Both the position numbers and the translations under genes were made by a program. From an uncultured Bacteroidia bacterium (GTDB taxonomy: Bacteria > Bacteroidota > Bacteroidia > Palsa-948), in NCBI GenBank assembly GCA_964481195.1, contig CAYZTB010000004.1, forward strand, positions 24,306 to 88,305: DNA of 64,000 bases, in the 5' to 3' direction. Each line of letters opens with the position of its first letter. Positions within the stretch are counted from its first letter, which is position 1. The notes beneath the pieces were generated by a model. The model saw only the letters and a list, made by a program, of their open reading frames with translations, did no database searches and was not told the DNA's origin. Below, one piece after another: positions 1 to 64,000 of this stretch.

Positions 1-382
1 AGCCTACCAATGCTCCAATTAATCCTCCTGTAGCAGCACCAGCTCCTGCCCCTGCTAATCCAGCAACTATTGGACCTGCTACAATCAATCCTAATCCAGG
101 AACTACAAGACTGGTTCCTATAGCGGCAATAATGCCGGCTACTGCACCTACTGTTCCACCAATTGCAGAACCCGTTCCGGCTCCTTCCAAAGCTTTGGTT
201 CCAACCTCAGTTTTACCTTTTGTAAAATGTTTTTTTCGTGTTTCATCTGACATTACTAAATTAATGTCATCTTTTGTGTAACCGCGTTCGCAAAGTGTGC
301 TATAAGCATTCTCTACACCTCTGCGATCGTTGAACATTCCCGTTACCATTACGCCACGATCTAACGTCATGTTGTCAGCCAT
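1..382 (-). CDS. General stress protein (YflT/17M-like N-terminus plus Gly/Ala-rich membrane region); runs off the window edge
   Basis: Not in the ORF track. Manual translation from ATG at 382: MADNMTLDRGVMVTGMFNDRRGVENAYSTLCERGYTKDDINLVMSD...GAGTGSAIGGTVGAVAGIIAAIG...GLIVAGPIVAGLAGAGAGAATGGLIGALVG, open to the edge. Confidence 0.75.
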   Translation of the reverse strand, partial: MADNMTLDRGVMVTGMFNDRRGVENAYSTLCERGYTKDDINLVMSDETRKKHFTKGKTEVGTKALEGAGTGSAIGGTVGAVAGIIAAIGTSLVVPGLGLIVAGPIVAGLAGAGAGAATGGLIGALVG

Positions 383-432
383 TTGATTTTGATCTTTTTC
401 TTTCATTTGTTTTGTTTTTTAGTTGTTTATTA

Positions 433-1074
433 TTAATCTTGATTTTGAAGCTGTCTTCTTTTTGTTGTTACGGATGTTTCTGCATCTTGATCTTGTTCGT
501 CTCCTTCACCGGATGCCTCAGCGTTTATTGAATCGGAAATTTCTGATAATTTTTCATCCGCTCTTTTTTCTTCGTTTAATGTTTCTTCTAACAGAGCAAC
601 CGCTTCGTTTTCTCCTAGAGTTTTTGCGAAAGAAGAGAGTGTGCCATAAGTTGCGATTTCATAATGTTCAACTTTTTGTCCAGCTAAGATGATTCCTGCA
701 TCGCGCACAACACCCTTTTCAGTTTTTTTCATAATTTCTTCAGCTTCCTTCACGAGGCCTGTCATAGTTTCGCACTTTTTTGCTACCGCTTTCTTACCAA
801 TAGATTTGAAAACTTCTTCGAGGCGCGTTACGTGTTTTTTAGTTTCTTCAAGATGACCGGTGAGTGCCTCTACTAGTTCATCAGTAGTTGCATTTTTAAT
901 CATTTTTGGAATAGCATTTGTTAATTCTTTTTCTGCCCAATAGATGTCTTTCAATTCATCTTCAAATAAATCACGAAGATCTTTTGCTACATCAGGTTTT
1001 TCTTTAATTGCTGTTATGTTTTTTCTTTTACCATTTCCGTTTTTGGAAAATTTAGTGTCTTTTTTCATTTTCAT
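433..1074 (-). CDS. yciF: Ferritin-like DUF892/YciF family protein
   Basis: LFEDELKDIYWAEK, HLEETKKHVTRLEEVF, AGQKVEHYEIATYGTL motifs. Confidence 0.9.
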   Translation of the reverse strand: MKMKKDTKFSKNGNGKRKNITAIKEKPDVAKDLRDLFEDELKDIYWAEKELTNAIPKMIKNATTDELVEALTGHLEETKKHVTRLEEVFKSIGKKAVAKKCETMTGLVKEAEEIMKKTEKGVVRDAGIILAGQKVEHYEIATYGTLSSFAKTLGENEAVALLEETLNEEKRADEKLSEISDSINAEASGEGDEQDQDAETSVTTKRRQLQNQD

Positions 1075-1093
1075 TTTTTTAGTATAATTATTT

Positions 1094-1558
1094 TTATTTT
1101 TTTACCAAATCCATTCCGCATTTGGAGCACTTGCCGGATTTGTCAGATGTTACTTCAGAGTGCATTGGGCAGGTATAAATTGCTGTTGTTTTATTGTTTT
1201 CATTTTCCTTTTGCGTTCCGCCTTTCTCCTCTTTAATCATCACTCCGCAGGTGGTTGTATTTCCATCCATATCCATGCACTCGCCTTCTTTCATTTTTAT
1301 TTTTTTTCCATTTTCCATTATGCAATCACCATTCACCATACATTTAGTTCCGTTTTTCATAGTTACGTCCTTATCCATCGGTATCATTTTCCCGGCTTTC
1401 ATGTGCATCATTTTTCCGTCTTTCATCATGCAACAGTCTTTCATTTTTGAAGAGTCGGCTTTGGACTGTGCATTGGAATTGCTGTTTGCAAAACATAATG
1501 CCATTATCAGTAATGAAGCAAACATGGTGGAAATCATTTTTTTCTTTTTCATAATCAT
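1094..1558 (-). CDS. Secreted Met/Lys-rich protein (DUF6799-like) with C-terminal heavy-metal-binding motif
   Basis: Signal peptide, DCCMMKDGKMM repeats, C-terminal YTCPMHSEV...GKCSKCGMDL. Confidence 0.75.
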   Translation of the reverse strand: MIMKKKKMISTMFASLLIMALCFANSNSNAQSKADSSKMKDCCMMKDGKMMHMKAGKMIPMDKDVTMKNGTKCMVNGDCIMENGKKIKMKEGECMDMDGNTTTCGVMIKEEKGGTQKENENNKTTAIYTCPMHSEVTSDKSGKCSKCGMDLVKK

Positions 1559-1742
1559 TTTTTTTGAATTTTATATTTGTCTTCAGTTCCGCTGTTGCCC
1601 GTTCTTCAGTTTTGCTGTTGCCCAATATTATTTACATTAATGTTCAGTAAATAGTCGCGGAACGCGGCAAGAAGTATAATTTGTTGTTCCCGTCAAATAT
1701 AAACTTGCCACGCCCGCTGTTTCTTTGTCCTACATACTTCAC

Positions 1743-1913
1743 TTATTGTTTCTTGAAGACGGTTATGCCCAATATTGCAGTTAAGACCACAAGCGCTATA
1801 AAGACAAAGAAAATTATTTTAGCGATTGATGCCGCTCCCGCAGCAATACCTGTAAATCCAAAAATTGCTGCTACGATTGCAATAACTAAAAAAATAGCTG
1901 TCCATTTTAACAT
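1743..1913 (-). CDS. DUF1328 (UPF0391) small membrane protein, 56 aa
   Basis: Below the ORF-track cutoff. Manual translation [56 protein letters not shown]. Confidence 0.9.
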
Positions 1914-1988
1914 GATGTTGGGTTTTTAGTGTTGTACATATTGATTAAATTTTACTGTTTACTAATTTATTTATGCATAAAATAATTC

Positions 1989-2456
1989 TTAAACTTTTTC
2001 AAGCTTAGCCATATCTCGCAGAGTCCTAATCTTGTCATGATCCATCTGCAACTCGGCTCTTTGTTTTGAAATAATATTCCGTAGGTTATCGCTGAACGGA
2101 GCATCTGCATTTATTACATCATCGTATGTTTCAAGCGCAGCATCTTCGCCTGTTTCGCATGAAGAGATAATTTCTTTTCTGTCTTTGCCTGTAAGGGCGG
2201 CTTTCACATCCATCCATGCACGGAAAATTTTTCCAGTCGTTTTTGTGCCTCGGATAGGCTCGCCACCAAGCAACATGATTTGTGCTGACAACTCACTATT
2301 ATTAGCACTGCTGTGTGAGGCAAGATCTGCAAAAAGCGCTTTTAAATCGCTGTCTTGGATCTCTTTTGCTGCTTTTTCATAGCCCTGAATACGATCATTG
2401 TTTATCTCAACAATATTGTTCAGTTGTTTGATTACTTTTTCATTTGCTTTTTCCAT
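1989..2456 (-). CDS. PA2169/DUF2383 four-helix-bundle (ferritin-like) protein
   Basis: LNNIVEINNDRIQGYEKAA, FRAWMDVKAALTGKDR, CETGEDAALETY. Confidence 0.9.
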   Translation of the reverse strand: MEKANEKVIKQLNNIVEINNDRIQGYEKAAKEIQDSDLKALFADLASHSSANNSELSAQIMLLGGEPIRGTKTTGKIFRAWMDVKAALTGKDRKEIISSCETGEDAALETYDDVINADAPFSDNLRNIISKQRAELQMDHDKIRTLRDMAKLEKV

Positions 2457-2536
2457 GTTTTTTTATGTTTTATTAACGAGTGATTGTAGCGGTGTCTTTT
2501 ATTTTTTATAGATTATTTTTATAAACCCTGATGCAG

Positions 2537-2977
2537 CTATTTAGTATTTCTTTTAGTTAAATCTTTCAAGGAGTTTCCAAGCTCATCCATGTCATGATTA
2601 AATTCTTTTCTGAAAGATTCCCATTTATCTTTTCCATCGTCTTTGTAATCTCTTGCCTTTGCTCTCAGGGTTTCATTTCTTTGCTGTAATTCATCAATTG
2701 ATTTTTCGTATTGCACTTTTTCTTCTCTTTTCATTTTTCTTGCATGCTCTTTTAATTCAGAAATTCTTTTTTCATTGGCATTTATTTTTTCATCTGATTC
2801 AAGTTTGAATTTATTATACTCACTTTTGTAATCTTCTTTTGCCTGATCCAGATTATTAGATGCTTCTTCTACTTTTACTTTTGCGTCATCTACTTTTGCA
2901 GTGGATGAATTGCAGCTTGTGAGTGTTGTTCCTGCCGCAAACGTTGTAAGAGCAAGAATAAAAATTGATTTTTTCAT
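2537..2977 (-). CDS. Coiled-coil lipoprotein typical of Bacteroidota stress clusters
   Basis: Lipobox LTSC; charged helical body ending KWESFRKEFNHDMDELG. Confidence 0.7.
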   Translation of the reverse strand: MKKSIFILALTTFAAGTTLTSCNSSTAKVDDAKVKVEEASNNLDQAKEDYKSEYNKFKLESDEKINANEKRISELKEHARKMKREEKVQYEKSIDELQQRNETLRAKARDYKDDGKDKWESFRKEFNHDMDELGNSLKDLTKRNTK

Positions 2978-3194
2978 TTTGTTTGGATTTTAATTGTTTA
3001 AGGGTTAATTAATATTGTTGATTTGCTGTAATGTTTTATTTTTTGTAAAGATGGGTGACCAAAGTCGCATACTTGTTACATTACTTGTGTAATAAGTTAC
3101 ATCATTCGAATATTCTATTTTTTTCATGTATCTATTAGTTGAGTGTGAATTTTGTATTTCCTGAATGGTGGAATTTCCTTTTTAGAAGTTGTAA

Positions 3195-3995
3195 TTAAAA
3201 TAGAAATGTTATACCTATATATGCGCCATTTGTTTTTCTGGAAGTTTTTATAATAACATTAAAACTATCGCTGCCGGTGCTTTTAGCATTCATATCCAGT
3301 ATACCGTAAAATCCTCTGTAACCTACATCCAATCTACAAGTATGATTTTTATTGAGAGCGAATTCTAAACCTGCCCCATAAGCGAAACCAATATCTCCCT
3401 GTCTCACCGCCACAACCGCTTGTAACGTATCAGTATTGTCACCGCCTGTTGTTTTAATATTTGATCCGACATTAAGCCCAAACTGAGTCCCTACTACAAA
3501 ATTTAGATTTACTGGCTTGGTCTTATCGATATTTAATGAAAGCAATAAAGGAATATCTAAGTAACTGATATGAACTTCACGGTTTAAATCTCGATCTTTA
3601 TAAGTTTGAGAAACCATGTAATAATTAATTTCTCCCTGAAACCCAACGTGTTTATCAAGATTTAATCCTAGCATGATGCCAAATCCATTACTCATTGAAC
3701 CCGAACCTTGAACGACTTCGCCATTATAGTTTCTAAAGTTTAATGAAGAAAATGTTGGCATATATCGAATTCCAAATTCTCCTCTTCGTAACACAGGATT
3801 TTCATTTTCATTCTTTTCTTTTAGAACTGTGTCGTGAACAACAGGCTGTTGTACGGGTTGTGGTTGCGGTACTACCCTTGTTTCTTGAACAGTTGTTTGA
3901 TGTACTGTCTTTATAGTATCCTGAGCTGTTACCACATTTGCAAGCAGTAACGCAGTAAAAAATACTGCAATGTTTAATAAAGTAATGTTTTTCAT
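3195..3995 (-). CDS. Outer-membrane beta-barrel (porin family/PorT-like) protein
   Basis: Signal peptide, alternating beta-strand pattern, YLDIPLLL, C-terminal Phe. Confidence 0.7.
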   Translation of the reverse strand: MKNITLLNIAVFFTALLLANVVTAQDTIKTVHQTTVQETRVVPQPQPVQQPVVHDTVLKEKNENENPVLRRGEFGIRYMPTFSSLNFRNYNGEVVQGSGSMSNGFGIMLGLNLDKHVGFQGEINYYMVSQTYKDRDLNREVHISYLDIPLLLSLNIDKTKPVNLNFVVGTQFGLNVGSNIKTTGGDNTDTLQAVVAVRQGDIGFAYGAGLEFALNKNHTCRLDVGYRGFYGILDMNAKSTGSDSFNVIIKTSRKTNGAYIGITFLF

Positions 3996-4367
3996 TTTGT
4001 TTTATTTTGTTAATTGATAATGTAAGAGTAGACCAAAAGGTTATCTCATAATTGAATATTCGTTAAGAGCAAGAGTTTAATAGCCCAAAGCAGTCAATAA
4101 TGGCTTGGATAAAAACATATGTTAGGTAATCAAACTTAAGTAAGAAGAATCTTTATTGGAATTTCTCCAACCCACTCTCTCAAAAAGAATCCAAAATTTC
4201 TCCCGAAGCAAATTTGGTGTAGGTACATGTAACTTGGTACTTGCTGGTTACCCATCCCGATCGCTTAGATTAGATATATCTTTGACAAAAGAAAAAATAA
4301 AATAAGGAGGCGGGTCTGGATTTATTAATTCTGACCTAAGAGGAACAACCCAAGCAGGTATTTGGCT

Positions 4368-4375
4368 TACCTTTG
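4368..4375 (+). promoter_or_regulatory. Bacteroidota -7 promoter element (TACCTTTG) for cvfB
   Basis: Matches TAnnTTTG; ends 3 nt before the ATG at 4379. Confidence 0.6.
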
Positions 4376-4378
4376 CAT

Positions 4379-5281
4379 ATGATTAATTTGGGAGCATATA
4401 ACACGTTGGCAGTATTACGCAGAGCCGATCAGGGTTTGTATTTGGGCGATGATTCTGGAGAATCGGTGCTTTTGCCAAACCGGTATATTCCCGAAGGTGC
4501 AGATATTGGGGATACGCTGGATGTTTTCATTTATAATGACTCCGAAGACAGAATCATTGCTACCACACTTGTTCCTAAATTTACGCTCAACAAATTTGCT
4601 TGTCTGGAAGTAGTAGCCGTTTCGAGCAGCGGAGCTTTTTTGGATTGGGGCCTGGCTAAAGATATTTTTGTTCCCTTTAAAGAGCAGATGAAAAAACTGG
4701 AAGTGGGACAGTTTGTAATTGCCTTTTTGTATTTAGATACTATTACCAATAGGTTGGCGGCATCGTGTAAGACTAATAAACACTTAAATAATGAAACGCT
4801 TGATGTAAAAGAAAACGAGGAGGTCGAGCTTTTAATTATGGAGAAAACAGATTTGGGTATTAACGTTATTATTAATGATAAATACAAGGGAATTATTTAC
4901 GAAAATGAAATTTTTAAAACCCTTACTTTTGGAGATCGCACAAAAGGACACATTAAAAAAATTAGAGAAGACAATAAAATTGATGTGAGTCTGGAAAAAT
5001 TAGGCTATGCCAAAGTAGAGTCAAACGAAGAAAAGATTTTAGAAAAACTACAAGAGAACAAAGGATTTCTTCCTTTAAATGATTACAGTTCTCCCGAAGA
5101 AATTGTGGCGCTATTGGAAATGAGCAAAAAGACTTTTAAGAAAGCGATTGGCTCCTTATTCAAACAACGAAAAATTAGAATAGAGGAGAAGGGGATATAT
5201 ACCCACCCTCCCCAACCCTCCCAGGGGGAGGGGGTTGCACGCCCAAGTTCTCCCCCTTCGGGGGAGTTAGAGGTGGCTTAA
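4379..5281 (+). CDS. cvfB: CvfB/YitL S1-domain RNA-binding protein with repeat-derived C-terminal tail
   Basis: GAFLDWGLAKDIFVPFKEQ, MSKKTFKKAIGSLFK winged helix; the last ~26 aa are encoded by a palindromic repeat. Confidence 0.9.
   Translation: MINLGAYNTLAVLRRADQGLYLGDDSGESVLLPNRYIPEGADIGDTLDVFIYNDSEDRIIATTLVPKFTLNKFACLEVVAVSSSGAFLDWGLAKDIFVPFKEQMKKLEVGQFVIAFLYLDTITNRLAASCKTNKHLNNETLDVKENEEVELLIMEKTDLGINVIINDKYKGIIYENEIFKTLTFGDRTKGHIKKIREDNKIDVSLEKLGYAKVESNEEKILEKLQENKGFLPLNDYSSPEEIVALLEMSKKTFKKAIGSLFKQRKIRIEEKGIYTHPPQPSQGEGVARPSSPPSGELEVA
5202..5277. repeat. C/G-rich palindromic doublet (family C), copy 1
   Basis: Arm A CCCTCCC-AGG-GGGAGGG, ~15-nt spacer, arm B CTCCCCC-TTC-GGGGGAG-TTAGAGG; same architecture at 11481 and 58800. 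Confidence 0.85.
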
Positions 5282-6478
5282 TCTCCCCGCAATAAAACCC
5301 GTTGTCCATGCTGCTTGAAAGTTAAAGCCGCCAGTTACAGCATCAACATTAAGCACCTCACCTGCAAAATACATGTCTGGGCATTTTTTGCTCTCCATCG
5401 TTTCAAAGTTCACATCATCTAGTGAAATTCCCCCGCAAGTAACAAACTCTTCTTTGAAAGTTGTTTTGCCTTCAGCGCTATAACAATCGTTCACGAGGGT
5501 ATTAATTAATTTATTCAGACTTTTTTTAGGAAGTTGGTTCCAGGTAGTTTCAGAAACAATTTCATTTTTCTCCAGCAGATATAACCACAATCTATTAGGT
5601 AACAGAAAAGGATTTTTGTTTCCTATTTGTCGTTTGCCTATTATTTTTAACTCTGTTTCCAGCTGTGCTCTAATTTCTTGTTCGGTATTATTTCCTAGCC
5701 AGTTTACTAGAATTTCAAATTTATAATTCATGGCTTGCAGCTCTCTGGCTCCCCAAGAGGATAGTTTTAAAATTGCAGGCCCACTCATTCCCCAATGTGT
5801 AATCAACAACGGACCTTCGCTAGAAAGTTTTGTGCCCTTCACTTTTACGGATACCGATTCAGCAACTACGCCCATAAGTTTTGTTATGCTTTCTGTTGGC
5901 ATGTTAAACGTAAAAAGCGATGGTACGGGCGAAACAATTTGATGTCCGAGTTCTTTTAGCCAGTTAAATCCTTCCGGCTTTGGGCTTCCTCCGCTGGCAA
6001 TAATAATTTTGTCGGCAACAATTTCGTTGCTACCCACCGAAAGGATAAATCCTTTGCCCTTCTTGGAGATTTTAGAAATAGCAGTTCCTCTTTTTATAAC
6101 AACGCCAAGCTTATCAGCCTCTTTTGTCAGACAATCAATGATGGTTTGCGAATTATCCGTTACGGGAAACATGCGATTATCTTTTTCTGTTTTAAGCTTT
6201 ACGCCTCTGGCTTCAAACCAATGAACAGTATCGTTTGCGTTAAACTGCGTAAAAGCTTTTTTAAGTTGCCTACCGCCACGAGGGTAAAATTTGGCAAGCT
6301 GAGAGTTTTCAAAACAGGCGTGCGAAACATTACATCGGCCACCACCGGATACGCTCACTTTAGCAAGTAGCTTGTCGGATTTTTCAAGTATCGTAACGTC
6401 AAAATCAGGGTGATGATGCTTGCAAGATAATGCAGCAAAAAACCCGGCAGCTCCTCCTCCTATAACTAGTACTTTCAT
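5267..6478 (-). CDS. NAD(P)/FAD-dependent oxidoreductase, HI0933/YhiN (BaiN) family
   Basis: GGGAAG, VSGGGRCNV, LLITHWGMSGPA, GGFNFQAAWTTG. Confidence 0.92.
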   Translation of the reverse strand: MKVLVIGGGAAGFFAALSCKHHHPDFDVTILEKSDKLLAKVSVSGGGRCNVSHACFENSQLAKFYPRGGRQLKKAFTQFNANDTVHWFEARGVKLKTEKDNRMFPVTDNSQTIIDCLTKEADKLGVVIKRGTAISKISKKGKGFILSVGSNEIVADKIIIASGGSPKPEGFNWLKELGHQIVSPVPSLFTFNMPTESITKLMGVVAESVSVKVKGTKLSSEGPLLITHWGMSGPAILKLSSWGARELQAMNYKFEILVNWLGNNTEQEIRAQLETELKIIGKRQIGNKNPFLLPNRLWLYLLEKNEIVSETTWNQLPKKSLNKLINTLVNDCYSAEGKTTFKEEFVTCGGISLDDVNFETMESKKCPDMYFAGEVLNVDAVTGGFNFQAAWTTGFIAGRLSHL

Positions 6479-6520
6479 CTTTATTTAGTCCTACCTTTAC
6501 AAAACAAAAGTATTGTTTTA

Positions 6521-8482
6521 ATGTCACTAAACAAGATTAGATTTCCTGCCTATGTTAGATTTTTTTTCTTCATGTATTTGTGGGGCATGTTGTTTTTTAT
6601 GCTTTTCAGACTGCTGTTATTAGCTTTAAACATTTCAAGTGGCGTAATAAGCTTTTCGGATTTATCGCTTTTGCCTATTTCTTTTGTTTATGGTTTTAGA
6701 TTTGATACCAGCGTTTCATGCTATATCCTTGCCTTGCCTTTTATAATTTCTTCTTTAGGCTTTTTCTTTAAGCCAATTAGAAAAATATTTTTTCATTTTT
6801 CGTTTTACCTGTTGCTTGCATTTTATTTTGCTGCGTATTTTATTTGTTGTGCAGATATTCCCTATTTCATGCAGTTTTCTTCTAGGCTCAGCACCGCAGC
6901 ATTTTTATGGATTGGAACACCCGGCTTTGTTATTAAGATGATAGTAGGCACCTTTTCCTATTGGATATTTTTTGTGCTATTCGTTTTGGTTTGCTTCCGT
7001 TTTTATCAAGTAGCAGCTAGGGAGAAGAAAAAAGTAGTTACTGATTTTGAAAGTCATACACAATTATTTTTCTTGAAGTCTTTGTTGTTTCTTATTTTGT
7101 TTGCCCCCATTTTATTTTTAGGGATGCGTGGTCGCATAGCCGAAAAATCTCCGATGGTAACGGGCACCGCTTATTTCAGCGAAAATAATTTTTTAAATCA
7201 ACTGGGACTGAATGGAGCGTTTACATTCATTTCCAGTGCGGCCGAAGATTTAGAGAATGGGAATCAGCACATGAGCTTGATGGATGATGAAATGGCTGTA
7301 GAGAACGCAAGAAAATATTTAAAGATTGACTCAGAATATGATTCCCCAATTGCAAGAAAGGTAGTTGCTGCCGGAAAAGAAAAAAAGATGAATGTGGTGC
7401 TTGTCATTATGGAGGGCATGAGCAGCTTTAACATGGGAAAGTATGGAGGCAGGGATACGGTTACTCCTGTTTTAACCGCACTTAGCAAAAAGGGTTTGTA
7501 TTTTGAAAATATTTTTTCACAAGGCATTCATACGTTCAATGGAATTTATTCTTCGCTATTTTCTTATCCTTCCCTGTTGCACAAACACAGCATGCGAAAC
7601 ATTCCTGCTAAACAATATTATTCCATGCCTCTGGTGCTGAAGAAAAACAATTACGAAACCCGTTTTTTCATTACGCACGATGGGCAGTTTGATAATGCAC
7701 AAGGTTTTTTAACTGCAAATGGATTTGATAGAGTTTATGCAGAAAGCGATTATCCTAAGGGAAAAGTACTGAGCACGTTGGGCGTTCCCGATGATTATTT
7801 GTTTGATTTTTCTATTTCCAAGCTAAATGAAATAGCAGCAACTGGGAAAAACTTTTTTGCAGGATACATGACGGGCAGCAATCATAATCCAATTATTATT
7901 CCGGATTGGGTAACAGAAAAATTTAGCTCTGGCGAAGACCATATTCGAATTATTCAGTATTCAGATTGGGCCATTGGCGAGTTTTTAAAAAATTGCTCTA
8001 AGCAAGATTGGTACAACAACACGATTTTTGTTTTTGTTTCCGATCATGGTGCAAACTGGCTGCACACTTACGACATGCCCTTGGGCTTCCATCATGTGCC
8101 CTTAATTATGTATGCTCCTGGATTGCAGCTCGAACCAAAATCAATTTATAACCCGGGTGGACAACTTGATATTTTTCCAACAGTAATGGGGCTGATGAAT
8201 ATGTCCTATCTAAATAGCACCATGGGCATTGATCTATTAAAAGAAGAAAGACCTTACATTTATTTTACAGCGGGTAATAAAATTGGATGCCTTGATAAGG
8301 AATATTATTTTATTCATAGAAAGGACGGAGGAGAAAGTTTATATAAATACGAAGCCTTAGACCCTACCAACTTATTGGAAAAATTTCCTGCCAAAGCTGA
8401 TAGCATGCGCAACTATGCGTTTTCTATGTTGCAAGCAACACAATGGTTGGTGGAGCACCAAAAGTTTAAGAAGCAAGATTAA
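6521..8482 (+). CDS. LTA synthase family / sulfatase-fold membrane protein
   Basis: N-terminal TM helices; NVVLVIMEG, QGIHTFNG, FVSDHG. Confidence 0.88.
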   Translation: MSLNKIRFPAYVRFFFFMYLWGMLFFMLFRLLLLALNISSGVISFSDLSLLPISFVYGFRFDTSVSCYILALPFIISSLGFFFKPIRKIFFHFSFYLLLAFYFAAYFICCADIPYFMQFSSRLSTAAFLWIGTPGFVIKMIVGTFSYWIFFVLFVLVCFRFYQVAAREKKKVVTDFESHTQLFFLKSLLFLILFAPILFLGMRGRIAEKSPMVTGTAYFSENNFLNQLGLNGAFTFISSAAEDLENGNQHMSLMDDEMAVENARKYLKIDSEYDSPIARKVVAAGKEKKMNVVLVIMEGMSSFNMGKYGGRDTVTPVLTALSKKGLYFENIFSQGIHTFNGIYSSLFSYPSLLHKHSMRNIPAKQYYSMPLVLKKNNYETRFFITHDGQFDNAQGFLTANGFDRVYAESDYPKGKVLSTLGVPDDYLFDFSISKLNEIAATGKNFFAGYMTGSNHNPIIIPDWVTEKFSSGEDHIRIIQYSDWAIGEFLKNCSKQDWYNNTIFVFVSDHGANWLHTYDMPLGFHHVPLIMYAPGLQLEPKSIYNPGGQLDIFPTVMGLMNMSYLNSTMGIDLLKEERPYIYFTAGNKIGCLDKEYYFIHRKDGGESLYKYEALDPTNLLEKFPAKADSMRNYAFSMLQATQWLVEHQKFKKQD

Positions 8483-9297
8483 TCCTTGGGATATAAATCT
8501 CCTGCCTTAATTTTGGAGGTGCGTATTCCTTTTATAAGTGCCGAGCTGAACCCTGCATGTTCCATCTCATTTAATCCGGCAATGGTACATCCCTTTGGAG
8601 AGGTTACTTTATCAATTTCATTTTCGGGATGTGAATTATTTGTCAGCAGCAGCGATGCAGCTCCCATAGCAGTTTGAGCTGCCATGCGCAATGCCTCATC
8701 GGCATGAAAACCAATTTCCACTCCACCTTGAGAAGCAGCGCGAATGGCACGTAAGAAAAAGGCGATGCCGCAAGCATTTAATGCTGTAGCAGAAGTCATG
8801 AGCTCCTCGTGAATTTCTTGCGTAATACCAACGGTATCAAAAATAGATTTTATAAGCTCCATACTTTCTTTGGTAGCACTTGATGAGGCAATGCAAGTCA
8901 TAGACTTTTGGATGGCGATGGCAGTATTGGGCATTGCTCTTACTATTTGCATTTGCTTGCCCAACCTAAGATCAAAATCTTTTGTACTCACACCGGAGAC
9001 TACAGAAACCAAAATATGTTTTTTAGGATCCAGAGCCGGCATTATTTCATCAAGTACTCCATTTAATTGTTGTGGAAGCACTGCTATAACAATCACATCG
9101 TTTGCTGCAACAGCCGAAGGATTTTTGATGCTGGTGTTAAAACCAAGTTTTGAAATTGCAGCTAAATTAGATTTACTTCTGCGTGTAATAGTTACTTCTT
9201 TGGCTTTGTAATTTCCAGATTGCACCAATCCTTTAGCCAACGATAAGCCAATGTTTCCGGCTCCCAGTATGGCAATTTTGTGTTTAGATTTTTTCAT
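8479..9297 (-). CDS. proC: Pyrroline-5-carboxylate reductase
   Basis: ILGAGNIG, VRAMPNTA, DKVTSPKGCTIAGL; start taken at MKKSKHK (track ORF extends to 9315). Confidence 0.95.
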   Translation of the reverse strand: MKKSKHKIAILGAGNIGLSLAKGLVQSGNYKAKEVTITRRSKSNLAAISKLGFNTSIKNPSAVAANDVIVIAVLPQQLNGVLDEIMPALDPKKHILVSVVSGVSTKDFDLRLGKQMQIVRAMPNTAIAIQKSMTCIASSSATKESMELIKSIFDTVGITQEIHEELMTSATALNACGIAFFLRAIRAASQGGVEIGFHADEALRMAAQTAMGAASLLLTNNSHPENEIDKVTSPKGCTIAGLNEMEHAGFSSALIKGIRTSKIKAGDLYPKD

Positions 9298-9330
9298 GAT
9301 AAAATAATATTGCACAAATCTAAAACAATC

Positions 9331-10730
9331 CTAATACTCCTTGCAAACAATTGTTTTTACACCATAATATTGGGCCTGGCAGGTATTTATCCAACTGGCA
9401 GAGTCTTTACTTAGGTCCAGTACAAATAATGATTTTGGCTTATTGCTTAATGGGGTCAATACTAGATCCAGTCCTTTATTCTCAAGCTTGGACAGCACTT
9501 CGTTTCGAATATTTATTTCCTTCTCAAAATTTTGTACGCGACCATACCAAATATCTTCTAGCACATCATATCCATTATTGGTAGTTAGCAGTGAGCCAAT
9601 AATTAAAACTAGCACAAGCATTTGAACTTTTTTTGCTTTAAATGAATCAATATTTATTTTTTCAATATAGGTTGATGCATACATGCCAATGCTTATAAGC
9701 CAGTACAGCATAAAGAAAAAGCAAGCAACATTGTTCTATGCTGACCTAATATATTGGTTGCCCAGTAAGGAGGGAAGATGCATACGAATAATATTATAAA
9801 ATGAAAAAATGCAACCAGCCAAGGATTTAGAAGCAAGTCATTTTTTAATATTGAAAAACTTTTTTTATTGGCAGATAAAATTCGCACAAATAAGAAAGTA
9901 GAAAATAGCAAAGGCAAGGAAGAGATCCAGTCAAACCCAAAGCGTGCTATTTGCAACAAACTTTGAATCAGGGAATGAAAAAAATTGTGATTATCTGGAT
10001 AAGCAGCAGTCCGAAAGCTATTTCCCGGAGCGAGTAACATAAGCAATGAAAAAGAAAGACAGGTGGCCAGAATTAAATACCAGGAGCCAGCTAATTTTTT
10101 ATTTTGATGCAACGACAAATATAAAATCATGCCGTGTATTATAATCAATAAGAAAGTAACTACTTCGCTGAATCCAAGCGTAAGAATCAGTATAACAAGT
10201 AGGAGCAGCAAATGAAACCCTTTGTGAAATAGATATTTCATTTTGTAGTAATCAATTAATAAACCTAAGTATAAAAGGCAAAACGATATTCCAGTTTGAT
10301 AATTGACTGCGGCCGTAAAAAAATAAAAACCTTCTGCTAAGGTTGGTATTTGATTTAAGTAGATCAATACAAAAAACAGACTGATGTTCATCGAATCTAT
10401 TCGTGATAAAGCGTATTCGCTAAGCGCTCTAAAAAAATAATAAACAGAAAAAATAGTTAACGCAATTTGAAAAATAGGGATGAGTGTATATAATTCAGTA
10501 TATGAAAATGCAATTGGGTTTAATAATATAAGTGCGTTGGTAGCATAGCGACCACCCATGCCCATAAATAATCCCAGGTAATTATCTGTAAAAGAATTTG
10601 CAGCGATTAAGTTTGAAAAACAATAATCATCAGCAACGGGCTGCGCAAACTGCGCAATATAGATGTATGGAGAAATTGCAGCTAGCAATGCCAGAAGCAA
10701 CAAGTATTTTAGATAAGCGGATTTCTCCAA
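9331..10730 (-). pseudogene. DUF6056-like GT-C-type membrane protein split by a frameshift near 9725-9735
   Basis: ORFs 9693..10730 and 9331..9711 overlap; N-terminal PVADDYCF and GGRY; a frame change restores HRT-NVACFFFMLYW continuity. Confidence 0.7.
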
Positions 10731-10737
10731 GCGAAAA

Positions 10738-12831
10738 TTATAAAATGTTGTTTAGCAATTGCTCATCCACTAAATTGGGCAGGGTAACTTTCAATTTTTT
10801 GCTTCGTTTCATTTCACGCTCTATGGCAAAAATAGCTTCTTTGTTACGCGCCCAACCTCTGCGAGCAATACCGTTATTTACATCCCAGAAAAGCATGGAT
10901 TTTAATCTGCGATCTGCATCTTTGCTGCCGTCCAGCACCATACCAAATCCACCATTTATTACTTCGCCCCAGCCAACACCCCCTCCGTTGTGCAGCGATA
11001 TCCAAGTAGCCCCGCGAAATCCATCGCCAACAAAATTCTGAACAGCCATGTCGGCAGTGAACTGAGAGCCATCATAAATATTGGATGTTTCCCGATATGG
11101 AGAATCTGTTCCCGATACATCGTGATGATCGCGCCCCAGCACAACCGGAGCAGATATTTTTTTTGCTTTGATCGCCTTGTTAAATGCTTCGGCAATTTTT
11201 ATTCTTCCTTCCGCATCGGCATACAAAATACGCGCTTGCGATCCAACAACCATTTTATTTTTCTGCGCTTCTTTTATCCAATGAATATTATCGGCTAGCT
11301 GTTGTTTTATTTCCTTGGGAGCTTTCTTGTAAATCCCTTCCAGCATCTTTGCGGCAATTTTATCTGTTACTTCTAAGTCTTTAGGATTTGCAGAGGTACA
11401 CACCCATCGAAAAGGACCAAAGCCATAGTCGAAACACATCGGCCCCATAATATCTTGAACGTAAGAAGGGTAGCGGAACACCCCACTCCCCGCTCTCCCC
11501 GAAGGGGAGAGAGTCGGAGTACTATCTTCTCCCCCTTTGGGGGAGATAAGAGAGGGGGTGTGGCTGTAAACATCCGCTCCAGCTCTTCCTGCCTCGAGCA
11601 AAAACGCATTTCCATAATCGAAAAAATACATGCCCTGTGCTGTAAGTTTATTTACGGCATTTACATGACGCACGAGCGTTTTTTGAACTTCTACTTTAAA
11701 CTGTGCAGGGTTTTCTGCCATCATTTTGTTTGCTTCATCAAAAGAAATCCCTACGGGATAATAACCTCCTGAATATGGATTGTGAAGAGAAGTTTGATCA
11801 GAACCCATTTCAACTTTTACGTTTTCAGCAGCAAACTTTTCCCATAGATCTACAATGTTGCCTTGATAAGCTAGCGACACCGCTTCTTTTTTATTTCTTG
11901 CAATTTCAATTCTTGCTATAAGCGTATCCAAATCTGAAAAAACTTCGTTCACCCATCCCTGCGAATGTCGTGTATATGTTGCTTTGGGATTTATTTCTGC
12001 AATCACAGCGATTGCACCTGCAATTACTCCTGCTTTGGGCTGCGCTCCACTCATGCCGCCCAGTCCTGAAGAAACAAAAAGAAGCCTCTCCCCAGCCCTC
12101 CCCGTTGGAGAGGGAGTATTTGCCCGATACATACGTGAAGCATTCAAAAGGGTGATGGTTGTGCCGTGCACTATTCCTTGCGGACCAATGTACATGAAGG
12201 ACCCAGCAGTCATTTGTCCGTATTGAGTTACACCCAGTGCATTGTATTTTTCCCAATCATCCTGCTTGGAATAATTTGGAATCATCATGCCATTGGTAAC
12301 AACTACGCGAGGCGCATCTTTATGTGATGGAAACAATCCTAACGGATGGCCAGAATACATTACAAGCGTTTGCTCATTCGTCATCGTTGCCAAATAGTTC
12401 ATGGTAAGCAAGTACTGCGCCCAGTTTTGAAAAACTGCTCCGTTGCCACCGTAGGTTATTAGCTCGTGCGGGTGTTGCGCCACAGCATAATCCAAGTTGT
12501 TGGACAGCATGTGCATGATGGCGCCTGCTTGCTTGGACTTATAGGGATATTCTGAAATTGGTCTGGCAAAAATTTTATAATCCGGACGAAAGCGGTACAT
12601 GTAAATACGTCCGTACGTTTTTAGTTCATCAGCAAATTCTTTAGCAAGCGTAGCATGAAACTTTTTTTGAAAATATCGCAGCGCATTTTTAATAGCCAAC
12701 TTTTTTTCATCGGTCGATAAAATATCTTTTCGCTTAGGTGCGTGATTGAGCGAGCGATCAAATTCTTTTACAGCAGGCAATTTATCCGGAATGCCTTTCA
12801 AAATCTCTTTTTGAAATTCTTTTTTTGTCAT
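10738..12831 (-). CDS. hutU: Urocanate hydratase (long form) with two repeat-derived insertions
   Basis: GQMTAGSFMYIGPQGIVHGT, GLGGMSGAQPKA, GRDHHDVSGTDSPYRET, HNGGGVGWG. Confidence 0.97.
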   Translation of the reverse strand: MTKKEFQKEILKGIPDKLPAVKEFDRSLNHAPKRKDILSTDEKKLAIKNALRYFQKKFHATLAKEFADELKTYGRIYMYRFRPDYKIFARPISEYPYKSKQAGAIMHMLSNNLDYAVAQHPHELITYGGNGAVFQNWAQYLLTMNYLATMTNEQTLVMYSGHPLGLFPSHKDAPRVVVTNGMMIPNYSKQDDWEKYNALGVTQYGQMTAGSFMYIGPQGIVHGTTITLLNASRMYRANTPSPTGRAGERLLFVSSGLGGMSGAQPKAGVIAGAIAVIAEINPKATYTRHSQGWVNEVFSDLDTLIARIEIARNKKEAVSLAYQGNIVDLWEKFAAENVKVEMGSDQTSLHNPYSGGYYPVGISFDEANKMMAENPAQFKVEVQKTLVRHVNAVNKLTAQGMYFFDYGNAFLLEAGRAGADVYSHTPSLISPKGGEDSTPTLSPSGRAGSGVFRYPSYVQDIMGPMCFDYGFGPFRWVCTSANPKDLEVTDKIAAKMLEGIYKKAPKEIKQQLADNIHWIKEAQKNKMVVGSQARILYADAEGRIKIAEAFNKAIKAKKISAPVVLGRDHHDVSGTDSPYRETSNIYDGSQFTADMAVQNFVGDGFRGATWISLHNGGGVGWGEVINGGFGMVLDGSKDADRRLKSMLFWDVNNGIARRGWARNKEAIFAIEREMKRSKKLKVTLPNLVDEQLLNNIL
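11481..11558. repeat. Family C palindromic doublet, in-frame inside hutU
   Basis: CTCTCCCC-GAA-GGGGAGAG, spacer, CTCCCCC-TTT-GGGGGAG-ATAAGAGAGG; encodes PSLISPKGGEDSTPTLSPSGRAGSG. Confidence 0.85.
12084..12116. repeat. Family C single arm inside hutU
   Basis: GCCTCTCCCCAGCCCTCCCCGTTGGAGAGGGAG; encodes TPSPTGRAGERL. Confidence 0.75.
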
Positions 12832-14246
12832 TTGGTTTTTTGATATAGATGAAACCGAGTGGTGGGAATATTTATTTTTTTTAGTTGTATAGAATCGGAC
12901 GCCTGCGTGCCAGTCTCTAGCACTACAAATTCATTGTCCGTAGTTATTTTATTGTCTATGCAAATATAATAATGCCGAATTAAATATTCTTGAAACGACC
13001 ATTGACTCCATAAATCATACGAGGCACCAACCACAGAGCCCCTCGGCACTATTTTCCCAATCAGATGAACATCTTCGATTGCAGTCTTGTCACGACTAAA
13101 GCCACCGGTGTGCATCGTTGATATAAGTAGTACAGAAATGAGCAAAAAAGGTGCGATTGTTCTAAAAATTGTGAATCCAATGGAGTGGATATTAATCTTC
13201 TCCACTAATAAGGAAAGAATGGGTGCTGTAATTATAGCTGCAACCAAAGCGAAGTAGGGCAGGGAGGTGGCCAAGTAAAATCCCCTTTGCTCAAGTGTTA
13301 TCATTAATGGGAAGGAAGCGGCAATGCCAATTAGTAAAAAGAACAAAGAGTTTTTCCACATCGCGGCAGAAATCGATGCCGGTATTTTTTTTTGCCGAGC
13401 GGCAAGAATCACGATAAGAGCGAATAGTATCATCGGCAGTAACTCCGATACCAATCTACCCAAAAGATAAAACCTTCCGTCACCATTATCTACGTGCTGA
13501 ATGCTATTCAACACACGGTTGTGTAGATAGGCACTTAGGCTTTCGTAGGCAGAATCATTTTGAAGGAGTAGAATTAATAGTATAGACGGAATCAGAATTA
13601 AGAGCATCGTGTTGGCCAACATTTTTTTTGCTGAAATATTTTTGTAGCAGATCCACCAGGCAAAAACAACAGCTAAGGGAAACAAGCCTTGTATCCCCTT
13701 GGTAAGCCCGGCCAACAAAATAAAAATTCCTGCCCCTGCCAGCATAAGATAGGAATTGGATTTTAGAAATCGAATAGTAAGCAGCACAGCGATCAGGTCA
13801 AATACCGACATGGTATTTTCCATCACGTTGTTTGAAAAAGCCCAAAAACAAACAGGCACCGTAATCCATAAGATGATAGGCAGCCAAGCCAATCCTTTTT
13901 TTTCAGCATCATTCTCAAAAACGCTTCGCCACATCAATACAATTAAAACTGCATTTAGAATGGCAGTAAGAAAGGAATACCCCCTCTCCACATAAATACC
14001 ATTCCCGAATGCAGAAAAGAAGAGGGCCTGAATTCCAAAACCTAACGGAGGCTGCTGATCAAAAAAAGAATGCAGCGTTTTGCTGAAGTGCGGAAACCAA
14101 AATGTTCCAATACCTTCGGATAGGTTTTTTGCCACAGATGCATAGAGCAGTCCGTCCATAAACATTCCATCCTCAAACAGCGTGGGGAGGATGAGTGCGC
14201 AGAGCAGCGCAAGGGTAAGTATCCAAAAGGGAAGGTGTTTTTGCAT
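12828..14246 (-). CDS. ArnT/PMT-like (GT39/83) membrane glycosyltransferase
   Basis: DGMFMDGLLYASVAKNL, FDQQPPL, multiple TM helices, LTKGIQGLFP. Confidence 0.85.
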   Translation of the reverse strand: MQKHLPFWILTLALLCALILPTLFEDGMFMDGLLYASVAKNLSEGIGTFWFPHFSKTLHSFFDQQPPLGFGIQALFFSAFGNGIYVERGYSFLTAILNAVLIVLMWRSVFENDAEKKGLAWLPIILWITVPVCFWAFSNNVMENTMSVFDLIAVLLTIRFLKSNSYLMLAGAGIFILLAGLTKGIQGLFPLAVVFAWWICYKNISAKKMLANTMLLILIPSILLILLLQNDSAYESLSAYLHNRVLNSIQHVDNGDGRFYLLGRLVSELLPMILFALIVILAARQKKIPASISAAMWKNSLFFLLIGIAASFPLMITLEQRGFYLATSLPYFALVAAIITAPILSLLVEKINIHSIGFTIFRTIAPFLLISVLLISTMHTGGFSRDKTAIEDVHLIGKIVPRGSVVGASYDLWSQWSFQEYLIRHYYICIDNKITTDNEFVVLETGTQASDSIQLKKINIPTTRFHLYQKTK

Positions 14247-14255
14247 GATGAAAAA

Positions 14256-15404
<1,149 letters not shown>

Positions 15405-15483
15405 GAGAGGCGATTAACAGCTTTGTGTTTATAAGCTATTAATTTGCATAAGGAATTTATTATCTGTCTGATTATTTTTACGT

Positions 15484-16464
15484 ATGGTAAAGAAAGTATT
15501 TTCTTGTGCATTTATTTTTCGTAATAATAATATTTCAGCTATTCTTTGTCTTCTCCCTATTTCCTTATTCCTATTACCTAATCCCTTAGCTTCTCAACCT
15601 GCCGAGTACCGCACCACCCGTGCCGATTACATAGAAAAATACAAGGATATTGCCATAAAAGAAATGATGGTAAACGGCATTCCAGCAAGCATAACATTGG
15701 CGCAAGGCATTTTAGAATCGGATGGAGGCAACAGCGCCTTAGCTATGTATGCAAACAATCACTTTGGTATTAAGTGCCATAAAGAATGGAATGGAGCCAA
15801 ATACATTCAGGATGATGATGAGAAGAACGAATGTTTCCGGAAATATAAAACGGCCGAGGAATCTTTTGACGACCATTCAGAGTTTCTGAAAACACGTGGC
15901 AGGTATGCTACTCTTTTTGAACTTCGTAAAACCGATTACAAAGGCTGGGCCGATGGATTGCGAGAAGCAGGCTATGCTACCGACAAAAGTTACGCTGCAC
16001 GACTCATTAAATTAATTGAGGACAACAAGCTCTACCAATTTGACCGCATGCAAGAAATGGCAATAGATAGTAAGGACAAGAAAAACCCGCAGCCACAAGT
16101 TATAAAACCAACGAATACTTCATCGCCAGCTAAAAAGATTTTTTTGAATAATAGAATAAAATATGTAGTGGTAGAGGATGGCGACACATACTATAAAATT
16201 GCGCAACGCTTAGATATGCGACTGTGGCAGCTGCACAACTACAACGAAACCGGAAAGCAAACTTGTTTGGAAGTGGGCGATATTGTTTACATGCAACCCA
16301 AGCGCAGGCATTCTCAAAAGGAACAATTTCATACACTGCGCTGGGGCGAAAGCATGTATTACATCTCCCAGCTTTATGGAATTAAGATGCGACATCTTAA
16401 CCGCCTAAACAAAATGCAGGATGGGCAAGAGCCCGCAGCAGGACAGAGGATTAAGTTGCGTTGA
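15484..16464 (+). CDS. GH73 glucosaminidase with two LysM domains (peptidoglycan hydrolase)
   Basis: IPASITLAQGILES, NNHFGIKCH, AGYATDKSYA, two LysM repeats. Confidence 0.93.
   Translation: MVKKVFSCAFIFRNNNISAILCLLPISLFLLPNPLASQPAEYRTTRADYIEKYKDIAIKEMMVNGIPASITLAQGILESDGGNSALAMYANNHFGIKCHKEWNGAKYIQDDDEKNECFRKYKTAEESFDDHSEFLKTRGRYATLFELRKTDYKGWADGLREAGYATDKSYAARLIKLIEDNKLYQFDRMQEMAIDSKDKKNPQPQVIKPTNTSSPAKKIFLNNRIKYVVVEDGDTYYKIAQRLDMRLWQLHNYNETGKQTCLEVGDIVYMQPKRRHSQKEQFHTLRWGESMYYISQLYGIKMRHLNRLNKMQDGQEPAAGQRIKLR
15556..15590. repeat. Degenerate 7-mer tandem array (CCTWWTN x5) in the signal-peptide region
   Basis: CCTATTT CCTTATT CCTATTA CCTAATC CCTTAGC. Confidence 0.55.
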
Positions 16465-16644
16465 CTTCGACAAGCTCAGTCAACGGGGAGTTTTTTGTGT
16501 CCGAGTAATTTCTGGTAGTTGAGCAGTTTCTGATGATTGAGCTGCTCCAGTGGTTGAGCAGTACCTGGTAGTTGAGCTGCTCCGGTGGTTGAGCAGTACC
16601 TGGTGGTTGAGCAGTACCTGGTGGTTGAGCTTGTCGAAACCACC
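16459..16644. repeat. Family B inverted REP pair enclosing a 7-unit 17/18-bp tandem array
   Basis: CGTTGAC-TTCGACAAGCTCA-GTCAACG at 16459-16485; TTGAGC cores at 16519, 16537, 16554, 16572, 16589, 16607, 16625; terminal GGTGGTT-GAGCTTGTCGA-AACCACC. Confidence 0.9.
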
Positions 16645-16654
16645 GTTAATAAGA

Positions 16655-16948
16655 ATGAAAGGCTGGATGTATATTTTAGAATGTTCTGATGGTAGCTATT
16701 ACACAGGCAGCACCAATAATTTGGAATATCGTTTTCAACAGCATCAAAATGGAGAGGGTGCTAACCATACTAAAAAGCACTTACCTGTGAAACTTGTGTA
16801 CTATGAGGAATATCCAAGAGTAGATCAAGCATTTTATCGCGAGAAACAGGTGCAGGGCTGGAGTCGAAAAAAGAAAGAAGCAATGATTCATAGCAAGCCG
16901 GAGATATTGCCCGAACTATCTAAAAACTACACTCAATTTCCACAATAA
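16655..16948 (+). CDS. Stand-alone GIY-YIG nuclease (UPF0213/YhbQ-like)
   Basis: MKGWMYILECSDGSYYTGST, RFQQH, AFYREKQVQGWSRKKKEA; the track's upstream extension is translated repeat. Confidence 0.9.
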   Translation: MKGWMYILECSDGSYYTGSTNNLEYRFQQHQNGEGANHTKKHLPVKLVYYEEYPRVDQAFYREKQVQGWSRKKKEAMIHSKPEILPELSKNYTQFPQ

Positions 16949-16959
16949 ATTTATTGATT

Positions 16960-17106
16960 CGGCAACTGGCAAGCGCTAAAGCAGACCCCGATGTTGGGTA
17001 TAGGTTAAGCCTCTGTCAGATTTAGAAGGACAGCTAAGCTGCCAGAAAATAATCGAGCGATGGTTACCCTTCGCTCAACGGGAGCCAACCTGTTGCTATA
17101 GGCAAC
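16960..17106. other. Possible attC-like recombination site
   Basis: Outer CGGCAAC...GTTGCTA ends ~140 bp apart, GC-richer than the flanks, abuts the TPR gene stop; internal symmetry is weak. Confidence 0.35.
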
Positions 17107-17109
17107 TAA

Positions 17110-17863
17110 CTATTTACAAATTCGTTCAGTAATATTATCAATTCGAATTTTATATCCAATCATTTCCTCTTCGCTTCCATGAAAATAGGTAAGCGATATT
17201 TTGCTTTTAGCTTCATTTGCAAATTTACATGCTTCCTTATGATTGTTTAATCGCTCTAGTATGATTATTTTTGTAATTAGAGCCTTAGACTTTCAGGATA
17301 TATTTTCAGTGCTGTATCAATCAGCGTAAGCGCAAGTTGTATGTTTTCCTGAGCGAAGGCTAAATGCGCTTGTTGAACTAGACCAACCTCATTAGTTTTG
17401 GAGTCAGTTTTAAAATTGTCTATTTCAACTTGAGCATCATTATACAACTTGTGTTTTATGTAAACTTGCGAAACTGCATCGACAAAATAATAGTCATTAG
17501 GGTTTTCCGAATTTAGATAACGAAAATCTGAAACCGACTGCTTTACTGAATCTAAATTATTATAACATTCAGCACGGAGCTTGATAATTATTGTGCTGTC
17601 GATTGGTTTATTGTTAATATAGTTTTGTGACATTTTTCCTTTAATTCTGAATTCTTGTAAGTTTCTTAATGCAGCTTTTAAGTCTTTTAAAGCTTCAGGG
17701 TAATCTTTTTTTCCATAAAAGCGATTCCTCTGTAAGCTAACAATTCTGGGTTATTAGGATCTTCAGTTAATGAGTAGTTTAGAATTTTAACAGCATCATC
17801 TGATTGAGAAAATAAATTTACTGATAAAAATGTTAGGACTGAAAAGAATAACGTTGGCTTCAT
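17110..17863 (-). pseudogene. Secreted TPR protein with two -1 frameshifts
   Basis: MKPTLFFSVLTFLSVNLFSQ...PNNPELLAYRGIAFME; frameshift in an A7 run (17706-17712); middle ORF 17277..17633; second shift near 17292; tail ...KIRIDNITERICK*. Confidence 0.75.
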
Positions 17864-17871
17864 GATTGGTT

Positions 17872-17925
17872 GCTTATAACTTGTTTGTGCCGCTGTAAAT
17901 TTAGCTCTTTTACGTGGTTATGCGC
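17872..17925 (-). other. Short attC-like site upstream of the TPR gene
   Basis: Minus strand reads GCGCATAAC...(36 nt)...GTTATAAGC-aaccaatc-ATG. Confidence 0.35.
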
Positions 17926-17955
17926 CTTGCCCAATAAATATTGCAGCATATGGGT

Positions 17956-18303
17956 TTAGCCCAACTCAGCCAATATTTTCTCAATGGATATCTTCAAGCG
18001 AGGAATATCGGCATACACAACATTCCACACTTGTTTACTGGAGATGCCGAAATATTCATGAGCAATAACGTTTCGGAAAGCTTTAATTCTGTACCATTCT
18101 ACATCTAGATATTTTGCTTTGAGCTCATCTGAAAGTACATTAACTGCCTCGCCAATTATTTCCATTTGCCGCTCCACCGCAGACTGCACCAGAATATTGG
18201 AGCAATAGGCACTCTCATCCATTCCTTTTGTAAATAACAGAATGTGATTCATGGCATCTTGAACGTGAAGCAGGCGTTGCTTATCTCCAAGCGAATTTTT
18301 CAT
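17956..18303 (-). CDS. hepT: HepT/DUF86 HEPN ribonuclease toxin
   Basis: AVERQMEIIGEA and RNVIAHEY (Rx4H plus Tyr). Confidence 0.9.
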   Translation of the reverse strand: MKNSLGDKQRLLHVQDAMNHILLFTKGMDESAYCSNILVQSAVERQMEIIGEAVNVLSDELKAKYLDVEWYRIKAFRNVIAHEYFGISSKQVWNVVYADIPRLKISIEKILAELG

Positions 18304-18593
18304 CAGGGTCTTTCGAAAAGAAGAACTTTGCTTTTATCGACAAATGGACGGATATATTTTGATATTCCATCTTCTGAAACCAAATCAATCTTTTTCCCAA
18401 TAATTTTTTCAAGGTCTAGCTTCCAGCCTATAAAATCGAGTAAACTCACTTTTTTTTGTGTATAATCTACATCTACTAGCAAATCAATATCACTCTGTTC
18501 TGTTTGCTTGTTTTGAGCGTAGGAGCCAAATACATAGACACTTCTGACAGGAAGATTTTGAAAATAATCTTTTATAATCTGTAGGTTATTCAT
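18303..18593 (-). CDS. mntA: MNT minimal nucleotidyltransferase antitoxin
   Basis: VFGSYAQNKQTEQSDIDLLVD; 1-nt overlap with hepT; -7 element (TATCTTTG on minus) at 18601-18608. Confidence 0.9.
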   Translation of the reverse strand: MNNLQIIKDYFQNLPVRSVYVFGSYAQNKQTEQSDIDLLVDVDYTQKKVSLLDFIGWKLDLEKIIGKKIDLVSEDGISKYIRPFVDKSKVLLFERP

Positions 18594-18638
18594 CCAAGGA
18601 CAAAGATACTGTTTTTTATAGCGATAATAAAACCAATC

Positions 18639-19895
18639 TCACCCAAAAAACATATACGCAATAAACACAGCAGCAATTACACCTGCTAAATCTGCAATAA
18701 GTCCTCCCGCAACGGCATAGCGGGTGTTTCGTATTCCAACAGAGCCAAAATACAGCGCAACAATATAAAAAGTAGTATCAGCAGCGCCTTGAAAAATACA
18801 AGATAGGCGACCTGCAAAAGAATCTGCCCCATACTTGTTCATCGTTTCAATCATGAGCGCACGCGCACCACTGCCACTTAAAGGCTTCATAAAAGCTGTA
18901 GGTAGGGCATCTACAAATTCTGTTCTGCCGCCAATAGCTTGCACACAGTAAGCGATTCCTTGTACAATTATATCCATAGCCCCCGATGCGCGGAATACCG
19001 CAATGCCAACGAGCATAGCAACTAAGTAGGGAATAATTTTTATGCTGGTTTCAAACCCTGACTTAGCCCCTTCTATAAATGCATCGTACACATTTATTTT
19101 TTTTCGAAGTGCAGCAATTAAAAAGGCAGAAATTATTCCAAACAAAATAATATTTCCTGCAAACGAAGAACGTACTGCAATTTGTTCCTGCGTGAGGGTA
19201 GATAAATACCAAATAATTCCCCCTATGAAAGAAGTTACTCCGCCAATCCAGGCAAGTAAGACTTTATCAAACAAATTTATTTTTTGCCAAATTGCCACAG
19301 CAATAATTCCTGCCAAAGTAGAGCAATAAGTTGCCATGAGTAGTGGAATAAAAATATCCGAAGCATCGGCAGCGCCTAATATTTTTCGCTGCATCATAAT
19401 CGTAATCGGAATCATGGTAAGTCCGGAAGTATTCAAAACCAAAAACATGATTTGTGAATTAGAGGCGGTATCTTTTTGAGGATTTAATTCCTGCAAGCTT
19501 TGCATGGCTTTTAATCCAAGGGGAGTAGCGGCATTGTCAAGCCCTAACATATTGGCAGAAAAGTTCATAATGATATTTCCATGTGCAGGATGTCCTTTAG
19601 GCACTTGAGGAAATAATCGAGAGAAAAAAGGATTTACAATTTTTGCCAACCAGCTGATTGCTCCTGCTTCTTCACCAATTTTCATAAGTCCCAACCAAAG
19701 CGTCATTACTCCAATAAGCGGAAGCGCAATTTTCATAACGGCTAATTCAGAAGATTCAAAAGTGGCGTTGATGATGGCAGGAAAAATATCTAAGCCTCCA
19801 AACTCGGGGTGACCAACAAAATGCAGCACTACCTTAGCGATAGCTACTAGCAGCGCCACAAGAAAAAAAGAAATCCAAATGTAGTTGAGTAACAT
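18639..19895 (-). CDS. Fused SpmA/SpmB-like nucleoside-recognition (Gate) membrane protein
   Basis: ANMLGLDNAATPLGLKAM, PLSGSGARA, DTTFYIVALYFGSVGI. Confidence 0.88.
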   Translation of the reverse strand: MLLNYIWISFFLVALLVAIAKVVLHFVGHPEFGGLDIFPAIINATFESSELAVMKIALPLIGVMTLWLGLMKIGEEAGAISWLAKIVNPFFSRLFPQVPKGHPAHGNIIMNFSANMLGLDNAATPLGLKAMQSLQELNPQKDTASNSQIMFLVLNTSGLTMIPITIMMQRKILGAADASDIFIPLLMATYCSTLAGIIAVAIWQKINLFDKVLLAWIGGVTSFIGGIIWYLSTLTQEQIAVRSSFAGNIILFGIISAFLIAALRKKINVYDAFIEGAKSGFETSIKIIPYLVAMLVGIAVFRASGAMDIIVQGIAYCVQAIGGRTEFVDALPTAFMKPLSGSGARALMIETMNKYGADSFAGRLSCIFQGAADTTFYIVALYFGSVGIRNTRYAVAGGLIADLAGVIAAVFIAYMFFG

Positions 19896-19950
19896 AGTTT
19901 TTAGTTTCTAGTCTTTAGTTTTTGGTCCTTAATTCCCTATTACCTATTAA
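19895..19950. repeat. Degenerate 7-mer tandem array, 8 units, upstream of the spm gene
   Basis: TAGTTTT TAGTTTC TAGTCTT TAGTTTT TGGTCCT TAATTCC CTATTAC CTATTAA. Confidence 0.65.
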
Positions 19951-20017
19951 TTCAACAAATTTAGCTTTTTCTCTAAAGGGTAAAGAGGGGGCTTTCAATT
20001 AAAACGGCATTCGATTT

Positions 20018-20100
20018 TTCAACACAGAGAGCACAGAGTTTACTGAGATTCACAGAGAAACTCTGTGTTACTCTGTTTGCTTCGCGAACTCTGTGTTAAA
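20018..20100. mobile_element. Gene-less family A (CACAGAG) inward-facing doublet, MITE-like
   Basis: TTCAACACAGAGAGCACAGAG...GAGATTCACAGAG-AAA-CTCTGTGTTACTC...CTCTGTGTTAAA; arms match the flanks of GxxExxY at 62495/62914. Confidence 0.7.
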
Positions 20101-20217
20101 GATTTTATTATTCGTATTAAAATACGTTTAATAGCAAACAATAACATTCAAGCTAAAACTCTTTCAATAGCTCTTAATAAATTATATCTTTGCGCCACAA
20201 TCTTAAATATAAAAATT

Positions 20218-20628
20218 ATGTACCCAGAAGCAATTGTAAAACCAATGAAAGCAGAACTTAACTCTGCCGGATTTGAAGATCTTATAACAACAGATGCAGT
20301 AGAGAATGCAATCAATGCAAAAGGCACTACACTGGTAGTAGTAAATTCTGTTTGCGGTTGCGCTGCAGGCGCTGCACGCCCGGGAGTGAAATTAGCTATT
20401 GATCATCCTAAACACCCATCAAAATTAACTGCTGTATTTGCCGGTGTAGATACCGAAGCGGTAGCACAAGCAAGAAAGCATTTTCTTCCTTACCCGCCTT
20501 CATCTCCCTCAATAGCTTTATTTAAGGATGGCAAATTGGTGCATTTTGTAGAGCGCCATCATATTGAAGGTCGTTCGGCAGAAATGATAGCCGATAATCT
20601 TAAAATGGCTTTTGACGAACATTGCTAA
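20218..20628 (+). CDS. BrxA/BrxB family bacilliredoxin
   Basis: MYPEAIVKPM, VNSVCGCAAGAARP (CGC motif); -7 TATCTTTG at 20185-20192. Confidence 0.92.
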   Translation: MYPEAIVKPMKAELNSAGFEDLITTDAVENAINAKGTTLVVVNSVCGCAAGAARPGVKLAIDHPKHPSKLTAVFAGVDTEAVAQARKHFLPYPPSSPSIALFKDGKLVHFVERHHIEGRSAEMIADNLKMAFDEHC

Positions 20629-20703
20629 TACGACAAAACTAAGACCAATTTCATTTAGTAGAATTCAATTTGAAGGCATTGGCTTAGTTTTTTAAGTATT
20701 CAT

Positions 20704-20834
20704 CCTTTGTGAACTTTGTGGGCTGATTCTTTGTGTTCTTTGCGGTTTCTGCCTTTTTAACAGCCGAAACCACAAAGAGAATCATGTAAATACACGCTCC
20801 AAAGGAGTCCCTTCGGGGCAAAGAACATAGAGGA
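20704..20834. repeat. Family A' (CACAAAG) outward-facing doublet with a nested family D element (20796-20819)
   Basis: Reverse-complement similarity to 28964-29070 (TTTGTGGGCTG, TTTGYGGTTTCTG, CAGCCGAAACCACAAAG); GCTCCAAAGGAGTCCCTTCGGGGC interrupts a CAC^AAAG unit. Confidence 0.8.
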
Positions 20835-20971
20835 ATACAAGCTGAGACGCTTAATACAAAATACTGTTTTTTGCTGTCGTTCTGTTTTATTATCTTCGCA
20901 CGCCCGAATGAGAATTGCTCAGGTGGGCAACTTTTAAAAAAAAATAGTCAACAATCATTAAAATATAAATC

Positions 20972-22291
20972 ATGTCAGAAACAAAAGTGGAAAAATTTGT
21001 AAAGAACAAAGTGAAAGACATTTCTCTAGCAGCTTGGGGCCGCAAAGAGATTCTTTTGGCAGAAGCCGAGATGCCGGGTTTAATGGCTCTTCGCGATGAA
21101 TACGGAAAGCAACAACCTTTAAAAGGCGCGCGTATTGCAGGTTGCCTGCATATGACCATTCAAACAGCAGTGCTAATTGAAACACTAACAGCATTAGGCG
21201 CAGAGGTTACTTGGTCGTCTTGCAATATTTTTTCTACACAGGATCACGCAGCAGCAGCCATTGCTGATGCAGGAATTTCTGTTTATGCTTGGAAAGGAAT
21301 GAATGCCGAAGAGTTTGACTGGTGCATTGAACAAACATTATTTTTTGGAGAAGACCGCAAGCCACTCAACATGATTTTGGATGATGGTGGAGATCTTACT
21401 AACATGGTTATTGATAAATTTCCTGAGTTAGTAAAAGATATCAAAGGGCTTTCGGAAGAAACAACAACAGGAGTACACCGTTTGTATGAGCGCATGAAAA
21501 ACGGTACTCTTCCTATGCCTGCAATCAACGTAAACGATTCAGTAACTAAATCAAAGTTTGATAATAAATACGGCTGTAGAGAATCATTGGTAGATGCTAT
21601 CCGCAGAGCAACTGACCTTATGTTAGCGGGTAAAGTAGCGGTGGTAGCGGGGTTTGGTGATGTTGGAAAAGGTTCAGCAGAATCACTGAAAGATGGCAAA
21701 GTTCGAGTAATTGTAACTGAGATTGACCCAATTTGTGCCCTGCAAGCAGCGATGGAAGGATATGAAGTAAAAAAGATGGACGATGCAGTAAAAGAAGCCG
21801 ACATCATTGTTACCGCAACCGGAAATTACAACATCATTACCGATCGTCATTTCAAAGCGATGAAGAACAACGCAGTGGTTTGTAACATCGGCCACTTTGA
21901 TAATGAAATTGATATGGCTTGGTTAAATAAAACTCACGGCAAATCAAAAGTGGAAATTAAGCCACAGGTAGATAAATATACTGTTGATGGCAAAGACATT
22001 ATCGTTCTTGCTGAAGGTCGTTTAGTAAACTTAGGTTGTGCTATGGGTCACCCATCATTTGTGATGAGTAATTCATTCACCAACCAAACTCTTGCTCAGC
22101 TGGAACTTTGGAAAAACTCTTCTAAGTACGAAAACAAAGTGTACACCTTACCTAAGGAGCTTGACGAAAAAGTTGCACGCCTGCATTTGAATAAAGTTGG
22201 CGCAGTGTTGGATACTTTAAGTGAAGAGCAAGCAAAATATATTGGTGTTAAAGTACAAGGGCCGTTTAAATCGGATACGTACAGATACTAG
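20972..22291 (+). CDS. ahcY: Adenosylhomocysteinase
   Basis: [51 protein letters not shown]. Confidence 0.98.
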
Positions 22292-22313
22292 AAATAGTGC
22301 AATTAATATCTTT

Positions 22314-22347
22314 AAAAGTCCGGGTAGAAATACTCGGACTTTTTTTG
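22314..22347. terminator. Intrinsic terminator after ahcY (potentially bidirectional)
   Basis: AAAAGTCCGGG-TAGAAATA-CTCGGACTTTTTTT between convergent genes. Confidence 0.8.
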
Positions 22348-23427
22348 TTAAAATTTCTCTGTTAACCTCTTCACCAATCTAAAGTTTATAAAAAACTCTT
22401 TGGCAATTACGCGCAGCACTGTGTAGGTAGGAACAGCAATTACCATTCCTCCAATGCCACCGGCCTTGGCTCCAATAAGGATTACTAAAAATATTTCCAG
22501 CGGATGCGCTTTTACAGAGTTCGAAAAAATAAATGGTTGCAACAAAAACGAATCAGCTATTTGAGCAATTCCAAATACTAAAACTACTTTTCCGACAAGC
22601 ACCATCATGGTCATTTCTGGGTTGGTGGTGAGCCCAATAAATAATGCAAACCCGGCTCCAATAAGCGGCCCTACATATGGAATTACGATTACGATTCCTG
22701 CAAAGAGCGCAATCAGAAAAGCATTATTTATTCCTGCAATGGTTAATCCAACTGAAAGAATAGTCATAACCGAAAACACTTCAATTAAAATCCCGATAAA
22801 GTACCTTATCAACATCTGCTTGGATTCTTTAAGCACCTTGCTGATGCGAGTTGAATAATCCTCCGGCACCGAAGCAAGTACTGCAGTTATGATTTGCTTC
22901 TCATCTCTTAAAAAGAAAAAGGTAAGAAAGGATATTGCAAAAAAGGCTATGAAGAAATCGCCCATCACAGCTACTGTTTTATGTAATACAAGGGTAAGAT
23001 TGGCAGCTGTCAATGCCGACATTAATTTTTCCTGCAGGTATTTTTGAATAGTTCCCCGATCGTAGGATACATTAAAATTTTGTAGCACCTCTTCAATTTT
23101 GTCTATGGGAGCTTGAAGAGATGCAAGTGCATCGGTGCGACTTATAGAAGATATTAATTGAGCCTCCTCGGTAACTAGCGGCACAAAGATGATGGCAAAA
23201 AGTACAAATACCGATAGCATAGTCAGAAAAGTAAGTGTGGCACTAATTGTCTCGGTAAGTTTAAATTTTCCCAGCTTCAGACTTCCATAAAACGTATCAA
23301 TGGGCTGCCCAATGAGTGCAATAACTCCGGCAATTACAACATACAGGAATATGGCGCTGAAATACCAAATGGAAAAACCAATTAGTGCAATGGCGAAAAT
23401 CGCTAAAAGTGGTTTTCTCATTTCCAT
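22348..23427 (-). CDS. AI-2E family transporter
   Basis: Multi-TM protein; IPYVGPLIG, VKAHPLEIFLVILIG. Confidence 0.9.
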   Translation of the reverse strand: MEMRKPLLAIFAIALIGFSIWYFSAIFLYVVIAGVIALIGQPIDTFYGSLKLGKFKLTETISATLTFLTMLSVFVLFAIIFVPLVTEEAQLISSISRTDALASLQAPIDKIEEVLQNFNVSYDRGTIQKYLQEKLMSALTAANLTLVLHKTVAVMGDFFIAFFAISFLTFFFLRDEKQIITAVLASVPEDYSTRISKVLKESKQMLIRYFIGILIEVFSVMTILSVGLTIAGINNAFLIALFAGIVIVIPYVGPLIGAGFALFIGLTTNPEMTMMVLVGKVVLVFGIAQIADSFLLQPFIFSNSVKAHPLEIFLVILIGAKAGGIGGMVIAVPTYTVLRVIAKEFFINFRLVKRLTEKF

Positions 23428-23548
23428 AAATTATAGCTCCGAAGGTACAAATAATGCGTGTAGCCTAAATCTGTGTAAATCTGAACAATCTGTGGTAAAA
23501 TCAAACCGTACAACATATTAATTTTTGCCAATCACAGACTGATTTTTG

Positions 23549-23556
23549 TATCTTTG
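23549..23556 (+). promoter_or_regulatory. -7 promoter element for purF
   Basis: TATCTTTG, with TTTG (-33) at 23524-23527. Confidence 0.65.
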
Positions 23557-23565
23557 TGATAGGCT

Positions 23566-25494
23566 ATGAGCGATTCCATTAAGCATGAGTGCGGCATCGC
23601 ACTTTTACGACTTCTCAAACCACTCTCGTTTTACCACGAAAAATATGGCACGGCTCTTTATGGAATAAACAAACTTTATTTGTTGATGGAAAAACAGCGC
23701 AATCGCGGTCAAGACGGTTGTGGGGTTGCCAATATTAAATTTGACGTTGACCCCGGCACTCGATACATCAGCAGATACCGCTCGGCCTCGCACAATGCGC
23801 TTGAAGATATTTTCAAAAAAATAAATTCACGCTTTGTCGATTTAGACAAAAAAAATCCTGAAAAAATTTCTGACCCTGTTTGGCTCAAAAAAAATATGGC
23901 CTTTACTGGCGAATTATTTTTAGGACATCTTCGCTATAGCACCTTTGGAAAAAATGGCGTTGAATATTGCCACCCTTTTCTGCGCCAAAATAATTGGATG
24001 ACACGAAACTTAGTAGTAGCAGGAAATTTTAACCTCACTAACACTGAGGAACTTTTTAACCAGCTGGTAGAGCTGGGTCAGCACCCAAAAGATAAAGCGG
24101 ATACGGTTACGGTGATGGAAAAGATTGGGCATTTTCTGGATGAAGAAAACCAAGAGTTGTTCAATAAGTATCATAAGGAAGGTCTTTCAAACGAAGAAAT
24201 TACTTTAAAGATTGTTCAAAATCTGGACGTTAAAAATATTTTAAAGGCAGCAACAAAAAAGTTTGATGGTGGCTATGCCATGGCTGGATTGTTAGGACAT
24301 GGCGATGCATTTGTGCTGCGCGACCCCAACGGTATTCGTCCTGCTTTTTATTATTGCGATGATGAGGTTGTGGTTGTTACTTCAGAACGCCCTGCCATTC
24401 AAACAGCTTTTAACGTTCCGATGGAAAACATCAAAGAAATAAAGCCCGGCTTTGCGCTCATCATAAAAAAAGATGGAACCATAACCGAAGAGGAAGTGCT
24501 GGAGCCCAAAGAAAAAAAATCTTGCTCCTTCGAGCGCATTTATTTTTCGAGAGGCAGCGATGCAGATATTTACATAGAAAGAAAAAAACTAGGCGTAGAA
24601 CTTTGTTCTGCTGTACTAAAATCGGTAGACAGCGACTTGCGTAACACCGTATTTTCATTTATACCTAATACTGCCGAGGTTGCTTTTATAGGTCTCATGC
24701 AGGGCATTTCTAACTATTTGGATGGATGGAAAACTACCGAGATTAGAAAATTATTTTCTTCTCAAACATCTTCTTCTCGCCCTATTGCGGAAGTGATGGA
24801 CGAAGTGCACGAAATTGTTTCTTTTAGGGCAAGACAAGAAAAAATAGCTATCAAAGATGCAAAGCTACGCACCTTTATTACTGCCGATGCGCAACGCGAT
24901 GACATGGTGGCACATGTTTACGATACAACCTATGGCGTGATCCGAAAAGGGTTGGATAATTTTGTGGTGCTGGATGATTCCATCGTTCGCGGCACTACCC
25001 TTAAGAAAAGCATCATCCGCATTTTTGACAGACTAGGCCCTAAAAAAATTGTTATCGTTTCTTCAGCGCCACAAATCAGGTTCCCAGATTGTTATGGCAT
25101 TGATATGGCTCGCTTAGGCGATTTGATAGCTTTCCGCGCAGCGGTAGAATTATTGAAATCAAAATACAAAGAGAATTTTTTAGAAGAACTATTAGAAAAA
25201 GCCATTGCTGAAAACAATAAGCCGCCAGGAGATATTCAAAATGTGGTGAAAGAAATTTACAAACCATTTACCCCACAGGAAATATCAGATAAAATTACAG
25301 AGCTACTTCTTCCTCCTAATACAAAGGCCAAGGTGCAAATCATTTATCAATCCATTGAAGGGTTACACGCTTCGTGTCCAAACCATAAAGGAGATTGGTA
25401 TTTTACTGGCGATTACCCTACGCCTGGTGGCAACCGTGTTGCAAACCGCTCTTTCATTAATTACATGCAAGGAAAAAATGTGAGAGCGTATTGA
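23566..25494 (+). CDS. purF: Amidophosphoribosyltransferase (long Bacteroidota form)
   Basis: HECG N-terminus, NRGQDG, VLDDSIVRGTT, SSAPQIRFPDCYGIDM. Confidence 0.93.
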   Translation: MSDSIKHECGIALLRLLKPLSFYHEKYGTALYGINKLYLLMEKQRNRGQDGCGVANIKFDVDPGTRYISRYRSASHNALEDIFKKINSRFVDLDKKNPEKISDPVWLKKNMAFTGELFLGHLRYSTFGKNGVEYCHPFLRQNNWMTRNLVVAGNFNLTNTEELFNQLVELGQHPKDKADTVTVMEKIGHFLDEENQELFNKYHKEGLSNEEITLKIVQNLDVKNILKAATKKFDGGYAMAGLLGHGDAFVLRDPNGIRPAFYYCDDEVVVVTSERPAIQTAFNVPMENIKEIKPGFALIIKKDGTITEEEVLEPKEKKSCSFERIYFSRGSDADIYIERKKLGVELCSAVLKSVDSDLRNTVFSFIPNTAEVAFIGLMQGISNYLDGWKTTEIRKLFSSQTSSSRPIAEVMDEVHEIVSFRARQEKIAIKDAKLRTFITADAQRDDMVAHVYDTTYGVIRKGLDNFVVLDDSIVRGTTLKKSIIRIFDRLGPKKIVIVSSAPQIRFPDCYGIDMARLGDLIAFRAAVELLKSKYKENFLEELLEKAIAENNKPPGDIQNVVKEIYKPFTPQEISDKITELLLPPNTKAKVQIIYQSIEGLHASCPNHKGDWYFTGDYPTPGGNRVANRSFINYMQGKNVRAY

Positions 25495-25533
25495 GTTAAG
25501 GCTGATTTACAGATTCAAACTAGCTCTTCCAGA

Positions 25534-25902
25534 TTATTTCTTTTTCTTATCTTTTTCAAGCAACGAGTTTATTTTTTGAAGTAACCCGTATTTATCCTTC
25601 AATTCTGAAATTTCTTTTTTGAGAATTTCTGTCTCTTGAGGAGGAGGCTTGCTTTTTCCTGTCCTATAATCTGGCACAGGCTCGGCAGAAGATAAAATCT
25701 GTTCATCCGAAAAATAGTGTTTGAAAAAATTATAGTTAAAGGCGTAAGAAATCTTCGAAAGCAAATATGTGTCAATGGATTTCCGTTTATAAATTCCGTA
25801 AATATTCTGCTTAGAAGTGTTTATCATTTTACTCAGTTCGGTGGGGCCAATGCGTAATTCCTTTGCTTTTTCGCGTATTTTTTGACCTATGTGAATCTCC
25901 AT
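25534..25902 (-). CDS. XRE/Cro-like HTH transcriptional regulator
   Basis: HIGQKIREKAKELRIGPTELSKMINTSKQNIYGIYKRKSIDT; C-terminal coiled coil. Confidence 0.8.
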   Translation of the reverse strand: MEIHIGQKIREKAKELRIGPTELSKMINTSKQNIYGIYKRKSIDTYLLSKISYAFNYNFFKHYFSDEQILSSAEPVPDYRTGKSKPPPQETEILKKEISELKDKYGLLQKINSLLEKDKKKK

Positions 25903-25990
25903 ACGGCAAAATTGGGCAATAACCCTCCTGTATCCGTTTAATAAAGGTATGTTTATATAATAATATTAGTATATAAATTCTTTAATTATT

Positions 25991-26007
25991 GTAAATTATA
26001 TATTTAC
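25991..26007. promoter_or_regulatory. Palindrome, candidate operator between the regulator and the lipoprotein cluster
   Basis: GTAAAT-TATAT-ATTTAC, upstream of a -7-like TATATTTG; AT-rich, so it could be chance. Confidence 0.35.
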
Positions 26008-26010
26008 TTT

Positions 26011-27063
26011 ATGGCAATAAATCATATATTTGTAGTATCGTCCAAAATCGCTTTTAAATTGAAAGAAAAATTACTTTATGTGATTGTCAGCCTTGTTTTT
26101 ATGAGTTGCGCTGATTGGGTAAAAATTGTCAATCTCACAGTCGTATCAACGAGAAATTACAATTCTCAGGCGGGATATAAAGAGCTGCAAAGGTTTGCTG
26201 AAGGACGCGACAATGGTAAATCAGTGACATCAAGAGAAGGTAAAGTTTCGGCAGAGAACAATGGAAAAATAACTGCCGCGATTGAAGATGCCATACGAAA
26301 TGTACCCGGTGGGGAATGCATGCAGAATGTTCAAGTTTATGAAAAGAATGGGAAGATTAAAGTGGTTGGCGATGTGTGGGGCTTTCCGGAAAACGCAAAT
26401 AAAAATCAGTATGGACATAATATCAATGCTGGCGAGAAAGTAATGTTTAAATGGAATGGCAGTTTTATTACCGGGGTAGTAGTAGCTATAGAGGTTGATA
26501 AAGCGGCTGTTAAATATCTAGATAGTAGGGGAGGAGAGCAAATTAAAAAATTTGATTATAAAGATTTAACAAAATACACAGGCGCAGAGTTGCCAGTCAA
26601 TTCTTCGAAGGCCGAGTTTACCGAGGGAGATTTGGTCACTTGGAAAAGAGATTGGGGTTCCGAATATGATCAGGGAACCGTTAGAGCAGTTAAGGGTAAA
26701 TATGTGATAGTAGATTACAAAAATCAGAATGGACGTGATAAAACAATAGAAATTATTTCTTCGAAACTCACAAAGATCCAGGCTCCTGCTAACAATCCAA
26801 CAGTCACGGAAAATAATTCCCCTATTGTTAATCAGAGGCCTCCAGATATGCCAGCTTCCCAATTCAATGCTGAAAAGCAATTTTATACTGTTAATACAGA
26901 AACCCTTAATGTAAGAGAAGAGCCTAACATATCATCCTCATCTTTTTTAACATTAAAAAAAGGTTCGCAGGTTGAGCTTGTTGAAAAAACAAGCGCAGGG
27001 TGGTGGAAAGTGAAATATAGTGGCGTGGAGGGATATGTTTCTTCGAAATACCTGACTAAATAA
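26011..27063 (+). CDS. Lipoprotein with two Tudor/SH3-fold-like repeats and a C-terminal bacterial SH3 domain (likely TTG start near 26059)
   Basis: LVFMSC lipobox; AGEKVMFKW / EGDLVTWK repeats; TLNVREEPNISS...LKKGSQVELVEK...WWKVKY...GYVSSKYL. Confidence 0.75.
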   Translation: MAINHIFVVSSKIAFKLKEKLLYVIVSLVFMSCADWVKIVNLTVVSTRNYNSQAGYKELQRFAEGRDNGKSVTSREGKVSAENNGKITAAIEDAIRNVPGGECMQNVQVYEKNGKIKVVGDVWGFPENANKNQYGHNINAGEKVMFKWNGSFITGVVVAIEVDKAAVKYLDSRGGEQIKKFDYKDLTKYTGAELPVNSSKAEFTEGDLVTWKRDWGSEYDQGTVRAVKGKYVIVDYKNQNGRDKTIEIISSKLTKIQAPANNPTVTENNSPIVNQRPPDMPASQFNAEKQFYTVNTETLNVREEPNISSSSFLTLKKGSQVELVEKTSAGWWKVKYSGVEGYVSSKYLTK

Positions 27064-27093
27064 ACAAACAATAACAATCAAAACAAATCAAAA

Positions 27094-27678
27094 ATGAAAA
27101 AAACAATTATTCTTGGAATGTTTGCACTAAGCGTGCTAATGTTCAATTCTTGTGCCAAAGATGACCAAATGGGTCCTCAAGGTCCAGCCGGTGCAAACGG
27201 AGCAAATGGAACTGCAGGCACTAATGGAACAAACGGAACTAATGGTACAAATGGCAATGCCAATGTAACGTCTACAACCATAACTCCCAATAACTGGGTT
27301 ACTGATTATGATGATGGAATCAATTTTGATTATAGTGTTTCTATGTCATGGGCGAACATTACACAATCCGTTAAAGATAAAGGTGCAGTTATGGTATATG
27401 GTGACGATGGTGCGGGGAGTTGGGTTGCACTGCCTTATACATATTCCGATGATACTTATTATTCCACTACTTTGAATTTTTGGTTTTCTATCGGTACTGT
27501 AAAAGTACAGTATGTTGGATTTGATGATTCAGGATCACCTGGTTCTGCATCATTTTTAAATGGGCAACTGAAATTTAAAATTGTTGCGATTGACGGTTCT
27601 AGGTGGGCTAATTTCCCTAAGAGCGTTAATATCAAAAATTACAAAGAAGTAAAAGAATATTTTCAATTGATAGATTAA
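27094..27678 (+). CDS. Collagen-like lipoprotein
   Basis: FNSC lipobox; G-X-Y run GPQGPAGANGANGTAGTNGTNGTNGTNG. Confidence 0.8.
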   Translation: MKKTIILGMFALSVLMFNSCAKDDQMGPQGPAGANGANGTAGTNGTNGTNGTNGNANVTSTTITPNNWVTDYDDGINFDYSVSMSWANITQSVKDKGAVMVYGDDGAGSWVALPYTYSDDTYYSTTLNFWFSIGTVKVQYVGFDDSGSPGSASFLNGQLKFKIVAIDGSRWANFPKSVNIKNYKEVKEYFQLID

Positions 27679-27701
27679 TAAAGTAAAATAGTATTATGAA
27701 T

Positions 27702-27734
27702 AAAAACCCCATTCCATAGTGGAATGGGGTTTTT
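27702..27734 (+). terminator. Intrinsic terminator
   Basis: AAAAACCCCATTCCA-TAG-TGGAATGGGGTTTTT. Confidence 0.85.
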
Positions 27735-27759
27735 CAACCTTATTTAAAAGTACCCCAAA

Positions 27760-28128
27760 ATGAAAACAAAAATACTATCTGCACTTTTATTCTGTTCACT
27801 AATTCTATTTAGCGAATGCAAAAAAGAAACACCCTCAAGTCCCGGAAATGGCACTGCGACACAACCGGGATGTGTAACAAACAATACAGGCGTTGTGTAT
27901 TTCAAAAACAAATATTCAGACCCGTACAAATTAGAGATTAACGCAGTTTACAAAGGAACTGTTTCAGGTGGATCATCCACTTCTCCTACTACCAGTTCCC
28001 CCTATACTACTTCTGCGGGAAGTATTTCATGGAAAGCTACACAAGCAAGTGGCTATACTTTTTGGCCCGATGCTTACAATGGGAATAGCACCGTTACGCA
28101 ATGTTCTGATTTGACCATCATATTTTAG
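27760..28128 (+). CDS. Small lipoprotein, hypothetical
   Basis: LFSEC lipobox-like motif; Cys pair; beta-rich Thr/Ser body. Confidence 0.7.
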   Translation: MKTKILSALLFCSLILFSECKKETPSSPGNGTATQPGCVTNNTGVVYFKNKYSDPYKLEINAVYKGTVSGGSSTSPTTSSPYTTSAGSISWKATQASGYTFWPDAYNGNSTVTQCSDLTIIF

Positions 28129-28150
28129 GGTAGGAGCTTTCGGAGTTTTT

Positions 28151-28179
28151 AAGCCATCCCTATCAGGGGTGGCTTTTTT
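28151..28179 (+). terminator. Intrinsic terminator
   Basis: AAGCCATCCC-TATCA-GGGGTGGCTTTTTT. Confidence 0.75.
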
Positions 28180-28492
28180 ATTTTTATAGAACCTCTCTTG
28201 GCCTTTGGCAGTTGAACGTCTTTTGTCAGCGCACGGATTAACTACCTTTTATTGAAATTTTCTATAAAAACCCACCTTATGCGTCTGCAAACGTTTACAA
28301 ACGGGTATATCCGAATGTAAATGCTTAATAACCGACTTGGCCGGCAGGACCGCTGCACCTTTGCCTCATCAAACGAAACGAACAACCAAAATAGGATGCA
28401 CAGTAAAAATAAAAGATCAGGGGAAGTGAATGCGCTTTCTTTAGTTGTACGTGAATATATAATAAAGCACTGTGTAACCATTGCATCCCATA

Positions 28493-28539
28493 TGTCTGCC
28501 CAGTCCCTGAGCTTATCCAAGGACGGGAAGGCGCAGACA
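28493..28539. repeat. Degenerate family B REP inside a hairpin
   Basis: TGTCTGC..GTCC-CTGAGCTTATCCAA-GGAC..GCAGACA; core matches TGAGCTTGTCGAA at 11/13. Confidence 0.6.
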
Positions 28540-28588
28540 AATAACAAAAACAACAGTCCGATCCCTTTGCTCCATCAAACAAAAAAAA

Positions 28589-28972
28589 ATGCTGACAGAA
28601 AATCAACTATCAAATAAAATAATCGGACTTGCGATGCAAGTTCACACCACACTGGGTCCGGGCCTGCTCGAAAGCGCATATAAGGAGTGCATGCAATACA
28701 AAATAAAAAAAGCGGGTCTATGCGTAGAAAAGGAAAAAGCCATGCCACTCATTTTTGAAGAAATAAAGCTGGAATGCGCATACCGCATGGACCTGCTCGT
28801 AGAAAGTAAGGTAGTAATAGAGATCAAGAGTGTAGAGGCGTTGAATGATGTACACCTAGCGCAAACACTCACCTACATGAAACTTGGGAGTTATAAACTA
28901 GGGTTACTGATCAATTTTAATGTTGCACATCTAAGAAATGGAATAAAACGTGTTATAAACGGCACTTTGTGA
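28589..28972 (+). CDS. GxxExxY protein (PD-(D/E)XK nuclease superfamily), copy 1
   Basis: [41 protein letters not shown]. Confidence 0.93.
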   Translation: MLTENQLSNKIIGLAMQVHTTLGPGLLESAYKECMQYKIKKAGLCVEKEKAMPLIFEEIKLECAYRMDLLVESKVVIEIKSVEALNDVHLAQTLTYMKLGSYKLGLLINFNVAHLRNGIKRVINGTL

Positions 28973-29070
28973 CCTCTGTGCCAGCCATAGTGTCCTTTGT
29001 GGTTTCGGCTGATAAATACAGAAACCACAAAGGACACAAAGTGAATAAACAGCCCACAAAGGGCACGAAG
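28964..29070. repeat. Family A' doublet overlapping the GxxExxY-1 stop codon
   Basis: CACTTTGTGACCTCTGTG...CCTTTGTGGTTTCGGCTG-ATAAATA-CAGAAACCACAAAGGACACAAAG...CCCACAAAGGGCACGAAG. Confidence 0.85.
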
Positions 29071-29171
29071 AATATAAAAGAAAAACAAACAACAACAACC
29101 GCCCCTTCCCTAAAAGGGCGAAACAAATAAAACAAACGCTTCATGCAGGGATGAGGCAAAAAAACAAAAAC

Positions 29172-29195
29172 CCACCTACGCTGAAGCTACGGTGG
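29172..29195. repeat. Short REP-like hairpin (family E) just upstream of ssb
   Basis: CCACC-TACGCTGAAGCTAC-GGTGG; single copy in the window. Confidence 0.5.
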
Positions 29196-29210
29196 ATAAA
29201 ACAAAACAAC

Positions 29211-29543
29211 ATGAGAAACAAAGTAACATTGATCGGAAACCTCGGACAAAATCCTGAAGTGAAAGAACTTGATGGAGGAAAAAAATTTGCAAAATTCTCC
29301 CTCGCAACCAACGAAACCTATCACAATAAAGCGGGCGAAAAAATAACGGACACCCAATGGCATAACCTGACCGTGTGGGGTAAAACAGCCGATATCGTTG
29401 AGAAATATCTTAAGAAAGGCAGCGAAGTGGCCGTTGAAGGAAAACTGCTCAACCGCAACTACACGGATAAAGAAGGCGTGAAGCGCTACATTACCGAAGT
29501 ACAAGTGAGCGAGCTTGTGATGCTTGGAGGAAAGAAGGACTAA
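29211..29543 (+). CDS. ssb: Single-stranded DNA-binding protein (short form)
   Basis: MRNKVTLIGNLGQNPE, FSLATNE, TQWHNL, KGSEVAVEGKL. Confidence 0.95.
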   Translation: MRNKVTLIGNLGQNPEVKELDGGKKFAKFSLATNETYHNKAGEKITDTQWHNLTVWGKTADIVEKYLKKGSEVAVEGKLLNRNYTDKEGVKRYITEVQVSELVMLGGKKD

Positions 29544-29566
29544 GCAATCCAACCTCTAAATCAAAG

Positions 29567-29596
29567 AAGCCTTGTCTTAACAGACAGGGCTTTTTT
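29567..29596 (+). terminator. Intrinsic terminator after ssb
   Basis: AAGCCTTGTC-TTAACA-GACAGGGCTTTTTT. Confidence 0.8.
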
Positions 29597-29674
29597 ATTT
29601 CGGAATTCCCTTTACTTGCAATGAGATTGTATTTCCTACATCTTTTTGTATCTCTGTGCTATAAGAAACAAAAC

Positions 29675-29899
29675 ATAAATACTGTTACCATTACCCTGAA
29701 TAACGATAAGGAAGCAAGTTTTCTAATTTCTCTTGCTAAAAAACTTCTTTCGGTAAAATCTATTAAATCAAATAGTAGAAATCTTGTCGTAAAAGGCGAA
29801 CCTATGGATTTGAAAGAATTACGCTCTATGATTAAGAAATCAGAAAAAACCAGATTTGTTTCCGTTGAGCAGTTAGAGGCAAATATGAAGCAATGGTGA
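29675..29899 (+). CDS. Putative antitoxin; start codon may have decayed (ATA instead of ATG)
   Basis: INTVTITLNNDKEASFLISLAKKL...KELRSMIKKSEK; the 3' end overlaps the toxin start by 7 nt. Confidence 0.55.
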   Translation: MNTVTITLNNDKEASFLISLAKKLLSVKSIKSNSRNLVVKGEPMDLKELRSMIKKSEKTRFVSVEQLEANMKQW

Positions 29900-30317
29900 A
29901 AGAAGAATTCTTTACTGTTCATTGGTCTCTGTTTGCTCAACAAAATCTCAAAGATATTTACGATTTTATTAGGAGTGATAGCCAGCGGAAAGCTGTAAAA
30001 ATCACTTCTGGTATTGTATACTGACGACAACCGATTTTAAGAATTTTTGATCGGTTGTATCAGTATATGCCGATCGAAATATTTCCTTAAACTTATTTAG
30101 CATCGGTATAAAACATTCCAAATCACTTGCGCGTTTACCTTTTAAATATGAAGAGTGCGCAGAACTTCCTTCAAAAAATAAAATTTATAGAAAAGCGACT
30201 TATGCGCCTTTCAAAATAGTTTATAGGGTCAAATAAAAAAGAGTTGAGATTTTAAGAGTGTTCCATTCGAGCCAGAATCCGAAAAAAATTTATTCATTTA
30301 GAAAAATCAAGGCATAG
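29893..30317 (+). pseudogene. RelE/ParE toxin disrupted by a 92-bp insertion and an internal TAA
   Basis: MVKEEFFTVHWSLFAQQNLKDIYDFIRSDSQRKAVKITSGIV|KHSKSLARLPFKYEEC...PFKIVYRVK*KRVEILRVFHSSQNP; removing 30019-30110 restores the frame. Confidence 0.85.
30017..30110. mobile_element. TA-flanked double-hairpin miniature insertion
   Basis: TA duplicated at 30017-18 and 30109-10; hairpin TATACTGA..ACAACCGAT/ATCGGTTGT..TCAGTATA, then TATGCCGAT/ATCGGTATA. Confidence 0.75.
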
Positions 30318-33300
30318 TTAAAAATAGGCTCTGACTTGCGCATTTCCTGTATGAATGGTTTTTACCCCCGGAGAATTTCTTCCATCGTACGATAAGGTAA
30401 GCTGAATATTACTCGCGAGCGTTCGATTGTAGGCTACACCCCAAGTGTAATTATTTCCGGTTTTAAGACCATCCAGCATTTCATAGGCTAGGGGAGTGTT
30501 TTCTACACTGTTGTAACTAATAAGAATAAAATTTGCTTTGGCCGCTAAGCTTCCTTTGTTGAGCGCACTGTATTTTATTTCGCTGCCATAATTTTGTGCT
30601 TGCACTAACTCCGCCTTTGCGCCAAGAATTGAAATCGTATTTTTTTTCTCAGAATATTTGTACGACATAATTACACGAAACGTAGCGCTGGATTGTAAAA
30701 TTATTTTAGGCTCTGCTTCATAATAGGTAATGCGATAATTTCGGGCAGTAAAAAATTTAGAATTGTTTTGCTTTATTCCTTCTTTAAAACTTCCTTGCCA
30801 AGTCCATTTTCTATTTACGTTCCAACGAATTTTAGTTTCGCTATAGGTGTTGGTACGAAAGACGGTGTCATTTACGAGTAAGGATTTGTTTTCTACATCC
30901 TGCCAAGTAAAATCCATGCCAAACACTGGGTCGTTTTGGTTGAAAAAGATAGTGTTACGGAGGGATGAATTCAACGTTATTAATGTGCTGTCTTTGGTGT
31001 CGGATGCAAACGGATTGTATGCTATTGCTAAATCTGTATTGGTAGTTTTTCGGTCCGTTCTATAAGCAGTTTGATTTCCAAAACGTGAAATAGTTTTTTT
31101 AATTCCTTTTTTTCCTGACCACTTTGCACTCGGTCGTATATTAAACACTTCACTGAATTGGTTGGTATAAATGCTGATGTAGTCATCAGTAGGAGTCCAC
31201 ACTTTAATGTAGTTTGCTTCGTTGGGGAACAACGATATCTCAAACTCATTTAATTCCTTTACTCCATTTTTGTTGTAATCAACCCAAATGTGTGTTCCTT
31301 GTCCGGGCGCAACTTCTAAAAAAATAAAATCTCTTTTCAGCTCAAGTCCGGAGCCCACTTCGTAAAATGTTTGAGAAGAAATAAATCCCTTTAAAAGAGC
31401 AAAATTATATTCCACTCTTCCTACCACTGTGTTTTCGGACTTTTGAATGGTGATGGTGGTGTCCAGCATTTTTAATTTTCTGTAGCTGCCAGTAAACCTA
31501 AACTGACTATTAGGGTTACTAAACAGTTCCATGCCACCGCCATAATCTTCGGCCAAAGTAGCACGATGAAGCTCTGCTCCTTTTAAATTGCTAATAGCAT
31601 AGTCGGTTCGCTGTTTGTAGGACAAGGAATATTTATTGTTTGACGAATCTTTAAGTTCTACAAAAGGTTCCCACTCCATGAAGCGCGCACTGCCTGCCAT
31701 GAGTGAGTCAAATAATTTTGTTTGAATTAAATTATGTTCTTGTTTTTCTCGCACACCAGCAGTGAATTTTCCATTTATCAATCCTACAGGAATTTCTTTT
31801 GATGCCGTTGCTCGGTGTCTTAAAAAGTTTGAATTATTTAAAGAGCTTTTTGAATTCAAATAGCTTCCATCAGCATTTATTAAATATCCATTTGAAGCAA
31901 TGTTGACAATGCTGCTGTGGCGCATGGCATTGTAAAATCTCCCTTCCATGAAAGATTTGTAGTCATACGAAAGCAAATTATTTTTTTTAGCAATTCCAAT
32001 TCGTCCCCCCATAATGTGCTGGTCATCTTGTTGGATAGCATTTATTCGATTCCAGTCGCGAATAAATTCTACAGAACGAAAGCGCTCAATAGGCGAAAAT
32101 GTTTTTTGCAAGAATTCATAATTTGCATTGGTAACTAATTTCCAGGAAGGCATCGCGTTGCCGGTATCGTTCTCTTTGTGCGTTAGCGGAATAATATGAT
32201 CCCAATTAATTTTTCCTCCTAATCCTGTATTATCTTTTTTATCTTTTTCAGAAAAGGTATTTATGTCATTGTTGCTAATAGCTCCTTCAAAAGACAAAAT
32301 CGAATTTTTTGAAAAAATAATATCAGCTCCTGCCGTAACCATCTGTTTTTGCTTAGGTGAAATAAGTAAAATCACAGGCTCATAAGAACCGGTAGGCTGA
32401 CCGCTTACCGTATCCGGCACAACCCATTCATACACCTTTCCGTTTGCGGCCGATTGTTTTAGTTTGTAATTGCCTTTATTTATCCCTACAAAAGAAAAAC
32501 TTAATCGAAAATGTGCTTTAGCAGTATCTGTAGAGTACATATAAATGCTAGGATAAGTAAAAGTGCCAATCGAAGAATCTAGCTTATCATATAAAACTTC
32601 TGTATTGTTAAATGGAATGCTGTCTGCCGAAGAAGTAATTGCTTGATGTAAGCTGTCGCCAACTATCGAAAGCAACAATTTTTCTGGATTATCTAGCTGT
32701 TGTTGTAACGGTCTGTTTTTATTATCTTGTTCCGTATAACCATTCAAGCGCACATTAATTTTTTTGGATTTGTATTCACTGCCTGCATGCGCCAGCGAGC
32801 GAGCATAATTTTTATCGGAGTACTGAAACTCCACCGAAATACGTTTGTCTTTGGTAATTAAATTTTTTGGAGTGAAAGTTATTTCAGATGTGTTGTAATC
32901 AATGATGTAGTCGTTTTCTTGTCCGCGTTCCAGCAATTTCCCGTCTAAGTAAACCATTTCTGTTCCCGCTAAAACAATGATAAACTGTTCGTTTTCAGCG
33001 CCACGTAATTTATAGGCACCTTGATTTCGTTCCTGCCGTTGCCCGTTAAATGTGTTGCCATTTTTATTTTCTACCGAAATGTTTCTGGCGAATTTTCCCT
33101 TTGATACTGCTACACTCCCTCTAACAATCAATTCAGAGGATTTGGGCTGAGCCATTTTAGTTTCAATACTTAAGCCCTGATTTCTTTTATTATATACCAT
33201 GAAGTAGCCATCCGGTTTCATCATTTGAAAATCACCAGCGGTAAGGAGGGTTTTTCCGGATTTTGGCAAATCCTTGATTCCAATTTGAATAAATACTTTA

Positions 33301-33956
33301 TCAAACTCTTGCAGCTGCTGCGTGTTTCCATCTGGCTGAACAGGAATATTTTGATCTGTTGCTGCCAATAAAATATCCATGTTGTCGCTAACTTTTCCTG
33401 CAAGCTGAAGATTTAAATTAGAGTTTAACACTACATCTTGATTATTACCAAACGATATTCCTCTGGAAAGACTCCCGCTTTTAGTCAGCCCTTCCGTTTT
33501 AAAAAAATCGACTGGCTTATTTTTATCAACGTTATAAATATAGGGTTCGCCAAATTGGTTGTTTTGAATTTTTCGTACATCTTTATGCTTGTATTCTTTC
33601 GAAAATAAAAATGGGAATACATTGTAGGAAACAACCAATGAGTCATTTCTCAACCCATTTGCAGCTGAAGAAAATATTAGTAATGCCTTGGCATAATCGA
33701 TTTTATATTTCGAAGTATCTATAGGCTCCCCATTTATTTTTTTTATAGAAACGGAGTTTGCCACTACACTCAATGTATCCAATGAAATCGTATCGCCTAA
33801 TACAAAGATATTTTTTGTACGCTGATTGGAGGTTTGTGAAAAAGAGCAAGCACAGTTGATCAGCCCAATCAAAAGCAACAGAATCTTTTTCTGCACACCA
33901 ACTGCAGGCTTCGTTTTTAAAAGCGCCAAATATGTTTTAGAATTTAGGATAGACAA
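30318..33956 (-). CDS. Large conserved outer-membrane beta-barrel protein of unknown function
   Basis: 1212 aa; signal region; GSLSRGISFGNNQD, AGTEMVYLDG...DYIIDYNTSEITF; C-terminal ...QVRAYF. Confidence 0.75.
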   Translation of the reverse strand: MSILNSKTYLALLKTKPAVGVQKKILLLLIGLINCACSFSQTSNQRTKNIFVLGDTISLDTLSVVANSVSIKKINGEPIDTSKYKIDYAKALLIFSSAANGLRNDSLVVSYNVFPFLFSKEYKHKDVRKIQNNQFGEPYIYNVDKNKPVDFFKTEGLTKSGSLSRGISFGNNQDVVLNSNLNLQLAGKVSDNMDILLAATDQNIPVQPDGNTQQLQEFDKVFIQIGIKDLPKSGKTLLTAGDFQMMKPDGYFMVYNKRNQGLSIETKMAQPKSSELIVRGSVAVSKGKFARNISVENKNGNTFNGQRQERNQGAYKLRGAENEQFIIVLAGTEMVYLDGKLLERGQENDYIIDYNTSEITFTPKNLITKDKRISVEFQYSDKNYARSLAHAGSEYKSKKINVRLNGYTEQDNKNRPLQQQLDNPEKLLLSIVGDSLHQAITSSADSIPFNNTEVLYDKLDSSIGTFTYPSIYMYSTDTAKAHFRLSFSFVGINKGNYKLKQSAANGKVYEWVVPDTVSGQPTGSYEPVILLISPKQKQMVTAGADIIFSKNSILSFEGAISNNDINTFSEKDKKDNTGLGGKINWDHIIPLTHKENDTGNAMPSWKLVTNANYEFLQKTFSPIERFRSVEFIRDWNRINAIQQDDQHIMGGRIGIAKKNNLLSYDYKSFMEGRFYNAMRHSSIVNIASNGYLINADGSYLNSKSSLNNSNFLRHRATASKEIPVGLINGKFTAGVREKQEHNLIQTKLFDSLMAGSARFMEWEPFVELKDSSNNKYSLSYKQRTDYAISNLKGAELHRATLAEDYGGGMELFSNPNSQFRFTGSYRKLKMLDTTITIQKSENTVVGRVEYNFALLKGFISSQTFYEVGSGLELKRDFIFLEVAPGQGTHIWVDYNKNGVKELNEFEISLFPNEANYIKVWTPTDDYISIYTNQFSEVFNIRPSAKWSGKKGIKKTISRFGNQTAYRTDRKTTNTDLAIAYNPFASDTKDSTLITLNSSLRNTIFFNQNDPVFGMDFTWQDVENKSLLVNDTVFRTNTYSETKIRWNVNRKWTWQGSFKEGIKQNNSKFFTARNYRITYYEAEPKIILQSSATFRVIMSYKYSEKKNTISILGAKAELVQAQNYGSEIKYSALNKGSLAAKANFILISYNSVENTPLAYEMLDGLKTGNNYTWGVAYNRTLASNIQLTLSYDGRNSPGVKTIHTGNAQVRAYF

Positions 33957-34041
33957 AGTTGCGCAATTCGTTTCAGATAACGAGCAATTGCTAAATTTGT
34001 TTCCTTAAGTCAAGTCACAAAAGCATTACTTAGAGCAAATA

Positions 34042-34806
34042 ATGAAAATATTATCATATAATGTAAATGGCATTCGATCCGCAATTAGCAAAGGCCTGAT
34101 AGAATGGATAAACAATATTAATCCAGATGTTATTTGTTTGCAAGAGATAAAAGCTAACCCCGAGCAGCTCGATAAAGACACCCACGATAAATTATACAAG
34201 CATACATTTTGGTTTCCTGCGCAAAAAAAAGGGTACAGCGGAGTGGCAATATTATCTAAAAAGAAACCCGATCATGTGGAGTATGGATGTGGCATAAAAA
34301 AGTACGATGACGAAGGAAGAATTATTCGAGCCGATTTTGGTGATGTTTCCGTCATGAGTGTTTATTTTCCCTCCGGAACTTCGGGCGAGCATCGTCAAGA
34401 TTTTAAGTATGAATTCTTGGAGGATTTTCAGATATATATTAATAAGCTCAAAAAGAAAATTCCCAAACTCGTTATCTGCGGAGACTTAAATATTTGTCAC
34501 AAAGCAATTGATATACATAACCCTATAGCTAATGCAAATTCTACAGGTTTTTTGCCGGAAGAAAGAGCCTGGATAGACCAATTCCTAAAAAGTGGCTTTA
34601 TTGATACTTTCCGGTTTTTCAACCAAGAGCCTCATAATTACACTTGGTGGAGCTTTAGAGCTAACTCCAGAGCAAAAAACTTAGGCTGGAGGATTGACTA
34701 TCACTTAGTAAGCACTCCTCTGGAAAAGCAATTAAAACGCTCCATAATCTTATCAGAAGCAAAACATTCTGATCATTGCCCTTTGTTGGTAGAATTAAAA
34801 GATTAA
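34042..34806 (+). CDS. xth: Exodeoxyribonuclease III
   Basis: SYNVNGIRS, CLQEIKA, CGDLNICH, GWRIDY, SDHCP. Confidence 0.97.
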   Translation: MKILSYNVNGIRSAISKGLIEWINNINPDVICLQEIKANPEQLDKDTHDKLYKHTFWFPAQKKGYSGVAILSKKKPDHVEYGCGIKKYDDEGRIIRADFGDVSVMSVYFPSGTSGEHRQDFKYEFLEDFQIYINKLKKKIPKLVICGDLNICHKAIDIHNPIANANSTGFLPEERAWIDQFLKSGFIDTFRFFNQEPHNYTWWSFRANSRAKNLGWRIDYHLVSTPLEKQLKRSIILSEAKHSDHCPLLVELKD

Positions 34807-34943
34807 CAACCTATTTTGACCATTTTATAGGGTTTTCTAATTCACAATTATTATTGGGCAAAATAAATTAAAGTTTATATTTGCAGTCAGCACATCTATC
34901 TAGAAAAAGCTATTAAAACTGACTAATTTTGCATCTAAATAAT

Positions 34944-36695
34944 ATGAAAAAACTCTTTTTATCTTTTGTAGCGTTATCACTAATTTACTCTTGCGGACAA
35001 GAGGCAACAGTGGAAGGTGGATTGACACCTTTAAACGGAGGAAAATATGCAGGAGGAGTACTGCGAATGAACGAAGTTGAGGATTTCAGAAATCTCTATC
35101 CGCTAGATATTACCGAGGTTACATCGCATCGAATTGCAAATCAGATTTACGAAGGTCTTGTTCGCCTTTCACAAAAAGATCTTTCTATTGGCCCTGGATT
35201 AGCCGAGTCTTGGACTAAAAACTCTGAAGCTACCGTGTGGACTTTTAAAATTCGCAAAGGAGTAAAGTTTCATGACGATGAATGTTTTGGCGGCAAGGGC
35301 CGTGAAATAAATGCCAACGATTTCAAATGGTGTTTCGATAATCTTTGTACAGCAGGACCCCACAACCAATGGTTTGATGGAACATTTAAGGACAGAGTAA
35401 AAGGAGCAAATAAATATTACCAATCTACAAAAGATAAAAAGCCTTTGGAAGGCGGTGTAAGCGGTGTAAAAGTTTTAGATGATTACACACTTGAAATTAC
35501 ACTTACCAAGCCCAATGCAGGGTTTCTTAATTTCTTAGTAATTCAGGGATGTTATTTATTTCCTAAAGAAGCATATGAAAAATATGGTGCAGATGGAATG
35601 CGAGCTAGAGCTATTGGTACCGGTGCATTTAGACTTAAAACGATTAAAGAAGGCGAAGTTGTTATTTTGGAAAGAAACCCAGATTATTGGGGTAAAGATG
35701 CGGACGGAAATCAACTGCCTTACTTAAACACTGTACGATTCTCTTTCATCAAAGAAAAAAAGCAGGAGCTTTTGGAGTTTCAAAAAGGGAATCTTGATAT
35801 GCTTTATCGAATTCCTACCGAAAATATTGGAGACATATTGGCTGATTTAGATAAAGCAAAAGATAATGTTCCATTCGAGTTACAACTTTCACCAGCGATG
35901 AATCTTTTCTACTATGGATTTTTACACCCTGTAAAACCATTTGATGATAAGCGCGTTTGTTTAGCATTTAATCATGCTATTGACAGACAGAAAATTGTTG
36001 ATTACACACTTAAGGGGGAAGGGATACCTGCACTTTATGGAATGGTTCCTCCTGTACCAAGTTTTGAAGCTAAAGGGTATGATTTTAAATCACTCAAAGG
36101 ATATGCGTTTGATACAGATTTAGCAAAAAAATTATTAGCTGAAGCAGGATATCCAAACGGCAAAGGATTCCCTCATATCACCTTGCAAATTAATAGTGGT
36201 GGAGGTGACCGAAACGTATTAACGGCTCAGGTAATACAGGGCATGCTTAAGGAAAATTTGAATATTGATATTAATATTGAAACCCTTCCCTTTACACAGC
36301 ATTTAGATAAAATTGAAAGCGGGCAAACTCTTTTCTGGCGCTCTGGTTGGATATCAGATTATCCGGATCCTGAATCTTTCTTAACACTTTTGTCAAGCTC
36401 TCATATTCCGGATCATCTTTCTGATCGTTCGTTTTTCAATACTACTCGTTTTAAGAATGCTAAATATGACTCCTTGTTGTATTTAGCTAGTATGGAAATT
36501 GATGATGTAAAACGATTTAAACTTTATTTACAAGCGGATCAAGTTCAAATAGACGAGGGTGCTTTAATGCCTATTTTCTACGATGAAATTTATCGTTTAA
36601 TTCAGAAAAATGTAAAAGACTTTGATGTAAACGCAATGGAATATCGAGATGTTTCACGTGTATATTTTGTGCCAAGCGAAGACAAGAACCCGTAA
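34944..36695 (+). CDS. Family 5 ABC substrate-binding lipoprotein (peptide/nickel type)
   Basis: IYSC lipobox; QIYEGLV, LAESW, WTFKIRKGVKFH, IGTGAF, WISDYPDP. Confidence 0.9.
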   Translation: MKKLFLSFVALSLIYSCGQEATVEGGLTPLNGGKYAGGVLRMNEVEDFRNLYPLDITEVTSHRIANQIYEGLVRLSQKDLSIGPGLAESWTKNSEATVWTFKIRKGVKFHDDECFGGKGREINANDFKWCFDNLCTAGPHNQWFDGTFKDRVKGANKYYQSTKDKKPLEGGVSGVKVLDDYTLEITLTKPNAGFLNFLVIQGCYLFPKEAYEKYGADGMRARAIGTGAFRLKTIKEGEVVILERNPDYWGKDADGNQLPYLNTVRFSFIKEKKQELLEFQKGNLDMLYRIPTENIGDILADLDKAKDNVPFELQLSPAMNLFYYGFLHPVKPFDDKRVCLAFNHAIDRQKIVDYTLKGEGIPALYGMVPPVPSFEAKGYDFKSLKGYAFDTDLAKKLLAEAGYPNGKGFPHITLQINSGGGDRNVLTAQVIQGMLKENLNIDINIETLPFTQHLDKIESGQTLFWRSGWISDYPDPESFLTLLSSSHIPDHLSDRSFFNTTRFKNAKYDSLLYLASMEIDDVKRFKLYLQADQVQIDEGALMPIFYDEIYRLIQKNVKDFDVNAMEYRDVSRVYFVPSEDKNP

Positions 36696-36710
36696 ATAAA
36701 AATATTTGTC

Positions 36711-36746
36711 AAGGGCATATAATAGGATTCTATTATATGCCTTTTT
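36711..36746. terminator. Intrinsic terminator between convergent genes
   Basis: AAGGGCATATAATAG-GATT-CTATTATATGCCTTTTTT. Confidence 0.8.
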
Positions 36747-36758
36747 TATTTTCAAAAA

Positions 36759-37487
36759 TTAATTCTCGATTTTACTTTCTGCCGATGCCAAATGTCTTAC
36801 CAACATTCGCTTAGCAATTGGTAAAAAAGTTTCTTCAAGTGGCAAACTTAAATCAGTTTCAATGGCATACGTTGCTGGGTTTGCCAGTTTTTTATTATCC
36901 CTAAGCAGGTCGCCTTTTATAGACTGAAACGTAGTAGAAATATTTTTTTCAAACGATTTTACATAGTGGGTATGAATAGCTTTAAACTTCTCAGTGGCGC
37001 TTTCAAAAAAGGTTACTTGATATTCATATACGCTTGTTATTGCTGTTTTGCCATCCTTTAACAACATATAGCCGTATTCAGAGTTTAATGGCATTAGGCC
37101 AACTGATTGTAATGACAAATGATCTTCAACAACATCGTAAATATTTTTTCCCTCATCTACCCGCTGCTGAAACTGAGGGATTGCATATTCAATAATGTTT
37201 TCTAACTCAGCCATCATATTCCCGTCATTTACCATATTTTCAAAAGTAAGTTTGCCGCTTTCATCAATGCCGGATAAGCGCTGCGGAAAATGCATTTTTA
37301 GATTTTGCTTATTCTCTTTAACAGAAAGAGTGTTTTTATAATGCTCAATAAGTTCCGCAAACCAAGGATATAGGCGCGTAGCGTCAAAATTTTTGCTCAC
37401 ATCTTGCAAATAAGAAAGTAATAGGTACTTTTTGTACTCAAAATCAATGTGCTTTTCAGTAAGCCAGTTTTTGCTTAAATCTGTCAT
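36759..37487 (-). CDS. Conserved Bacteroidota hypothetical protein
   Basis: WLTEKHIDFEYKKYLLLSYL...PLEETFLPIAKR; full-length ORF. Confidence 0.7.
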   Translation of the reverse strand: MTDLSKNWLTEKHIDFEYKKYLLLSYLQDVSKNFDATRLYPWFAELIEHYKNTLSVKENKQNLKMHFPQRLSGIDESGKLTFENMVNDGNMMAELENIIEYAIPQFQQRVDEGKNIYDVVEDHLSLQSVGLMPLNSEYGYMLLKDGKTAITSVYEYQVTFFESATEKFKAIHTHYVKSFEKNISTTFQSIKGDLLRDNKKLANPATYAIETDLSLPLEETFLPIAKRMLVRHLASAESKIEN

Positions 37488-37662
37488 GATATATCTTTTT
37501 TATGTCAACCCGCCTTTCAATATTAAACGATTTGGAGCAAAAAATGTTTCGCTGTATAATGTAATTATTAGCAAAGACATGTTGATAATTGATTTTTTCT
37601 GAAAAAATCCACCCTCATTATTGCATTATTATTGCTATAGCATAAAATATAAAACCAGAAAA

Positions 37663-38670
37663 ATGAAAAACAATTTTTTCCTAGTAGTAACATTAATCAT
37701 AATTACCGCATTTGTTGCTTGCGTTCCTGCCAATAAATTACAAAACGAAAAAGCAAAGCGAGAAAACTGTGAGAAAGAACTAGCTAATTTCAAAGCTTCT
37801 TCTCAAGCGCTTGAAACAGAACTGAACGAACTAAAGAATAAAATGCAGGATGAGCAAAAACAACTTATAGGACTACAAAAGGATACCGCTATAATAGGTA
37901 CAAATTATAGAAACCTAACAGCTAAATACGACAAATTAAATAGCGTAAATGAAACGTTAATAGACAGATATAACAAACTACTAGCGGGAAGTGATTCAGA
38001 AAGCAAAAAATTATCGGGCCAACTTTCTTCTACTCAGGAACAGCTTCAGCGTAAGGAAGACGACTTAAAAAAATTACAAATAGAATTAGAAAAAAAGAAA
38101 ATTGATTTGGATGGCTTAACGGTTGAACTAAAAAAACGCGAAGAGCGCGTGAAAGAACTTGAAGATGTACTTAAGCAAAAAGAAGATGCTGTGAATGCGC
38201 TCAAGAAAAAAGTATCAGACGCGCTTTTGGGCTTTGAAGGAAAAGGATTAACGGTTACGCAAAAGAACGGAAAGGTGTATGTTTCTTTGGAGGAGAGTTT
38301 GCTCTTTAAGAGCGGAAAATGGGCTGTAGAACCTATAGGCGTTGATGCTCTAAAGCAGCTTGCCAAAGTATTGGAATCTAATCCAGATATTAATGTACTC
38401 GTTGAAGGTCATACGGATGATGTGCCCATGAAAGGCTTAGGGGATGTGAAAGACAATTGGGATCTGAGCTCTGTACGTGCAACATCAGTAGTAAAAATAA
38501 TTACTCAAAACAGCAGCACGAACCCTAAGCGATTAACAGCAGCAGGCAGAGGAGAGTTTTTCCCGATTGACGATAGTAAAACAAAAGAAGCACGTGCAAA
38601 AAATCGCAGAACGGAAATTATCTTAACTCCTAAATTGGACGAGCTATTTAAAATCTTAGAAGGAAATTAA
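37663..38670 (+). CDS. OmpA/MotB-domain lipoprotein with a long coiled coil
   Basis: FVAC lipobox; VEGHTDDVP, NWDLSSVRA, NRRTEIIL. Confidence 0.9.
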   Translation: MKNNFFLVVTLIIITAFVACVPANKLQNEKAKRENCEKELANFKASSQALETELNELKNKMQDEQKQLIGLQKDTAIIGTNYRNLTAKYDKLNSVNETLIDRYNKLLAGSDSESKKLSGQLSSTQEQLQRKEDDLKKLQIELEKKKIDLDGLTVELKKREERVKELEDVLKQKEDAVNALKKKVSDALLGFEGKGLTVTQKNGKVYVSLEESLLFKSGKWAVEPIGVDALKQLAKVLESNPDINVLVEGHTDDVPMKGLGDVKDNWDLSSVRATSVVKIITQNSSTNPKRLTAAGRGEFFPIDDSKTKEARAKNRRTEIILTPKLDELFKILEGN

Positions 38671-38674
38671 GAGA

Positions 38675-39166
38675 TTATTTTTTTCCGGGCTTGCCCTTTA
38701 GCTTTCCAGAAAAGGTATAGCTCCACTTTAATTCTTCTTCTTTGTTGAATAGATCAGCAGTGCCTTCTATATCATCACCGGTAATGGTGCCACTCCACTT
38801 CATTACCTCTTTTATGTCATTTACTGTTTCTGCAATCCAAACATACACAATGGCCTCTGCATTTGTGGAGTCTGATGAAACTATTTTATAGGGCATCGCT
38901 TTCGTAAATCCCCATTGTGCAAATATTTTACTTTTAAATTTCCCTGTCAAAAATTTTAGCTCATCTGGGTCGAGGGGTTTTTTCTTTCCTTCTTTAAACA
39001 CCTCTGCTAAATAAATATTTTTATCCAAAGGACCCTTTAATGGTCCTTGTGCAAACAATAAAATTGAACATGCAACAGCAGCAACACTTAAAATAAATTT
39101 TTTCATAAAATAAAGTTTAAAATGAATATTAATATACAAAAATTGTATTTTTTTTGGATAATGCAA
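38675..39166 (-). CDS. Secreted hypothetical protein (probable start MKKFIL)
   Basis: Signal peptide followed by a beta-rich domain. Confidence 0.6.
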   Translation of the reverse strand: MHYPKKIQFLYINIHFKLYFMKKFILSVAAVACSILLFAQGPLKGPLDKNIYLAEVFKEGKKKPLDPDELKFLTGKFKSKIFAQWGFTKAMPYKIVSSDSTNAEAIVYVWIAETVNDIKEVMKWSGTITGDDIEGTADLFNKEEELKWSYTFSGKLKGKPGKK

Positions 39167-39189
39167 TATAAATCACAATGTTTTTATCC

Positions 39190-41274
39190 TTATTTATTCT
39201 TAGGTGCTGAAACGGGCAATGGAACTGCGTTACGCTGTTGCAATATCACGTCAAGTCCTTTCTTAGCTTCTACATTACTAGGATCCAACTGCAGGCACTT
39301 ACTCCAGCCTCGGTATGCCTCTTTAACATTGCCGACAGAGTAATTGGCTCCTCCGTAGTGATACCAGGTTTGCGCACTTGTGCTGTCGTAATGCAAAGCA
39401 CGACTCATGAATTCAATTGCTTTCGGTATATTTCCTTTTTGTCCTTCTTGTCGAGCTCGTTCTACCAAAGCATTGGCTAGGGCAGGATCATACGATTGAC
39501 GAAAGAATGGATGTGAGGGAAAGTACTTTCTGGCAAGCCCCCAATATTGTTCAGCTTTATCCAAGTCCCTTTTTTGAAAATAGGCAAGCCCTAAATTAAG
39601 ATAGCCATTTACATATTTAGGGTGAAGTGTCACCGCTTTTTCGAGATGATAAATTGCAGAGTCAAGGAGCGCTAATCTGTTTACGGAATCTTTTTGTGCG
39701 TATTCAATAAATGCTTTGCCAGAATTTCCATTTGCTAAAACACTATTGGGCACCACCCAGGCATCGTGCATAAATAAAATATTGTCAGTCTCCCAATCAG
39801 GGTTTCTATCAATGGTTTTATAGCTCATAGGGATAATTAGTGCTAAAATTATTGTAACGTAAAACACTTTCCGTGCATTTTCGGATTTTATGAACTGGTA
39901 TAATAAAAAAAGTATTCCGTATGCTGCAATCATTACAAATCCTAAGGAAGAATGATATACCAACCTTTCGCCCATGGTAGCGCCAATAGGCATAAGCAGG
40001 TTTGAAATCATGAATAAGTGGAATAGGTAAAATGCCAGCGCAAAAGCCATCCAGTTTCTGTTTTTCAAAAATTTGAAAAAGTAGTATACGATAAACGTAT
40101 GTACCATCAACGAGACCCATACTAAAGCATCGCCAAAATTATTGTACGGTATTGTTTTCCAGGAATAATCTGCCGAAAGCGGATGAGGGAAAATAAGAAG
40201 GCGAATATATTTCAATAAAATAAAAATATGTGTTGCCTTTGCTTCAAGGGCAGTGGCAAAAACAAACGGATTGTTAAGCACCTCTGTTATTTCACCTTGC
40301 TTGCCGGCACCTACAAATTTGTAGCGTAACATCATGTAAAATGCTGCAACTGCAAAATAGGGTAACGAAGCCTTAATGCTTTGAGGAATAGAATATTTTT
40401 TGAAAATAAAAAACATCATTGGGATTATAGCCACTAAGGTTATTCCCCATTCTTTTGATAATAATGCTAAAAAATAAAAGGACAAACCAAGATAGAGGTC
40501 TTGAGATTTTTTTGAATCGGTGTATTTAAATACATAGATAAAAGTGAGAATCATGAAAAGTAGGGACAAGATTTCATCTCTGCTTTTTACATTGGCAACA
40601 ACTTCGGTGTGTATGGGGTGTACTAAAAATAAAAGCGTAGCAAAAAATGCCAGATCTTTGTAGTTTACGAATGTGAGATTAGCATATTTGAATATATAAT
40701 CACGTAACAATTGCAAAAGAAATACGGCAGACAAAATATATAGTAACACGTTTACTACGTGCCTTATCATTGCCAGGTCTTCGTGCGACTGGGATATAAG
40801 CCCTTCCAAAGCTGCCTTTTCGGCAATGAGTTTATTGGCAAGGTTGGGGTTGGTTTGCATCAAATATGTTTGCGAAAGCGTATCGCGAATTTCTAACATT
40901 CGAGTGCCGTGACATTCGCCAAACAATTCCTGTTCAATGGCAAAAGTTAAAATGGAAAATGGACGGTAACGACCACCAGATAACTCTCCAGATGAACCCA
41001 TGGACTTAAAAAAGCTATCGTACGAATCGGTTGTCATTATTTTTCCAATCCCACCAAACCCCTCTTGCACGTAATCATTTAAGCGCATTACAATATCATC
41101 GTCCAATGCATATTTATTGTTGAAAGAATTAAAATAAATACCAAAACCAAGGAGCACAATGATTATAGTCTGAAAACGAAAAGACGTAATAGGAGAAATA
41201 GACTCTATTTTGGGAATAGAAACAACAGGCTGTTTCTTTTGTTGCTGCTGTTTAGTTTGTTTTTGCTTGGCCAT
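39190..41274 (-). CDS. TMTC-like GT-C membrane protein with C-terminal TPRs
   Basis: YALDD, GRYRPFS, HPIHTEVVAN, LLSKE, PLSADYS, GERLVY, TPR tail. Confidence 0.85.
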   Translation of the reverse strand: MAKQKQTKQQQQKKQPVVSIPKIESISPITSFRFQTIIIVLLGFGIYFNSFNNKYALDDDIVMRLNDYVQEGFGGIGKIMTTDSYDSFFKSMGSSGELSGGRYRPFSILTFAIEQELFGECHGTRMLEIRDTLSQTYLMQTNPNLANKLIAEKAALEGLISQSHEDLAMIRHVVNVLLYILSAVFLLQLLRDYIFKYANLTFVNYKDLAFFATLLFLVHPIHTEVVANVKSRDEILSLLFMILTFIYVFKYTDSKKSQDLYLGLSFYFLALLSKEWGITLVAIIPMMFFIFKKYSIPQSIKASLPYFAVAAFYMMLRYKFVGAGKQGEITEVLNNPFVFATALEAKATHIFILLKYIRLLIFPHPLSADYSWKTIPYNNFGDALVWVSLMVHTFIVYYFFKFLKNRNWMAFALAFYLFHLFMISNLLMPIGATMGERLVYHSSLGFVMIAAYGILFLLYQFIKSENARKVFYVTIILALIIPMSYKTIDRNPDWETDNILFMHDAWVVPNSVLANGNSGKAFIEYAQKDSVNRLALLDSAIYHLEKAVTLHPKYVNGYLNLGLAYFQKRDLDKAEQYWGLARKYFPSHPFFRQSYDPALANALVERARQEGQKGNIPKAIEFMSRALHYDSTSAQTWYHYGGANYSVGNVKEAYRGWSKCLQLDPSNVEAKKGLDVILQQRNAVPLPVSAPKNK

Positions 41275-41306
41275 GGTAATTGAAGCTTGCTCTTTTTAAT
41301 TTCAAA

Positions 41307-41732
41307 TCATTTTATTAATTTCATTACAAATATCTGATTTGCATTAAAATTATACAACTTGCAAAAATCCACTTTTTTTTCAAGTACGGGCGGATAATGT
41401 TTGGTGGCCTGAAACCCAAATTTTTTGAAGAATTCAGGAATTACACAGGTTACAAATAGCTCGGAGGGCCCAGCATTTATTAATTCCTTGATAAGCAAAG
41501 TGCCTATACCGCTAATTTGTAATTCTGGTACAACACCAACAGTTGCTATTTCGGTACAGTTTTCATACTTACGCAACCTTCCAATACCAACAATTTTACT
41601 TTGCTTTTTAGCTACTATGAATTGATTCCAATTCATTTCTTCTGTATCTAAGTCTAAGCTCTTTCCTAAGTGGGCAATCTCAATGAAGTCATCCTGAATG
41701 CTGCTTTGTATGGTTATGCTCTTTTCCAACAT
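41307..41732 (-). CDS. GNAT N-acetyltransferase (ArgA-like)
   Basis: EIATVGVVPELQISGIGTLL, FFKKFGF. Confidence 0.85.
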   Translation of the reverse strand: MLEKSITIQSSIQDDFIEIAHLGKSLDLDTEEMNWNQFIVAKKQSKIVGIGRLRKYENCTEIATVGVVPELQISGIGTLLIKELINAGPSELFVTCVIPEFFKKFGFQATKHYPPVLEKKVDFCKLYNFNANQIFVMKLIK

Positions 41733-41837
41733 AGTAGCACAAAGTTAAAAAGCTCGAGAATTGTAGTTTTATATAAGACATTTTATTTTTGTAACTTTGT
41801 CAGGATTTATACGTCTTACTATATTAAACCTCCTTAA

Positions 41838-43412
41838 ATGAAGAAAATTTACACTCTTTTACTTTTTACAGCTATTCTTTCACTTTCTGCTTCTGCACAA
41901 TTGGTTTATAAAGATGTAGCAGGCATTTTTTATAGTCGCTGTACCGGCTGCCATCATGTAAATGGTGGAGCTCCTTTTCCAATGATGACCTATAGCCAAA
42001 CCTATCCTTGGGCTTCATCTATTCAAACCGATTTAAATACTGGCAAAATGCCTCCTTGGGCTCCCGATACAACTTATACTAGATTTTTGCATGAACGTAT
42101 TATTACTAGCTCAGAAAAAAATTCCATTTTGAGTTGGGTTAGTACAGGAGCATTAAAAGGAGATACTACACTTGCTCCGCCTCCGCCAACCTATACAAAG
42201 CACAAATTAAAAGGCACACCTGATTTAGTACTGCAGATACCTACATTTGTAAGTAATGGAGTATCGGCAGATGTGTATAATTGTTTTGCGCTACCAACAG
42301 GATTAACGCAAGATCGAATACTTCGTGCTTTTGAAGTTATACCCGGAAATCCAGATATTGTACATCACGTAGTAGTGAAGGTGGACACTACAGGCACTGT
42401 GACAAATAATTTAAATGGGTCTTGCTTTACAGAGCCCGGAGATTTTGATTTGGATGTATATGCTCCAGGAGGATCTCCAACTGTATTTCCCGGTAAAGCA
42501 CCGCTAAAAATGGGAATTAGAATTAAGGCTGGCTCACAAATTATTATGCAAATCCATTACCCAGCTGGAACTGGAGGTCAACTGGATAGTACTCAAATTA
42601 GGCTTTATTTTTATCCCTTGAATGAAACGGGTATTCGGCCGGTATATGTATCAACCCCATTACAAAATTGGGTCATGCCTATGTTTGCTAATACTACACC
42701 CACGTTTACTGCTAAATACCCCTCATCGGGAACAATACCGCTTGCGCGTTCAATATATGGCTCGTTCCCGCATTCTCATTTAGTTTGTAAAAGCATTACG
42801 AATTGGGCGACCAATGGCACAACAACTATTCCTCTGATTAAAATTAATAATTGGGATTTTGCATGGCAAGGATTCTATACATATCCAAACTTGGTAAAAG
42901 TTCCTGCAGGATATACATTAAATTCAAGTCATACTTTTGACAATACTGTAAATAATCCTAATAACCCGAATAATCCTCCAGCATATGTTGGAGCAGGTAC
43001 CGGAACCAAAGATGAAATGTTGTTTGATTCTTTTCAGTGGATGAATTATTTACCCGGAGATGAATTAATTAATATTGGCAATTTACTAGCTAATGATTCC
43101 TTGTTAAGCACAGTTTACAACTACAGCAGTGCTACAAATATTACTTCATATTCTTATCCAAATCCATTTAATGATTTTGTTAAAATAGGTTACGAGCTCG
43201 ATCGACCTGCTGAAACAACTGTTTCGGTTTATTCCATATATGGCAGCGAAGTAAAAACTTTATCGTATCAATATAATGCGGCAGGTACTTACACGATTAA
43301 CTGGGATGGAAGGAACAACTCGGGAGCAGCAGTTTCCTCCGGAATATATTTTTACACCATACGCGCAGGCAATACATCTAGCAGCGGAAAAATAGTTTTT
43401 ATGGCGAAGTAA
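41838..43412 (+). CDS. T9SS-secreted heme-c plus copper type II monooxygenase-like protein
   Basis: Signal peptide; CTGCH; IVHH...QIHY and PHSH...DEM; C-terminal YPNPF...FlgD/CTD domain. Confidence 0.8.
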   Translation: MKKIYTLLLFTAILSLSASAQLVYKDVAGIFYSRCTGCHHVNGGAPFPMMTYSQTYPWASSIQTDLNTGKMPPWAPDTTYTRFLHERIITSSEKNSILSWVSTGALKGDTTLAPPPPTYTKHKLKGTPDLVLQIPTFVSNGVSADVYNCFALPTGLTQDRILRAFEVIPGNPDIVHHVVVKVDTTGTVTNNLNGSCFTEPGDFDLDVYAPGGSPTVFPGKAPLKMGIRIKAGSQIIMQIHYPAGTGGQLDSTQIRLYFYPLNETGIRPVYVSTPLQNWVMPMFANTTPTFTAKYPSSGTIPLARSIYGSFPHSHLVCKSITNWATNGTTTIPLIKINNWDFAWQGFYTYPNLVKVPAGYTLNSSHTFDNTVNNPNNPNNPPAYVGAGTGTKDEMLFDSFQWMNYLPGDELINIGNLLANDSLLSTVYNYSSATNITSYSYPNPFNDFVKIGYELDRPAETTVSVYSIYGSEVKTLSYQYNAAGTYTINWDGRNNSGAAVSSGIYFYTIRAGNTSSSGKIVFMAK

Positions 43413-43430
43413 ACAACACAGCCTAATTTA

Positions 43431-43469
43431 TAAAGCTTGTTCTTGAAAAAGAGCAAGCTTTATTTTTTT
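43431..43469. terminator. Intrinsic terminator
   Basis: TAAAGCTTGTTCTT-GAAA-AAGAGCAAGCTTTA followed by a T-run. Confidence 0.8.
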
Positions 43470-43690
43470 AGAAGGTCTTTAATAACCCAATACATGGCAG
43501 CAAAAACAGAGAGTAAGGAAAGGCAAATTGTAAAAATAGGGAATCGTGTAATTGGATAGTATTCGTCAAGCTTCATTCCTCCCCATACGCCTAAAGCGAT
43601 GGTAGCCCCCATCTGGAAAGCCATAGAAGAGAATTTACCATAATCAGTAAGCCGCTGCTTTTTCTGATTTTGTGGTTTCTCCTTGTCCAT
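43460..43690 (-). CDS. AtpZ/AtpI family small membrane protein
   Basis: MAFQMGATIALGVWGGMKLDEY; two TM helices. Confidence 0.8.
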   Translation of the reverse strand: MDKEKPQNQKKQRLTDYGKFSSMAFQMGATIALGVWGGMKLDEYYPITRFPIFTICLSLLSVFAAMYWVIKDLLKK

Positions 43691-44078
43691 TATTTAATTT
43701 GATGTTTGGTACAGAGCCAGACATAGTACATGATCCGCTGAAATTTGCACCAGGCTCAATAGATAGTTTGCTGGTATTGATATCGCCAGTTAGTTTACTA
43801 GTCCCCTTGAGTGAAAGAAGTTCAGTTATTTTTATTTTACCGCTAATGGTTCCTGATATATCTGCATTTTGGCAAGAAGCTTCGCCATCAATCATCCCGG
43901 TAACTCCAAGCACAAGCTTTCCTTTAGTAAATATGGAGCCATTCAGTGTGCCATCTACGCGAACATCTCCATCCGATTTTATATCTCCTTCAATAACAGT
44001 TCCTGCTCCAATGATATTTATTGAAGGATTTTCAGTTGTTTTTGGGTTTGCCATTGAATTCGATTTAAGATTAAACAT
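43644..44078 (-). CDS. Bactofilin (polymer-forming cytoskeletal protein)
   Basis: NIIGAGTVIEGDIKSDGDVRVDG...KLSIEPGANFSGSC. Confidence 0.92.
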   Translation of the reverse strand: MFNLKSNSMANPKTTENPSINIIGAGTVIEGDIKSDGDVRVDGTLNGSIFTKGKLVLGVTGMIDGEASCQNADISGTISGKIKITELLSLKGTSKLTGDINTSKLSIEPGANFSGSCTMSGSVPNIKLNNGQGETTKSEKAAAY

Positions 44079-44165
44079 AAAAAAGTATAACTGCTTTTAT
44101 CAAAAAGCGAATATATGCAAAAATTAGTAAAATCTAGCAAAAAAGACTAGCCTGGATGGTTAATT

Positions 44166-45092
44166 TTAGTCCAATTCCAAAGTAGACTTCCCTATTGGGG
44201 CATCGTCAAGAACTACGTCTACAATATATTTGCCAGGGAGAAGCTCTTCCGATTCTTTTTTTCTAACGTATAATTCAACGGAAACATCCTCGTTATTATA
44301 TTGCAAAGATTTTTTCATGGCATAATAGCCTTTGGAATTGCCAAATGTAAATAGGTGATCGGCATCTGGCGAGTCGCACCATTCTTTTCCATCAGGCTTC
44401 ACAATTCGAACATATATAGTTCTAGGGCCTTTGGGAGCAATGTTATTTGCTTCAAGCTTAAATTCTATTTTAATTTTATCAGTGCGTTTTGCTTTTTTTG
44501 TATCATCCATTTTATTTTTGGACTTTACATTTACGGCAGTTACAGCCATGCCGCTTGACTTGATAATTGAACCTATTTGATAAAGCTTGTCTTTTTCATT
44601 TTGAAGCGTAGATCTTTTTTGTTTTTCTGTTGTTAGTTCAGTTTTTACAGAATCATTTACAGCAATCAATTTTTTATTAAGCGTATTGAGTGAATCTATT
44701 TCAACCACAAAGTGTCTCATAATATCACGCAACGTTTTAGTTTCTTTTTTAAGGCGAGCCATGATATACGCGTCATCCTTGTGCTTTTCTGCTTCGCGCT
44801 GTAGTTCTTCGATGAGTGCTTTTTTCTCTTCTATCTCAGCTTTCAGAAACTGATCGTTTGTTTCCAGCATGGCATATTCAGTTTGCAAATTCTGAAGGTC
44901 GCGTTTAACAACTTCTGATTCTTGCGTTATCTGAATATTTTCTGTGACTACCGATTGCGTTTCAGTTTTCTGGTTCCAGAAAAGAAATGCCATGACAATA
45001 CAAACGCATGTCATAAACCAGAATAGGTAGACAAATTTGTTGCGTTTTGGTTTTTCTTCTTTTGGGGTAAGGCTGGGCTCTTTTGTTTCCAT
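44166..45092 (-). CDS. Membrane-anchored coiled-coil protein with C-terminal beta-sandwich, hypothetical
   Basis: N-terminal TM, heptad region, LLPGKYIVDV. Confidence 0.7.
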   Translation of the reverse strand: METKEPSLTPKEEKPKRNKFVYLFWFMTCVCIVMAFLFWNQKTETQSVVTENIQITQESEVVKRDLQNLQTEYAMLETNDQFLKAEIEEKKALIEELQREAEKHKDDAYIMARLKKETKTLRDIMRHFVVEIDSLNTLNKKLIAVNDSVKTELTTEKQKRSTLQNEKDKLYQIGSIIKSSGMAVTAVNVKSKNKMDDTKKAKRTDKIKIEFKLEANNIAPKGPRTIYVRIVKPDGKEWCDSPDADHLFTFGNSKGYYAMKKSLQYNNEDVSVELYVRKKESEELLPGKYIVDVVLDDAPIGKSTLELD

Positions 45093-45218
45093 TTTGCTAA
45101 TTTATGGATTGATAGAGTTCTGAGGGTTGTATTACGTAGTAAATATCAACATACATATCAACCCCTGAATAGCTTGCTTTAAGAGAACCCCAGGTTATAT
45201 AGAAGAGGGCAACTACCC

Positions 45219-47366
45219 TTAATGGCCCGCATCGGACCACACTAGCTTGAGTAGAAAGGGGCTATATAAGGAAGTAGAACCGTTTTGTTCAATTCTTAAC
45301 ATGCTATTTTTGATTTCTGTTATTTCTTCCATCTCGCAAGCAATTAAGTATTTTCCAGAAGAATCTATAATTCCCTTTTTCCCATTTAGAATTACAATAG
45401 CAACGCCATTTTTAAAATCAGTGCCTTCTTCAAAAGTTGGAGGTAAAATAGCCTCACCTTTCTTATTTATATAACCGGTTTTACCCTTCACTTTTATGCG
45501 AGCTATACCACCCGAAAAATCCCAAGCATAATCGTAAAGAAAATTTATTTTTAGTTTCTTGTTTACGTCAATATAACCCCACTTACCCTTTTTTGCAGCA
45601 CATAGTTCGCCAGAAAAATTACGTATGTCATCGTATTCAAAGGGAATAACTACCTCGCCTTTTTGATTAAGCAACCCTCGTTTTTTATTTAACTCAACTT
45701 TAGCCAGGCCATTTTTAAAGCCATTGGAGATAGAAATTTCGGGCGTGTAATCGTATTTTATTGGAACTATTATTTCTCCTTTCAAATTAACAAAACCAAA
45801 ATTTTTATCTTTTACAACGGCTGCAAAGCCCTCGTAAAAATTATCTATGTTATCGTATTCGCAGGGCAGAATAATTTTCCCAGCAGTATCTATTAATCCA
45901 AATTTTGCATTTTGTTTTACCCGAACAAGTGGATTTCTAAAACTTTCGGTCCAATCATAAGCAGGCGCTATTACTACTTGTCCTGTTTTATTAAGGAAGC
46001 CAAATTTTTCATCTCGTTGAAAAAAAGCGCGCTCTAAAAAAAAGTCACCTGTTTTTTCAAATTTTCCTTCCATAAGCAGCTCTCCATTTTTATTATAAAA
46101 GCCATATACCCCATTTTTTAATGCGCGAAATACTTTTTCCTTCTCAGTGTTCTCATTATAGCTGATGTCATCGTATTCAAAATCTAAAATTAATTTCCCT
46201 GTTTTTCTAATTAAACCAAACTCCCCATTTTTCTTTACGATGGCAAATCCTTGTTGAAAAGCATTGGCCTCATCAAATCGAGGCGATATCATCATTCTGC
46301 CTGATTTATTGATGTAGCCTGCTTCGTCTTGAGATATAATTACTGCAAAACCTTCTGAAAATTCATCTGCCCAGTCGTAGGTGCAAGGAATTCTGATTTT
46401 CCCAGTAGAATCGATAAACCCCCATTTCCCTTCTTGCTGAATCCTAAAAAATCGAATAGCCGCCAGCTCGTTATCAATTTTAATCCTATCCTTATCCGGA
46501 AAATCTGGATAATCAAAAACAAAATTTGCAAATGCTTCGGGAGTAGATTCAATGGTGGCCAACAAGTATATTTTTTCCCAGGCTTTTTTTACATTGTGAT
46601 TCGTTGGGTATTTTTTAATAAACTCTCTGTACTGTAAAGCATTTTCATTTCTTGTAGAGAAGATAAATATGCTATCCTCTGCCTGCATGCGGTAAGGGCT
46701 CTTAGGGTATTTTTTTACAAAGGTCTCGTAGGTTTCAATTGAATTTTGGTTAGTGAGTGTATTATAAAGCGAAAGCTCATACAGCCATTTAGCGTCTGCA
46801 GCCTCAACAGCACTTGGAAAATTGGTGATAAATTCTTTATATGCTTGTGCGGTATTTATTTTTTTGGCATTTTCAAAGGCTAAGCTGTTTCGCAATTTTG
46901 CAGCTTCCTTTTTTAAAGGAGAACTGCCAAACGTCTTTATAAACCAATCAAAAGAAGATATATCGTTGTTGGTTTTGGCATTTTCAAAAGCACGAGCAAT
47001 AATATTTTCTTCGAGTTCATTTATTGCCAGCAGCGTAATGGAAAGTTTTTTTAACTCTTCGCGTTCTTTTAAGTCAGATGCTTTATAATGGCTAATAGAT
47101 ATCCTTATGTATTTGTATGCCGAATCAATGTTGCTAAATGGATTATCTGTTCTATAATAGATGGTGCTTAAGCCGTAAGCTGCACCAGCTGTATTTTTTT
47201 TCATCGCTTTTTCAAACTGCTCTTTCGCTTCAAAATAATTAAAAGCTTGCAGGGCTTCAAACCCCTTTTTTAATGGGTTGGCAAAGGAGGTCAGCGGCAT
47301 CACGATGGCTAACGCAAAACCTACCAAGATTTTTTTGTAATAAAAAACAGAAAACTTTTTTTTCAT
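45219..47366 (-). CDS. WG-repeat protein with N-terminal helical repeats
   Basis: Many GKWGFID/KFGFLN...F.EG.A repeats. Confidence 0.9.
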   Translation of the reverse strand: MKKKFSVFYYKKILVGFALAIVMPLTSFANPLKKGFEALQAFNYFEAKEQFEKAMKKNTAGAAYGLSTIYYRTDNPFSNIDSAYKYIRISISHYKASDLKEREELKKLSITLLAINELEENIIARAFENAKTNNDISSFDWFIKTFGSSPLKKEAAKLRNSLAFENAKKINTAQAYKEFITNFPSAVEAADAKWLYELSLYNTLTNQNSIETYETFVKKYPKSPYRMQAEDSIFIFSTRNENALQYREFIKKYPTNHNVKKAWEKIYLLATIESTPEAFANFVFDYPDFPDKDRIKIDNELAAIRFFRIQQEGKWGFIDSTGKIRIPCTYDWADEFSEGFAVIISQDEAGYINKSGRMMISPRFDEANAFQQGFAIVKKNGEFGLIRKTGKLILDFEYDDISYNENTEKEKVFRALKNGVYGFYNKNGELLMEGKFEKTGDFFLERAFFQRDEKFGFLNKTGQVVIAPAYDWTESFRNPLVRVKQNAKFGLIDTAGKIILPCEYDNIDNFYEGFAAVVKDKNFGFVNLKGEIIVPIKYDYTPEISISNGFKNGLAKVELNKKRGLLNQKGEVVIPFEYDDIRNFSGELCAAKKGKWGYIDVNKKLKINFLYDYAWDFSGGIARIKVKGKTGYINKKGEAILPPTFEEGTDFKNGVAIVILNGKKGIIDSSGKYLIACEMEEITEIKNSMLRIEQNGSTSLYSPFLLKLVWSDAGH

Positions 47367-47423
47367 TTTACTTGCCTAGTGTTGCGCAAATACTAATATT
47401 TGCACTGCGAAGTTATTAAAAGA

Positions 47424-48107
47424 ATGATTAAGGATTTTTTAACACTCATTTTTCCAAAGGTATGCAACGCCTGCAGAAAAGCACTCTATAAAAGTGAAGA
47501 TTGCATCTGCGCCTACTGTCATTATCACCTACCTAAAACCAATTTTCATTTAAATAAAGAAAACCCTATTAGCAAGACTTTTTGGGGGAGGGCAGCAGTT
47601 GAAGAAGCTACCTCCTTGTATTATTTTAATAAAGGGACTAAAGTGCAACACCTTATTCATCAACTAAAATACAGAGGAAAGAAAGAAATTGGATATTCGC
47701 TGGGCAAACATTATGGCGTTGAATTAAAAAATAGTCGCTCATTTTCAACGATAGATTTAGTGATACCAGTTCCGCTTTTCCCTTCCAAACAGAAAAAAAG
47801 AGGATATAATCAGAGCGAATTATTTGCAAAAGGATTAGCCGAAAGCTTATCTGTTGAAAGTCACAGTGAGGTGCTAATAAGAAAATTAAATTCTCAATCA
47901 CAAACCAAAAAGACGCGCTTTGACAGATGGAAAAATGTAGAATTTGTTTTTGAAGTCACAAAGCCGGAGGTGCTGCACGGAAAGCACATCTTGTTGGTGG
48001 ATGATGTTATTACCACTGGAGCAACGCTGGAAGCCTGCGCTAATAGAATTATAGAGGTGCCTGGCTCAAAAGTGAGCATTGCAACTATTGCAAGTACCTT
48101 GTTTTAA
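47424..48107 (+). CDS. comF: ComF family phosphoribosyltransferase-like protein
   Basis: CNAC..CAYC, RGYNQS, LLVDDVITTGATL. Confidence 0.9.
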   Translation: MIKDFLTLIFPKVCNACRKALYKSEDCICAYCHYHLPKTNFHLNKENPISKTFWGRAAVEEATSLYYFNKGTKVQHLIHQLKYRGKKEIGYSLGKHYGVELKNSRSFSTIDLVIPVPLFPSKQKKRGYNQSELFAKGLAESLSVESHSEVLIRKLNSQSQTKKTRFDRWKNVEFVFEVTKPEVLHGKHILLVDDVITTGATLEACANRIIEVPGSKVSIATIASTLF

Positions 48108-48146
48108 TCGTTACAATTTTCCCATCTTTGCATAATAACAAATGCT

Positions 48147-48629
48147 ATGGCAGAATCATTAATTGTACAAGGAGAAACAAAAGCGGCTAAATACGAATCG
48201 CTATTACCTCAAATTAAAGGATTGGTAGACGGAGAGCCAGATTTAATAGCCAATGTTTCAAACATTGTTGCCGCTTTGAAATATGGCATGAATTTCTTTT
48301 GGGTAGGGTTATATTTTGTAAAAGGCGATCAATTGGTGTTAGGACCTTTTCAGGGCCCCGTAGCTTGTACCCGCATTTCTTTTGGAAAAGGCGTTTGCGG
48401 CTCATCGTGGAAAGAAAGAAAAACAATTCTTGTTGATGATGTAGAAAAATTTCCCGGACATATTTCCTGTAGTTCGGATTCAAAATCAGAGATTGTAATT
48501 CCTTGCTTCCGAGATGGAGAAGTGACAGCGGTATTAGATATAGATAGTGATAAGCTTTCAGATTTTGATGACACAGACAAAAAATACCTAGAGCAAATAG
48601 CCGCCCTTATAAGCCAACTCGCCAATTAA
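48147..48629 (+). CDS. msrC: GAF-domain free methionine-R-sulfoxide reductase-like protein
   Basis: FWVGLY, LGPFQGPVACTRI, GVCG, HISC, SEIVIP, LDIDS. Confidence 0.85.
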   Translation: MAESLIVQGETKAAKYESLLPQIKGLVDGEPDLIANVSNIVAALKYGMNFFWVGLYFVKGDQLVLGPFQGPVACTRISFGKGVCGSSWKERKTILVDDVEKFPGHISCSSDSKSEIVIPCFRDGEVTAVLDIDSDKLSDFDDTDKKYLEQIAALISQLAN

Positions 48630-48638
48630 ATTTATTGA

Positions 48639-50321
48639 ATGCAGGCACGACCACTTACATATTTTTATCATTTCTATTGGCTTCTCCTCTTAGCCCTATT
48701 TTATTCCTGCGCTCAAATCGTGTCACCTGGTGGAGGAGCAAAAGATATTACCGCGCCTAGCGTAGAAAAGTTTATTCCAGATAGTGCAGCTACTAACTTT
48801 AAAGCAAAAAGCATTGCTATTTATTTTGACGAGTACATTCAGCTGGTAGATCTTCAAAAGGAGCTAACTATTTCGCCCCCCATGCACCATCAACCCGATA
48901 TAAAAGCAAAGGGACGAATGTTGCAAATTGAAATTACCGACACACTAAAAACAAATACAACTTATGTTTTGAATTTCGGGAATTCTATTCGCGATTTTAC
49001 AGAAGGAAACATTAAAAAAGATTTTCAATATATTTTTTCTACTGGAAATATTATTGATACATTAAAGTTGTCTGGTGGTATTAAATATGCAACAGACCTG
49101 AAAACCGAAAAAGGAATTCTGGTTATTCTCTTCAATGATAAGACTGATTCTGTTCCATATAAAATAGGGCCTTTTTATTTTGCAAGAACAAATCCAGATG
49201 GATCGTACCAGATCAGTCATATTAAGCCGGGACTATACAAAGCGTTTGCACTAAAAGATGAAAATGGAAATAGCAGATTTGACATCCCGACAGAAAGCGT
49301 TGGTTTTTCAGATACGCTCGTTAAAATTTCGCGCAATCAAAAATTGGACTTTACCCTATTCAAGGAGGAGACTAAAAAACAGCTTTTGTTAAAACACTAT
49401 GTTAGGGGCTATGCCAGCATAGTTTTACTTTTTTCAAAACCTGTTAAGAGCCTAAGCTATGAAGCGTTAAATCCTGGGACAAAAACACAAACATTTTTGA
49501 CTGAATACAATTTAACAAGGGATAGCATTCGAATCTGGACTCCTGAATTTACGAACGATAGTCTGCATTTTAAAATTATTGTGGAGGGGGAAATAATAGA
49601 TACCTTAAAAATCGGAACTACTCAATTTCAAAAAGACAACGGTGGAAGAGGAGAGGCGTTTAAGTTAGTAGGCACAATGAATGCTGCAAAGACTAAGCCG
49701 TTGGATATAAATAAATCGCTCGAATTAACTTTTTCTTATCCTATTAAGGAGTACAAACCTGAAAATATATTTTTAACTAATGGAAAGCAAAAAATTACTA
49801 GCACTAACAAAAACCATAAAGATTCATTGGGCAGGAAGTTTTCTTTTGATTTTGATTTAATACAAGATTCATTGTATCGCCTGGAAATAGTACCCGGCAC
49901 CTTCATCGATATTTTTGGATTAACAAATGACACGCTCAAAACAGAATTTAAATTACAGGAAGAAAGATTTTACGGCACACTGAAAATGATTTTGAAAATG
50001 AAAAAAACACCAATCAAATGCATTGTTCAATTAGTAAATGATAAGGGTAGTGTATCTAAAGAAGATATTTTGTATGAGTCGAAGGAATTATTCTACCCCT
50101 ACCTAAGCCCCGGGAAATACAGAATAAAAATTATTTACGACACAAACGAAGATGGCAAATGGACTACAGGAAATTATTTACTACACAAGCAGCCAGAAAA
50201 AATATCCTTTTTTGCTGGGGAAATAAACATTCGAGCCAATTGGGATTTGGAATTAGATTGGGACTTAACTCCACCGCAAACTCCCGTTGTTAAACAGGAA
50301 GGAGTTAAACAAGACAAATAG
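48639..50321 (+). CDS. Ig-like (Big_5) domain lipoprotein, conserved in Bacteroidota
   Basis: YSCAQIVSPGGGAKD, FDEYIQL, YDTNEDGKWTTGNY. Confidence 0.8.
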   Translation: MQARPLTYFYHFYWLLLLALFYSCAQIVSPGGGAKDITAPSVEKFIPDSAATNFKAKSIAIYFDEYIQLVDLQKELTISPPMHHQPDIKAKGRMLQIEITDTLKTNTTYVLNFGNSIRDFTEGNIKKDFQYIFSTGNIIDTLKLSGGIKYATDLKTEKGILVILFNDKTDSVPYKIGPFYFARTNPDGSYQISHIKPGLYKAFALKDENGNSRFDIPTESVGFSDTLVKISRNQKLDFTLFKEETKKQLLLKHYVRGYASIVLLFSKPVKSLSYEALNPGTKTQTFLTEYNLTRDSIRIWTPEFTNDSLHFKIIVEGEIIDTLKIGTTQFQKDNGGRGEAFKLVGTMNAAKTKPLDINKSLELTFSYPIKEYKPENIFLTNGKQKITSTNKNHKDSLGRKFSFDFDLIQDSLYRLEIVPGTFIDIFGLTNDTLKTEFKLQEERFYGTLKMILKMKKTPIKCIVQLVNDKGSVSKEDILYESKELFYPYLSPGKYRIKIIYDTNEDGKWTTGNYLLHKQPEKISFFAGEINIRANWDLELDWDLTPPQTPVVKQEGVKQDK

Positions 50322-51104
50322 CTATTGCTTAATAGTAAACGTATCAGCATCTTTCCAGGCTGGAAATGTTTTTCTCCAGTCTGATAATTTTTTTTGAGAA
50401 AGGATGACAGTTTCTGTAGAATTTTGATGAGCCTTTAATTTACTAATCACCTCGCCTTTAAAATCTATTATTCCCGAATCTCCTGAATAGGAGTACTCAT
50501 TTCCATCTTTACCAATTCGGTTTACACCCACTACATACGCCTGATTTTCCATGGCGCGTGCAAGTAGTAATGTTTTCCAAGGATGGCTCCTGCGTTCAGG
50601 CCAGTTGGCTACAAAAAGTAATACATCGTATGCATTATTTTTATTCCGAATCCATACTGGGAATCGAAGGTCATAACAAATCAGAGGACAAATTTTCCAG
50701 CCTTTTATATTGACAATTAGTTTTTTCTTTCCTGCTGCGTAATATTTTTCTTCTCCGGCATAGCAAAACAAATGTTTTTTGTCGTAGGTCTTGTATTTAC
50801 CATTGGGCAACATCCATACCAAGCGATTGTAATATTTATTTTTTTCTTTAATAATCAGACTTCCGGTAATTACACATTTCTTCTTCTTAGCTATTGATTT
50901 CATCCATGTTATGGCAGAGCCACTCATTGTTTCGGCAACAACTTTATTGTTCATGGTAAATCCGGTACTGAACATTTCAGGCAGCACAATTACATCTGTT
51001 TTTTCTTTTATAGAATTAATCTTTTCCGAGAACATTTTTAAGTTATTCTCGATGTTCTCCCAGTGAAGTGGAGATTGTACAATTGTAATTTTTAAATCTT
51101 GCAT
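50322..51104 (-). CDS. Carbon-nitrogen hydrolase (YafV/omega-amidase-like)
   Basis: LPEMF, YDKKHLF, ICYDLRFP (E-K-C triad). Confidence 0.9.
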   Translation of the reverse strand: MQDLKITIVQSPLHWENIENNLKMFSEKINSIKEKTDVIVLPEMFSTGFTMNNKVVAETMSGSAITWMKSIAKKKKCVITGSLIIKEKNKYYNRLVWMLPNGKYKTYDKKHLFCYAGEEKYYAAGKKKLIVNIKGWKICPLICYDLRFPVWIRNKNNAYDVLLFVANWPERRSHPWKTLLLARAMENQAYVVGVNRIGKDGNEYSYSGDSGIIDFKGEVISKLKAHQNSTETVILSQKKLSDWRKTFPAWKDADTFTIKQ

Positions 51105-52249
51105 AATTTTTCTGCTGCTTGTTTAAGTACATCATCCGTTTTAGCAAAACAAAAGCGTAATAATTTATTATCAATGGGTTTATGAAAAAATACCGAAGTA
51201 GGGATGGAGGCAACTCCATTTTCTTTAGTAAGTCTTATAGCGTAATCTGTATCTTTTTCTTGCGTGATGGCGCTGTAATCAAGCAATTGAAAGTAAGAGC
51301 CGGAAGCAGGCATGCATTTAAACTTTGAGCCTTTTAATGCATCCAGAAAAAAATCACGCTTCTTCTGATAGAAATCACCTAGTTCATTATAGTCGTTACT
51401 ATCTTTTATATACTCTGCCAACGCGTGTTGGATGGGTGTGTTTGCAGTAAATACAATAAACTGATGCACTTTACGAAATTCTGCCATCAAATTTTCGGGA
51501 GCAAAGCAATACCCCATTTTCCAGCCGGTAGCATGGTATGTTTTTCCAAAAGAAAAAATTATGAAGCTACGCTCTGCTAGTGTAGGATATTTACAAACGC
51601 TCTCGTGTTTTTGGCCGTCAAAAATAATATGCTCATATACCTCATCACTAATAATAATAATGTTGGTTCCCTTTACTAGCTTTTCCAATTGCTGCATGTC
51701 ATCGGCAGAAAGTACAGATCCCATAGGATTATGAGGAGAGTTAATCATAATCACTTTGGTGCGTGAGGTCATCACTTTTTTTACATCATTCCAGTCGATG
51801 GTGTGATTGGGCGCTTTAAGCTGCACATATATAGGTATGCCTCCGTTTAACTCGATGGTTGGAACATAACAATCGTATGCGGGTTCAATTACAATAACTT
51901 CATCCCCTTCGCGCACTATGGCAGTTAACGCTGAATAAATAGCCTGTGTTCCACCAGCAGTAATTGTAATTTCTGTATCGGGATTATACTTTGCCCCATA
52001 AAGCTTTTCCATTTTTTCGCATAACACTTCGCGTAACTGGGGCACTCCCTGCATGGGAGCATATTGATTCATGCCCTCTTTCATCTTTTTGTTAATGAGT
52101 GAAATCAATTTTGGATTTACATCAAAGTTTGGGAATCCCTGAGATAAGTTTATAGCCTTATGCTCATTTGCTAAAGCACTCATGACAGAAAAAATAGTAG
52201 TACCTACTTTAGGTAATTTGGAAGAAATGGAATTGGGATATTTTGGCAT
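51092..52249 (-). CDS. ybdL: Methionine aminotransferase (class I PLP)
   Basis: INLSQGFP, NQYAP, INSPHNPMG, SDEVYEH, SFGKTYHATGWKMG. Confidence 0.9.
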   Translation of the reverse strand: MPKYPNSISSKLPKVGTTIFSVMSALANEHKAINLSQGFPNFDVNPKLISLINKKMKEGMNQYAPMQGVPQLREVLCEKMEKLYGAKYNPDTEITITAGGTQAIYSALTAIVREGDEVIVIEPAYDCYVPTIELNGGIPIYVQLKAPNHTIDWNDVKKVMTSRTKVIMINSPHNPMGSVLSADDMQQLEKLVKGTNIIIISDEVYEHIIFDGQKHESVCKYPTLAERSFIIFSFGKTYHATGWKMGYCFAPENLMAEFRKVHQFIVFTANTPIQHALAEYIKDSNDYNELGDFYQKKRDFFLDALKGSKFKCMPASGSYFQLLDYSAITQEKDTDYAIRLTKENGVASIPTSVFFHKPIDNKLLRFCFAKTDDVLKQAAEKLCKI

Positions 52250-52349
52250 ATATAATAATGAAGTATAAAGATAGAAAAAGAAAAAACAAGCTGTGTTTTA
52301 GCTGTCATAGCGAGAAATAATTTTATTTTTGTGCCTTAATAATTTATCT

Positions 52350-52868
52350 ATGAATATTACTAAAAACTCCGTTGTAACCTTAGGCTATTTGCTAAAAACC
52401 AGAACTGGACTGTCGCTTGAAGAAAAACAAGTAGAGCAAACTACGTCTGATCGCCCGTTTGTGTTTATATATGGCGGTGGTATGATGTTACCAGATTTTG
52501 AGCTAAACTTAAGTGGCAAAAAAGCAGGAGATAAATTTGATTTTTTTATTCCAGCAGCAAAGGCCTACGGTGTGCAGAATGATAAATATGTGATGAATGT
52601 TCCTATAGATTCTTTTAAAGGACCAGATGGTACGCTGGATTTAAACGAAATAAAAACGGGAAACATATTAACGATGAATGACGAAAAAGGCAACCAGTTG
52701 CAAGGCACTATATTAGAAGTGACCGCAGTTCATGTGCGCATGGATTTTAATCATCCGCTTGCTGGGCAAGAGCTGCATTTTACAGGAGAAGTTTTTAGTG
52801 TACGCGCTGCTACTGCCGAAGAGATTTCGCACGGGCATGTGCATGGACCTGGCGGACATCATCACTAA
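52350..52868 (+). CDS. slyD: FKBP-type PPIase with His-rich tail
   Basis: VRMDFNHPLAGQELHF, HGHVHGPGGHHH. Confidence 0.92.
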   Translation: MNITKNSVVTLGYLLKTRTGLSLEEKQVEQTTSDRPFVFIYGGGMMLPDFELNLSGKKAGDKFDFFIPAAKAYGVQNDKYVMNVPIDSFKGPDGTLDLNEIKTGNILTMNDEKGNQLQGTILEVTAVHVRMDFNHPLAGQELHFTGEVFSVRAATAEEISHGHVHGPGGHHH

Positions 52869-52880
52869 TAATAGCGTAGG

Positions 52881-53609
52881 CTACCAATAGCCGAAGGTCT
52901 TTTTAATCATAGCCTTGCCCCATTTTTCTTTTCCATAATCTTTTTCCAGCTTGGCTTTTAGCTCTACAGGATTGTAAACCTTGCTTTTTGATTTTTTTGG
53001 AAGCAGATCCTCTATTGCAGGGGCTATTGTTTCGATTCTAGTTGCAAAATATATTACTCCCCCGTCTTCGGTAGCAAGACCAAGAATAGCACCTGGCAAG
53101 CCAATAAAACTTTCCGGACCGGTAGAAACAGAAATTTCATCGCAGTACCAGGCATAAATGCGGGAGCTGTCGGGCGCTTCCCAAACTGCTTTTCGGCAGG
53201 TGTAGCCACCAATGTTACGTTTGCTATCTGTAATTTTCCAGGAACGTGGGTATAAACTGTCGCCCAAATAAACAAACTCACTCCAAATAGTTTTTATGGT
53301 GAGGCGAGTATTTTGCTTAAAGTTTTGGTATACTTTATTTTTTTCGGTGTACCAGCTCATGTAATCACGCTCATCGTTTTCCCGTTCCTTGAAGGCAGAA
53401 ATAGAATCGTTAAAGTATAATTCAAAATAATCAATCTTGATTTTATCGGTTTTGTTAATCCAATCCAATACATCATCGTCTTTAAATTTTTTATAAAGAT
53501 TTGTTTTTCGTTCGTAAGTAATCTTGCCAGCAGTAATTTGCGACTGAACGTCACCCGTTACCGCAACCACAATAAAGAACGAAAGTATTATGTTAAGGAG
53601 CGACTTCAT
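52881..53609 (-). CDS. GLPGLI family protein
   Basis: WKITDSKRNIGGYTCRKA, AWYCDEI, GPESFIGLPGAIL. Confidence 0.9.
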   Translation of the reverse strand: MKSLLNIILSFFIVVAVTGDVQSQITAGKITYERKTNLYKKFKDDDVLDWINKTDKIKIDYFELYFNDSISAFKERENDERDYMSWYTEKNKVYQNFKQNTRLTIKTIWSEFVYLGDSLYPRSWKITDSKRNIGGYTCRKAVWEAPDSSRIYAWYCDEISVSTGPESFIGLPGAILGLATEDGGVIYFATRIETIAPAIEDLLPKKSKSKVYNPVELKAKLEKDYGKEKWGKAMIKKTFGYW

Positions 53610-56331
53610 CTTGTTTAGGTGCTTTGTTTTTGAATTTGTAATTTAGTTTCACCAAAAAATATCTGCCTACCGCATTTGTGCTTACATCCATAATCATGTT
53701 ATCCTGCACTGTTCGGTACACATTAATATTTTGATTAAGGATATCGCGAACCGAAATTCCCAGCTGAAGACTTTCATCTTTGAAGAAGGATTTAGTAAGC
53801 GATGCATTCCAAATCAGATAATCAATGTTATAGCCCTGAAAGCGCTGATTGTTCTTGCTATAGTTGGCATCGGTTTTAAGCTCAAACGTTTTTTTAATAG
53901 TAAAGGATGCAGAGCTGTTGTAGTTGATAGTTGAGAATGGCCTAGTAGAATTTGCATTTATAGTTGATGTTGGGCTTGTATAAGAGTATCCAGTTCCAAT
54001 AAGAAATTCTATTTTCTCTAACCTTAAAACCACATCTAGCTTTGGATTCGAAATAGTATTAACTACTTTATTCTGAACGTTGTTGATGTAGCTCGTGTTT
54101 TGCGTTTGTCCAAGATTTAAGGCCGGACTCAAAAATATTTTTTTGGACCAAAAAGGAAAATCTAAATTCAAATTTGCACCGGTGCGGTAGTTGCCATTCA
54201 CATTGATGGTTTGAGTAAATACTTGTCCTTTGTTATCGTACGCCACCGAATTAGAAAAATCATTATTTGTTGTTATGTAGTAGATATTACCCCATATGTT
54301 GCGTCCGCTTACGGGCTTATATGAATTAATTGACATGCGGAAGAGGTGACCGAACGTTTGTTTTAAGTCAGGATTACCAATTTTTATTTGATTGGGAGTG
54401 GAGTTATCGGGTATCGGTTGCAATTGATCTATGCTTGGAAGTTTTGAATTGCTGTTGTAGTTGATATAGATGCGCGAATTATTTTTAAATGTATACTGAC
54501 CAAAGGCAAAGGGTAAAAGTATGTTTGCATTCTGCTTTAAAACACTGTTGTTAATCAAATTTGTGTTTGTTATGTCTCGTACTTCGCCTCTTGTTCCAAG
54601 CCCTGCGGAATAGCTTTTTACTTCGTATCGTAAATTTATGGATGCTTGATTTGTTATTCTGTTTATTTGAAAGTTATTTGTTAGTAAAGCATTTTCCAAA
54701 TTATAATCCCCTCCCTGAAAGTCCAATGTTTTTTTATCTTGGTTATTTTCCAAACCCGTAAAGGTGTAGGAAGAATAAATAAATATTTTTTTAGTAATTG
54801 GCAGATTAAAGCCTGCGTTAAAGCGATGGCTCTGACTAGAACTAGAATTATTTTTTTTCTGGTTTATACTATCTGAAGAGGTAATGCTTGAAAAATAATA
54901 TGAATCCAAAGATTGAAGAATGCTTGAGGAATTATTTTGCCTTGCTTCTTGCGTATACGACACATACAAACGTTTTTTCTTATTTTGGTATCTTCTGGAG
55001 TATTCCAAGGTATTTAGTATAGATGAGTTATTCCCATTGGTAATATTTTCAAAATTGGAAGAACGAAAAAGGCTGCTGTCTTCATCAAAATAGTTTATTG
55101 ACTTATTTATCTGACTAGTAGACTCATTAAGCCTGATTTTAGAATTAAAAGATATATCACTCATGGAGTCAAGCTCTTGCTCAAGCTGAAAATTAAATTG
55201 ATGAGAAACATTATTTTGTTGGTTGCTAAGCACTTCATTTGTTTTATACGAAGTATCTGAAAAGAAATATTGTGTTTGGGTTTTTGATGACAAATTCATT
55301 TCCGTTGGGTTGTAGGTATAGTTGCCATCAATCTTATTTCCTTTCCAGAATTTGTTTGAGAAGTAAATTCCTGCTTTTAACGTTTGCGGTAATCCCGAAT
55401 TTGAATTATTTTGAGTAAAAGGCTGTGTGCCCCATTCCTCGTCCCAATCCCAATCTCTGAATGCATCCAGCCCGTACTCATTTTGATCCTGCCAGCTGAA
55501 TTGTGAATTGGGGGTGTTGGCGCCTAAAGCAAAAACAGAAAGCTTGGATTTTTTTCTGAATCTGTTTGCCAGAAATTGATTCTCGTAGAATTTTGAAAAG
55601 TCTGTCCCTCCTGATATTTTTCCAAAGTATCCTTTCTTGGCATCTTCCTTAAGTTGAAGGTTCATCACCTTCAGGGTTTCACTACTGCCATCGCCCCCCG
55701 CACTGGTATTTGCTTTATCATACACCTGAACGGATGCAATAGATTTTGCATCTAGGTTGCGCGTTGCCACAGTTGGGTCAGCGCCAAAAAATTCATCTCC
55801 ATCCACTAATAATTTATCAATGGCTCTTCCTTGCGAATATATTTTTCCTTGCGCATCTACTTTAATTCCCGGAAGTTTTTTCAGTAAATCCTCAACAACG
55901 GCATTGGGTTTTACAGCAAAGGAGTCAGCGTTATATATTAAAGTATCGCCTTTATAATACATAGGGTCCGAATAACCAACAATAACTACTTCTTGAAGCG
56001 AAATTGTTTTAGGTGGAAGTATCAAGTTCTTTAATACCACATCCAGATTTTCTTTATTTCCCATTATGATAAACTGCTGATCGCCAAAGGTTGGATGGGA
56101 AACAATAACAACATATGTATCTAGCGGAAGTTTATCTATTTTAAAGAAGCCATTTTTATCTGAACGCGAAAAGGAGATTAATGTAGAGTCTGAAAACCGC
56201 ACTGCAACAACAACCGCATTTTCTACAATAGTATTTGTTGCTGTATCCCGTGCAGTTCCTGCAACACTCATCTGCTGGGCGTTTACCGCATTTACGAAGA
56301 AGAGAAAAGAGGCTATTAATATATATCTCAT
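53593..56331 (-). CDS. Outer-membrane beta-barrel (TonB-receptor-like) protein with N-terminal carboxypeptidase-regulatory-like domain
   Basis: KGDTLIYNADSF, VEDLLKKLPGI, LVDGDEFFG, GNPDLKQ, GRYFLVKLNYKF. Confidence 0.88.
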   Translation of the reverse strand: MRYILIASFLFFVNAVNAQQMSVAGTARDTATNTIVENAVVVAVRFSDSTLISFSRSDKNGFFKIDKLPLDTYVVIVSHPTFGDQQFIIMGNKENLDVVLKNLILPPKTISLQEVVIVGYSDPMYYKGDTLIYNADSFAVKPNAVVEDLLKKLPGIKVDAQGKIYSQGRAIDKLLVDGDEFFGADPTVATRNLDAKSIASVQVYDKANTSAGGDGSSETLKVMNLQLKEDAKKGYFGKISGGTDFSKFYENQFLANRFRKKSKLSVFALGANTPNSQFSWQDQNEYGLDAFRDWDWDEEWGTQPFTQNNSNSGLPQTLKAGIYFSNKFWKGNKIDGNYTYNPTEMNLSSKTQTQYFFSDTSYKTNEVLSNQQNNVSHQFNFQLEQELDSMSDISFNSKIRLNESTSQINKSINYFDEDSSLFRSSNFENITNGNNSSILNTLEYSRRYQNKKKRLYVSYTQEARQNNSSSILQSLDSYYFSSITSSDSINQKKNNSSSSQSHRFNAGFNLPITKKIFIYSSYTFTGLENNQDKKTLDFQGGDYNLENALLTNNFQINRITNQASINLRYEVKSYSAGLGTRGEVRDITNTNLINNSVLKQNANILLPFAFGQYTFKNNSRIYINYNSNSKLPSIDQLQPIPDNSTPNQIKIGNPDLKQTFGHLFRMSINSYKPVSGRNIWGNIYYITTNNDFSNSVAYDNKGQVFTQTINVNGNYRTGANLNLDFPFWSKKIFLSPALNLGQTQNTSYINNVQNKVVNTISNPKLDVVLRLEKIEFLIGTGYSYTSPTSTINANSTRPFSTINYNSSASFTIKKTFELKTDANYSKNNQRFQGYNIDYLIWNASLTKSFFKDESLQLGISVRDILNQNINVYRTVQDNMIMDVSTNAVGRYFLVKLNYKFKNKAPKQDEVAP

Positions 56332-56365
56332 GTTTCTTTTATAAGGATACCTGAAAAATCATGCA

Positions 56366-57167
56366 TTAATAGATGCCGGTAATTACAACTTCTACTCTTC
56401 TGTCTTCTCGCATTCCTTTACCCGTTGGAACATCGCTGCCATATCCAGTGTAAGTTGGCCGGGTGGGCTCAATTCCGCGTTTGATTAAATATTGGTAAAC
56501 AGTTTGAGCTCGTACTTTTGATAAATTCAATATTCCAGTCTTCTTATCGAGGTCATCTATTCCGCGACTGGTACAACAAACATGACCTTCAATTTTAAAA
56601 GTCACAGTATTATTAATTCTGAGTAAACTTAGGAGTGAATCGAGTGTAGGTATTGATTCCTTTGATATCGAACACGAACCGGTGTCAAATAAAATCTGAT
56701 CCATAGATAATTTATCCCCTACTTTTTTATTTGCAATCTTCTGTCTTCCCCATGCGGAGTCGAGCACCTGCGTGAGTATGAGGTCAACACGTCTACTGAT
56801 TCTTCTTTTGGATTCCAGATCGTTGGTGTCTGCTATCTCAATCTCGCCCCATCCGTTCACTTTGGAAATGGCCTTGCTCTCAACTCCTAAGGAGATAAGA
56901 AATTGCTTGAGTGTATCTGCGCGTTGCTGAGATAAGCGCAGATTGTATTGTTCAGAGCCTATCATCGCAGTATCCCATGATGGAAATAGCAGTCTCAGAA
57001 TTTACATTTCTATTTGCAATGAACTGGGTCAATCTTTTTTCCTGTTGCTTGGTTAATGTGTCTGAATTTGAAGAAAAGTATACTGAGTATATAATGGGTC
57101 TCTGCCCGAAAGTGAGACTGTATGCACAAAGAATAGCCAATAATATGGTACAGTTCTTTTTATTCAT
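56366..57167 (-). pseudogene. Double OmpA-domain protein split by a frameshift at ~56960
   Basis: ORF1 ends MGYCDDRL*; ORF2 continues GSEQYNLRLSQQRA; second domain IEGHVCC...LSKVRA...DRRVEV. Confidence 0.75.
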
Positions 57168-57275
57168 TAATAAATAACGAGCAATAATTTTTGAACGAAA
57201 AGGTATTCTCTTTATTGCTTCATATATAACTCGAAAAGTAACATATTTGTGGTATTTCTTACATATAGAAAAATC

Positions 57276-57440
57276 CTAAATATCAGGTTTCATTAATGAC
57301 CGAAACTGGTTAAATACTCGTTCCAAGACCGATAGTTGTTCTGTTACTATATCCGCCATTCCGCCCATTTCAGGTTTATATTCAATTTGCTTCTTATAGC
57401 TTGTTAGTAGGCCTTGCGATAAAATAACCTCAACTCTATA
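57276..57440 (-). pseudogene. C-terminal relic of an HlyD-type secretion adaptor
   Basis: 54-codon start-less frame YRVEVILSQGLLTSYKKQIEYKPEMGGMADIVTEQLSVLERVFNQFRSLMKPDI*. Confidence 0.7.
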
Positions 57441-57441
57441 A

Positions 57442-59430
57442 TTATTTTTTGTTTGCTAATTGTTTTAGCTCTTCCAGTTCAGCCTCATTTACAAACCCAC
57501 CTTTTTCTTTTGCGGTAAGCATATCCTGTAATGCCTCGTTAAATTTCCCTAAACTTTTATACGAAAGTGCACGGTTGGCATAAGCGCTAACATTATCGGG
57601 CTTCAGCTCCAATGATTTACTAAAGCTTATTACAGACTCTTCATATTTACCACTCATGCTTAAAATGATTCCTCGGTTGTTATAGGCTTGTCCGTTTTCG
57701 GGAGCAAATTCAATTGTTTTATTTATATCTGCCAAGGCTTTGTTTAGCTTACCGCTTTTTCCATACGCTTCGGAGCGAGCATAAAAGCCTTCGCCACTTT
57801 GAGGGTTAATATTTATTATTTCAGAAAAATCTTTTATGGCACTTTCAAAATAATTTTTTTCTACATAAATAGTACCCCTGCTTAAGTAGTTCAGATAATC
57901 TGTTGGAACTTGGTTTATGGCTTTAGTGAAAGAATTAATGGCATCGTCTTTCTTTTTCAGCCGCACTTCGATAAGTCCTTTGTTTCTCCAGGCATTGGGA
58001 TAGCGTGGTTTTAATTTCACTAATGCAATAAAATCTTGCAGCGCTTCTTCGTTACGCGAGGAATCGGATAGCACAGCTCCGCGGTTGGTATAAAGGATAG
58101 CGGCTTGATGTCCGTTATTTATGGCATCAGTATAAAGCGTGATGCTATCGTGCCATACTTTGTTTCTATTAAATGAAGAGTAAGCTAAAAGCAGCAAGCA
58201 AACACCGGCTCCTGATAACACCATTTTATTTTTTAATAAAGGAGTTATGTAATAGGCGACAATAAAAAATAATCCTATAGAAGGCAGGTAGGTGTATCGA
58301 TCGGCATACAAGGCATCGCCAACAGGTAAAAGTTGTAACACCAGCGCGATAGTTATTATAAAAAATGCTGCACCAAACAAAACAAATTTCGATTCTTTAA
58401 AATATTTCCAGATGATAAATGCAAGTGCTAACAACACGGCCGGGCTTAAATAAACCCAGATGGTATTTATTTTATCATCGGTTTCGGGATAGGGGTAGAA
58501 GCAGCTAAGATTTATTGGTAAAATAATTTTATGCAGGTAGGTCATGAGTGCATAACAAGAAAATAATAGTCGTTCGTACAATGGAAAGTATTGAAACGTT
58601 TGCATGGCACCTGCTTTGCCTTGCACATTGATGGCCAGCACACCAAAAGCAATAGCCAATAAAAAGAAAGGAACTTTTTCTAAAATAGTTTGCTTGTTTA
58701 TTTTTCTGCCCAACAAAAAATCCACAGCAAAGAAAACTAAGGGCAACACCACTGCTTGTGCTTTGGAGAGAAGAGCGAGGGTGAAGAGGAAGAGAAGAAG
58801 CCCCACCCTTGCCCTCCCCATAAGGGAGGGAAATAGTGCGACAGTTCCTCCCCTAGCGGGGGAGGTAAGTAGAGAGCCCGATATATACAAATACAAACTC
58901 CACAAAAAGAAAAATCCGTACAACACATCTTTGCGTTCGGATATCCAGGCAACGGATTCTACATGCAACGGATGAATACCAAATAGGAGGGAGGTGAGGA
59001 AAGCTACTAAGAGCGCATTGCTTTTGAAGAGAAAGGATCCAATTTTTTGTATTATCAAAAAAACAAAAAGCGTATTCAGTAAATGTAAAACCAGGTTTGT
59101 TAAATGATATCCAAATGGATTTAGTTCCCAGATTTTATATTCCAGCATATAACTTAACATAGTAAGCGGCTGATAATTACCCACAAACTGTTCCGAGAAA
59201 ATTAGTTTGATGTTAACTACATTTAAAGTGTGAACTGCCGGATTGTTAATGAGGTATTGGGGATCATCCAGGTTAACGAATTTATTTTGTAAGGAAGGCA
59301 AGAAAACTAAAAAGGTAATGGCTAAGATTATAGGTAAAAAGTATTTTTTATACTTTGAAAAAACACCTTCTGCAGGAATTTTATTCGAAGTAGCGGCTTT
59401 AATTTTCGGAGCAGGCTTTGCCATCCTCAA
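57442..59430 (-). CDS. TMTC-like GT-C membrane protein with TPRs and an in-frame repeat insertion
   Basis: NLDDPQY, NYQPLT, HPLHVESVAWISERKDVL, LLSKAQAV, ADRYTYLP, TPR tail. Confidence 0.88.
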   Translation of the reverse strand: MRMAKPAPKIKAATSNKIPAEGVFSKYKKYFLPIILAITFLVFLPSLQNKFVNLDDPQYLINNPAVHTLNVVNIKLIFSEQFVGNYQPLTMLSYMLEYKIWELNPFGYHLTNLVLHLLNTLFVFLIIQKIGSFLFKSNALLVAFLTSLLFGIHPLHVESVAWISERKDVLYGFFFLWSLYLYISGSLLTSPARGGTVALFPSLMGRARVGLLLFLFTLALLSKAQAVVLPLVFFAVDFLLGRKINKQTILEKVPFFLLAIAFGVLAINVQGKAGAMQTFQYFPLYERLLFSCYALMTYLHKIILPINLSCFYPYPETDDKINTIWVYLSPAVLLALAFIIWKYFKESKFVLFGAAFFIITIALVLQLLPVGDALYADRYTYLPSIGLFFIVAYYITPLLKNKMVLSGAGVCLLLLAYSSFNRNKVWHDSITLYTDAINNGHQAAILYTNRGAVLSDSSRNEEALQDFIALVKLKPRYPNAWRNKGLIEVRLKKKDDAINSFTKAINQVPTDYLNYLSRGTIYVEKNYFESAIKDFSEIININPQSGEGFYARSEAYGKSGKLNKALADINKTIEFAPENGQAYNNRGIILSMSGKYEESVISFSKSLELKPDNVSAYANRALSYKSLGKFNEALQDMLTAKEKGGFVNEAELEELKQLANKK
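58800..58878. repeat. Family C palindromic doublet, in-frame inside the TMTC-like gene
   Basis: CCCTCCC-CATAA-GGGAGGG, spacer, CCTCCCC-TAGC-GGGGGAGG; encodes GSLLTSPARGGTVALFPSLMGRARVG. Confidence 0.85.
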
Positions 59431-59504
59431 AAATAAAAAATCCCGACCAGTTGAGGTTAGATTAATAAGTGTTTGAAAAACGATACAAAAAAAATTAGTT
59501 TAGG

Positions 59505-59590
59505 CTCCGTGTTACTCTGTGCTCTTTGTGTCTCTGTGTTGGATGTTTTAACACATAGCCCACAGAGTAGTAAGAGTCCCACAGAGAGAC
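59505..59590. repeat. Family A outward-facing doublet downstream of sdhB
   Basis: CTCCGTGTTACTCTGTG...CTCTGTGTT-GGATGTT-TTAACACATAGCCCACAGAG...GAGTCCCACAGAG. Confidence 0.8.
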
Positions 59591-59656
59591 ACCTCTGCTC
59601 CAGATATTTTTGTGCCCCTGCCTGAGAAGATTTTTCTTTACAGAGGCATTAACAGA

Positions 59657-60400
59657 TTATTCAGCAAGATTGGACATCATATATTCTCGGTTCATTCTAG
59701 CAATGTTTGAAAGCGATATCTCTTTTGGACATTCTGCTTCGCAGCTGCCAGTGTTGGTACAATTTCCAAACCCTTCGGCATCCATTTGTGCCACCATACT
59801 TTGTACACGTTCCTTGCGCTCCACATGTCCTTGAGGCAATAATGCTAGCTGAGAAACTTTTGCAGAAACAAAAAGCATAGCCGATGAATTTTTGCAAGCA
59901 GCAACACAAGCACCACATCCAATGCAGGCAGCAGCGGCAAAAGCTTCATCTGCATCGGGCTTTGGAATAGTTATGTTGTTTGCATCTTTTGCGTTTCCGG
60001 TATTTACAGATACAAAACCTCCTGCAGCGATGATGCGGTCAAAACCGGATCGATCCACCACCAAATCTTTCACCACCGGAAATCCTTTGGCTCTCCAAGG
60101 TTCAATTGTTATAGTATCTCCATCTTTGAAAGCACGCATGTGCAGCTGACACGTAGTGGTTCCATCCCAAGGGCCGTGCGCTCGTCCATTAATAAACATG
60201 GAACACATTCCACAAATTCCTTCGCGGCAGTCGTGATCAAAGGCAACGGGCTCCTCGTTCTTTCCAATGAGACGCTCGTTAAGCACATCAATCATTTCCA
60301 AAAACGACATATCTTCCGATATCCCATCCACCGCATAACTGGCAAAGCCGCCTTTCTCGTTTTTGTTTTTTTGTCTCCAGATTTTTAATGTCAAATTCAT
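59657..60400 (-). CDS. sdhB: Succinate dehydrogenase/fumarate reductase Fe-S subunit
   Basis: [29 protein letters not shown]. Confidence 0.96.
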
Positions 60401-60414
60401 AGGTTGTATTTTTT

Positions 60415-60500
60415 CTCAGTGTAACTCTGGTTTTACCTCTGTGTTCTCTGTGTTGAAAAATTTAACACAGAGCGCGCAGAGGCGAATGAGTTTCACAGAG
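60415..60500. repeat. Family A outward-facing doublet between sdhA and sdhB
   Basis: CTCAGTGTAACTC...CTCTGTGTTCTCTGTGTTGAA-AAA-TTTAACACAGAGCGCGCAGAG...GAGTTTCACAGAG. Confidence 0.85.
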
Positions 60501-60502
60501 TA

Positions 60503-62482
60503 TTATTTATAACTACGCTGCGATGGATGAACAATGTCAAAAACCAACTCTTCCTTATGTAATTCAGATTCGCCAACTCCTTTGTATTCCCAGGCTGCTA
60601 CGTAGCTGAAGTTTTCATCATCGCGTTTTGCTTCTCCATCTTCGGTTTGAGATTCTTCACGAAAATGGCCTCCGCAAGATTCTTTTCTGTTGAGTGCATC
60701 TTTACACATTAATTCACCAAGCTCAATAAAATCTGCAACACGACCTGCTTTTTCCAGTTCTAAGTTCATTTCATTTTGCTCTCCTGGAATTCGAACATCC
60801 TTCCAGAATTCTTCGCGCAGCGCACGAATTTCGGCAATGGCTTCGTTCAATCCTTTTTCATTTCTTGCCATGCCGCACTTGTCCCACATGATTTTTCCTA
60901 ATTTTTTGTGGAAATGATCTACGGACTTTGTTCCTTTGATGCTCATTAATTTATCCAGCTGCTCCTGCACTTTCTTTTCGGCTGCTACAAATGCTTCGTG
61001 GTCGGTAGGGATTGCTTTGGTGCGTATGTCTTGCGATAAATATGTTCCGATGGTGTAGGGCAATATAAAATATCCGTCCGCCAATCCTTGCATGAGTGCT
61101 GATGCTCCTAAGCGATTTGCTCCGTGATCCGAAAAGTTTGCTTCGCCCAGCGCGTACAACCCCGGTACGGATGTCATCAAGTCATAATCTACCCACAGTC
61201 CGCCCATGGTATAATGCACGGCAGGATAAATACGCATGGGAGTTTCGTACGGATTTTCTCCGGTAATTTTTGCATACATGTCAAATAGGTTGCCGTATTT
61301 TTCTTTTACCACTTCTTTTCCAAGTTCAATAATCCGTTCGTTGGAAACATTATGCAGGTTTAGTTTGTTAACCTGACTTTTTCCGTAGCGCACAATGGCA
61401 GCAGTAAAATCTAGGAACACCGCCATTTTAGAAGTGCCCACTCCGTACCCTTCATCGCATCTTTCTTTAGCTGCGCGTGATGCCACATCGCGTGGAACCA
61501 AGTTTCCAAAGGCGGGGTATCTTCTTTCTAAATAATAATCTCTTTCTTCTTCCGGAATGTCTTTAGCTTTTCTAGCATCTCCTTTTGCTTTGGGCACCCA
61601 TATGCGTCCGTCATTTCGTAAGGATTCAGACATCAAGGTTAGTTTGGATTGATGATCTCCCGAAACAGGAATGCAGGTAGGATGTATTTGAGTGTAGCAA
61701 GGATTTCCAAAGAATGCTCCTTGCTTATGCGCTTTCCATGCTGCGGTTACATTAGAACCCATGGCGTTGGTAGAAAGATAAAATACGTTTCCATAACCAC
61801 CGGTGCAAAGTAAAACAGCGTGACCGAAATGCCTTTCCAGTTTTCCGCTGATTAGATCACGTGCAATGATGCCTCGCGCTTTTCCATCAATCATAACAAT
61901 GTCCAGCATCTCGTGACGAGAATACATTTTTACGGTACCAAGGCCTACTTGTCTTTCTAAAGCAGAATATGCTCCGAGCAAAAGTTGTTGTCCGGTTTGT
62001 CCTGCAGCATAAAAAGTACGCTGCACTTGTGTTCCACCAAACGAGCGGTTGCTTAAATAGCCTCCGTATTCACGAGCAAAAGGAACTCCTTGCGCTACAC
62101 ACTGATCAATAATATTGGAAGATACTTCTGCTAAGCGATATACGTTTCCTTCGCGTGCACGGTAGTCGCCACCTTTTACGGTATCGTAAAAAAGTCGAAA
62201 CACGCTATCGCCATCGTTCTGATAATTTTTTGCTGCGTTAATTCCACCCTGTGCTGCGATGGAGTGTGCACGTCTTGGAGAATCTTGAAAGCAGAAACAT
62301 TTTACTTGGTAGCCAAGCTCTGCCAATGAAGATGCTGCTGATGCACCTGCAAGACCGGATCCTACCACAATGATTTCGATGCTGCGTTTGTTGGCAGGGT
62401 TTACCAGTGGGACAGTGGATTTATATTTGACCCACTTTGTTTCAAGATCTCCCGCAGGAATTTTAGAATTTATTTTGCTCAT
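60503..62482 (-). CDS. sdhA: Succinate dehydrogenase/fumarate reductase flavoprotein
   Basis: [47 protein letters not shown]. Confidence 0.97.
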
Positions 62483-62494
62483 AGTATTTACTTT

Positions 62495-62958
62495 TTTAAC
62501 ACAGAGGGCATGGAGAAAAAGAGTTACACGGAGTTTAAATTGCCGTTTATTTTTCTTCGGATACCTTCTTTTAATAAGGGAACATTAAAGTTAATTAAAA
62601 GTCCAAGTTTTTTATTTGCTAGTTTAAGATACGTTACTAATTGCGCTTCGTGAACAGGTAAAATATGTTCAACAGATTTAAATTCTAAAATTATCAAATC
62701 GTTCACTAGGGTATCAATAACAAATTCTTTATCAAGTTTTTCGCCTTTAAATGTAACTGGTAATATTACTTGTCTTTGCACATACAGCCCTTCTTTCAGC
62801 ATTACGTTCTCAGCACATATTTCATATACAGATTCCATTAAACCCGGACCAAGCTCTTTGTGCACTTCCATGCAACAATGAATTATTTGTTGAGAAAGAT
62901 TATTGTAATCCTTCTCTGTGAAACTCTTAACCCTCTGTGTGCTCTGTGTTGAATTCAT
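62495..62958. mobile_element. GxxExxY gene bounded by inverted family A arms, inserted between sdhC and sdhA
   Basis: Left arm TTTAACACAGAG...GAGTTACACGGAG (62495-62533); right arm CTCTGTGAAACTC...CTCTGTGTGCTCTGTGTTGAA (62914-62953). Confidence 0.75.
62524..62958 (-). CDS. GxxExxY protein, copy 2
   Basis: [41 protein letters not shown]; N-terminal [15 protein letters not shown] and C-terminal NSV* are repeat-encoded. Confidence 0.93.
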
Positions 62959-62963
62959 ATTCT

Positions 62964-63647
62964 TTAGAACGTATTGCCTGCAATGCCGAAGTAAAACAAA
63001 ACAGGAATGGACGCGAAGCCTACAAACACAATTCCGAAAGCAAACGCACTTCCGATTAGGGATAATACAGGCATGTATTTTTTATTATTTAATCCTAAGC
63101 TTTGAAAAGCAGATTGGAAGCCATGGTTTAAATGAAATGATAAGATGAGGACAGATACAACATACAAAAGCACATACCAGCCATTTTGAAAAGCAACTTT
63201 CACTGCTTGTGCTACGTTTAGTTGATCTTCACCACCAACGGTGCCGGAGATTCGGTAAGGAACAAAGAAGTGCCAAAGGTGTACCACGATAAAGAAAAAT
63301 ATTAAGCTGCCGGTAATACCCATGTTGCGAGAAAACCAATTGCTGGTTTCGCCCACTTTGTACATCGCATATTTTACTGGACGCGCATCGGAGTTTTGTT
63401 TGGTTAAATTAATGGCTTGTAATACATGCACGATGATGGCTCCAAACAAAAATACTTCTACTATACGAATGAATAAGCTGTGTACTAAGGTGTGAGAATA
63501 CTCTACAAAGGCAAGACCTCCGTCAGAAGCAAACAATAATAGGTTTCCGTAAAGGTGCTCCACTAAAAATACGCAGAGGAATAAGCCGGTAGCAGCCATC
63601 ACAGTTTTTCTGCCAAGGCTGGAATTTAAGAATTGGGTAATGGTCAT
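62964..63647 (-). CDS. sdhC: Succinate dehydrogenase cytochrome b subunit
   Basis: GRKTVMAATGLFL, HLYGNL, VHLWHF, HLNHGFQSAFQSLG. Confidence 0.95.
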   Translation of the reverse strand: MTITQFLNSSLGRKTVMAATGLFLCVFLVEHLYGNLLLFASDGGLAFVEYSHTLVHSLFIRIVEVFLFGAIIVHVLQAINLTKQNSDARPVKYAMYKVGETSNWFSRNMGITGSLIFFFIVVHLWHFFVPYRISGTVGGEDQLNVAQAVKVAFQNGWYVLLYVVSVLILSFHLNHGFQSAFQSLGLNNKKYMPVLSLIGSAFAFGIVFVGFASIPVLFYFGIAGNTF

Positions 63648-63685
63648 AAGTTATTAGGTATGAGTGCGGCATTTTGTTGCTGCTG

Positions 63686-63693
63686 CAAATGTA
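63686..63693 (-). promoter_or_regulatory. -7 promoter element for the sdh operon
   Basis: Minus strand TACATTTG, ~40 nt upstream of the sdhC ATG. Confidence 0.6.
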
Positions 63694-63769
63694 GCAGCAT
63701 GAAGCAAATGGGGAAACAAAAAACCTTCAAAGTTTTTAACTAGTAGAGGGATTATTTCAAATAATAAAA

Positions 63770-64000
63770 TTATTGAAAGCTAGCAGCAGATTTATACAAG
63801 AAAGGATTAGGATTACCCCAGCGTAAAGAAATTTCAAATCCTCCTTTTCCGGAGGTTGCAGACTTAAGCCCCGATAAATTTACATCGTAGCTTACTCCTA
63901 TTGTATATTCGGCAAATTCAAATTGCACGGAGGGTATAAAAGCATCTTTTACTCTCCAATAGGAGCCAAGCATAATAGAAGCACCTTTAACATAGCCAGT
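63770..64000 (-). CDS. PorP/SprF family T9SS membrane protein, C-terminal part
   Basis: DAFIPSVQF...IGVSYDVNLSGL...GGFEISL; enters from the window edge. Confidence 0.75.
   Translation of the reverse strand, partial: TGYVKGASIMLGSYWRVKDAFIPSVQFEFAEYTIGVSYDVNLSGLKSATSGKGGFEISLRWGNPNPFLYKSAASFQ

What the first reader, a model, noticed from the sequence alone, without database searches (positions are those of the whole stretch)
20018..20100. Gene-less inward doublet: the 'empty' MITE-like version of the GxxExxY element
Seen: 83 bp made of the two arms found around GxxExxY-2, joined head-to-head by only AAA. The ends are TTCAACACAGAG and CTCTGTGTTAAA. GATTTT occurs on both sides (20013-18 and 20101-06), which could be a 6-bp target duplication or AT-rich chance. 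It lies in the divergent promoter region between the spm gene and brxA. Inference: an internal-deletion derivative mobilised in trans.
Basis: partly seen in the sequence, partly recalled or inferred. Interest (0 to 1): 0.7.

Follow-up and report, generated by a model that had tools for sequence, protein, structure and literature searches.

The report
Gene-less heptamer-word hairpin repeat
The 83-base stretch is a real, gene-free copy of a small hairpin repeat. The same two arms enclose a GxxExxY nuclease gene elsewhere in this genome, and close relatives lack the repeat at this site, but nothing yet shows how or whether it moves.

Summary
Bases 20018-20100 are two 40-nt arms joined by AAA. Each arm follows the plan TTYAAC-ACAGAG / CACAGAG / ACAGAG / CACAGAG. 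The same arms bracket the GxxExxY (PF13366) gene at 62.5 kb and form head-to-head doublets at 59.5 and 60.4 kb.

The design is not special to this genome. At least 119 metagenome loci carry the same tight tail-to-tail hairpin. In 52 of 79 loci holding GxxExxY homologues, the gene is flanked by inverted repeats stronger than any control.

Relatives with the same divergent spm-brxA pair have spacers of 94, 96, 232 and 239 nt, against 322 nt here. None carries this element, so it is a gain in this lineage.

- GATTTT as a target duplication: flanking repeats equal chance across 65 and 106 family copies.
- A clean empty site: the best junction match has p of about 0.12.
- Recent movement: there is no near-identical twin, and all same-species contigs carry the element.
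- Origin by internal deletion of a gene-bearing copy: untested.

My best reading is an old, non-autonomous member of an apparently undescribed REPIN-like hairpin family linked to a PD-(D/E)XK nuclease.

The parts
20018..20100 (.). The whole 83-bp tail-to-tail ('inward') hairpin doublet
   Evidence: Read directly. Folds at z = -4.9 as RNA and -4.5 as DNA. Absent from the orthologous spacer of relatives L600, L601, L604, L607 and L608.
20018..20057 (+). Left arm. Head TTCAAC, then words AACACAGAG (20021-29), CACAGAG (20032-38), degenerate ACTGAG (20042-47) and CACAGAG (20051-57).
   Evidence: It is 80% identical to the 5' arm of GxxExxY-2.
20058..20060 (.). AAA loop joining the two inner words
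   Evidence: The same AAA precedes the inner CTCTGTG/CTCCGTG in gene-bearing copies L281, L282, L284-L287 and at 62534-62539 in the window.
20061..20100 (-). Right arm, the mirror of the left. Words CTCTGTG (20061-67), CTCTGT (20071-76), degenerate CTTCGCG (20080-86) and CTCTGTGTT (20089-97), then head GTTAAA.
   Evidence: It matches the left arm at 27 of 40 positions.
20013..20018 (.). Left GATTTT. Proposed as a target duplication; more likely part of the T-rich outer end or chance.
20101..20106 (.). Right GATTTT
18639..19895 (-). Left neighbour: spm-like membrane protein with a nucleoside-recognition (Gate) domain
   Evidence: PF07670, E = 1.5e-24.
20218..20628 (+). Right neighbour: bacilliredoxin BrxA/BrxB. 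Public gene calls extend it to GTG 20065 because the right arm has no stop codon in that frame.
   Evidence: TIGR04191, E = 5e-60. Called as 187 aa in L609-L611.
19956..19963 (-). Candidate Bacteroidota -7 box (TAAATTTG) for the spm-like gene. The element lies upstream of it.
   Evidence: Pattern match only. The motif is not enriched in the window, so this is an inference.
20185..20192 (+). Candidate -7 box (TATCTTTG) for brxA, 26 nt before the ATG. The element lies upstream of it.
   Evidence: Pattern match only; an inference.
62495..62955 (-). Gene-bearing counterpart: the same two arms (62495-62535 and 62912-62955) around the GxxExxY gene (ORF 62524-62958)
   Evidence: TIGR04256, E = 1.7e-39; PF13366, E = 1.7e-38.
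60415..60500 (.). Head-to-head ('outward') doublet of the same arm family, between sdhA and sdhB
59505..59590 (.). Head-to-head doublet of the same arm family, 3' of sdhB

Best explanation
The 83 bp are one gene-less copy of a dispersed family of small hairpin repeats. Each arm is a row of C-R-C-R-R-A-G words at roughly 9-11 nt spacing behind a TTYAAC head. In their long form these arms enclose a small GxxExxY PD-(D/E)XK nuclease gene.

Shown:
- The arms are homologous to those around GxxExxY-2.
- The tight tail-to-tail hairpin is a recurrent, stereotyped form in many environmental genomes.
- GxxExxY genes are usually bracketed by such inverted arms.
- The element is missing from the same spacer in the nearest relatives, so it was gained in this lineage.
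- The same spacer gained other small palindromes independently in two other lineages.

Inferred:
- The copy is non-autonomous selfish DNA, analogous to a REPIN beside its RAYT gene. It would be recognised through its words or its hairpin/cruciform by a GxxExxY nuclease supplied in trans. It would be copied after cleavage by repair or gene conversion rather than by cut-and-paste with a fixed target duplication.
- This copy is old and now fixed.
- It sits upstream of both candidate promoters, so it probably has no RNA-level role here.

Not resolved: whether it arose from a gene-bearing copy by deletion, or whether the gene entered the loop of such hairpins.
For: - Arm homology and geometry.
- Word columns are 88% identical among the 8 window arms; spacer columns are 43% identical.
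- At least 119 metagenome loci hold the same tight junction with full arms. I estimate chance would give only a few.
- Arm arrays occur as palindromes in many phyla.
- In 52 of 79 GxxExxY homologue loci the flanking inverted repeat scores above the maximum of all controls.
- The closest homologues (81-85% aa, L281-L283) carry the same 40-nt arms.
- L145 (Acidobacteriota) has a GxxExxY gene in a 448-nt interior.
- The catalytic residues E22, D62, E72 and K74 are 100% conserved in 75 homologues.
- Relatives' spm-brxA spacers are 94, 96, 232 and 239 nt against 322 nt here, and none has this element.
- L608 has a CGCAAAG-type heptamer palindrome and L607 an unrelated palindrome with 27-nt arms in that spacer. 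L600 has a perfect palindrome of CGCAGAG words just downstream of spm that the window lacks.
- None of the 80 GxxExxY-2 homologue loci lies beside sdh genes.
- No Rfam family matches.
Against: - There is no direct sign of movement. The 5 same-species contigs fetched are 99.96-100% identical to the window here and carry the element wherever they reach it. The run contigs that cover it show no skipped form.
- No copy at least 80% alike over the full length was found in two source metagenome runs.
- No target duplication appears across the family.
- The empty-site junction match is not significant.
- Interiors of 28 longer gene-less palindromes hold no GxxExxY remnants. This does not favour a simple deletion origin.
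- GxxExxY-1 in this window has arms on its 3' side only.
- No experiment links the nuclease to the arms.
- High word conservation is partly an ascertainment effect, because arms are found through their words.
- The own genome could not be censused, so a RAYT or other transposase elsewhere cannot be excluded.
Confidence: 0.6

Rival explanations
1. The hairpin is the primary unit and an unoccupied landing site. The GxxExxY gene is a homing-type passenger that enters the loop of such hairpins. On this view the 83 bp were never a gene-bearing element.
For: - Tight gene-less hairpins are abundant and stereotyped. They far outnumber gene-bearing ones: 1 of 68 pairs, and 3 gene-less against 1 gene-bearing in the window.
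- No gene remnants remain in 28 longer interiors.
- GxxExxY genes sit in the loop of either geometry: heads outward in Bacteroidia (L281-L287), heads inward in Acidobacteriota (L290-L293).
Against: - Arms co-vary with the gene. The closest homologues in other genomes carry the same 40-nt arm plan, which also fits arms travelling with the gene.
- The stop codon and the last codons of the gene lie inside the 3' arm.
- No filled/empty pair of one site was found.
Confidence: 0.25
2. It is a classical MITE. That means an internal-deletion derivative of a transposon, moved by cut-and-paste with a 6-bp GATTTT target duplication.
For: GATTTT lies on both sides. Relatives' spacers contain a single GGATTTTT-like motif. 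The ends are inverted repeats.
Against: - Flanking direct repeats are at chance level in 65 and 106 family copies.
- The gene-bearing copy at 62.5 kb has no duplication.
- There are no near-identical sister copies.
- No transposase-family gene is linked; the linked gene is a small PD-(D/E)XK nuclease.
Confidence: 0.07
3. It is a host regulatory or RNA element. Possibilities are an operator array for the divergent spm and brxA promoters, a terminator, or an RNase III/stability hairpin.
For: The hairpin is strong. Copies at 59.5 and 60.4 kb lie inside and after the sdh operon, where an mRNA hairpin could matter.
Against: - The same arms occur in unrelated contexts, around a nuclease gene and in many phyla.
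- Relatives at 84-90% identity run the same gene pair with a 94-96 nt spacer and no such element.
- No U-run follows the hairpin on either strand.
- It lies upstream of both candidate -7 boxes.
- No Rfam match.
Confidence: 0.06
4. It is a chance palindrome in AT-rich spacer DNA.
For: None beyond the AT-rich flanks.
Against: Word enrichment of 20 against 3.2 expected, with 0 of 100 shuffles reaching it. Fold z-scores near -5. Alignment to a shared 40-nt arm plan.
Confidence: 0.01

Closest known systems
REP / REPIN elements with their RAYT genes (Proteobacteria)
   Same: Short imperfect palindromic units occur singly and as inverted doublets that fold into hairpins. They are dispersed in intergenic and intra-operon spacers, and gene-less copies far outnumber the gene. 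The associated enzyme gene is itself bracketed by two inverted units. No fixed target duplication is seen.
   Different: The associated gene is a ~125-aa PD-(D/E)XK (GxxExxY, PF13366) protein, not a Y1 HUH transposase. The arms are rows of 7-nt words rather than a single REP with a GTAG head. The design spans many phyla. No mobility has been demonstrated. (The REP/RAYT features are from my own knowledge; they were not re-read here.)
ORF-bearing intervening sequences (IVS) of 23S rRNA, e.g. Coxiella burnetii (PMC4990558)
   Same: A small selfish cassette of about 430 nt with terminal inverted repeats that form a long stem around one small ORF. It is sporadic and horizontally spread, and how it inserts is unknown. 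A PF05635 IVS-protein gene lies just upstream of brxA in relative L007.
   Different: This copy is not in rRNA and has no ORF. The family's cargo is GxxExxY rather than S23p. The arms are built of repeated words. RNase III processing is not tested and is unlikely for an untranscribed spacer.
MITEs
   Same: Small, non-coding and bounded by inverted repeats. It shares its ends with a longer gene-bearing form and is a lineage-specific presence.
   Different: No target duplication, no transposase parent, no burst of near-identical copies, and the whole element is one hairpin.

Membership tests
GxxExxY-linked heptamer-word hairpin repeats (no published description found; noted repeatedly in this scan) | Arms made of 3-4 tandem C-R-C-R-R-A-G words with about 9-11 nt period | tested here: met
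   Words at 20021-29, 20032-38, 20042-47 and 20051-57, with mirror images in the right arm.
GxxExxY-linked heptamer-word hairpin repeats (no published description found; noted repeatedly in this scan) | Two arms in inverted orientation forming a hairpin | tested here: met
   Fold z = -4.9 (RNA) and -4.5 (DNA). The arms match at 27 of 40 positions.
GxxExxY-linked heptamer-word hairpin repeats (no published description found; noted repeatedly in this scan) | The same arms enclose a GxxExxY gene in the same genome and in other genomes | tested here: met
   Window 62495-62955. L281-L283 carry the same arm plan. 52 of 79 homologue loci exceed the control maximum.
GxxExxY-linked heptamer-word hairpin repeats (no published description found; noted repeatedly in this scan) | The nuclease acts on the arms | not testable with these tools
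   No experiment is available. Only conservation of the E/D/ExK residues is shown.
MITE | Target-site duplication of fixed length | tested here: not met
   Chance-level flanking repeats in 65 and 106 copies. GATTTT at this copy alone.
MITE | Many near-identical copies derived from a transposase-encoding parent | tested here: not met
   No full-length match at 80% or more in runs X1 and X2. Arms are 65-82% alike within the window. The linked gene is not a transposase family.
REP/REPIN-RAYT | Associated Y1 HUH transposase (RAYT) flanked by the repeats | tested here: not met
   The flanked gene is PF13366 PD-(D/E)XK. The rest of the genome was not searchable.
REP/REPIN-RAYT | Inverted doublets of a short repeat that form hairpins and are dispersed in spacers | tested here: met
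   Four loci in 64 kb, in both geometries.
23S rRNA intervening sequence | Inserted in helix 25 or 45 of the 23S rRNA gene and excised by RNase III | tested here: not met
   It lies between two protein-coding genes. No rRNA or other Rfam match.
Intrinsic terminator | GC-rich stem followed by a U-run | tested here: not met
   The hairpin is followed by AAAGATTTT on the plus strand and by AAAAATCG on the minus strand. The T-run precedes the stem.

The most novel reading that the evidence does not exclude
GxxExxY PD-(D/E)XK nucleases and heptamer-word hairpins may form a widespread prokaryotic selfish system that works like RAYT/REPIN but uses a different enzyme. On this reading the 83-bp tail-to-tail doublet is its minimal non-autonomous unit. 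The nuclease would read the words on a hairpin or cruciform, and the element would spread by break-induced copying without a target duplication. Turnover would be visible between species only about 10% apart in protein sequence.
Probability: 0.35. Interest if true: 0.75.

Novelty: new variant of a known kind. Interest (0 to 1): 0.5.

Why it matters
GxxExxY/PDDEXK_3 is a very large protein family with no known function and almost no literature; three papers mention the name and none of them in this context. A gene-less hairpin with the same arms as the gene-bearing copy in the same 64 kb gives a concrete candidate DNA substrate. It also offers a natural autonomous/non-autonomous pair for a binding, cleavage or mobilisation assay.

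The comparison with relatives shows that such hairpins come and go in the same spacer on a short evolutionary scale. That is the behaviour expected of selfish DNA, and it matters for annotation: public gene calls extend brxA by 51 codons through the stop-free right arm.

Tried and rejected
There is therefore no genome-wide census of copies, flanks, GxxExxY genes or transposases.
- Rfam at E up to 10 gave only noise.
- A PDB sequence search with GxxExxY-2 found nothing.
- No RNA runs hold the locus, so transcription is untested.
They returned only distant relatives (80% and 68% aa at best) without synteny. The protein-cluster route found the useful relatives.
- Population variants: contigs from ten runs or samples either carry the element unchanged or stop short of it, and none skips it.
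- Laying the element on run contigs to count sister copies found almost none at 80% or more.
- The target duplication was tested twice and rejected at family level.
- Empty-site reconstruction: removing 20021-20095 restores GATTTTTCTTAA, identical to L604. However, 12% of random places do as well, and MAFFT does not align the spacers. I do not rely on it.
- GxxExxY remnants inside longer gene-less palindromes: none.
- An apparent TTC-type/TTT-type arm asymmetry tied to gene orientation is reversed in L281, so I dropped it.
- The idea that ssb was displaced by recombination between CACAAAG palindromes is rejected. The window's ssb is only 32% identical to the relatives' brxA-adjacent SSB gene.
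- The tight-junction pattern is absent from viral contigs, although triple-word arms are present there.

Full report
**1. Observation**

Bases 20018-20100 read TTCAACACAGAG-AG-CACAGAG-TTTACTGAGATT-CACAGAG-AAA-CTCTGTG-TTACTCTGTTTGCTTCGCGAA-CTCTGTGTTAAA. GATTTT lies at 20013-18 and 20101-06.

The heptamer CACAGAG/CTCTGTG occurs 20 times in the window against 3.2 expected; none of 100 shuffles reaches 20. Five of these are in the element. The stretch folds at -35.3 kcal/mol as RNA (z = -4.9) and -18.7 kcal/mol as DNA (z = -4.5).

The left neighbour is a 418-aa protein with a nucleoside-recognition 'Gate' domain (18639-19895, minus strand). The right neighbour is a bacilliredoxin BrxA/BrxB (20218-20628, plus strand), not the BREX gene.

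**2. The family inside the window**

The same words cluster at three other places:
- 59505-59590 and 60415-60500, where the heads meet: CTCTGTGTTGAA-loop-TTTAACACAGAG.
- On both sides of a 144-aa ORF at 62524-62958. This ORF is a GxxExxY protein (TIGR04256, E = 1.7e-39; PF13366, E = 1.7e-38).

All eight arms align essentially without gaps to one 40-nt plan: TTYAAC-ACAGAG, NN, CACAGAG, about 4 nt, ACAGAG, TTW, CACAGAG. Word columns are 88% identical between arms and spacer columns 43%. Whole arms are 65-82% alike. The two arms of the finding match each other at 27 of 40 positions, no better than they match arms elsewhere. The finding is therefore a true family member, but not a recent copy of any other copy in the window.

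A second word type (CACAAAG) forms palindromes at 20705-20834 and 28965-29061. The latter directly follows a second GxxExxY gene (28589-28972), which has no arm on its 5' side.

**3. The family outside the window**

By my own estimate, chance alone would give roughly a thousand matches in that collection. Even so, most hits are palindromic arrays of 3-4 words per arm. They come from Acidobacteriota, Planctomycetota, Proteobacteria, Chloroflexota, Verrucomicrobiota, Cyanobacteria, Bacteroidota and some archaea. There are 48 pairs with tails facing and 20 with heads facing. Interiors are mostly 10-150 nt.

One 448-nt interior (L145, Pyrinomonadaceae) encodes a GxxExxY protein.

The loci inspected show complete mirrored arms and A/T-rich loops, with typical total lengths of 80-120 nt. 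The 83-bp form is thus a stereotyped, common product, not an accidental deletion.

The tight pattern is absent from viral contigs. Triple-word arms do occur there, in at least 120 loci. IMG/VR may include host fragments.

**4. Link to the nuclease gene**

I examined 79 of the 80 fetched loci that encode relatives of GxxExxY-2. The best inverted-repeat score between the 150-nt flanks exceeds the maximum of all displaced-flank controls (26) in 52 of them.

The closest relatives (L281-L283, 81-85% aa) carry the same 40-nt arm plan as the window. In these copies and in the window, the ORF runs into the inner word of the 3' arm (...AAA-CTC-TGT-G TAA). The AAA before that word corresponds to the AAA loop of the finding.

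In Acidobacteriota the gene sits in the opposite geometry: CTCTGTGGTGAA-gene-TTCACCACAGAG.

E22, D62, E72 and K74 are invariant in 75 homologues, so the PD-(D/E)XK centre looks intact. None of the 80 loci lies next to sdh genes, so the gene-bearing form occupies different sites in different genomes.

**5. Presence or absence at this site**

Scans of species-representative genomes gave only distant relatives without synteny. The large protein collection did better, yielding spm-like proteins of 78-90% identity. Their contigs give the comparison below.

| Locus | spm identity | Arrangement | Spacer | Content |
|---|---|---|---|---|
| L600/L601 | 90% | spm-brxA | 94 nt | no element |
| L604 | 84% | spm-brxA | 96 nt | no element |
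| L607 | 81% | spm-brxA | 232 nt | unrelated palindrome, 27-nt arms |
| L608 | 78% | spm-brxA | 239 nt | head-to-head palindrome of CGCAAAG words |
| L603 | 85% | spm next to ahcY | 80 nt | no brxA |
| window | – | spm-brxA | 322 nt | the 83-bp element |

The palindromes in L607 and L608 are shown. None of the relatives has the CACAGAG doublet. L600 has a perfect palindrome of CGCAGAG words just downstream of spm, which the window and L604 lack.

The element is therefore a gain in the window's lineage, and this spacer has taken in small palindromes independently at least three times.

Within the species nothing varies:
- The five same-species contigs fetched are 99.96-100% identical to the window over up to 2.4 kb. 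Each carries the element wherever it reaches it.
- The run contigs that cover the element do so without any difference, and none shows a skipped form.

**6. Target duplication and empty site**

In 65 palindromes and in 106 tight doublets, direct repeats next to the palindrome ends have the same length distribution as permuted left/right flank pairs. In the first set, 3 repeats of 5 nt or more were seen against 1.8 expected. In the second set, none of 6 nt or more was seen against 0.6 expected. The gene-bearing copy at 62.5 kb has no duplication. Many copies have a T-run before and an A-run after the heads, so the left GATTTTT is partly the usual outer end.

Removing 20021-20095 yields GATTTTTC|TTAA. 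This is identical to a 12-nt string in the brxA-proximal block of L604 and similar in L600, L607 and L608. However, a junction match of 12 nt or more arises at 47 of 400 random places under the same freedom of boundaries. The spacers do not align otherwise. I treat the exact junction as unresolved.

**7. Deletion derivative or landing site**

Interiors of 45-300 nt from 28 gene-less palindromes show no match to a GxxExxY profile. Gene-less forms greatly outnumber gene-bearing ones. Genes occur in either loop geometry. These points fit the idea that the hairpin comes first and the gene enters the loop at least as well as they fit internal deletion.

On the other side, arms resemble each other across genomes that share closely related genes. 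This fits arms and gene travelling together. I cannot decide between the two.

**8. Function at this site**

Candidate Bacteroidota -7 boxes (TAnnTTTG, from established knowledge of Bacteroidota promoters) lie at 19956-63 on the minus strand and 20185-92 on the plus strand. The element lies upstream of both, so it is probably not part of either mRNA. These are pattern matches only, and the motif is not enriched in the window.

No U-run follows the stem on either strand. No Rfam family matches. No RNA data exist. Relatives run the same gene pair with a 94-96 nt spacer. A dedicated regulatory role is therefore unlikely.

**9. Comparison with known systems**

The nearest working analogy is REP/REPIN with RAYT: inverted doublets, many gene-less copies, and the enzyme gene itself bracketed by the repeat. 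Here, however, the enzyme is a PD-(D/E)XK protein and the arms are word arrays.

The gene-bearing form resembles the ORF-bearing 23S rRNA intervening sequences. These are selfish cassettes of about 430 nt with stem-forming terminal repeats and an unknown way of insertion (PMC4990558). A PF05635 IVS-protein gene sits just upstream of brxA in L007.

MITE criteria (target duplication, transposase parent, near-identical copies) are not met.

The literature searches found no description of these repeats or of a role for GxxExxY. Earlier notes of this scan describe the same family in at least 24 other genomes. I used them as leads and re-derived the main points independently.

**10. Verdict**

The reading 'gene-less version of the GxxExxY element, inserted here' is supported. 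'GATTTT target duplication', 'internal-deletion derivative' and 'mobilised in trans' are not supported or not testable with what was available.

Interest is moderate. The locus adds a clean gene-less/gene-bearing pair and a comparative gain to a family that looks undescribed and widespread. It gives no evidence of mechanism.

Noticed in passing
window 20629-20971 (palindrome 20705-20834); L600 1471-1875, L604 1557-1952, L607 214-609: Relatives carry a 131-134-aa SSB-family gene between brxA and ahcY. The window lacks it, and the 343-nt spacer holds a palindrome of CACAAAG words instead. The window's ssb at 29211-29543 is only 32% identical to that gene, so it is a paralogue and not a displaced copy.
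   Followed up: partly
L600 3799-3892: A perfect palindrome with 27-nt arms made of CGCAGAG words and a 40-nt interior lies just downstream of the spm-like gene in the 90%-identity relative. It is absent at that place in the window, L602, L603 and L604. It looks like a young copy of a sister family.
   Followed up: partly
L608 1331-1496 and L607 1333-1428: The same spm-brxA spacer holds a head-to-head palindrome of CGCAAAG words in L608. In L607 it holds an unrelated palindrome with 27-nt arms that are 93% complementary. These are independent gains of small palindromes at one spacer.
   Followed up: partly
L007 2032-2487: A PF05635 '23S rRNA intervening sequence protein' (four-helix-bundle) gene lies directly upstream of brxA in a relative with 77% BrxA identity. 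No heptamer arms are obvious around it.
   Followed up: partly
window 20065-20628: Public gene calls on same-species contigs give brxA as 187 aa, starting at GTG 20065. The right arm of the hairpin has no stop codon in that frame. The family profile starts at the ATG at 20218.
   Followed up: yes
window 19895-19935: A tandem repeat, TAGTTTTTAGTTTC / TAGTCTTTAGTTTT, sits directly upstream of the spm-like start codon. Similar TAGTCTTTAGTT runs lie on other contigs of the same metagenomes, so this is a separate repeat family.
   Followed up: no
window 28589-29061: GxxExxY-1 has no arm on its 5' side. It is followed at once by a complete head-to-head doublet of CACAAAG words, and its stop codon lies inside the first word.
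   Followed up: partly
L284, L285, L286: Three Chitinophagaceae species carry GxxExxY homologues with arms between what look like the same flanking sequences. The gene-bearing form can therefore be inherited vertically at one site across species.
   Followed up: no
window 20108-20125: A small perfect palindrome, CGTATT-AA-AATACG, lies just right of the element.
   Followed up: no

Follow-up and report, generated by a model that had tools for sequence, protein, structure and literature searches.

Outward-facing CACAGAG arm doublets on both sides of sdhB as candidate gene-less satellites of a GxxExxY nuclease cassette in an uncultured Bacteroidia bacterium

In the genome of an uncultured Bacteroidia bacterium (G000), the gene coding for the iron-sulfur subunit of succinate dehydrogenase is bracketed by two doublets of inverted repeat arms that face outwards, which raises the question of what these doublets are and how they came to lie within the sdh operon. 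The window, namely, the whole stretch of 64,000 nucleotides that was analysed, carries this operon on the minus strand: sdhC, coding for the cytochrome b558 subunit (62964-63647; TIGR02046), sdhA, for the flavoprotein subunit (60503-62482; NF005749, 1190 bits), and sdhB, for the iron-sulfur subunit (59657-60400; NF005746, 435 bits). A GxxExxY/PDDEXK_3 gene of 144 aa, also on the minus strand (62524-62958; TIGR04256, 134.8 bits; PF13366, 132 bits), is inserted between sdhC and sdhA. The tail-to-tail arm pairs that the original prediction placed on both sides of sdhB are present, at 59505-59586 and 60415-60500, and the repeat family does occupy every junction of the operon as well as its 3' end, with the GxxExxY cassette at the sdhC|sdhA junction and the doublets at the sdhA|sdhB junction and after sdhB. 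The sdhA|sdhB doublet (60415-60500) begins 2 nt past the sdhA stop codon and lies 14 nt short of the sdhB ATG, and the other (59505-59586) is found 70 nt past the sdhB stop codon. The doublet neighbours in the window are sdhA, sdhB, and TPR genes.

The arms measure about 37 nt, and eight copies are present in the 64-kb window. In nearly all of 27 arms from four genomes, GAG recurs at positions 9, 18, 27, and 37 counted from the AACAC end, indicating that an arm is made of four tandem 9/9/10-nt units with the word CACAGAG, and in every context the arm is preceded by a T-rich tail of 4-6 nt. In the cassette, the upstream arm (62914-62950, minus strand; nhmmer E 5.7e-10), which forms the first ~20 annotated codons of the GxxExxY gene, has words at 2, 11, and 30, its third word being degenerate, while the downstream arm (62498-62533, plus strand) harbours four words, the inner one coding for the final codons of the gene (..NSV, stop). 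This pattern is common to the G000 and G006 cassettes, and the arms of the doublets can be assigned to the same two types. In the doublet after sdhB, the left arm (59505-59540, minus strand; E 4e-5) is downstream-type with four full words, CTCCGTG, CTCTGTG, CTTTGTG, and CTCTGTG, separated by tta, ct, and t and followed by TT; the centre GGATGTTTT (59541-59549) consists of two T-rich arm tails that abut; and the right arm (59550-59586, plus strand; E 1.5e-8) is upstream-type, reading AACACATAG, cc, CACAGAG, tagtaaGAG, tcc, and CACAGAG, with a degenerate third word. In the sdhA|sdhB doublet, the left arm (60415-60454, minus strand; E 5.4e-8) is again downstream-type, with CTCAGTG, taa, CTCTGG, a short gap, CTCTGTG, tt, CTCTGTG, and TT, and it is followed by the centre GAAAAATTT (60455-60463) and by an upstream-type right arm (60464-60500, plus strand; E 7.2e-10) reading AACACAGAG, cg, CGCAGAG, gcgaatGAG, ttt, and CACAGAG.

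Both doublets thus follow the plan ..CTCTGTGTT-9 nt-AACACAGAG.., and each forms an interrupted, imperfect palindrome of 82-86 nt. The separation of 3-7 bp initially given for the arms is obtained only by including the TT(G/A)A tails in the arm; from GTGTT to AACAC, the distance is 9 nt in both doublets, and as this stretch is made up entirely of the two arm tails, the arms practically touch. In the cassette and in a gene-less inward doublet of the same family (20018-20105), taken as the comparison locus, AACAC is outermost, and the arm positions bear out that the sdhB doublets have the opposite geometry to both. A further outward doublet of the window (28965-29061), in the CACAAAG dialect, is located directly after a second GxxExxY gene (28607-28957), which is without an upstream arm.

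The family is strongly enriched in the window: the nine occurrences of CTCTGTGTT and the 20 of CACAGAG compare with expectations of 0.38 and 3.2, respectively, and no shuffle equals either count. The window corresponds to 2% of the genome and holds 12% of the CACAGAG words (20 of 162). About nine family loci are present in G000, all of them intergenic and with hairpin z-scores from -3.4 to -7.2, and three of these lie inside 3.5 kb (P ~3e-4 by simulation). A scan for doublets of any word detected 12 in G000 and none in a shuffled genome, with nine outward versus three inward doublets when all words are considered. For CACAGAG, six outward doublets (two at sdhB and those on contigs C58, C22, C16, and C18), two inward doublets, and one gene-bearing pair were counted. 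The outward centres measure 9, 9, 10, 10, 11, and 9 nt and are all similar to GAAAA/TTTT. In this genome-wide count of six outward versus two inward doublets with centres of 9-11 nt, orientation and spacer length are non-random, and the copies belong to the GxxExxY flank family instead of being unrelated terminators. A survey of 301 genomes from the class shows that the outward core CTCTGTG-N(0-20)-CACAGAG recurs within genomes in nearly identical copies, 21 in G015, seven in G013, six in G006, and four each in G183 and G065. Inward cores predominate elsewhere, with 10 in G006 and nine in G225. These multi-copy counts across the class argue that the inward and outward arrangements are both real, propagated forms. 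Moreover, an alternating array of five arms is found in G225 (C26) and a mixed array in G013 (C36).

With regard to composition, one upstream-type and one downstream-type arm are combined in all six outward doublets of G000, in all three of G004, and in the G006 family, copies derived from one founder not being independent counts. The outward doublets of G015 do not follow this pairing. The division into two arm types was defined in the present analysis and is soft, consisting mainly of third-word degeneracy and failing in G015; we rejected the view that the two arms are deeply distinct ends, their asymmetry being reduced to the degree of third-word decay. In G013, where the cassette ends in TTACAC, the outward centres read GTGTAA-A7-TTACAC. 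Together, the arm composition and this end match give outward doublets the appearance of two resident-cassette ends that have been joined by their outer sides.

Abutted ends are known from the circle or dimer junctions formed by the IS3, IS30, and IS256 families. The CACAGAG doublets resemble these junctions in joining two different element ends in an outward-facing manner with almost no spacer, and left and right ends abutted with a short spacer are found in six out of six doublets. However, IS junctions are transient, reactive, and attached to the element body, whereas the CACAGAG doublets at sdhB reside in the chromosome next to sdh genes as fixed structures and are, in the assembled contigs, neither transient, body-attached, nor polymorphic. 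Contigs from four independent microbial-mat metagenome runs span both doublets with zero differences from the window, so that the doublets are not assembly artefacts. In the assembled contigs of these four runs, in which the organism has a high share, no circle joints, excision, or variants were detected, a search in which rare forms could be missed; runs with a lower share returned only noise, that is, other organisms and other copies of the family. The initial idea that the doublets represent the abutted ends of circular intermediates is therefore borne out in structure, both end types being present with their tails joined without a spacer, but not in behaviour: the doublets are fixed, the four assemblies contain no joints, a doublet occupies the same site in the sister species G004, and outward doublets propagate as units elsewhere. 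Live transposition intermediates were rejected on the basis of the lack of joints and variants in the four assemblies, the G004 doublet at the same site, and the chromosomal location beside sdh genes.

The comparison with G004 also indicates which feature of the doublets is maintained. The sdhA genes of G000 and G004 share 95% identity at the protein level, 82% at the DNA level, and 54.6% at third codon positions, and G004 has an outward CACAGAG doublet in the corresponding position behind the sdhA stop codon. Between the two sdhA|sdhB doublets, 54 of 57 word positions are identical, versus 7 of 21 spacer positions and 6 of 10 loop positions (jointly 13 of 31; words versus spacer plus loop, Fisher P 6e-8). 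The same contrast would also arise from independent insertions into a hot spot in G000 and G004, in which case maintenance of the words would concern the family as a whole and not the sdhA|sdhB locus. Perfect words are kept in G004, though most of the sdh cassette gene is lost. The three word changes between the two doublets are uncompensated, and pairing of arms with their own partner yields -31.3 kcal/mol versus -36.0 kcal/mol with foreign arms (permutation P 0.98). Since own arms pair no better than foreign ones, the stem appears to be a consequence of the words and not a selected feature, and a selected stem was rejected on the ground that cognate and non-cognate arms do not differ in favour of the former. 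Maintenance of the word and not of the stem makes the arrays candidate recognition sites for a sequence-specific factor. This factor would most likely be the cognate PD-(D/E)XK protein, each lineage of which has a word of its own.

The GxxExxY protein (62524-62958) fits this class by its profile, its E..D..ExK residues, and its restriction-endonuclease-like fold. The catalytic residues E42, D82, E92, and K94 are intact and invariant in six paralogs, and the AF2 model (pLDDT 87.7) has a predicted PD-(D/E)XK core, the best PDB folds being Cas4 SSO0001 and lambda exonuclease, which are weak matches (TM ~0.47). No solved relatives of the protein were found by sequence. The GxxExxY genes inspected, seven in G000 and about 45 in G004, G006, G013, G015, and G225, each lie between arrays of a word specific to the gene, and these framing words include CACAGAT, CACAAAG, CGCAAAG, CACTAAA, GATTACA, TACGAAT, and TATGAT. 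Mapping word class on the GxxExxY protein tree takes 14 changes, compared with 23-28 when the labels were shuffled 1000 times. Of the genomes of the genus, only G000, G004, G006, and G007 contain CACAGAG arms; these four carry a CACAGAG cassette or a remnant of it, and the five that have no such cassette lack the arms. G015 harbours 21 outward CACAGAG doublets, yet none of its 17 inspected GxxExxY genes forms a pure CACAGAG cassette. This and the perfect words that G004 keeps speak against a cognate model in its simple form. In the searchable literature, proteins of the large GxxExxY/PDDEXK_3 family are not mentioned in connection with repeats, and neither binding nor cleavage is described for any of them.

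The junctions themselves display a long history of occupation and turnover. The G000 and G006 cassettes share 78.5% DNA identity, compared with 78.0% for sdhA (the cassette proteins share 87%); being as diverged as sdhA, the cassette insertion must be old. In the sdhA tree, G006 groups with G002 and G007, whose sdhC|sdhA spacer consists of an empty 6 nt, and this placement can be explained only by repeated precise loss or by re-insertion at the same point. At the sdhA|sdhB junction, G002 has an empty 14 nt and G001 has 37 nt; G000 and G004 carry the CACAGAG outward doublet, and G005 has a CACTAAG outward doublet at the same spot. In G006, the junction holds an insert with flanking TACGAAT-type words that reaches up to the contig end, in G013 an ORF framed by inverted GTTAGTT/AACTAAC arrays, and in G003, G007, and G008 unrelated hairpin repeats. 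The G013 ORF codes for what we take, from a reading of its family by eye, to be a four-helix-bundle (IVS-type) protein. Likewise, upstream of a thiolase gene, G000 and G006 have a cassette where G004 has an outward doublet. Even the nearest genomes differ by about 20%, and their intergenic DNA does not align.

Among known repeat classes, a REP/BIME-type doublet is the best-fitting analogy. Like REP/BIME elements, the CACAGAG repeats are short, intergenic, imperfect palindromes that form inverted pairs of either polarity as well as alternating arrays, and they lie after stop codons and between operon genes; the family is extragenic, imperfectly palindromic, and repeated, and it occurs in clusters of alternating orientation. 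Like REPs, the doublets may also be IS targets, as one IS-like element lying within the inward doublets of G006 suggests, though both could be parts of one composite repeat. Unlike REPs, the CACAGAG arms consist of four phased heptamer words instead of one palindrome of 20-40 nt, the family is of low copy number (about nine loci in G000), and the co-resident families differ in word, each being tied to its own small nuclease gene. One end of a REP bears a tetranucleotide tag, GTAG or CGTC (PMC3733652). This tag is absent from the arms, which begin with the T-rich tail and AACACAGAG and end with CACAGAG.

The REPIN-RAYT system (PMC3116915, PMC3337134) is similar in that a hairpin doublet is built of two inverted units, the gene is framed by the same repeats, vertical persistence is long, and gene-less copies equal or exceed the gene-bearing ones in number. 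Near-identical multi-copy hairpin doublets are found in G006, G013, and G015, and in two of these genomes it is a surrounding MITE that moves. In contrast to REPIN-RAYT, the gene associated with CACAGAG codes for a PD-(D/E)XK protein of about 120 aa (PF13366) and not for an HUH Y1 transposase, and G000 has seven GxxExxY genes with several dialects versus one RAYT. RAYT-type REPINs were rejected, the four PF01797 matches of G000 (Y1, IS200/RAYT-type) being flanked by other hairpins and not by CACAGAG arms. The likeness to REPIN/BIME doublets proposed at the outset is therefore retained with respect to intergenic location, palindromic structure, multiple copies, both polarities, and alternating arrays, but not with respect to the Y1 genes. 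The Ssn GIY-YIG nucleases with their NTS/SRM repeats (PMC11893778) likewise associate a small nuclease gene with a dispersed repeat of homolog-specific sequence, but belong to another nuclease superfamily, and the NTS is a single motif instead of phased inverted arrays; binding and cleavage have been demonstrated for Ssn (PMC11893778), and for GxxExxY proteins they are only presumed. ORF-bearing cassettes resembling IVS (four-helix-bundle/23S IVS) provide another parallel, the G013 ORF being framed by arrays of its own word, with a different protein family.

The most serious alternative to nuclease-read arrays is that the doublets are host-selected RNA elements, whose stem-loops in sdhCAB would set subunit expression by blocking 3' exonucleases, by processing, or by ribosome stalling at the sdhA stop codon. 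The predicted hairpins of the two doublets on the mRNA strand are stable (-35.8 kcal/mol, z -6.7, and -35.4 kcal/mol, z -3.4), that of sdhA|sdhB is placed immediately behind the stop codon (2 nt), and the same junction carries a doublet with the same word in G004 and a CACTAAG doublet in G005. In E. coli, REPs within 15 nt of a stop codon stall ribosomes, and roles of REPs in mRNA stability are documented (PMC12306157), which lends further credit to such a function. We nevertheless regard this explanation as unlikely. At least three of the six outward doublets of G000 lie between divergent genes, and are neither operon-internal nor at a 3' end, so an operon-internal role is not the general function of the family. 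No T-tract, terminator call, or Rfam match accompanies the doublets: an intrinsic terminator was rejected, as the scan finds none at either doublet and the tails are wrong (A6 follows the sdhA|sdhB hairpin, and the T8 run near the hairpin 3' of sdhB starts 12 nt beyond its base), none of the six G000 outward doublets has a terminator-type tail, and a known RNA family was rejected, as Rfam 15 returns only sub-threshold miRNA-precursor hairpins at 28 bits versus a gathering score of 72. A hairpin, moreover, needs no fourfold repetition of a word in each arm, nor does RNA function account for arms that pair suboptimally with their own partner and for uncompensated word changes. Finally, the sdhA|sdhB junction of relatives contains unrelated inserts or an empty 14 nt, from which it follows that the operon needs no hairpin there.

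The doublets could also be inert fossils, in which a circularised or tandemly duplicated cassette left a downstream|upstream junction that has no present function. One arm from each cassette end, tails that abut without a spacer, the clustering of the family around the cassette described above, with three loci in 3.5 kb (P ~3e-4), and the lack of activity in the population data are all consistent with this, but we give it a low probability, considering that the words of G000 and G004 are 95% identical while synonymous sites are near saturation, that near-identical, multi-copy outward units in G006, G013, and G015 represent a propagated form, and that a circle junction cannot come to lie between sdh genes without remnants of the gene, none of which is present. 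Very improbable, in our view, is a third possibility, that the doublets are the core or cargo of MITEs moved by an unrelated transposase, the G000 copies being old MITEs with eroded terminal inverted repeats. The outward doublet is indeed enclosed by a MITE in G015, where the terminal inverted repeats are 15 bp long (GTTACTATTCACCCC) and the target duplications 8-9 bp, and in G006, where the terminal inverted repeats measure 13 bp (TAGGACTTACGCA) and three to four of five copies have 5-bp duplications. However, neither outer inverted repeats nor target duplications are visible around the six G000 copies, the presence of the same doublet in two different MITE families argues for capture and not origin by MITEs, and the doublet ends match the ends of the resident cassettes in G000 and G013.

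We tentatively favour, with a confidence that stops just short of even, the reading in which the doublets consist of words that the cognate GxxExxY nuclease recognises, and persist, without the gene, as satellites of the junction type where a junction is permissive. The sdhB-flanking doublets would then be independent copies, in junction form, of the repeats that belong to the GxxExxY cassette 2 kb upstream, and nuclease-recognised arrays would make them REP/BIME-like satellites of a nuclease gene. A founding outward doublet may have arisen when the two ends of the cassette were joined, in a circle or at a tandem junction, and may subsequently have been propagated as a unit. Doublets would be inherited vertically over long periods at hot-spot junctions, with occasional copying, loss, and capture by other transposable elements, and any effect on the sdh mRNA, for which the stable hairpin behind the sdhA stop codon is the candidate, would be a by-product. 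In a bolder version, to which we assign little probability, the outward doublets record an end-to-end joined, circular or tandem form of the cassette from a transposition-like cycle run by the PD-(D/E)XK protein. If true, this would be the first structural trace of such a cycle, with a minimal Cas4/lambda-exonuclease-like nuclease reading phased heptamer words, and would define a class of mobile elements without a described counterpart, whose docking sites are sdhC|A, sdhA|B, and the thiolase upstream region.

What is new here is the two-end composition detail for an undescribed nuclease-plus-repeat system. The repeats occur and spread even where the gene is missing, in a second, defined geometry that combines both cassette ends, and conservation that acts on the words and not on pairing provides a concrete candidate substrate for the GxxExxY protein. 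Across sister species, the same operon junctions hold different dialects, gene-bearing or gene-less forms, or nothing, and this variable occupancy means that gain and loss would become directly observable if strain-level genomes appear. With regard to the host, a hairpin of about -36 kcal/mol in a core respiratory operon is a plausible candidate modifier of Sdh subunit stoichiometry.

The region upstream of a thiolase gene is a second hot spot, common to the source genome of the window (G000), to G006, another genome of the class, and to the sister species G004. In G000 (contig C17, 23379-23723) and G006 (locus L064), this region harbours a GxxExxY cassette, i.e., the gene framed by upstream and downstream arms, with ACGAAT and ACAGATT words, respectively, and in G004 (L084) it carries a CACAGAG outward doublet without a gene. 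The sister species also retains, in its 124-nt sdhC|sdhA spacer (L002), the remnant of a decayed GxxExxY cassette, in which the intact upstream arm and about 50 nt of the 5' end of the gene are directly followed by sdhA, the GxxExxY gene and the downstream arm having been deleted.

In the window, the arms of the cassette located between sdhC and sdhA overlap both ends of the annotated GxxExxY ORF. The upstream arm encodes its first ~20 annotated residues (62907-62958), which fall outside the family profile, and the real start may lie downstream of the annotated one. At the other end, the ORF runs into the downstream arm, where the inner word contains the last three codons (NSV*, 62524-62533).

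With regard to the sdhA|sdhB junction, the 485-nt spacer of G013 (L010) contains an ORF framed by inverted GTTAGTT/AACTAAC arrays, the product of which we take, by eye only, to resemble a four-helix-bundle (23S IVS-type) protein. This architecture matches that of GxxExxY, apparently with another protein family. The same spacer is occupied by unrelated hairpin repeats in G003 (L001), G008 (L004) and G007 (L006), one being GTCATCCTGAAC..GAATGAC and another of the cgtcattgcgagcgaagcgaagcaatctc type, and G025 has a 683-nt insert at this junction, coding by appearance. On the 3' side of sdhB, four relatives (L001, L004, L005 and L006) possess a gene of about 105 codons between sdhB and the TPR gene, presumably YbjQ-like as judged by eye only, whereas this gene is absent from G000 and G001, and the corresponding spacer of G000 (window 59431-59656) has an outward doublet.

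A multi-copy IS-like element, with CTCGTATGTTTGCGAAATTAAATAAAC as its first bases, was found in G006 (loci L023-L027 and L031-L034, at contig ends). At no fewer than six contig ends, it lies within an inward CACAGAG doublet, at an identical point of the doublet's downstream arm, and it is also present at unrelated sites elsewhere. The element is either an IS targeting the CACAGAG repeat, like certain IS that target REPs, or part of a single composite repeat that includes the doublet.

G000 further contains a sub-family of six single arms sharing the outer end TTAACAGCCTTTAAACACAGAG (C12:16131, C25:21857, C47:17187, C53:163, C62:5521 and C16:26133), mostly without a nearby partner arm. The tandem 18/35-nt, GGTAGTTGAGCAGTTTCT-like repeats detected by a repeat finder at 16485-16637 of the window bear no relation to the CACAGAG arm family.

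Lastly, short GC-rich hairpins, for example cccgatagctatcggga and ccccagcggggc, flank Y1 (IS200/RAYT-type) transposase genes in G000 (C18:2158-2442 and C23:18357-18650), and hairpins of this type are also present in the sdh spacers of G015. These hairpins may represent a separate REP-like system within the same genomes.

Follow-up and report, generated by a model that had tools for sequence, protein, structure and literature searches.

Why should a small nuclease gene framed by inverted repeats stand inside an sdh operon? A preliminary description of this DNA proposed that the gene and its repeats, together the cassette, form a mobile element inserted between sdhC and sdhA. We followed up that proposal in a 64,000-nt stretch from a Bacteroidota lineage (the window), with arm scans and ORF calls over the whole 64 kb, and in a comparison set of 80 metagenome loci plus the window.

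A GxxExxY gene lies between sdhC and sdhA

Four genes at the locus share the minus strand, in the order sdhC, GxxExxY ORF, sdhA and sdhB:

62964..63647, minus strand: sdhC, cytochrome b558 subunit, the cassette's upstream neighbour (TIGR02046, 1.9e-45)
62524..62958, minus strand: GxxExxY ORF, 144 aa, a minimal RecB/Cas4-like PD-(D/E)XK nuclease (TIGR04256, PF13366)
60503..62482, minus strand: sdhA, flavoprotein subunit, the cassette's downstream neighbour (NF005749)
59657..60400, minus strand: sdhB, iron-sulfur subunit (NF005746)

Profile matches and gene order bear out the claim that a 144-aa GxxExxY gene separates sdhC from sdhA. In the sequence, 5 nt lie between the sdhC stop codon and the GxxExxY ATG, and 12 nt between the 3' arm and the sdhA ATG. 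The cassette (ORF plus both arms) measures about 465 bp and carries no promoter; since there is no room for one, it is probably transcribed and translated within the sdh mRNA. Gene callers start the ORF at M30 and give 115 aa rather than 144 aa, which explains why an exact-protein look-up put the cassette protein on record in no other context.

The protein matches TIGR04256 (GxxExxY) at 134.8 bits against a cut-off of 35 (E = 1.7e-39) and PF13366 (PDDEXK_3) at 132 bits against a cut-off of 22 (E = 1.7e-38). G39-E42-Y45, D82, E92-x-K94, H103 and Q106-Y110 vary little or not at all among 40 aligned sequences and are intact here; the E...D...ExK catalytic and QxxxY residues are invariant, and the invariant family residues E42, D82, E92, K94, H103, Q106 and Y110 are all present. 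AF2 reached a pLDDT of only 45 on the single sequence, and the 40-sequence alignment was used instead. The resulting model (pLDDT 90.4, residues 1-9 disordered) had Cas4 SSO0001, lambda exonuclease and RecE as its best structural matches. PADLOC returned a weak Cas4 HMM match only, while PHROGs and PDB sequence searches with the cassette protein gave zero matches. A domain search found PF13366 as the sole domain, with no DDE, HUH, serine or tyrosine recombinase, Y1 RAYT or GIY-YIG (cd10448) domain. The family is large, with 15,874 representative clusters at E <= 1e-3 (about 16,000 at 50% identity), and includes fused two-domain relatives of 266-295 aa. A superfamily survey lists PF13366 as "Unknown" (PMC3424549).

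The arms reach into the coding sequence

Two arms frame the gene:

62914..62956, minus strand: 5' (L-type) arm, TTCAACACAGAG-CA-CACAGAG-GGTTAA-GAGTTTCACAGAG (HMM match 62914-62953, E = 4.4e-12)
62492..62533, plus strand: 3' (R-type) arm, partly decayed (CATGGAG, CACGGAG; HMM E = 1.2e-6)

Each arm is about 40 bp long and consists of three phased CACAGAG heptamers spaced 9 and then 19 nt apart, or about one and two helical turns. The arms had been said to encode the N-terminus and the stop codon of the protein, and they do: by translation the 5' arm supplies residues 2-15, and the inner unit on the 3' side contains the stop codon TAA (62524-62526). This copy reads AAG, through mutation, where an inner ATG is usual.

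Are these arms more than a fortuitous inverted repeat? Complementarity between them is only about 70-76%, and the plain inverted-repeat score of the cassette, 11, ranks no higher than the 95th percentile among control ORFs; the significance of the arms comes from the family profile. We trained an arm HMM on 18 arms from relatives, with zero window sequence, and applied a cut-off of E <= 0.05. It gave exactly eight matches in the 64-kb window, making four arm pairs, one around the gene and three gene-less. Both ends of the cassette are matched convergently, as expected from the earlier claim that inward-facing arms of about 40 bp enclose the gene. The long-range stem around the gene is weak (about 11 paired bases, z = -2.1), and Rfam yielded only chance miRNA-hairpin matches far below gathering scores.

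Gene and arms occur together in relatives

If gene and arms were one unit, relatives should carry both. At 57 of 77 GxxExxY loci the flanking inverted repeat exceeded the 99th percentile of 222 control ORFs. Among relatives at 58-84% protein identity, all 37 arm matches (37/37) lay within 190 nt of the gene, and the same arms recurred in at least nine gene contexts, including ComA|translocase, TPR|FAA hydrolase, S24|RecA, DegT|hexapeptide transferase, Lpd-like|ferrochelatase and epimerase|unknown. We conclude that gene and arms form one unit, as first proposed. Moreover, the arm words CACAGAG, CACGGAG, CGCAAAG and CGCAGAG each go with a different protein subfamily. The cassette is co-oriented with both neighbours at 48 of 60 loci, and the gaps have medians of about 37 nt; owing to synteny, many of the loci are not independent.

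At one site in a related lineage the cassette is vertically inherited, and its arms are strongly conserved. There, among about 30 syntenic relatives, heptamer columns are 96-99% conserved, against 15-39% for adjacent non-coding columns and 74% for third codon positions of the neighbouring gene. Conservation of the heptamers at a fixed site could equally reflect a function at the level of the host or of the RNA. In syntenic relatives of a sister subfamily the cassette is 80-87% identical and so are its flanks (80-87%), and the CACAGAG subfamily contains four pairs of loci with a common context.

A tree implies at least two gain or loss events at the sdhC-sdhA junction

Searching contigs for sdhC gave two relatives, and a protein search with contig look-ups extended the set. 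The junction is empty and compact in four relatives, with a gap of 17 nt in L006 and of 3 nt in the other three (L007, L088 and L089). These agree with the claim that sdhC and sdhA are normally contiguous and that the cassette was inserted. L090-L092 hold a gutted copy of the cassette at this site, and L093 an unrelated palindrome. The cassette entered the sdhC|sdhA spacer of this Bacteroidota lineage, in the direction of the operon.

A tree of sdhC plus sdhA groups the window with the empty L089, against the L090 relic with L006 and L007 (support 99.6/100). This split implies at least two gain or loss events at sdhC|sdhA. The sdhC-only tree agrees and is suggestive, with no strongly supported split. 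The window and L090 have in common a left junction of unusual form (TAA-AGnnn-ATGAWT-arm); the cassette may have inserted once, long ago, and later have been lost precisely.

Signs of recent movement were sought at several levels. Seven cassettes showed no target-site duplication outside the arms, their flanks only prolonging the inverted repeat by a run of T and a run of A. No pair among 82 cassettes was near-identical in unrelated flanks. In the source population, every contig with an identical sdhC that extended past sdhC carried the cassette, and no empty-site joint was present among the joints listed for assembled contigs from several metagenome runs. One joint, 62926->60437 in one run, was rejected as an assembly artefact; it sits in arm sequence common to two loci.

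Gene-less doublets occupy the other sdh gaps

The three gene-less arm pairs of the window are as follows:

20015-20058 (plus) and 20061-20101 (minus): inward doublet, arms 2 nt apart (HMM E = 4.5e-12 and 7.8e-9)
60415-60460 (minus) and 60461-60500 (plus): outward doublet, filling the sdhA|sdhB gap (HMM E = 4e-9 and 4e-10)
59509-59541 (minus) and 59545-59587 (plus): outward doublet, just 3' of sdhB (HMM E = 0.049 and 4e-8)

The preliminary description had noted gene-less arms at 20018, 59505 and 60415. All are present, but those at 59505 and 60415 face outward, with their outer TTAAC ends abutting. Two of the three pairs occupy the other sdh gaps; in relatives the sdhA|sdhB gap is 11-34 nt. The 20015..20101 doublet lies upstream of a disulphide-isomerase-family gene (Pfam PF06491) and folds with z = -4.4 and -5.4. 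At 60415..60500 the doublet forms a strong hairpin (-35.8 kcal/mol, z = -7.3), and that at 59509..59587, the most decayed of the doublets, has a fold z of -3.4. Do these copies descend from cassettes? The doublet at 60415-60500 retains ATGAGTTTCACAGAG, with the start codon, in one arm (L-type) and GTGTAACTC, with the stop codon, in the other (R-type), which upholds the proposed derivation. Outward doublets that lack gene remnants fit no simple model. The window's arm copies are about 75-80% alike, and any spread must therefore be old. Arms and gene-less doublets have been kept over long periods.

A second paralog in the window has an arm family of its own:

28589..28972, plus strand: second GxxExxY paralog, 127 aa, 45% identical (tblastn 1e-32), arm word CACAAAG
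28965..29070, no strand assigned: CACAAAG-type arms 3' of the paralog, an R arm overlapping its stop codon and then an outward L arm, together a hairpin (-37.5 kcal/mol, z = -5.5)
20700..20785, no strand assigned: gene-less copy of the paralog's CACAAAG-type arms

A small GIY-YIG gene, preceded by repeats of its own, also lies in the 64-kb window.

A repeat-nuclease partnership as the favoured reading

Taking these data together, we favour a persistent partnership of repeat and nuclease, of the REP/RAYT or NTS/Ssn type, built on a minimal Cas4/RecB-like nuclease; we give this a probability of roughly 45%. The heptamer arrays would be the recognition sites of the encoded nuclease, which may well act as a dimer, fused two-domain relatives being in existence. 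It would bind and nick the arms, most likely when these are single-stranded or extruded as hairpins, since the proteins nearest to it in structure work on DNA ends or single-stranded DNA. Repair by the host might then occasionally copy, excise or re-join arm-bounded DNA, yielding new cassettes, inward doublets from which the gene was lost, and outward doublets carrying R|L junctions. Such a system would be slow and mostly vertically inherited, unlike a fast IS or MITE.

Might the cassette be an element in its own right? One could see in GxxExxY and its phased-heptamer arms an unrecognised, very widespread minimal DNA element, whose sole gene product, a RecB/Cas4-like nuclease of about 125 aa, recognises its own arm arrays and cuts them as hairpins or single strands. 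Through these cuts and host repair the element would insert between the stop and start codons of genes that share a transcript, be excised precisely and throw off doublets without the gene. We advance this bolder version tentatively and think it somewhat unlikely. If it is true, the window displays several stages in the life of the element, with one complete cassette, one inward doublet and a pair of outward R|L junctions, to which relatives add a gutted relic and empty sites.

In the searchable literature we found no description of the GxxExxY gene with this repeat-arm layout, and the earlier remark that no formal description was known stands to that extent. PF13366/GxxExxY is among the larger prokaryotic families without an assigned function, and the phased heptamer arrays, with which it is tightly linked and co-varies, provide a concrete candidate substrate. 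If the nuclease acts on the arms, it would represent a third enzyme fold that maintains its own genomic repeat family, after HUH/RAYT and GIY-YIG/Ssn, and the cassettes would be a possible source of small sequence-programmable nucleases. For annotation, cassettes split conserved operons, arms extend or truncate called ORFs, and gene-less doublets account for many of the "REP-like" hairpins seen in Bacteroidota and in other phyla.

Alternative readings

Perhaps the nuclease serves the host and takes no part in the spread of the repeat. Like Ssn, it would be a sequence-specific, probably single-strand-specific endonuclease that cuts dispersed heptamer hairpins and modulates natural transformation, recombination or repair, the arms flanking the gene through enzyme-target co-evolution or because they regulate it. 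A published precedent exists in the GIY-YIG Ssn nucleases with their own flanking hairpin repeat (PMC11893778). Long vertical inheritance, strongly conserved heptamers and fold relatives that act on ssDNA or DNA ends all fit, as does the window's small GIY-YIG gene, which likewise has repeats of its own upstream. We nevertheless consider this reading unlikely, for it leaves three observations unexplained: an ORF whose limits coincide exactly with the inner units, its start and its stop both falling within the arms; landing, in many contexts, between the stop of one tightly coupled operon gene and the start of the next; and start and stop vestiges in gene-less doublets.

A function in RNA or transcription seems to us rather improbable. 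The arms would be REP-like RNA hairpins (stabilisers, RNase III sites, insulators or attenuators) that make the inserted gene tolerable in an operon or tune the ratios of the sdh subunits, with the nuclease having an unrelated role. At the sdh locus all arm sites fall between cistrons or 3' of the operon, the RNA folds of gene-less doublets are strong, most loci have the cassette in the orientation of its operon, and ORF-bearing 23S rRNA intervening sequences have a similar stem-plus-ORF layout. Set against this are the weak long-range stem around the gene and the lack of a valid Rfam match. Furthermore, conservation lies in the heptamer word and its phasing and not in base pairing; the spacers are free to vary and the word follows the protein subfamily, which fits recognition by a protein better than RNA structure.

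Is the cassette instead a classical autonomous transposon with MITE-like derivatives, moved by cut-and-paste with the PD-(D/E)XK nuclease as sole transposase? Terminal inverted repeats with an inward gene-less derivative (20015-20101) suggest it, and so do empty sites in relatives, a tree that calls for two or more gains or losses at a single site, and the many different contexts of the subfamily. However, the seven cassettes lack target-site duplications, near-identical copies in unrelated flanks are missing among 82 cassettes, cassette and flanks diverge in parallel, no population polymorphism was seen among the joints listed, the protein has no known transposase fold and the outward doublets misfit a MITE model. 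We regard a classical transposon as quite improbable, and the IS/MITE analogy drawn in the preliminary description fits poorly.

Chance resemblance or an assembly artefact, which the 95th-percentile repeat score and the chimeric joint at shared arm sequence in one run might suggest, is effectively refuted: an arm profile from other organisms matches both ends (4e-12 and 1e-6) and otherwise just three doublets in 64 kb, and the same junctions occur in independent assemblies and runs.

Comparison with known systems

Like IS elements and MITEs, the cassette has a single ORF between terminal inverted repeats, an inward derivative without the gene, and relatives with empty sites. It differs in having no DDE, HUH, serine or tyrosine transposase and neither target-site duplications nor recent identical copies; vertical inheritance with conserved ends is what related cassettes show.

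Cas4 and RecB are linked to the protein by its best structural matches, a weak HMM match and common E-D-ExK and QxxxY motifs. Unlike Cas4, GxxExxY is about 125 aa long, lacks the cysteine set of the Fe-S cluster and stands alone in a repeat-framed cassette. No cas genes lie near the cassette: its neighbours are sdhC and sdhA, and the nine other contexts hold housekeeping genes.

ORF-bearing intervening sequences of 23S rRNA carry a small ORF within inverted repeats, co-oriented in a transcribed essential locus. The cassette resembles them in all these respects, but its host locus is a protein-coding operon and its ORF belongs to PF13366 rather than encoding the four-helix-bundle IVS protein.

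Ssn GIY-YIG nucleases are encoded by small stand-alone genes, 42% of which have a hairpin repeat of their own on either side, and this repeat (NTS/SRM) has hundreds of genomic copies and is cut by Ssn as ssDNA (PMC11893778). The GxxExxY nuclease gene is likewise small and stands alone between copies of a dispersed, hairpin-forming repeat of its own, whose sequence co-varies with the enzyme homolog. The folds differ, PD-(D/E)XK as opposed to GIY-YIG (cd10448). Cleavage of the repeat is demonstrated for Ssn, whereas the arms are a candidate substrate for GxxExxY, and it is the GxxExxY cassette that is wedged between the stop and start codons of an operon, with arms bearing its own start and stop codons.

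The analogy with REPIN/RAYT systems, also raised in the preliminary description, holds for the repeat doublets and the vertical inheritance, and fails for the enzyme, which is PD-(D/E)XK instead of Y1 (HUH). BIMEs are REP doublets in alternating orientations. Similarly, the arm repeat is dispersed as gene-less palindromic intergenic doublets of alternating orientation, and one small nuclease-type gene lies between short repeats in inverted orientation. The system is mostly inherited vertically and persists for long, without target-site duplication; REPIN/RAYT preprints likewise describe mostly vertical inheritance and long persistence. In place of the Y1/HUH transposase RAYT stands a RecB/Cas4-like PD-(D/E)XK enzyme of about 125 aa, and in place of a single REP hairpin with a conserved tetranucleotide stand arms of three phased heptamers. 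Distinctive of the GxxExxY system, too, are arms that overlap the start and stop of the ORF, and several cognate pairs of gene and repeat together in 64 kb.

The nuclease gene in the sdh operon

The window comes from a microbial-mat metagenome contig. Its organism belongs to Bacteroidota: relatives carry the names Bacteroidetes or Bacteroidia, and neighbouring genes encode T9SS-type proteins. A 144-aa GxxExxY gene had been placed between sdhC and sdhA in the preliminary description, and family profiles identified it there:

62964-63647, minus: sdhC
62524-62958, minus: GxxExxY ORF, 144 aa (TIGR04256 at 1.7e-39; PF13366 PDDEXK_3 at 1.7e-38)
60503-62482, minus: sdhA
59657-60400, minus: sdhB

The gene and the inverted arms at its ends (together, the cassette) are tightly packed into the operon, with 5 bases between the sdhC stop and the ORF's ATG and 12 bases between the 3' arm and the sdhA ATG.

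In an alignment of 40 homologues, E42, D82, E92, K94, H103, Q106 and Y110 (the GxxExxY, D, ExK and QxxxY motifs) are invariant, and by this comparison the predicted nuclease active site of the window copy is intact. An alignment-based AlphaFold model reached a pLDDT of 90.4; disorder is confined to residues 1-9 (pLDDT < 50), and the first helix starts at residue 15. The top structural matches were Cas4 SSO0001, lambda exonuclease, LHK-Exo and RecE (TM ~0.48), PADLOC returned a weak Cas4 match (6e-4), and a sequence search for a solved structure gave no match. The family, whose function is listed as unknown in a survey of PD-(D/E)XK proteins (PMC3424549), comprises 15,874 clusters (50% identity, E <= 1e-3). 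About ten representative clusters are fused proteins of 266-295 aa with two GxxExxY domains in tandem, which suggests that the single-domain protein may act as a dimer.

Arms in the window

An arm profile HMM was trained on 18 arms from other organisms' cassettes, with the window sequence excluded. The arm architecture is TTTT(C/T)AACACAGAG-nn-CACAGAG-n6-GAGTT(T/A)CACAGAG. Over the 64 kb, exactly 8 matches were obtained at E <= 0.05, forming 4 pairs:

62914-62953, minus (4e-12) and 62492-62533, plus (1e-6): arm pair around the cassette gene
20015-20058, plus and 20061-20101, minus: inward-facing doublet, no gene
60415-60460, minus and 60461-60500, plus: outward-facing doublet filling the sdhA-sdhB gap
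59509-59541, minus and 59545-59587, plus: outward-facing doublet directly 3' of sdhB

Hence the claim that inverted arms enclose the gene held at both ends with a profile built from relatives. The gene-less copies proposed earlier were likewise recovered at all three sites, but the inward arrangement applies only to 20015-20101; the pairs at 59509-59587 and 60415-60500 face outward. The two arms of the window copy are ~70-76% complementary to each other, and its plain inverted-repeat score is unremarkable (95th percentile of controls). The statistical support for these arms is the family profile, not the simple inverted-repeat score.

In relatives, the start codon usually lies within the inner unit of the left arm (ATGAGTTTCACAGAG, translated MSFTE) and the stop within that of the right arm (CTCTGTGTAACTC). 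The usual ATG is AAG in the window copy, and an in-frame ATG just beyond the arm serves instead. Because the start is shifted in this way, residues 2-15 are arm-encoded, in agreement with the earlier claim that the arm encodes the N-terminus.

The doublets have considerable hairpin potential (z -3.4 to -7.3). On the plus strand, 60415-60500 reads '...SV*' plus right arm, then left arm plus 'ATG SFTE'; the outward doublets thus read like the right-left junction of tandem or circular cassettes, although no gene remnant was found in them. One assembled contig, from a single run, joins window 62926 to 60437, that is, the cassette 5' arm to the sdhA-sdhB doublet, with ATTTTT between. The two sites have in common a 22-nt stretch (95% identical), and the joint is most likely an assembly artefact; it may instead be a rearranged or extra copy.

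Gene and arms across relatives

Scanning metagenomes with the cassette protein yielded 80 loci of relatives, all on metagenomic contigs. The gene-end inverted repeat exceeded the 99th percentile of 222 control ORFs in 57/77 loci (median score 24, vs 8 in controls). CACAGAG-type arms occur in all relatives at 58-84% identity, and every arm match there (37/37) lies within 190 nt of the gene. At least nine contexts were found: ComA|translocase, TPR|FAA hydrolase, S24 peptidase|RecA, NMO|?, DegT|hexapeptide transferase, Lpd-like|ferrochelatase, epimerase|unknown, ?|holin-like and sdhC|sdhA. In 48/60 scorable loci, many of them syntenic and so not independent, the gene points the same way as both of its neighbours, with median gaps of ~37 nt.

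Relatives at 47-55% identity keep the arm design with other words (CACGGAG x3, CGCAAAG x4, CGCAGAG). A window paralog (28589-28972), 45% identical to the cassette protein, has CACAAAG-type arms at its end, and a gene-less copy of this arm type lies at ~20700-20785. Each nuclease subfamily therefore has its own repeat word, and these comparisons show that arm word co-varies with protein subfamily.

Several loci show other states. Two pseudogene relatives still carry arms: L012:592-1131, with frameshifts, and L055, with an in-frame stop. The right arm of L012 runs directly into a further left arm and, at the contig end, what may be the beginning of a second tandem cassette. In a further relative (L014:985-1091), the right arm is enlarged by several tandem copies of its outer two units; arm arrays can thus grow through unit duplication.

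History of the sdhC-sdhA junction

Sister junctions, at which the preliminary description had proposed to look for empty sites, do include them:

State of the sdhC-sdhA junction in relatives (sdhC identity to the window)
L088, 85%: empty, 3 nt (TAA-TGT-ATG)
L089, 82%: empty, 3 nt
L007, 81%: empty, 3 nt
L006, 77%: empty, 17 nt
L090-L092, 83%: gutted cassette
L093, 81%: unrelated gene-less palindrome

Comparison of these junctions shows an insertion into the sdh operon spacer. What remains of the gutted cassette is its left arm, some N-terminal codons, the final 17 codons and a right arm; ~108 codons are gone. In L090 (840-1160) two foreign palindromes are nested in it: CCGTTCACAG...CTGTGAACGG bounds the first, and the second is a GGGTGCATAACAAA...TTTGTTATGCACCC hairpin with core CCTCCTTCTCC...GGAGAAGG. 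The L093 palindrome (4185-4299) is made of CACCGAT/ATCGGTG units. Different repeat families have thus colonised one and the same stop-start junction.

A concatenated sdhC+sdhA tree separates {window, L089} from {L090, L006, L007} (support 99.6/100), and in a 52-taxon sdhC tree the window and L090 grouped in 0/200 bootstrap trees. Hence two or more gains or losses are needed at this site. The cassette may have been inserted twice independently, or inserted once and precisely lost at least once; because the window and L090 have an odd left junction in common (TAA-AGnnn-ATGAWT-arm), the choice is left even.

The sdhA-sdhB gap measures 11 nt in L007, 34 nt in L006, 124 nt in L089 and 102 nt in the window, where the arm doublet occupies it. 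In L090 (3165-3650) it is occupied by a 110-aa ORF without a significant match in Pfam; GGCAG-unit repeats lie to one side of this ORF and GATTCGTAA-unit repeats to the other, both unlike the cassette arms. Similar repeats lie at this gap in L089 (6150-6300), where the ORF is absent. A separate family of small cassettes, whose ends are not palindromic, may be represented here.

Persistence and proposed mechanism

Perhaps the cassette is a fast transposon? The evidence argues against this. Target-site duplications were found at none of 7 cassettes; beyond the arms, the inverted repeat runs on into a T-run and an A-run. Wherever two of 82 cassettes have >= 80% nucleotide identity, their flanks are also homologous and similarly diverged. 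In the source population, all contigs with identical sdhC that reach past sdhC carry the cassette, and no empty-site joint was seen among the joints listed from other runs (including 2024 and 2025), the junctions being the same throughout; these are assembled contigs, from which rare variants would escape. Finally, in ~30 soil/peat loci with CACGGAG arms the cassette has kept a single syntenic position, at 80-87% identity. Their heptamer columns are 96% (right arm, non-coding) and 99% (left arm) conserved, against 15-39% for neighbouring non-coding columns; codon positions 1, 2 and 3 of the upstream gene are at 92%, 94% and 74%. The heptamer words are therefore under selection even without cassette movement.

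A purely RNA-level role of the arms is less likely, because the long-range RNA stem around the gene is weak and Rfam gave no match. We favour recognition at the DNA level, in which the nuclease, probably a dimer, would bind the phased heptamers, whose spacings of 9 and 19 nt place the units on one helix face. It would cut at the arms, most plausibly single-stranded or extruded, since its core resembles Cas4 and lambda exonuclease. Host repair could then give rise to copying, excision and both kinds of gene-less doublet.

Neighbouring elements and known systems

The window holds other small elements. A HepT-like RNase gene (PF01934) adjoins a nucleotidyltransferase gene (PF18765/PF01909) at 17959-18593, a HepT/MntA-type toxin-antitoxin pair ~1.4 kb from the doublet at 20015. 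Within a 662-aa TPR membrane-protein gene (57442-59430, minus; contig 38% GC), an in-frame GC-rich double hairpin at 58800-58870 (CCCTCCCcataaGGGAGGG ... CCTCCCCtagcGGGGGAGG) resembles a small repeat element that has entered coding sequence.

The closest behavioural analogues of the cassette are REP/REPIN-RAYT, described as persistent and vertically inherited, and Ssn/NTS, described in 2025. Ssn proteins, small nucleases of the GIY-YIG fold, cut a dispersed hairpin repeat as ssDNA, and 42% of them have this repeat on either side (PMC11893778). At 16655-16945, the window encodes a stand-alone 97-aa GIY-YIG nuclease (PF01541 at 6e-19), with tandem ~18-nt repeats (GGTGGTTGAGCAGTACCT-like) 5' of it at 16520-16640. 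This is the published Ssn layout, so the same 64 kb hold another pairing of repeats with a small nuclease, one whose fold is different.

We found no description of the GxxExxY layout in the searchable literature. The cassette lacks the enzyme features that define RAYT, Ssn and IS elements, respectively, and is therefore a member of none of these systems. We rate it as belonging with the repeat-plus-dedicated-nuclease kind.
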